Virus record (IMG/VR): IMGVR_UViG_3300031994_000596
Span: 1 to 20,087 of that record
Length of the DNA: 20,087 nucleotides
From: a virus
Direction: 5' to 3' (one strand)
The notes under the pieces were generated by a model, which saw only the letters and a program-made list of their open reading frames with translations, did no database searches and was not told where the DNA came from. Positions 1 through 20,087 of this stretch are shown here, piece after piece (position 1 is the first letter of the stretch; the number at the start of each line of letters is the position of its first letter). The position numbers and the translations under genes are program-made.

Positions 1-168
1 CAGCCAAAAAGAGCTCCCGGGCGCGCACGCGAGGGTTTTGGAAAGTTGAGCCGGCCAATAAGTTGATAGAAAATCGCGTCATATCGCAGGATTTTTTAAT
101 ACGTTTTCGCAACTTTTCCGCAATTCGGGAGAGTTGATTTTTTATGCCGGAAGATACGGAGGGAGACG

Positions 169-510
169 ATGGCAAAGGCAGTATCCAGCTACCGGAAGCT
201 GCTGAAGTTCGGGAAGATCTTCGAGGTGGACAAGGACGAAGACTTCAAGGCGGCGGCCATGACCTACGCGGAGGAGGTTGCGCTGATCGCACAGATGAGG
301 ACGCAGCTGGAAGAGGACGGGATGACGGTCGAGAAGGAATACGTGAAGGGCCGGCAGAACGTGTGCATTCATCCGCTGGTCCAGGAGATCCCGAAACACG
401 TGGATTGCGCGAACCGGACGCTGGGGATCCTGGGAGAGATCATCGTGAAGCGCGGGAAGAAGAAGCCGGACGAGGTGGACGGCCTCAGCGAGTTCCGGCT
501 GACAGGCTGA
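169..510 (+). CDS. terS: Terminase small subunit, P27-like family
   Basis: 113-aa ORF immediately upstream of the large terminase. GGAGGGAG RBS lies about 5 nt before the ATG at 169. Size, position and the helical, charged sequence (HPLVQEI...ANRTLGILGEIIV) resemble P27-family small terminases. Family call is from memory. Confidence 0.75.
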   Translation: MAKAVSSYRKLLKFGKIFEVDKDEDFKAAAMTYAEEVALIAQMRTQLEEDGMTVEKEYVKGRQNVCIHPLVQEIPKHVDCANRTLGILGEIIVKRGKKKPDEVDGLSEFRLTG

Positions 511-552
511 CAATGGCGGAGGTGCGATGGATAACGGCGGGGTGGTCGGGGC

Positions 553-2391
553 GTGAATGACGAGAACGCGATCCTGACGTATTACCAGGGAATCCGGGAC
601 GGAAGCATCACGGTCGGCAAATGGATCCGGATGCTCTATGAGATCATCGTGGACGGCCTGGAAAACAAGCGCTGGTATTTTGACCAGCGGAAGGCGTCCA
701 ACGCGATCCGGTTCATGGAGCGATTCTGCCACCACAATAAGGGACCGCTCGCGCCGCAGCGGCTGACGCTGAGCCTGTGGGAGCGGGCGGCAATCAGCGA
801 CATCTTCGGCATCGTGGACGCGGACGGCCTCCGGCAGTTTACGGAGGTGCTGTGGGTCATCGGCAGGAAGCAGGGCAAGACGATCATTGCCGGCGGAGGC
901 ATCGGGACCTACATGGCATACGCGGCCGGGGAATACGGCAGCGAGATCTATTACCTGGCTCCGAAACTTGACCAGGCGGATCTGTGCTTCAGCGCGTTTC
1001 AATTCAACGTGGACAAGGAGCCGGATCTGCTGAAACGGACAAAGAGCACAAAGAGCCGGGGACTGTTCATCAAAGAGACGAACACGACGATCAAGAAGCT
1101 GCCGTTCACGGACCGGAAGAGCGACGGCTATAACCCGATGTTCTATGTGGCGGACGAAATCGCCAGCTGGCCGGGAGACAGGGGCCTGAAACAGTGGGAG
1201 GTCATGGTCTCCGGCACGGGCGCAAGGCGGGAGCCGCTGGGGCTCGCGATCAGCAGCGCCGGGTATGAGAACGACGGGATATTCGATGAGCTGTTCAAGC
1301 GCGGGACAGCTTTTTTGAATGGGAACAGCCGGGAACAGCACCTGTTGCCGCTGCTGTACATGATCGACGATCCGGAGAAGTGGGACGATATCAACGAACT
1401 CCGGAAGAGCCTGCCGGGCCTGGGCGAAAGCGTGAGCGTGAAGTTCATCCTGAAGGAGATCGACACGGCGCACGAAAGCCTGAGCAAAAAGACGGAGTTC
1501 CTGACGAAATACTGCAACATCAAGCAGAACAGCTCCGTGGCGTGGCTCAGCACGGAGACAATCCGGCGGAGCTTCAACATCGGGGACGGATTCGGGGAGA
1601 AGCTGAAGCTGATCACAAGCCCGAAGGGCGGATTCAGGACGCCGGAGGAGCATCAGGCGATGATCCGGACGGCGGAGGACGTCGGGCCGGATGGGCTCAG
1701 GTGGCAGATGGCCATGCGGAAAGCCGGGAAGATCACCGAAGAGGGAAACCGGTTGACGCTGGAGGATTTCAACGATTGCTACGGGCTGGCGGGAATCGAC
1801 CTTTCGCAGACGACGGACCTGACGGCCTGCTGCCTGCTGATCCAGCGCGGCGGAGTGGTCTACTACTTCGTGCGGTTCTTCATCCCCAGGGAAAAGGTGG
1901 AGGAAGCAACGGCGCGGGACGGACTGCCGTACAGGAAATACATCGAGCGCGGTTTCCTGATCGAGAGCGGGGACAACTTCGTGGATTATAACGATTGCTT
2001 CCGCTGGTACGCGGATCTGATCGAAAAGTATCACATTTACGTGATGCAGGTAGGCCTGGACAGGTACTGCGCACAATACCTGCAGGCGCAGATGGAGCGG
2101 TACGGGTTTCACTGCGACACGGTATTCCAGGGGACCAACCTGACCGGCGTGATCAATACGACGGAAGGCATGCTGAAGGACGGAACGCTGCAGTGCGCGG
2201 AGGATAACGACCTGATGAAGATTCATCTGCTCGACGCGGCGCTGAAGACGGAAGCGGAGACGAACCGGAAGAAGCTGATCAAGATAAGCAAGCGGGCGCA
2301 CGTGGACGGCGTGGCCTGCCTGCTGGATGCGATGTGCATGCGGGCAAACAAGTGGGAAGAGATGAAAAACCGTCTGAGAAATGAAAGGTGA
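553..2391 (+). CDS. terL: Terminase large subunit (Terminase_1 / HK97-like ATPase-nuclease)
   Basis: 612-aa ORF with a GTG start; no in-frame ATG exists between the upstream stop at 508-510 and 553. Walker A-like VIGRKQGKT, typical N-terminal ILTYYQGIRDGSITVGKWI, and a C-terminal nuclease-like region. Sits between terS and portal. Confidence 0.93.
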   Translation: MNDENAILTYYQGIRDGSITVGKWIRMLYEIIVDGLENKRWYFDQRKASNAIRFMERFCHHNKGPLAPQRLTLSLWERAAISDIFGIVDADGLRQFTEVLWVIGRKQGKTIIAGGGIGTYMAYAAGEYGSEIYYLAPKLDQADLCFSAFQFNVDKEPDLLKRTKSTKSRGLFIKETNTTIKKLPFTDRKSDGYNPMFYVADEIASWPGDRGLKQWEVMVSGTGARREPLGLAISSAGYENDGIFDELFKRGTAFLNGNSREQHLLPLLYMIDDPEKWDDINELRKSLPGLGESVSVKFILKEIDTAHESLSKKTEFLTKYCNIKQNSSVAWLSTETIRRSFNIGDGFGEKLKLITSPKGGFRTPEEHQAMIRTAEDVGPDGLRWQMAMRKAGKITEEGNRLTLEDFNDCYGLAGIDLSQTTDLTACCLLIQRGGVVYYFVRFFIPREKVEEATARDGLPYRKYIERGFLIESGDNFVDYNDCFRWYADLIEKYHIYVMQVGLDRYCAQYLQAQMERYGFHCDTVFQGTNLTGVINTTEGMLKDGTLQCAEDNDLMKIHLLDAALKTEAETNRKKLIKISKRAHVDGVACLLDAMCMRANKWEEMKNRLRNER

Positions 2392-2396
2392 AGCAC

Positions 2397-3656
2397 ATGA
2401 AAACAGGCAGAAGCGTCGGGATCAGAGGGCTGTTTGAGAGCATCTTCGGATGGAACAGGCCGAAGGAGATACAGAAAGGCATCGAAGGCTTTTACAAAAC
2501 GCTGACAGCCTACACGCCGGCCTTCACGTCGTGGGGCGGAGCTCTGTATGAGAGCGAGCTGATCCGTGCCGCGATCGACGCCATTGCCAGGCACGCGGGA
2601 AAGATGACGCTGGACATCCAGGGGACGGCGAATCCGAAGCTGAGATCGCGCCTGCGGTCGGGACCGAACGAATGGCAGACGATGTATCAGTTCGTATATC
2701 GCCTGGTCACGATCCTGGAAATGCAGAACAACGCCTTCATCGTGCCGGTGCTGGATTACAACGCGAAAGGCGACCTGGAGATCCGCGGATACTTCCCTGT
2801 CCTGCCAAGCCGGACGGAAGTGCTGGACGTGGACGGAGAGCCGTGGATGAAATACAGCTTCCGGGACGGACAGACCGGATACATCGAGATGGAGCGCGTC
2901 GGGATCCTGAACAAGTTCCAGTATGAGGACGATATCTTCGGGGAAGACAACCGGGCGCTGAACGCGACGATGGACCTGATCAACATGCAGCAGCAGGGGA
3001 TCAAGGAAGGAATCAAGAACGGCGCGACGTTCCGGTTTATGGCTCAGATGTCGAACTTTACCAGCCCGACGGACCTGGCAAAGGAGCGGGAACGGTTCAA
3101 CGCCCAGAACCTGCAGGGCGAAAGCGGAGGCCTGCTCCTGTGGCCGTATGAGTACAAGGATCCGAAGCAGATTGAGCAGAAGCCGTACGTCGTGGACGCG
3201 GACCAGATGAAGCTGATCCAGGAGAGCGTGTTCAACTACTTCGGCGTGAACATGGACGTGCTGCAGAACAAGGCCGTCGGAGACGACTGGGCGGCATTCT
3301 ATGACGGGAAGCTGGAGCCGATCGCCGTGCAGATCGGCGAAGCGATGACGCGGATGACATTCAGCCGGCGGGAGATCGCCCAGGGAAACATGGTCACCGT
3401 GAGCGCGAACCGGCTGCAGTACGCGAGCACAAAAGAGAAACTGGACGTCAGTTCCCAGATGGCGGACCGGGGCATCATGAACCGGAACGAGATCCGGGAG
3501 ATCTGGGGCCTGCCGCCGATCGAAGGCGGGGATATGTTCCTGGTCCGGGGTGAGTATAAGGATCCGGACGCGGAGAGTGTGACGGTCACGGAGGAAACTG
3601 AAGAAACTACGGAGGCCATCATCGAAACGGAGGGGAAAGACGATGCCGAAGAATGA
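2397..3656 (+). CDS. Portal protein, HK97 family
   Basis: About 419-aa ORF directly after terL. The ATG at 2397 has AAAGG 8 nt upstream; an in-frame GTG at 2388 overlaps the terL stop as an alternative start. Size, position and acidic C-terminal tail are typical of HK97-type portals. Confidence 0.9.
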   Translation: MKTGRSVGIRGLFESIFGWNRPKEIQKGIEGFYKTLTAYTPAFTSWGGALYESELIRAAIDAIARHAGKMTLDIQGTANPKLRSRLRSGPNEWQTMYQFVYRLVTILEMQNNAFIVPVLDYNAKGDLEIRGYFPVLPSRTEVLDVDGEPWMKYSFRDGQTGYIEMERVGILNKFQYEDDIFGEDNRALNATMDLINMQQQGIKEGIKNGATFRFMAQMSNFTSPTDLAKERERFNAQNLQGESGGLLLWPYEYKDPKQIEQKPYVVDADQMKLIQESVFNYFGVNMDVLQNKAVGDDWAAFYDGKLEPIAVQIGEAMTRMTFSRREIAQGNMVTVSANRLQYASTKEKLDVSSQMADRGIMNRNEIREIWGLPPIEGGDMFLVRGEYKDPDAESVTVTEETEETTEAIIETEGKDDAEE

Positions 3657-4275
3657 GAGACGCGAGTACCGGAGCATGCCGGTCATGGCTGTACAGCGTA
3701 CAGAAGGTGAAGCGGAAAAATCGTACAAGGTACGAGGATACGCGAGCACGTTTGACGAGCCCTATGTCCTGTTTGAGGATTGGGATGGCTCCGCGTTCTA
3801 TGAGGTCATCGATCCGCACGCGTTCGACGATGCGGACATGGATGACGTGATCATGCAATATGACCACATGGGCATGGTGTTCGCCAGGACGAGGAACAGC
3901 AGCCTCAAGCTTGGCATTGACGAGCACGGCCTTTGGATCGAGGCGGATCTGGGGCTGACGCAGGACAGCAGGCGGATGTTCGAGGCCATTGATACCGGGC
4001 TGATCGACAGGATGAGTTTCTGCTTTGTGATCGCGGAGGACGGCGAGGAATTCGACAAGGCGACGAAGACCAGCCGGATCATGAAGATCACGAAGGTATA
4101 TGACGTATCGGCGGTTTCAATCCCCGCAAACCCGGGGACGGAAATAAGCAAAGCGCGGAAGCGTTTCCTGGACGGAGTGATCCAGGAAGAGCGGACGGAG
4201 AGATCCGCTGCGGAAGCCAGAGCGAAAAAAATCAGGATCCTGCGCCTGAAGGCCAGGATCGCGCAAGGAGGTTAA
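3643..4275 (+). CDS. Prohead maturation protease, HK97 (S78/U35) family
   Basis: 210 aa, overlaps the portal end by 14 nt. The pattern YKVRGYASTFDEPY...HGLWIEADL...IDRMSFCF...VYDVSAVSIPANPGT matches the HK97 prohead protease layout. Lies between portal and capsid. Confidence 0.9.
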   Translation: MPKNERREYRSMPVMAVQRTEGEAEKSYKVRGYASTFDEPYVLFEDWDGSAFYEVIDPHAFDDADMDDVIMQYDHMGMVFARTRNSSLKLGIDEHGLWIEADLGLTQDSRRMFEAIDTGLIDRMSFCFVIAEDGEEFDKATKTSRIMKITKVYDVSAVSIPANPGTEISKARKRFLDGVIQEERTERSAAEARAKKIRILRLKARIAQGG

Positions 4276-4279
4276 ACTC

Positions 4280-5491
4280 ATGGATTTCAATCTCGACGAA
4301 ATGAGCGTTGAAGAGCTGGACGAACTGCTGAAGAAGATCCAGGCGAAGCTGGAACAGCTGCAGGGTGAAGGCGAAGAACGCGAGGGCGAGGAAGGCGAAG
4401 CCGGCGAGGAACCGGTGGAGGGCCTGGACGAGCTGAGCGATGATCTCGATGAGCTGGAGCAGCTGATCGACGACATCGAGAGCCGGAAGGCAAAGATCAA
4501 CGCGAAGGCGGAGAAACGCTCGGCGCTGATCCGGAAGATTGCCGGCGGAGAAGCCGGAAAGAAGGTCAGAACCTTCGAACATCTGAACAAGGAGGAAAAA
4601 CCCATGGAAAATGAAAAACTGTACCGCTCTGCGTGGCTGAAGAACCTGCAGGGCAAGCCACTGAGCGCTGAAGAGCGCACTGCCCTGGCCAACGGATCCT
4701 ATGTGATCCCGCAGGAAACCATCAACAAGATCTACGGCGCGATGGAGCTGTATCCCTTGCTCAACGCCGTTGAGGTCATGCGGATCCCCGGCACCGTGAT
4801 CGTGCCCGTGGAAGGCACCGTGAACGATGCAGCCGTCGTGGCGATGGGCACCGCTGCCACCGATTCAGAAGACGCGATGGCCGAGGTCGCCCTGGGAACC
4901 TACAAGCTGATCAAGACCATCGAGATCACCGCGGACGTCGCCGCGATGGCGATCCCCGCCTTCGAGACCTGGCTGGTCGAGCGCCTGGCCAACAAGATCT
5001 TCCGTCTCGTGACCAAGAAGATCGCGTCCGGCTCCGGCTCCTCTGAGCCCACCGGCCTGACAAGCATCAGCGCCACCGATCAGACCTACACCAAGGCCGC
5101 GATTACCTTCACCGACATCCTGGCGATCATCGCGAAGCTGCCGACGGAGTACACGCCGAACGCCACCTTCGTCATGAGCCGGACAACGTTCTGGCAGAAC
5201 GTGCTGGCCGTGAAGGACAGCGACAACCGCCCGATCGTCGTGGCGGATGCCCAGAGCCCGGCGAAGTTCAACGTCATGGGATTCCCGGTCATCCTGGAAG
5301 ACGAAATCGGCACCGACATCATCTTCGGCGACCTGAAGGAAGGCTATGTCTGGAACTTCGGCAAGGACATCGACGTGGCCCGTGATGAGTCCGTCGGCTT
5401 CCGTTCCGGCAGCACCGTCTTCCGCGGCATGTGCCTGGGAGACGGCAAGCCCACCGGAGTCGGCCTGGTGCGCTACACAAAAGCCACCTGA
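4280..5491 (+). CDS. Major capsid protein, HK97 fold, with acidic coiled-coil N-terminal delta/scaffold domain
   Basis: 403 aa with GGAGG 7 nt upstream. The N-terminal roughly 110 aa is a highly acidic coiled coil (EGEEREGEEGEAGEE...DELEQLIDDIE). This is followed by a typical HK97-type body (LYPLLNAV...GTYKLIKTIEIT...FVMSRTTF...GFPVILED). No separate scaffold gene is present, consistent with the HK97 arrangement. Confidence 0.93.
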   Translation: MDFNLDEMSVEELDELLKKIQAKLEQLQGEGEEREGEEGEAGEEPVEGLDELSDDLDELEQLIDDIESRKAKINAKAEKRSALIRKIAGGEAGKKVRTFEHLNKEEKPMENEKLYRSAWLKNLQGKPLSAEERTALANGSYVIPQETINKIYGAMELYPLLNAVEVMRIPGTVIVPVEGTVNDAAVVAMGTAATDSEDAMAEVALGTYKLIKTIEITADVAAMAIPAFETWLVERLANKIFRLVTKKIASGSGSSEPTGLTSISATDQTYTKAAITFTDILAIIAKLPTEYTPNATFVMSRTTFWQNVLAVKDSDNRPIVVADAQSPAKFNVMGFPVILEDEIGTDIIFGDLKEGYVWNFGKDIDVARDESVGFRSGSTVFRGMCLGDGKPTGVGLVRYTKAT

Positions 5492-5877
5492 TGAGTCTGA
5501 GCGCTGACATCGACTCATCGGTAGACCTCCTCGGAAAGATCGTCACCGATCTGCAGGATGAGGTAACCGTCAGCGGAGACACCATCAGCGGCACGCTGCT
5601 CTATGTCGACGATTATACCGGGTTCTCCGGGGACCCGGCGGAGCAGGCAGGCAATTATCTGGTCGTGAAGTGTGAAGCTTCTGAGGGCGACACGATCGTT
5701 CTGGAACTGATCGGAGGCGTACACGGTCCGGTAACGCTGGACAGTGACGGCATCTGCATCATCCGGATCACGAATCCGGCGACACAGCAGCTGAAATATA
5801 CGGCGACCGGCGCGGACGGCAGCACGGAGACGAAGATCTGGAAGCTGACCGGCTTGACGCTTACGCCGGAATCCTGA
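5491..5877 (+). CDS. Hypothetical head-associated protein (possible decoration or Ig-like protein)
   Basis: The ATG at 5491 overlaps the capsid TGA (ATGA coupling), giving MSLSADIDSS..., 128 aa, beta-rich. The track ORF start at 5431 lies inside the capsid gene and encodes an Arg-rich leader, so it is unlikely. Function is guessed from position only. Confidence 0.6.
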   Translation: MSLSADIDSSVDLLGKIVTDLQDEVTVSGDTISGTLLYVDDYTGFSGDPAEQAGNYLVVKCEASEGDTIVLELIGGVHGPVTLDSDGICIIRITNPATQQLKYTATGADGSTETKIWKLTGLTLTPES

Positions 5878-5891
5878 CGGAGGTGCTGACA

Positions 5892-5999
5892 ATGAAGTGT
5901 CTCAACAGCGCAACGCCTGACGGAAACGCTCAGGCGGCGAAGCCGTCCGAAGCGCCGAAGAAGGCGAAGAAGACGAAGAAAACTGAATCCGAAGGCTGA
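5892..5999 (+). CDS. Candidate 35-aa lysine-rich micro-ORF (MKCLNSATPDGNAQAAKPSEAPKKAKKTKKTESEG)
   Basis: Below the ORF-track cutoff. GGAGGTG lies at 5879-5885, 6 nt before the ATG at 5892. GC-rich third positions match neighbouring genes. It is followed by the terminator at 6014-6049. No homology could be assessed. Confidence 0.35.
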   Translation: MKCLNSATPDGNAQAAKPSEAPKKAKKTKKTESEG

Positions 6000-6013
6000 C
6001 GCCTTTGGAGGAT

Positions 6014-6049
6014 GCCGGCGGGAACACGCTCGCCCGCCGGCTTTATTTT
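6014..6049 (+). terminator. Rho-independent terminator/attenuator after the capsid module
   Basis: GCCGGCGGG (6014-6022) pairs with CCCGCCGGC (6033-6041) across a 10-nt loop, followed by TTTATTTT (6042-6049). Confidence 0.8.
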
Positions 6050-6073
6050 CACAGAAACCGGAGGGACGAAGAC

Positions 6074-6454
6074 ATGTCTGAGAACCAGGGCACGGCAACG
6101 AACACGGCGACAACGCCGACACTGCTGCAGAAGTGCATGAGCATGCTGGGCGTGACAGATACCGAATACGAGGACGAGATCCAGGATCTGATCGACGCGG
6201 CGAAGGCGGATCTGGGCATTGCCGGAGTCACGAAGGCGGACGTGGAGACAGATCCGCTTGTGAAGAAAGCGATCAAGACCTACGTGGCGATGAACTTCGG
6301 AGAAGGGACAGGAGGACCGGACAACCATCAGCAGCTGCGGGAAAGCTACGAAACGCAGAAGAAGCAGCTGAAGACGGCGACCGGCTACACCGACTGGGCA
6401 GACGGATCGGAGGATGATTCCGGGGAGGATCCTGCGGAGGGCGGTGACGGCTGA
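6074..6454 (+). CDS. Head-tail connector protein (gp6-like / DNA-packaging QLRG-type)
   Basis: ATG at 6074 with GGAGGGA about 8 nt upstream, so the real start is downstream of the track start at 6005, which overlaps the terminator. The sequence LLQKCMSMLGVTDTEYEDEIQDLIDAAKADLGIAGV matches the usual N-terminus of gp6-like connectors. Position follows the capsid module. Confidence 0.75.
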   Translation: MSENQGTATNTATTPTLLQKCMSMLGVTDTEYEDEIQDLIDAAKADLGIAGVTKADVETDPLVKKAIKTYVAMNFGEGTGGPDNHQQLRESYETQKKQLKTATGYTDWADGSEDDSGEDPAEGGDG

Positions 6455-6759
6455 TGTCAAGACGGAAGATCTGCTACCTGATCACGGAGACAACGAAGGC
6501 CCGCGGCGTATACAACGCGCCGACGGTCACGGAAACGAAGCGATTCTGCCAGGAACTGAGCGTAACACGGACGGAATACTATGACGCCGACAACGTGGGG
6601 CTGAAACCGGAAGTCGTGCTGAAACTGAGCCGGGCCAGCGAGTACAACAACGAGCTGACGCTGCGGTACCAGGAGAAGGTATACGACATCATCAGGAACT
6701 ATCCGACGCGGGACGGCGGCATCGAACTGGTCTGCCAGAGGAGTGATATCAATGCCTGA
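6454..6759 (+). CDS. Head closure / head-tail adaptor protein (SPP1 gp16-like)
   Basis: 101 aa with TGATG stop/start overlap with the connector gene. Size, position and beta-rich sequence are typical. Family call is from memory. Confidence 0.65.
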   Translation: MSRRKICYLITETTKARGVYNAPTVTETKRFCQELSVTRTEYYDADNVGLKPEVVLKLSRASEYNNELTLRYQEKVYDIIRNYPTRDGGIELVCQRSDINA

Positions 6760-7201
6760 GACAACGACAGAGACCACGGACCGGATCGAGGAACTGGTCA
6801 CGGCGCTGAGTGCGACGGGCATTGATTTCGTCCGGGAGGCGTGGATCGACGAGAACAACGATATGGGCAGGCGGGATTACGGCGTGGTAACGCTCGCCGG
6901 CGAGCCTGCGCAGATCTGGGGAGACGATCAGCTGATCATGCAGAGCCAGAAGGGTGAGGTGATCCTCTACCTGATGGACGGAGACAACCGGAAGGCGCAT
7001 GCCGTGCAGGAAGTACTGCGAAATCAGAAGGATATCTCCTTCACAGTGAGTGGGCATGACTTCCTGCGGGACCTGATGGCGACACGGTGGCGGTGGAAGT
7101 TCGAACTGGAGGAATATCTGACGGGACTGGAAGATCCGGAGCCGGAGGATGATCCGGAGGATGATGACGAAGATGGCCAGGCTGACAGTGAAGGGAATTG
7201 A
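6752..7201 (+). CDS. Hypothetical neck/tail-completion module protein with poly-acidic C-terminus
   Basis: The ATG at 6752 has GAGGAG 8 nt upstream (track start is the GTG at 6743). About 149 aa ending in EDPEPEDDPEDDDEDGQADSEGN. Function is inferred from position only. Confidence 0.55.
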   Translation: MPETTTETTDRIEELVTALSATGIDFVREAWIDENNDMGRRDYGVVTLAGEPAQIWGDDQLIMQSQKGEVILYLMDGDNRKAHAVQEVLRNQKDISFTVSGHDFLRDLMATRWRWKFELEEYLTGLEDPEPEDDPEDDDEDGQADSEGN

Positions 7202-7604
7202 AGAACTGGAGAACCGGCTGAAGGCGATCGGCGACGGCCTGCGCGGAGAGGCGGAGGTTAAGATGCTGAAGGCAGGAGCTCAGGTGCTTGTGGACGCGTG
7301 GGGAAGCGAGATTGAATCACGCGGGCACAGGGTAACGGGCGAGATGCTGCGGAATGTCGGAATGACAGAAGTGCATACCGGGAAAGACGGGCTGGAAATC
7401 AGCGTATATCCGATGGGAACGGACAGACACAGAATCACCAACGCGCAGAAGGCGTACATCCTGCACCATGGCAGACAACCAACACACAGGGGAACCAAAG
7501 AAATCAAGGGCGACAAATTCGTAACAGAGGCGGAGAAGGCGGCAAAACCGAGAGTATACGAGGCGATGCAGCAAGCCCTGAACGAATACATCTCAGGAAA
7601 GTGA
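7173..7604 (+). CDS. HK97 gp10-family tail-component (tail completion) protein
   Basis: MARLTVKGIEELENRLKAI...VTGEMLRNV...YILHHG...KFVTEAEKAAKPRVYEAM follows the gp10-family pattern (TG-L-SI, YA-EFG-like core, C-terminal PF-A). The start is uncertain among ATGs at 7149, 7161, 7164 and 7173. Confidence 0.7.
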   Translation: MARLTVKGIEELENRLKAIGDGLRGEAEVKMLKAGAQVLVDAWGSEIESRGHRVTGEMLRNVGMTEVHTGKDGLEISVYPMGTDRHRITNAQKAYILHHGRQPTHRGTKEIKGDKFVTEAEKAAKPRVYEAMQQALNEYISGK

Positions 7605-7614
7605 GGGAAACCAA

Positions 7615-8217
7615 ATGGCACAGGTCACACTGAAAAATCTCGTTGTGGCTCCGCTGACGGCTGAGACTGCCGGATCCGCGCCGACTTACGGCACGGGAAG
7701 GAAGGTCGGGCACCTGATGAAGGCCAACATCAGCTGGAACCGCGGCGACGTGAAGCTGTACGGCGACGACAAGCTGGTAGACAAGGACAACAGCATCACC
7801 AGCGGCACGCTGTCGATCGACAGCACTTATCTGAGCCGGGAAGACAGGCAGATGCTGCTGGACTTCGCGAACTTCAACACGCCGGGAACTGGCGAGGCAC
7901 AGGAATACGTCCTCGGGGACGAGGCATCCCCTTACGTGGGCGTTGGGTATGTCTGGAAGGACAACCTGATCAGCAGCAAGCCCTATATCGCATACTGGTA
8001 TTTCAAGGTCCAGTTCGGCATGAACGAGGACATGGAGACCAAGGGCGAAAGCACGCAGTACAACGTGCCGACGATCGAGGGCGAGGTATTCGCGGTGCAG
8101 CCGATGGCCAACCTGAAGAACAAGTTCAGGCTGGAGGCGGATTTCGCGTCAGAAGCGGACGCGATCGCCTGGTTGAACGCGAAGGCGGGCGTAAGTTCTC
8201 AGTCATCCGGAACCTGA
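7615..8217 (+). CDS. Major tail (tube) protein, phi13-like family
   Basis: 200 aa with GAGGGA RBS. The N-terminus, VTLKNLVVAPLT...YGTGRKVGHLMKANISWNRGDVKLYGDDKLV, matches the phi13-type major tail protein pattern. It lies directly upstream of the chaperone and tape-measure genes. Confidence 0.85.
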   Translation: MAQVTLKNLVVAPLTAETAGSAPTYGTGRKVGHLMKANISWNRGDVKLYGDDKLVDKDNSITSGTLSIDSTYLSREDRQMLLDFANFNTPGTGEAQEYVLGDEASPYVGVGYVWKDNLISSKPYIAYWYFKVQFGMNEDMETKGESTQYNVPTIEGEVFAVQPMANLKNKFRLEADFASEADAIAWLNAKAGVSSQSSGT

Positions 8218-8230
8218 TCCGGAAGCACAA

Positions 8231-8255
8231 GGGAGCGGAGGTTTTCTCCGCTCCC
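8231..8255 (+). terminator. GC-rich hairpin after the major tail gene (weak terminator, attenuator or mRNA stabiliser)
   Basis: GGGAGCGGAG (8231-8240) pairs with CTCCGCTCCC (8246-8255) across the loop GTTTT. The downstream U tract is poor (GGATTTGACGTT), so read-through into the chaperone gene is expected. Confidence 0.5.
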
Positions 8256-8291
8256 GGATTTGACGTTATAAAAGAAAAGGAGCGTAAAAAA

Positions 8292-8687
8292 ATGATCAAG
8301 TACACAGGGAAAGACGGAAAAGAGTATATCCTGCGGTTCGATATGAGCGCGATGAAAGCGCTGCGGGAAAAGTTCGGCGGAGCAGCGGAAGGGCTGCAGA
8401 AGCTGGGCATGAAGGATATAGAAGCCGTGAGGGATATCTTCGTCATTCTGGCACAGGCCGGAGCGGAATATATGGCGGAGGAAGAGGGCCGGATCTGCAA
8501 GGAGCAAATCACCGGGGAAGGGCTGCTGACGAAGCACAGCAGCATGGGACGCGTGAACGGGATGATGGTCGCGATCCAGGAAGCGGTGAAGGACGGGAAC
8601 CGGATGCAGTCCAAGGATGAGGAAGACGATCAGATCCGGGACGGCTATCTGGATGAGCTGAAGAAACAGGAAGCAGAAAAAAACTGA
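8292..8687 (+). CDS. Tail assembly chaperone (gpG analogue)
   Basis: 131 aa between the major tail and tape-measure genes, with AAGGAG RBS. It ends at the A-rich slippery site. Confidence 0.85.
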   Translation: MIKYTGKDGKEYILRFDMSAMKALREKFGGAAEGLQKLGMKDIEAVRDIFVILAQAGAEYMAEEEGRICKEQITGEGLLTKHSSMGRVNGMMVAIQEAVKDGNRMQSKDEEDDQIRDGYLDELKKQEAEKN

Positions 8688-8872
8688 AGACCGGGAGCAT
8701 CATGACGGAACGGCAGATCTACAGCTGCGGGCTGATCGCCGGGCTCACGATGCGTGAGATGCGTCATATGACTCCCGGATTCATTCTTGATATGTATTAC
8801 TGGCGGGTGGACTATGACAGCCAGATGATGTTTGGCAAAAGTCTGCGCCGGATGATTGGCAAAGGAGAGTAA
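8292..8872 (+). CDS. Tail assembly chaperone frameshift product (gpGT analogue): 8292-8684 joined by a -1 shift to 8684-8872
   Basis: The -1 frame is open for 62 codons from 8684 to the TAA at 8870-8872, ending 5 nt before the tape-measure ATG. The extension reads LKTGSIMTERQIYSCGLIAGLTMREMRHMTPGFILDMYYWRVDYDSQMMFGKSLRRMIGKGE. As a stand-alone ORF (ATG 8702) it would be only 56 aa with no convincing RBS. Confidence 0.75.
8678..8684 (+). promoter_or_regulatory. Programmed -1 ribosomal frameshift slippery heptamer A_AAA_AAC
   Basis: Zero-frame codons are GAA AAA AAC TGA (8676-8687), giving an X_XXY_YYZ heptamer at 8678-8684 immediately before the stop. The arrangement matches the conserved G/GT system of long-tailed phages. 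Confidence 0.75.
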
Positions 8873-8877
8873 AAGTC

Positions 8878-11073
8878 ATGGCGAACGACGGTACGATCGC
8901 GTCCAAACTGCAACTGGACGGAGAGCAGCAATACAAAAAAGCGCTGAATGACGCCTATCGTTCGCTGCGGGTGCTGCGGTCGGAACTGAAAGCGGAGACG
9001 GCGGAAATGGGCCGGAACGCGACAGCACAGGACAAGGCGAGGGCGAAGATGGCCAGCCTGCAGAAGCAGATCGCGGAGCAGCAGAAGGTCGTTAAGACGC
9101 TGGAGAAGGCGCTGGCAGACAGCAAAAAGGAATACGCCGACAATCAGGAAGTCCAGGACAAGTGGGCGGAGAAGCTGAACAAGGCCAGGGAAGCCCTGGC
9201 GAACATGCAGAACGCGCTGGGGCAGACACAGGATGACCTGTCGAAGTTCGGCAGCAGCATGAAGGAAGTCGCGAACAACAGCGGCGAAGCAATGCAGACG
9301 GTTGTCAGCTTCAATGACGCCATGAAGAGCATCGGGAGCATCGCCAGCGGCGTCGGGAGCAGCCTGAGCGGGATCTTCTCGGCGACGGTGGACACCATGA
9401 AGGACATGGTGGACGAAATGTTCAGCCTGATGAGCCAGGCATGGGCCGCGGCGGGCGACTGGCAGCAGATCCAAACGATCTGGGGCGGTGACCTGGAAAG
9501 CATTGAGCGGGTATATACGGCCATGAGCCTGCAGGGCATCGACGCCGGCGAAGTGACCAGCGGGATCCAGAAGTTCATTACAAACGTGCACAACGGAAAC
9601 AAAGACACAATGGCCGCACTGGAACAGCTCCACCTGTCGGAAAGCCAATTCTCGAGCCATTGGGATTTCTTTGTTGCCACGATGGACAAGGCGAGCATGT
9701 TCAAAGGAAATGAGGGATACAACCTCATGACGGCGCTGTTCGGGGACAAGAAGGGCGCAGGAATGACGGACATGCTGAGAAACTGGCGTGAAGCCATGAA
9801 CCGGTATCAGCAGGACGTCGAGGAAACAGGACTGGCGCTGTCGAGTCCGGAGATTGAGAAACTGGACACAGTGTCGCACAAAATCACGGAGATACAGGCA
9901 CTTTGGGAAACAATCAAGACGAACATCGGAGCGAAGCTGAGCGAAGTCCTGAATATCGACGAAAATGCGGAGAAAGTGCTGAACCTGCTCAGGGATGCAG
10001 GTGCAATATTAAACGGGAACGGTGACAGGAAAGAACTTGTAATAAAGCTGGAACAGGATATCCAGAGCCTGCTGACAAGCATATCAAACGCGCTGGGGAA
10101 TCTGAGCGGATTCCTGAAAGAGCTGGGCGGAGACCTGGAACAGAGCAAGAATCCGCTTGTCAGTTTTGTCGGGAAACTGATCAAGAGCCTGGGTGATATC
10201 CTGGACTGGATCAGCAAAAACAGCGGAACGATCATCGACTGGCTGAACAAACTGCTGCCGGTCATGGCGGCAAACAAGATCAGCGAGGCGACAACCGGGA
10301 AGGGCATCGGGGACTGGCTGACGGATATCATGAAGCTGGGGCTTGAGGTGAAGGTGCTCGGGAAGGTATTCGGAGCATCTGCCGGGGCGGCGGTCGGTGA
10401 GACAGCGGCGACGTTCGGAGCCGGTATCGGTGCGGCGATCATGAAAGCCGTGCCGGCGCTGGCATTCCTGGGGACGCTGTTGAATCCGTCAGCGACAAGC
10501 GACGAAACAGGAAACAACGACCTGCTGGATGAGAACGGGAGACTGACAAACGAAGCTATTCAATACGGATATTCACTGAATGATAAAGGTGAGCTTATTC
10601 CGCCGTGGGCAAACAACCAGGGAAGCGGATCGACTGCAGGAACAACTGGCGAACCGTCACCGATCAGCGCAACTGCAGCACAGCGGGCGGCGGCGGAAGA
10701 ATTCTGGGACGCACTGAGGCTGACAGGAGCAGCGGACAGTGACAAGTTGCTGGAGGCATTTGACGGAAACAAGGAAGTCGTCAGCAAGCTGAGCGAGCTG
10801 ATCATTGATCTGGGAGAGAGCGAGAACGGCAAAGGATGGGAAACATTCGAAGATCTGCCGTCGAACTGGTTTAACGAGATCAGCGGGGCGCTGAAGAACC
10901 TGACACAGGACAACTACAAAGGAGCAGGGCTGGAAGATCTGCCGGGGAAGATCGGGAGCGCGGTTGCCGGGGCGGTGAAGCTGGCACCGGTGAATATCAC
11001 CGTCAACGTGGACGGAGAGCCGATGTACAAGAAAGTCAACCAGTCGCTGGGCAGTCTGATGGCCAGGGCATAA
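8878..11073 (+). CDS. Tape measure protein
   Basis: 731 aa, the largest ORF in the tail module. It has an N-terminal coiled coil and Gly/Ala-rich hydrophobic segments (VFGASAGAAVGETAATFGAGIGAAIMKAVPALAFLG), with AAAGGAGAG RBS. Using the established figure of roughly 0.15 nm per residue, this predicts a tail of about 110 nm. Confidence 0.92.
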   Translation: MANDGTIASKLQLDGEQQYKKALNDAYRSLRVLRSELKAETAEMGRNATAQDKARAKMASLQKQIAEQQKVVKTLEKALADSKKEYADNQEVQDKWAEKLNKAREALANMQNALGQTQDDLSKFGSSMKEVANNSGEAMQTVVSFNDAMKSIGSIASGVGSSLSGIFSATVDTMKDMVDEMFSLMSQAWAAAGDWQQIQTIWGGDLESIERVYTAMSLQGIDAGEVTSGIQKFITNVHNGNKDTMAALEQLHLSESQFSSHWDFFVATMDKASMFKGNEGYNLMTALFGDKKGAGMTDMLRNWREAMNRYQQDVEETGLALSSPEIEKLDTVSHKITEIQALWETIKTNIGAKLSEVLNIDENAEKVLNLLRDAGAILNGNGDRKELVIKLEQDIQSLLTSISNALGNLSGFLKELGGDLEQSKNPLVSFVGKLIKSLGDILDWISKNSGTIIDWLNKLLPVMAANKISEATTGKGIGDWLTDIMKLGLEVKVLGKVFGASAGAAVGETAATFGAGIGAAIMKAVPALAFLGTLLNPSATSDETGNNDLLDENGRLTNEAIQYGYSLNDKGELIPPWANNQGSGSTAGTTGEPSPISATAAQRAAAEEFWDALRLTGAADSDKLLEAFDGNKEVVSKLSELIIDLGESENGKGWETFEDLPSNWFNEISGALKNLTQDNYKGAGLEDLPGKIGSAVAGAVKLAPVNITVNVDGEPMYKKVNQSLGSLMARA

Positions 11074-11085
11074 CGAGGTGAAAAG

Positions 11086-11868
11086 ATGAGAACGCGGATA
11101 TCTGTAGCGCTGAACGGAGCGGAACTGCACGCCATTGACGCGGCGATTGTGCTGCAGGGCGTGGATGAGGGCGCGGCGAGCTGGAACATCGCAACCGGGA
11201 ACAGGGCGGGAAACGACGGCCAGCACGTGAACGGCATAGAAAAGAGATACCGGGACGTGATCGTGAATTTCGCCATCGCGGAGAAAAGGGACTTGATCCG
11301 GCGGGCGAACATCATCCAGCAGGTATGCGGATGGGCGGCGGCTGGCGGAGACCTGACCGTCAGCTACCGGGACCGGCAGAAGCTGAGGGTGATGTGTGTA
11401 TCCCTGCCGGCGGTAAAGAGTCCGGACAAGTGGGCAGAGACATACAGCATCACTTTCCGGGCGTATCAGGTGCCGTTCTGGCAGAGCGTGGACGCGGAAA
11501 GCGCGGCCATCAGCGCGGGAACGAGCGGGAGCACATCGCTCCGGGTGAAGGAAACCGGCGGAGGGAAGCTGTGCTTCCAGGCGACAAACAGCAGCGGGAG
11601 TACGGTCAACACGGCATCCATCAGCGCGAACGGGAAGACGATCAGCTTTTCATCTCTGGGGCTCGCAAACGGGGAAAAGCTGATCGGAGACTATGATGAA
11701 AGAGACATCCAGCGACTAAGGATCCTGAACGGGAGCACATTCCGGAGCGTACTGGACAAGCGGACAGGCGCGGACGATATTCTGCTGAAGCAGGGCGGAA
11801 ACACAGTAAGCGTGAGCAGCGGGGCCGCGCTGAGCTGGAACGTCTATACATACGGGAGATGGGAATAA
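11086..11868 (+). CDS. Distal tail protein (Dit, siphovirus tail component)
   Basis: 260 aa immediately after the tape measure, in the canonical TMP-Dit-Tal order. Beta-rich sequence. Confidence 0.8.
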   Translation: MRTRISVALNGAELHAIDAAIVLQGVDEGAASWNIATGNRAGNDGQHVNGIEKRYRDVIVNFAIAEKRDLIRRANIIQQVCGWAAAGGDLTVSYRDRQKLRVMCVSLPAVKSPDKWAETYSITFRAYQVPFWQSVDAESAAISAGTSGSTSLRVKETGGGKLCFQATNSSGSTVNTASISANGKTISFSSLGLANGEKLIGDYDERDIQRLRILNGSTFRSVLDKRTGADDILLKQGGNTVSVSSGAALSWNVYTYGRWE

Positions 11869-13709
11869 TGAGAATGCCGCAGTTGCTGAGCGGGCACACG
11901 ATGACGCCGGCGGGGATCCTGAGGCCGGTAAGCATGCAGTTGAGCCTTAAGACGGACGGGCAGAGCACGGCAAGCATTGTCCTGGACAGCGAAAGCCCGG
12001 ATGTCGCGATCGGGGCATGGGTGCAGATCTGGGCACCGAATGGTGAGATGTGCGTGATGTACGTCAAGAACCGGAAAAAGGACTATGTTACCGGGAACCT
12101 GACGCTGACACTTGAGCATACCTTCGGATTGCTGGAAGAGATGGTCGTCTTCGGCGAGGTAACGGCGGAAACAATGAGCGGGACGACAGGAGCGACCACA
12201 TGCACGGTGTTCCAGGCGATTACATACCTGCTGAACCAGCAGACGGAGACGCTGTTCACGATGGCGGCGGCGGACTGCGACTTCAGCGACGCGCAGGGAT
12301 GGAAGTTTACCAACAGCGAAATTTACAGCGACCTGAACACGCTGACGGACGCGATCCAGAACTGTCAGTGGGAATTTAATCAGGAATCACTCCCGTGGGC
12401 GCTGAAATTAAAGGCGTGGCCGCTGGCGTCAACGATGGAGATGAGGCGGAACAGGAACCTGGAAACGCTGCAGATCACGTATGACCGGAGCGGAATGTAT
12501 ACGAGAGTCTATCCGACAGGGAAAAACAACCTGCATATAGACAGCGTAAACAATAATGTCTCATACATGGATCAGAACACGGGGATATACGGCGTGATCG
12601 CGAACGTGATCACGGACAGCACGATCAATAACGCGGGACTGCTGAAAGCATGGGCGCAGAAGCAGCTCGCCAGGAACAGCGTGCCGAAGGTGAGCGTGAG
12701 CATCAGCGGGTATGAGCTGAGCCAGGAAACCGGGGAGAGCCTGGATCGGCTGGTCATCGGACGTATGTGCCGAATCCCGCTGCCGGAATACGGGGAGACG
12801 GTCATGGAGCGGCTGAGCGAACTGACGTGGCGGGACTGCATCGCTCATCCGGAGGCTGTCACATGCACACTGGCCAATGAACTGAAGACCATCACCGGCG
12901 TACTGAATGAGAAAGCCCGCAGCGGAGGCGGAGGATCGAAAAAAGCGAATACGGAGCACGACTGTGAGCTGGAAGATGACGAGGTCAAAATCGAGGAGTT
13001 CGACAATTCAGATATCTGGATCAACAGGGACAACATCTGGGCGGTATGCGCTCAGTATGACGTCATCACGGACAGTACGGGAAAACATATCCGGCTGAAG
13101 AACGGCGCACTGCTGGAAATTAACAGGGACGGCGTATACCAGACGGTCGGGACGATCATCAGCGATCAGGATGCCTCTATCGGAGCGCTGGATACGTGGG
13201 TGGATACGTTTGAAGGATCGGCACTGTGGACGCAGCGGGACAACATCACGGGCGTCTGCGGTGAGTACGAAGTCGTATATTACACTGAATCAGGTGTCCG
13301 GAAGAAAAAACTGCGGATCAAAAACGGCACGGGCCTGGTCATGCAGCGGAATGGTGCTGACTTCGGCGTTTACGATAACGGAACGCTGACAGGCGGAATA
13401 TGTATATCAAAGATCAACTCTGACTCAGGGAATCCGATCTATTCTTCCAGGGTGGATCTGTCCGGATATGTCACGACAACGATGATGGAGAGTGCGTTCC
13501 AGGATATCCAGCAGGCGACGATCGGGCAGTTGACAGTATCAGGGAGCCTTTTCACGTTTGACGGGCATGATGTGGACTGGAAAAGCTACACGGCCAGATA
13601 CTGCACGCTGGGAGGTTCATACTCATATAAGGATGCGAACGGGAATGCACATACAGGGGCACTGGTAACAGGCCAGACAAACACAACACTGCATTATATG
13701 GGATATTAA
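11868..13709 (+). CDS. Tail-associated (Tal) / baseplate hub protein with prophage-tail-endopeptidase-like N-terminal domain and duplicated C-terminal module
   Basis: About 613 aa. The ATG at 11868 overlaps the Dit TAA and has GGGAG 9 nt upstream (the track start is 11859). The N-terminal 380 aa resemble the gp27-like Tal fold region of siphophages (ILRPV...LKTDGQSTASIVLD...VYPTGKNNLHI...ISGYELS). No lytic domain was recognised in the C-terminal part. Confidence 0.8.
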   Translation: MRMPQLLSGHTMTPAGILRPVSMQLSLKTDGQSTASIVLDSESPDVAIGAWVQIWAPNGEMCVMYVKNRKKDYVTGNLTLTLEHTFGLLEEMVVFGEVTAETMSGTTGATTCTVFQAITYLLNQQTETLFTMAAADCDFSDAQGWKFTNSEIYSDLNTLTDAIQNCQWEFNQESLPWALKLKAWPLASTMEMRRNRNLETLQITYDRSGMYTRVYPTGKNNLHIDSVNNNVSYMDQNTGIYGVIANVITDSTINNAGLLKAWAQKQLARNSVPKVSVSISGYELSQETGESLDRLVIGRMCRIPLPEYGETVMERLSELTWRDCIAHPEAVTCTLANELKTITGVLNEKARSGGGGSKKANTEHDCELEDDEVKIEEFDNSDIWINRDNIWAVCAQYDVITDSTGKHIRLKNGALLEINRDGVYQTVGTIISDQDASIGALDTWVDTFEGSALWTQRDNITGVCGEYEVVYYTESGVRKKKLRIKNGTGLVMQRNGADFGVYDNGTLTGGICISKINSDSGNPIYSSRVDLSGYVTTTMMESAFQDIQQATIGQLTVSGSLFTFDGHDVDWKSYTARYCTLGGSYSYKDANGNAHTGALVTGQTNTTLHYMGY

Positions 13710-13722
13710 AGGAGCGGGAAAG

Positions 13723-14067
13723 ATGGAGGACATCCGGAAAGTAGGAGATCTGACCGTAAATGACGGGAAAGGATTCATGGATAATGAGGGGCTGATCCAG
13801 TCTCTGATCGTCAATCTGAACGACCTGATAAAGTGCATGGCGGTCGGGCAGTATATCCAGTTTGCAGGGATCGTGGCGCAGATGGGGCAGAAGCTGGCCA
13901 ACCTTAAGAAGGGCGTCAGGAACGACAGAGAGGACATGGAAGAGCAAATCAAAGACCTGAAACGACTGAATAACGAGCTGGCTGAGAAGGCATTCGGCAT
14001 GCCGGCGGAGGACGGAGGTAAAGAGGATGGACCTGCTGTCAATCCCGAAGAAAAAGAAGGAATATAA
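13723..14067 (+). CDS. Hypothetical tail-tip module protein with coiled-coil C-terminus
   Basis: 114 aa with AAAGGAG RBS and codon usage like its neighbours. No recognisable family. Confidence 0.6.
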   Translation: MEDIRKVGDLTVNDGKGFMDNEGLIQSLIVNLNDLIKCMAVGQYIQFAGIVAQMGQKLANLKKGVRNDREDMEEQIKDLKRLNNELAEKAFGMPAEDGGKEDGPAVNPEEKEGI

Positions 14068-14338
14068 CTGCAAATTCGCCGCGCCGTCGATCCTGACGGG
14101 GCGCTTTGTTGCCTACATTCTCAGCGAGGATGAGGAGGAGATCCGGGAAACGCTGACGGATCCAGGGACGCTGATCGTTTACAACGAACACGTAGTCACG
14201 AAAGAATACAAAGGGTACAAACGGATTGATTCACTGGAAGCGCAGCGGGACGGCGGCTATATAGTGAAGCTGTCCGGAGACTCGGAAGAGACAGGATCGG
14301 AAACAAACGAGGAGGAGAACAGCCATGGCGAAAAATGA
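14027..14338 (+). CDS. Hypothetical tail-tip module protein with acidic C-terminus
   Basis: 103 aa with GGAGG 8 nt before the ATG at 14027. It overlaps the previous ORF by 41 nt and the fibre gene by 14 nt. Confidence 0.55.
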   Translation: MDLLSIPKKKKEYNCKFAAPSILTGRFVAYILSEDEEEIRETLTDPGTLIVYNEHVVTKEYKGYKRIDSLEAQRDGGYIVKLSGDSEETGSETNEEENSHGEK

Positions 14339-17192
14339 GAGATGGTTTGTATGTGACCTGAAAGAGGCGATTCAGGCGCAGGTGCTCAACGGTAATGTGT
14401 TCAGCATGGACAACAACGGGAGCCGGATCGGCGTCAAGATCTTTGACGGCGGTGAAAAGGCAACCGTATCAGGAGCCATCACGGCGAATTGCATCCTGCC
14501 GGACGGGAGCACGGTGAACGTGAACGGCACTCTGACAACCGTGGACGGGCAGAGCGTCGGCTATATCGATGTGCCTCAGAGCTGTCTTCTGATCACCGGC
14601 CCGCTGAAGATCACCATCAAGCTGACGGACTCCGGAGTGATAACAACGCTGGCAGCGATCCTCACGACGGTATACCAGACAAAGACGGACAACGTGATCA
14701 CTCCCAGCGCGCAGATCATCAATGACTGGAACGCGGAAATCTCCGCGGCGATCGCCACGCAGAACGCAGCCATCGCGAACCAGGACACGAAGATAAATGA
14801 TTTAAAGAGCGCATTAGATGTTAATCATATAACCGATATCGACCTTTATCGGAAGATTCTCGCAAACAAAACAGGCGATGATATTGTAGACCTCCCGCAA
14901 CAGAAAGGATCAAGTTCTGCGGATGGATGTGTTTACGATGGAAAATTCGCCATAAAAAAAGTCGAACCGTTAAATCATGAAATCTTATTTAATCTGCCTT
15001 GTACAAGTGGTAAAGAATATCTTGTAATTGCAAATTATATTGAACATAAATATGAGAACAACACATCAAACATTCAAATTCGCAATGGGTCAACAACTGT
15101 TCTGACATTTTCAAGTGCGGTAGACGGAAGGGTAAATGTCGCTATTGGTAAATTCACATCAGATGGCAGTTCAAAAATAAGACTTTGGAATACATATTAT
15201 GGATCAAGTGTATTCAAAATCTATGGTATCCATGTATTTGAACTGAAATCGGAACAGAATAATGATTATTTTCAAACGCAATACACAAACAAGGTTATTC
15301 CGATAACTGAATGGGAAGACGGTTCTATTACAGGAACAGGAGAAGAAAACGATACAACAGGCGAATACTATCACCGTACAGATTATATAGAGGTGTTCGC
15401 AGGAGCGCAATATTCAGCAAGACAAGGAAGTTTTTTCACTGTTAATTTATATGATCGTGACAAGGTTCATGTTTCTAAGATCGTAACACAAGCAGGAACT
15501 ACATCATTTACCATTTCCCAAAATGGCTATGTGCGAATTACGGCGTATAAGGCCAATGCGCTTGACGGGTTAAATGAAGTAATTTCTGAAGTTGTAGACT
15601 TTAATCGCAATTATAAAGACTTGAGCAATGTTGTTTATGATTACAATAAGACCGAAGCGGAAACAGAAGCAAGCATACAAAGAATTGACACAACGCTTTC
15701 TGACATAAACAGAACTGCGACATCTTCCACCAACGGATTGATGTCAGCAGAAGACAAGAGAAAATTAGACGGAATTATAAATCCGGGGTCTATTACAATC
15801 GAAGGAAGCGGAGTATACAAAAATGCTTCCGCATACAATTTTCTTCCCACAAATACAGCGGCGGCAAACTCAACGGCGTTGCAAAATGTTCTTAATGGAG
15901 GTGGGTATATTTTAGTTGACGTTCCGGGAACATATAAAATCTGTGCAAGTATAAAGATTGATTCAAATACGGATTTGGTTTTTGCACCGGGAGTCTATAT
16001 TGAACTTGAAAAGAACGGATCAAACCAGTGGCCGAGATATCCATTTATAAATTCTGGGGCATTTAGTAATGCACAAAATGAAAATATTACTATTCGGAAT
16101 CTTAATTTGATAACGAATGGATGCCCAATAGGTACGGATGTTGAAAAAATCTATGGGCAAAATGGATTTCTTGCTTTTAAGAAAATCAATCATCTCCATT
16201 TGGATGGAATCACTATATTGGATAGTGGAAGCGAAAACTATAACATTCACATACAGGAATTTAATGATGTTGTTGTTGAGAATGTTATCATCACAAGCGA
16301 AAAGGACGGTATACATTTCGGATCGGGTGAAAACTTTATAATCAGGCACTGTTTCTTGAAAACAAACGATGATGCAATCGCATTGAACGCCCATGATTAT
16401 CCCGGAGCAACGGCAAAACTTGGATGGATTAAAAACGGGATAATTGAAGATATTCATTTGCTTGCGGCTCCGAACTTTAATGCAAGCCGTGGCCTGTATT
16501 CCCTTGGTGGTTCGTGGGTTGATTGGGAATCCGGTATGTCTTTCAGAACATACGGGGATGCGGTTGCCAGCAACAATCGAATTTACCGGACAATGGGGAC
16601 AAGATCAAGTCAGAAACCTACATTGATTTCTACTGTTCAGCCAACGCATACATCAGGAACGCAGACGTATTCTGATGGCCTTACATGGTTAATGGCACAG
16701 GACACGGACATCGTGTACAACGTAGGGATTGAAAACGTTCATTATAAAGATATTTTTATTGAACGGGCATCCATTTGTGCTGTGTGCGTCAATTTTGACG
16801 ATGATGAATACAGCAGGAGTTATTATCCCGGATCAACGCCGCCACTGTGCAAAAACATTATGGTTGAAGATTTGCATATTATTGACGGCACTGCGGTTTC
16901 CTATCTTTTGTATGCACCTATGCCTGTCGATAATATGAAATTCAAGAATTGTGATTTCATAACATCATCACATATTCTCTATATTCCGAACGTTTACTCC
17001 GGTTTCCCGAAAGACAGGATTCTGATGGACGGAACCTGTTTCAGAACAACAGCATCTACTTGCAAGGTTGTTTCCGGTGGTGACAGAGATTGCGAAATAA
17101 AGATTGTAAACAGCTTCAAAAATGCCGGGACAACAATGTTTATTACCGGAACGAACGTTGATATATCTGTTAATGATATCGGAATTGATTAA
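14325..17192 (+). CDS. Receptor-binding tail fibre/spike: BppU-like N-terminal anchor plus right-handed beta-helix (pectate-lyase / GH28-like) polysaccharide depolymerase
   Basis: 955 aa with GAGGAGGAG RBS. The N-terminal roughly 155 aa (FSMDNNGSRIGVKIFDGG...ILPDGSTV...GPLKITIKL) resemble baseplate-upper-protein-type anchor domains. The fibre motif NGLMSAEDKRKLDGI follows. After it come beta-helix repeats: NITIRNLNLITNG, HLHLDGITILDS, VVVENVIITSEKDGIHFGSGENFIIRHCFLKTNDDAIALNAHD. Confidence 0.85.
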   Translation: MAKNERWFVCDLKEAIQAQVLNGNVFSMDNNGSRIGVKIFDGGEKATVSGAITANCILPDGSTVNVNGTLTTVDGQSVGYIDVPQSCLLITGPLKITIKLTDSGVITTLAAILTTVYQTKTDNVITPSAQIINDWNAEISAAIATQNAAIANQDTKINDLKSALDVNHITDIDLYRKILANKTGDDIVDLPQQKGSSSADGCVYDGKFAIKKVEPLNHEILFNLPCTSGKEYLVIANYIEHKYENNTSNIQIRNGSTTVLTFSSAVDGRVNVAIGKFTSDGSSKIRLWNTYYGSSVFKIYGIHVFELKSEQNNDYFQTQYTNKVIPITEWEDGSITGTGEENDTTGEYYHRTDYIEVFAGAQYSARQGSFFTVNLYDRDKVHVSKIVTQAGTTSFTISQNGYVRITAYKANALDGLNEVISEVVDFNRNYKDLSNVVYDYNKTEAETEASIQRIDTTLSDINRTATSSTNGLMSAEDKRKLDGIINPGSITIEGSGVYKNASAYNFLPTNTAAANSTALQNVLNGGGYILVDVPGTYKICASIKIDSNTDLVFAPGVYIELEKNGSNQWPRYPFINSGAFSNAQNENITIRNLNLITNGCPIGTDVEKIYGQNGFLAFKKINHLHLDGITILDSGSENYNIHIQEFNDVVVENVIITSEKDGIHFGSGENFIIRHCFLKTNDDAIALNAHDYPGATAKLGWIKNGIIEDIHLLAAPNFNASRGLYSLGGSWVDWESGMSFRTYGDAVASNNRIYRTMGTRSSQKPTLISTVQPTHTSGTQTYSDGLTWLMAQDTDIVYNVGIENVHYKDIFIERASICAVCVNFDDDEYSRSYYPGSTPPLCKNIMVEDLHIIDGTAVSYLLYAPMPVDNMKFKNCDFITSSHILYIPNVYSGFPKDRILMDGTCFRTTASTCKVVSGGDRDCEIKIVNSFKNAGTTMFITGTNVDISVNDIGID
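14780..14797 (+). repeat. Left copy of an imperfect 18-bp direct repeat at the GC-content breakpoint inside the fibre gene
   Basis: CCAGGACACGAAGATAAA matches CCAGGACGGGAAGATGAA at 17225-17242 at 15 of 18 positions. High-GC sequence ends here. Confidence 0.6.
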
Positions 17193-17224
17193 AAGTGACC
17201 TTTCGTTCGTTAACAATTTGAGTC

Positions 17225-17242
17225 CCAGGACGGGAAGATGAA
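17225..17242 (+). repeat. Right copy of the imperfect 18-bp direct repeat at the end of the low-GC block
   Basis: CCAGGACGGGAAGATGAA lies 33 nt after the fibre stop codon, where GC content rises again. Confidence 0.6.
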
Positions 17243-17243
17243 C

Positions 17244-17282
17244 AAAAAAAGAGGGAGCGGAGAATGTTCATCCGCTCCCTCT
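17244..17282 (-). terminator. Rho-independent terminator of the minus-strand small-gene operon (hairpin may also stop + strand fibre transcripts)
   Basis: A 12-bp stem, AGAGGGAGCGGA (17250-17261) with TCCGCTCCCTCT (17271-17282), and a 9-nt loop. On the minus strand it is followed by TTTTTTT (17250-17244). The + strand orientation has no U tract. Confidence 0.8.
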
Positions 17283-17287
17283 GGGAA

Positions 17288-17301
17288 CCAAACACAGGAG
17301 A
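17288..17301. repeat. Inverted repeat, left arm (CCAAACACAGGAGA)
   Basis: Exact reverse complement of 17679-17692. The match does not extend on either side. Confidence 0.9.
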
Positions 17302-17354
17302 GTTTCGCCGAATTTACGGAGTTTGTCACACGCTGTTGCCAGCGCGGGAGGCGA

Positions 17355-17525
17355 TCAACACACCTCACTGAAGTCGAATTCGGGTACTGCAGCCTTCAGG
17401 GTGTCGGTAAAGGTTGACGTGTCTACTATGCCAAGGGAAGCAAGGTTAAAGTCCGGGATGGGAATATCGCGAACAGATGCCAGGCTATCGATGAGTTCAG
17501 CAGTTTTTGCAGTCAGTTCCTTCAT
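17355..17525 (-). CDS. Hypothetical small acidic protein, 56 aa (MKELTAKTAELIDSLASVRDIPIPDFNLASLGIVDTSTFTDTLKAAVPEFDFSEVC)
   Basis: Below the ORF-track cutoff; translated by hand. GGAG lies 5 nt upstream of the ATG at 17525, with a TGA stop at 17357-17355. About 10 acidic versus 4 basic residues. It lies inside the inverted-repeat-bounded segment. Confidence 0.5.
   Translation of the reverse strand: MKELTAKTAELIDSLASVRDIPIPDFNLASLGIVDTSTFTDTLKAAVPEFDFSEVC

Positions 17526-20087: not shown

Follow-up and report, generated by a model that had tools for sequence, protein, structure and literature searches.

The window examined here, a stretch of 20,087 nt analysed over its whole length, is the late region of a siphovirus-type temperate phage. 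The reading frame given for the tail fibre in the initial annotation was confirmed (14325-17192, plus strand, 955 aa), and the gene was found to sit after Dit and Tal (Prophage_tail, 11859-13709). This gene is a two-part baseplate fibre, made up of an anchor that has the composition of the backbone and a C-terminus that is replaceable. It is followed on the minus strand by three small genes (17355-18125) and an Xer-like tyrosine recombinase (18284-19297), the latter convergent with the fibre, and then on the plus strand by the start of an NlpC/P60-type endolysin (19509-20087) that runs off the window.

The two parts of the fibre gene

We first consider the N-terminal anchor (14325-14789, plus strand), which consists of a BppU-like beta-sandwich (aa 1-118) and a long alpha-helix beginning at aa 129. 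Its AlphaFold model (pLDDT 84.5) was matched by Foldseek to the TP901-1 ORF48/BppU N-terminal domain (3uh8, 4v96; E ~1e-6) and to the 80alpha and NF5 baseplates (E ~1e-6), with entries 6v8i and 9m8o among the matches. In the Pfam search, BppU_N was not matched at E <= 0.01. Residues 1-158 would form a BppU-like anchor and coiled-coil helix attaching the fibre to the baseplate.

The variable receptor-binding cassette (14819-17189, plus strand; aa 166-955) comprises N-proximal beta (beta-sandwich) domains, a helical neck with the GLMSAEDKRKLDGI motif (~15558-15776, plus strand), which is covered by PHROG matches, and a right-handed beta-helix (~15816-17189, plus strand; model pLDDT 85-95). The beta-helix matched GH28 and GH87 enzymes and phage tailspikes in Foldseek, as well as CBA120 TSP3, HK620, phi29 gp12 and Klebsiella depolymerases (structures 5w6f, 2xc1, 8bke and 7w1c). 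The C-terminal 475 aa (aa 481-955) were additionally matched by Pfam GH28 (26.4 bits against a cut-off of 22.9) and Pect-lyase_RHGA_epim (E = 8e-6), and a PDB sequence search of the C-terminus returned weak matches to 2uve and 5olp. The segments SEKDGIHF and TNDDAIALNA may resemble the GH28 NTDG and G/QDD motifs, and are offered as a lead only. The earlier assignments of an anchor and a beta-helix are thus supported by predicted fold, and the beta-helix most likely binds and cleaves host surface polysaccharide, the enzymatic activity being a prediction.

The composition of the gene changes between these two parts. In 300-nt windows, GC was 0.50-0.63 before the cassette, 0.44 at 14701-15000 and 0.32-0.45 over 14851-17250, returning to 0.53 from 17251; the cassette has an overall GC of 0.38. 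The shift falls at synonymous sites: GC3 drops from 0.76 in the anchor, a value within the 0.64-0.84 of the backbone genes, to 0.34 in the cassette, and TTA makes up 0.7% of Leu codons in the backbone versus 36% in the cassette. The low-GC island described in the initial annotation (~14800-17250), across which GC falls from 0.55-0.60 to 0.32-0.45, was therefore borne out, since the sliding GC, GC3 and Leu-codon profiles all step.

Alternative cassettes and their switch points

Comparison with related phages showed that the two halves of the fibre have different relatives. The anchor DNA is 65-79% identical in L005-L011 and L025, all of which carry other C-termini, and at least 17 different, unrelated continuations were found after the hinge on anchors of the window type. 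The homologue sets of the anchor half and the cassette half were disjoint, as anticipated for a chimeric gene, and the alignment of related phages gave the expected picture of many alternative modules on one anchor type. The window cassette was also found on a heterologous anchor in L001 (81% aa identity), where its copy begins at xLKSAx and stops 14 nt beyond the stop codon; the L001 fibre has a GC drop like that of the window. Within the cassette, a sub-module (16337-17206, plus strand) is 87-98% identical to L001 at the DNA level, whereas the part at 14865-16336 is just 65-76% identical, and GC3 is 0.41 in the sub-module compared to 0.29-0.30 upstream of it. The identity step at 16337 points to a second, more recent exchange within the cassette.

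Low GC was noted in the cassettes of the relatives as well (0.36-0.49 in the 600 nt after the hinge, compared to 0.49-0.63 before it), and the GC3 of alternative cassettes was 0.28-0.36 as measured in L006, L007 and L009 only. A prophage with a GC of 0.38 throughout (L113) carries a 38%-identical homologue of the cassette, which indicates that a low-GC gene pool for the module exists; a search for a near-identical low-GC donor found none. We infer that low-GC phages are the cassette reservoir, and the cassettes would form a low-GC3 pool (~0.3) moving among phages with different backbones and anchors. The proposal that the host-range module had been replaced was upheld insofar as a conserved anchor carries a replaceable module. 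Its claim of a recent transfer was unsupported, the alternative cassettes being equally low in GC and the L001 copy being 65-76% identical in DNA over its first two-thirds, and the route proposed for it through an 18-bp repeat also failed (see below).

The 5' switch is preceded by a homology arm (14690-14818, plus strand) that covers the last ~130 nt of the anchor helix plus the hinge. Identity between the window and L006, L007 and L009 rises from 63-72% (14325-14684) through 82-88% (14685-14744) to 98-100% (14745-14818), and past 14818 similarity is absent; 5' homology with relatives bearing other cassettes reaches 14812-14820. Such a gradient is typical of exchange by homologous tracts and not of one set crossover site. 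The switch from constant to variable sequence is marked by the hinge 11-mer TTAAAGAGCGC (14802-14812, plus strand), which is in frame and codes for L-K-S-A. The window and 10 further loci each contain exactly one copy, located at the switch in every case (chance expectation ~0.6 matches in the 2.6 Mb searched), and L001 and L110 carry 1-nt variants. The 11-mer spans 5-6 anchor types and is kept at synonymous positions. That a TTA-containing 11-mer is preserved letter for letter in genes with high GC3 suggests that the DNA sequence itself is constrained.

Further hinge copies were sought with mismatches allowed. At up to one mismatch the 11-mer is single in the whole 20-kb window on either strand, with no inverted copy, and one copy lies within 5.5 kb of the recombinase in each of L022, L025 and L026. 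At up to two mismatches a second copy is absent within 5.5 kb of the recombinase in the window, and the extra matches in L022, L025 and L026 are all on the fibre strand, none being inverted.

At the 3' switch we found a conserved junction element, ATTGATTAAAAGTGACCTTTCGTTCGTTAACAATTTGAG (17184-17224, plus strand), an imperfect palindrome that overlaps the stop codon and is kept behind unrelated cassettes. The sequence TAA(A)AGTGACC(TTT) or a close variant lies right after the stop in the window, L001, L006, L007, L009, L022 and L110, and L025 and L026 retain just TTAAAGG. The TTAACAATTTG part of the element was encountered in recombinase-bearing loci only. The window and L022-L024 are unrelated before 17184 and 97% identical starting from it, and the cassette homology between the window and L001 stops at 17206. 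The junction cores TGATTTAAAGAG and TGATTAAAAGTG match at 10/12 positions (chance ~0.03). TTAAAG recurs past the stop in 8/9 loci, but those 3' elements are mutually homologous.

The module between fibre and endolysin

The three minus-strand small genes (17355-17525, 56 aa; 17700-17903, ~67 aa; 17988-18125, 45 aa) each have a ribosome-binding site and start codon. They are preceded by a promoter-like site at 18195-18167 on the minus strand, and their operon ends at a terminator hairpin (17250-17282, minus strand), composed of an 11-bp G+C-rich stem followed by T7, that is kept in L022 and L110. Family searches of the three small genes returned no matches. They occupy a variable cargo slot, which holds HicA/HicB in L110/L111 and is empty in L025. 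Between the fibre stop and the recombinase these three small genes were the only ones found, and a search there for silent C-terminal cassettes or RBD-like ORFs found none.

A perfect 14-nt inverted repeat, CCAAACACAGGAGA (17288-17301 and 17679-17692), encloses 377 nt that include the 56-aa ORF. No other perfect inverted repeat of at least 14 nt (gap 30-1000 nt) occurs in the window; the probability that one arises by chance is ~0.0025 within the 1.09-kb spacer and ~0.05 across the full window. The bounded segment (17288-17692) is a candidate invertible segment on sequence grounds; it has the same orientation in the window and L022-L024, and no inversion was seen between them, the sequences being collinear over 17184-20087.

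The recombinase (334-337 aa) matched Pfam Phage_integrase (E = 3e-36), and its best NCBIfam matches were XerA, XerC and XerD, each below the family cut-off. It belongs to a large family of tail-fibre invertases. The R, K, H, R, H and Y columns are invariant in the recombinase alignment, and we read these as the putative catalytic residues. The gene has its own terminator at 18271-18245, and it is linked to the fibre in the window, L022-L024, L025, L026 and L110/L111. In L022, L026 and L112 the recombinase module was encountered in phages whose lysis module is adjoined by a large serine recombinase (561 aa in L022), with an HTH (cI-like) gene adjacent in L022 and L026; the cultured Terrisporobacter phage TPELB_ph1 has the same two-recombinase synteny as L022. 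L027 and L028 carry a lambda-type integrase besides the Xer-like recombinase. The Xer-like gene was itself considered as a lambda-type prophage integrase and rejected as such, since it lies between fibre and endolysin and the 97%-identical module of L022 is found in a phage that also has the 561-aa serine recombinase. In L006 and L007 the endolysin comes directly after the fibre, or after the fibre plus a holin. The Xer-like gene and the variable cargo slot thus constitute an accessory module between fibre and endolysin.

Proposed routes of cassette exchange

We consider it likely that cassettes are exchanged in modular fashion by recombination at the two conserved flanks of the two-part fibre. 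The 5' flank would be the hinge-coding sequence (...INDLKSAL) with TTAAAGAGCGC as its core, to which ~75-130 nt of homogenised upstream arm would add homology within one anchor type. On the 3' side, recombination would take place in the ~40-nt element at the stop codon, which it overlaps and in many cases provides, or else in the conserved genes farther downstream. As for the recombination pathway, we infer that general or phage-encoded 'relaxed' homologous recombination would act during co-infection or superinfection of lysogens. Several points count against this explanation. Different anchor types share only 11-15 nt of 5' sequence, which is short for RecA-type recombination; plain homologous recombination does not require a DNA-level constraint on the hinge; in the window and several relatives the fibre has a recombinase of an invertase family linked to it; and the search for a near-identical low-GC donor came up empty.

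The foremost alternative is that exchange is site-specific or the locus a relic shufflon, the hinge TTAAAGAGCGC being the crossover site of the Xer-like recombinase. Either a Rin-type shufflon would have decayed with the loss of its silent C-terminal segments, or the recombinase would join the hinges of two co-resident phage genomes, with the 3' palindrome possibly serving as a second site. In a clade whose enzymes are 50-61% identical to the recombinase, the corresponding hinge of a tail gene (coding ..LNSN/K) contains an in-frame 12-nt site, GTTAAACAGCAA, with inverted copies adjoining the recombinase, and L039 and L040 differ by the inversion of a 364-nt segment (99.7% identical) between such sites. 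In a more distant clade another inverted repeat, TTAATGAATTAAAT, recurs. The site cores TTAAAGAGC and TTAAACAGC are alike at 8/9 positions. A scan of the window for the sister-clade site, with as many as 3 mismatches allowed, found no copy. The conservation of the 11-mer at synonymous sites over 5-6 anchor types, the linkage of the recombinase to the fibre, its intact putative catalytic columns and the 10/12 likeness of the junction cores also favor a site-specific route.

A comparable layout was described for the Rin shufflon of Bifidobacterium prophages, in which an Xer-like tyrosine recombinase other than the integrase lies beside the RBP gene, and an in-frame site at the constant/variable junction is accompanied by a directly oriented site after the stop (Mavrich et al. 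2018, PMC6109161). The window is similar in that an Xer-like recombinase distinct from the prophage integrase adjoins the RBP gene, and the sister clades of this recombinase have the full shufflon layout and a natural inversion. The window differs from Rin in having one hinge site, no silent Rv segments and no inverted sites, a hinge site unrelated to rix (TTCCCTAACCC), and a recombinase with an extra conserved N-terminal stretch of ~65 aa. The Gin (Mu), Cin (P1) and Min (p15B) systems, which are serine invertases using an enhancer and Fis, resemble the locus in that a recombinase gene adjoins the variable 3' part of a tail-fibre gene and in host-range switching; here the enzyme is a tyrosine recombinase and an invertible fibre segment is absent.

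Several observations argue against the site-specific route, which we regard as unlikely on balance. The 11-mer is single, with neither an inverted copy nor silent cassettes, and the window is collinear with L022-L024. A perfect hinge is present in L006 and L007, where no recombinase separates fibre and endolysin, the ~100-nt homogenised arm before the hinge argues for variable crossover points, and the 10/12 junction likeness has a chance of ~0.03. A bolder form of the idea, to which we give slightly less credence still, is that TTAAAGAGCGC is a dedicated recombination site of the fibre-linked Xer-like family, used for inversions in the sister clades and for intermolecular in-frame cassette swaps where a single site is present. 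If true, this would be a site-specific 'plug-and-socket' for host-range modules between unrelated phages, with the stop-codon palindrome as the second socket.

Low GC could instead have arisen in place, through codon or translation-speed selection for beta-helix folding or through local mutational bias, in which case the cassette would not be foreign. Each alternative cassette of the relatives is low in GC whatever its fold, and the window and L001 copies, on high-GC backbones and with 25-35% DNA divergence, are both still low in GC, as this would predict. However, the composition step is completed within ~10 nt at the same place as the homology breakpoint, the fibre halves have different relatives, and a homologous cassette resides in a uniformly low-GC phage (L113). 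We also know of no mechanism by which an AT bias would be confined to one gene segment, and we therefore hold a bias of this kind to be quite improbable.

It is hardly credible that the cassette was inserted, or can be excised, through the imperfect 18-bp direct repeat that the initial annotation took as its boundary, as the actual junctions are at other positions and its copies are inherited separately. Both 18-mers were recovered, CCAGGACACGAAGATAAA (14780-14797, plus strand) and CCAGGACGGGAAGATGAA (17225-17242, plus strand), and are identical at 15/18 positions. An equally good match was found in 0.9% of real window pairs at +/-50 nt and in 3.9% at +/-100 nt, a significance that is marginal because the boundaries were picked by eye. 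The 5' copy codes for NQDTKIN of the anchor within the conserved arm; it precedes the actual switch by 5-20 nt and contains the change in codon usage at ~14790. The 3' copy is spacer sequence that separates the 3' element from the terminator ending the minus-strand module, and cassette homology with L001 stops 19 nt before it (17206). L006, L007 and L009, which bear other cassettes, have the 5' copy alone, their 3' flanks matching at 10-11/18 at best. The 3' copy travels with the downstream module, being identical in L022-L024, whose fibres are without the 5' copy, and the homologous stretch of L110 has drifted to 10/18. The same repeat at both ends of each alternative cassette was looked for among the relatives and not found. 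Since its copies reside in two independently inherited pieces of DNA, the repeat plays no part in the exchange and is a coincidence.

Modular cassette exchange at the conserved flanks, the reading that we prefer, has parallels among other phages. The TP901-1 BppU/BppL-type modular RBPs share the BppU-fold N-terminal anchor and the position of the gene after Dit and Tal, and in the modular RBPs of siphophages of Gram-positive hosts the C-terminal specificity part is likewise exchanged at conserved flanks. In the host-specificity gene of S. thermophilus phages, conserved repeats are said to flank the variable region, as Duplessis and Moineau reportedly found in 2001. Compared to these RBPs, the fibre described here combines anchor and receptor-binding domain in one polypeptide, its tip is a large tailspike-like beta-helix, its 5' junction is a single 11-nt core common to unrelated anchors, and all of the cassettes are alike in having a GC content far lower than the backbone. 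Tailspikes and depolymerases are swapped on conserved N-terminal adaptors in Klebsiella, Acinetobacter, P22-like and CBA120-like phages. Those proteins are similar in that a horizontally exchangeable, glycanase-like beta-helix domain sits on a conserved particle-binding N-terminus; the window differs in its anchor fold, siphovirus baseplate and probable Gram-positive-type host, and its activity is predicted.

The hinge, the 3' element and the cassette pool

The tail-fibre gene (14325-17192, + strand, 955 aa) had initially been described as changing composition abruptly, and the GC profile confirmed that the drop is real and sharp. Within the fibre gene, GC content at third codon positions (GC3) was 0.76 over the initial 477 nt and 0.34 thereafter, compared with 0.64-0.84 for the backbone genes. 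AT-ending codons begin at approximately 14790, and TTA accounted for 15 of 42 leucine codons in the low-GC C-terminal receptor-binding module (the cassette) versus 2 of 275 in the backbone.

We found that proteins sharing the N-terminal 160 aa (about 70% identity), which form the high-GC anchor, diverge totally right past a ...QDxxIxDLKSAL motif in all cases. At the DNA level, homology to the window in the relatives' loci L005-L011, L025 and L115 runs from the start codon and ends at 14812-14820, and at least 17 distinct cassettes continue from the window anchor. Wherever it occurs, an 11-mer, TTAAAGAGCGC, referred to here as the hinge, marks the switch from constant to variable sequence; in the window it is single-copy, lies in frame at 14802-14812 and encodes L-K-S-A. 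One exact copy each was recovered in L005, L006, L007, L009, L115, L020, L021, L022, L025 and L026, the loci L022, L025 and L026 having been retrieved through the neighbouring recombinase and not the fibre; variants differing by 1 nt were found in L001, L008 and L110. These loci span five or six anchor sequences, and about 0.6 matches to an 11-mer would be expected by chance in the 1.3 Mb of loci, counting both strands. L020 and L021 share an anchor, and their sequences part from the 11-mer onward. When the window-type anchor was compared with those of L006, L007 and L009, identity rose from 63-72% to 98-100% in the last 75-130 nt before the switch; judged from these alignments, that stretch is a homogenised arm.

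Each cassette was low in GC. The 600 nt 3' of the hinge had a GC content of 0.36-0.42 on window-type anchors and 0.48-0.49 in the L020/L021 pair, and sequence 5' of the hinge in relatives had 0.49-0.63. Cassette GC3, measured in L006, L007 and L009, was 0.28-0.36 versus 0.62-0.66 before the hinge. The window cassette itself recurs in L001 with 81% amino acid identity, fused to another anchor, only distantly similar to the window's when the proteins are aligned, which has an additional insert that faintly matches CBM5/12. This shared similarity starts at ...LSSLKSAF and ends at 17206, 14 nt past the stop codon. DNA identity to L001 was 65-76% up to 16336 and 87-98% from 16337, so the cassette is itself a mosaic; its GC3 changes from 0.30 to 0.41 at this internal breakpoint. 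A homologue at 38% identity was also found in the L113 prophage, which is low in GC throughout (0.38; GC3 of 0.23-0.45 across genes) and encodes a ChW-amidase endolysin. A low-GC phage pool carrying this receptor-binding family therefore exists, in line with the low-GC source first proposed for the cassette. Searching the anchor as a single sequence against IMG/VR and GTDB genomes found nothing, and its relatives required an alignment query; an exact-product look-up of the window fibre (P0012) returned no record. We considered the L115 contig (protein P0001) as an "empty site" lacking a cassette and rejected this, as it is a split arrangement with a separate receptor-binding protein gene. At L115:1045-3347, the first ORF comprises the anchor, the hinge and a 26-aa tail, and the next gene (at least 568 aa) encodes a beta-helix-like receptor-binding protein.

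The other junction is a 3' element at 17184-17224, ATTGATTAAAAGTGACCTTT..TTAACAATTTG, which overlaps the fibre stop codon. Its core lies directly past the stop codons of unrelated cassettes and reads TAA(A)AGTGACC in the window, L006, L007 and L022, with near variants in L001, L009 and L110; L025 and L026 keep TTAAAGG alone. In several loci the stop codon is provided by the element. It is an imperfect palindrome, whose right arm in the window is shifted by about 10 extra nt; in L007 (L007:3560-3592) it reads ATTGATTAAA-AGTGACC-TTTAAATCAAT. The geometry of the L007 copy is dif-like, with 10-11-bp arms and the 7-bp spacer AGTGACC, and L007 has no recombinase there. Scanning IMG/VR for the junction DNA pattern gave no match. 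It was also noted that L022 (12080-12480, - strand of the locus) carries three tandem copies of the core TAA(A/T)GTGACC past a 1237-aa fibre, the first after a spacer of about 50 nt from the fibre stop, the second after a mini-ORF for a Cys-rich peptide of 39 aa and the third after one for a Lys/Glu-rich peptide of 32 aa. From its sequence, this triple core looks like stacked mini-cassettes or the scars of repeated exchange.

The recombinase and its family

A tyrosine recombinase is encoded 3' of the fibre gene (18284-19297, - strand). It is Xer-like, with XerA, XerC and XerD as its top NCBIfam matches, all under the family cut-offs. As a single sequence it had no match in IMG/VR; 1133 relatives were collected at E <= 1e-20, and the family was found in IMG/VR viral contigs and in ENA, JGI and Logan metagenome assemblies, some of them rumen-type or human faecal. 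Its position is always the same, with tail/fibre genes on one side and lysis genes on the other.

Three loci with a window-type recombinase module also carry a large serine recombinase of 527-561 aa adjoining the holin/lysis module (L022:6307-7992; L026:4153-5751; L112:576-2159), with a cI-like HTH gene beside it in L022 and L026. This serine recombinase is probably the true prophage integrase, which in our phage would lie past the window end; L027 and L028 have a lambda-type integrase in that place. The same two-"integrase" synteny was found in the cultured Terrisporobacter phage TPELB_ph1 (PP197244.1, 17645-22112), ordered as tail genes, a 331-aa "integrase" with 35% identity to the window recombinase, holin, endolysin and a second, 527-aa "integrase", making it a possible experimental model. 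The "integrase" adjoining many tail-fibre genes in these prophages is to be re-annotated as a second recombinase, of the invertase family.

Relatives in a sister clade (50-61% identity) drive a tail-gene shufflon, in which a 12-nt site, GT(T/A)AAACAGCAA, is placed in frame (..LNSN/K) within a tail gene. Inverted copies were found in ten loci, at 33-1421 nt beyond the stop of the recombinase gene (L039:8014-8756, L040:8014-8877, L027, L033, L037, L041, L043, L044, L046 and L047); L043 has two silent sites. Between L039 and L040, a 364-nt segment, 99.7% identical, is inverted between the 12-nt sites. In a distant clade (37-38% identity), a perfect inverted repeat, (C)TTAATGAATTAAAT, recurs 200-1000 nt upstream of the recombinase start in about 15 loci among L060-L095, and this pattern suggests a further inversion system, whose site is particular to that clade. 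Taken together, these sites and the L039/L040 inversion indicate that the family behaves as tail-fibre invertases, as does Rin of Bifidobacterium prophages (PMC6109161). In the window's own clade, the hinge is single-copy and silent cassettes were not found. A Mu-like invertible C-terminus was rejected for the window, where no inverted hinge copy occurs and the inverted repeats that involve the fibre gene do not exceed chance expectation.

The finding as first written is ordinary, because modular exchange of receptor-binding proteins and low-GC fibre tips are well known. There appears to be no earlier description of an 11-nt hinge common to unrelated anchors, of a 3' element overlapping the stop codon, of a uniform low-GC3 cassette pool, or of the neighbouring "integrase" as belonging to a large, Rin-like family of invertases. 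Host-range switching by tyrosine-recombinase shufflons has been described in Bifidobacterium prophages (PMC6109161) and noted in Eggerthella lenta prophages, and it appears to be common in phages of rumen-type and human faecal metagenomes. Modules such as this cassette set the host range of uncultured phages. An in-frame, nucleotide-precise swap point and a 3' boundary are common to several unrelated fibre anchors, and together with at least 17 natural cassettes they are of direct use in engineering chimeric receptor-binding proteins and in predicting host-range shifts from metagenomes.

Routes of cassette exchange

The cassette was probably acquired through homologous or short-homology recombination, which we favour because identity along the arm is graded. 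Under this model, the cassette would be a member of a mobile pool of low-GC receptor-binding modules, grafted onto a BppU-type anchor by 5' recombination in the conserved hinge and arm and by 3' recombination in the 3' element or the genes past it.

An unlikely, though still serious, alternative is site-specific exchange in which the linked recombinase would act on the hinge. The hinge resembles the sister-clade site in position and sequence, is conserved at the DNA level and is physically linked to the recombinase through the fibre gene; however, it is single-copy, the arm is homogenised, and some relatives lack the recombinase (the fibre is followed directly by the endolysin in L006, with a small holin-like gene intervening in L007). 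Comparison of the two true junction cores gives matches at 10 of 12 positions, a likeness that has a chance probability of about 0.03 and decides nothing between the mechanisms. Should the hinge indeed be targeted by a recombinase, modular exchange among phages would have a new mechanism.

The GC step is an effect at synonymous sites. That it arose in place through compositional bias is very improbable, and separate searches of the two fibre halves gave non-overlapping sets of relatives, as expected from the different ancestry first ascribed to them.

Least credible of all is cassette exchange at an imperfect 18-bp direct repeat (14780-14797 and 17225-17242), which the initial annotation took as the cassette breakpoints. 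Both 18-mers are present and match at 15 of 18 positions, and a degenerate pattern of the repeat matched these two copies alone in the window. An equally good match turned up in 0.9% (+/-50 nt) to 3.9% (+/-100 nt) of the real window pairs, so the repeat is borderline on its own. The 5' copy lies within the conserved arm, coding NQDTKIN, and the 3' copy lies 19 nt past the end of cassette homology. Alternative cassettes do occur on the anchor, but not between two copies of the repeat: only the 5' copy is present in L006, L007 and L009, and L022-L024, which combine an unrelated tail and 1237-aa fibre with sequence 97% identical to window 17184-20087, have the 3' copy only. The homologous stretch in L110 has drifted to 10/18. 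The copies therefore have independent histories, and their resemblance is best read as coincidence. Extending the repeat with gaps gives about 23/32 matches when counted by hand; we rejected this as low complexity, because the extra matches are a terminator A-run.

Fibre architecture and gene context

From the ORF map and family scans, the window was characterized as a siphovirus-type late operon on the + strand, with genes for the terminase large subunit (553-2391), portal (2388-3656, assigned from position only), capsid (4280-5491), tape measure (8878-11073), a Dit-position gene (11086-11868) and Tal (Prophage_tail, 11859-13709), followed by two small genes and the fibre ORF. Three small - strand genes lie between the fibre and the recombinase, itself on the - strand, and the 5' part of an NlpC/P60 endolysin gene runs on the + strand from 19509 to the window end. 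Window 11000-18300 had no blastn match among cultured phage genomes. Neither an Rfam family nor a tRNA was found in the window; a tRNA-type attachment site is therefore not evident there.

The anchor was modelled (pLDDT 84.5) as a beta-sandwich followed by a long helix, matching the N-terminal domain of TP901-1 BppU and the 80alpha and NF5 baseplate proteins. The cassette model was confident for cassette aa 340-795, a right-handed beta-helix whose structural matches include GH28 polygalacturonases, GH87 enzymes and numerous phage tailspikes and depolymerases; when the C-terminal fragment was scanned, Pfam GH28 scored above its cut-off. These predicted folds agree with the anchor domain and beta-helix depolymerase originally called, and we infer enzymatic activity of the beta-helix. 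The neck motif GLMSAEDKRKLDGI is common to proteins matching the phi29 head-fibre family. Around ATSSTNGLMSAEDKRKLDGI (window 15700-15790, fibre aa 460-486), a stretch of about 50 aa was 43-56% identical to 600-aa proteins matching this family (PF11133), and the motif is also present in two PHROGs.

Cargo varies in the slot that the recombinase terminator and the 3' element delimit (window 17225-18235; L110:3965-4958; L025:5905-6017), comprising three small genes in the window and L022, HicA/HicB toxin-antitoxin genes in L110/L111 and nothing in L025. Family scans gave no match for the three small ORFs. We also considered that the recombinase module, bounded on each side by TTTGAG, had been inserted at the palindromic 3' element; no empty site could be matched to its flanks, so the idea was dropped as speculation. 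Within the window slot, a perfect 14-nt inverted repeat, CCAAACACAGGAGA, at 17288-17301 and 17679-17692 (377 nt apart; chance about 0.0025 for that spacer) encloses a 56-aa gene (17355-17525, - strand). It is the sole perfect inverted repeat of at least 14 nt in the window, has the same orientation in L022-L024, and could delimit an invertible on/off segment.
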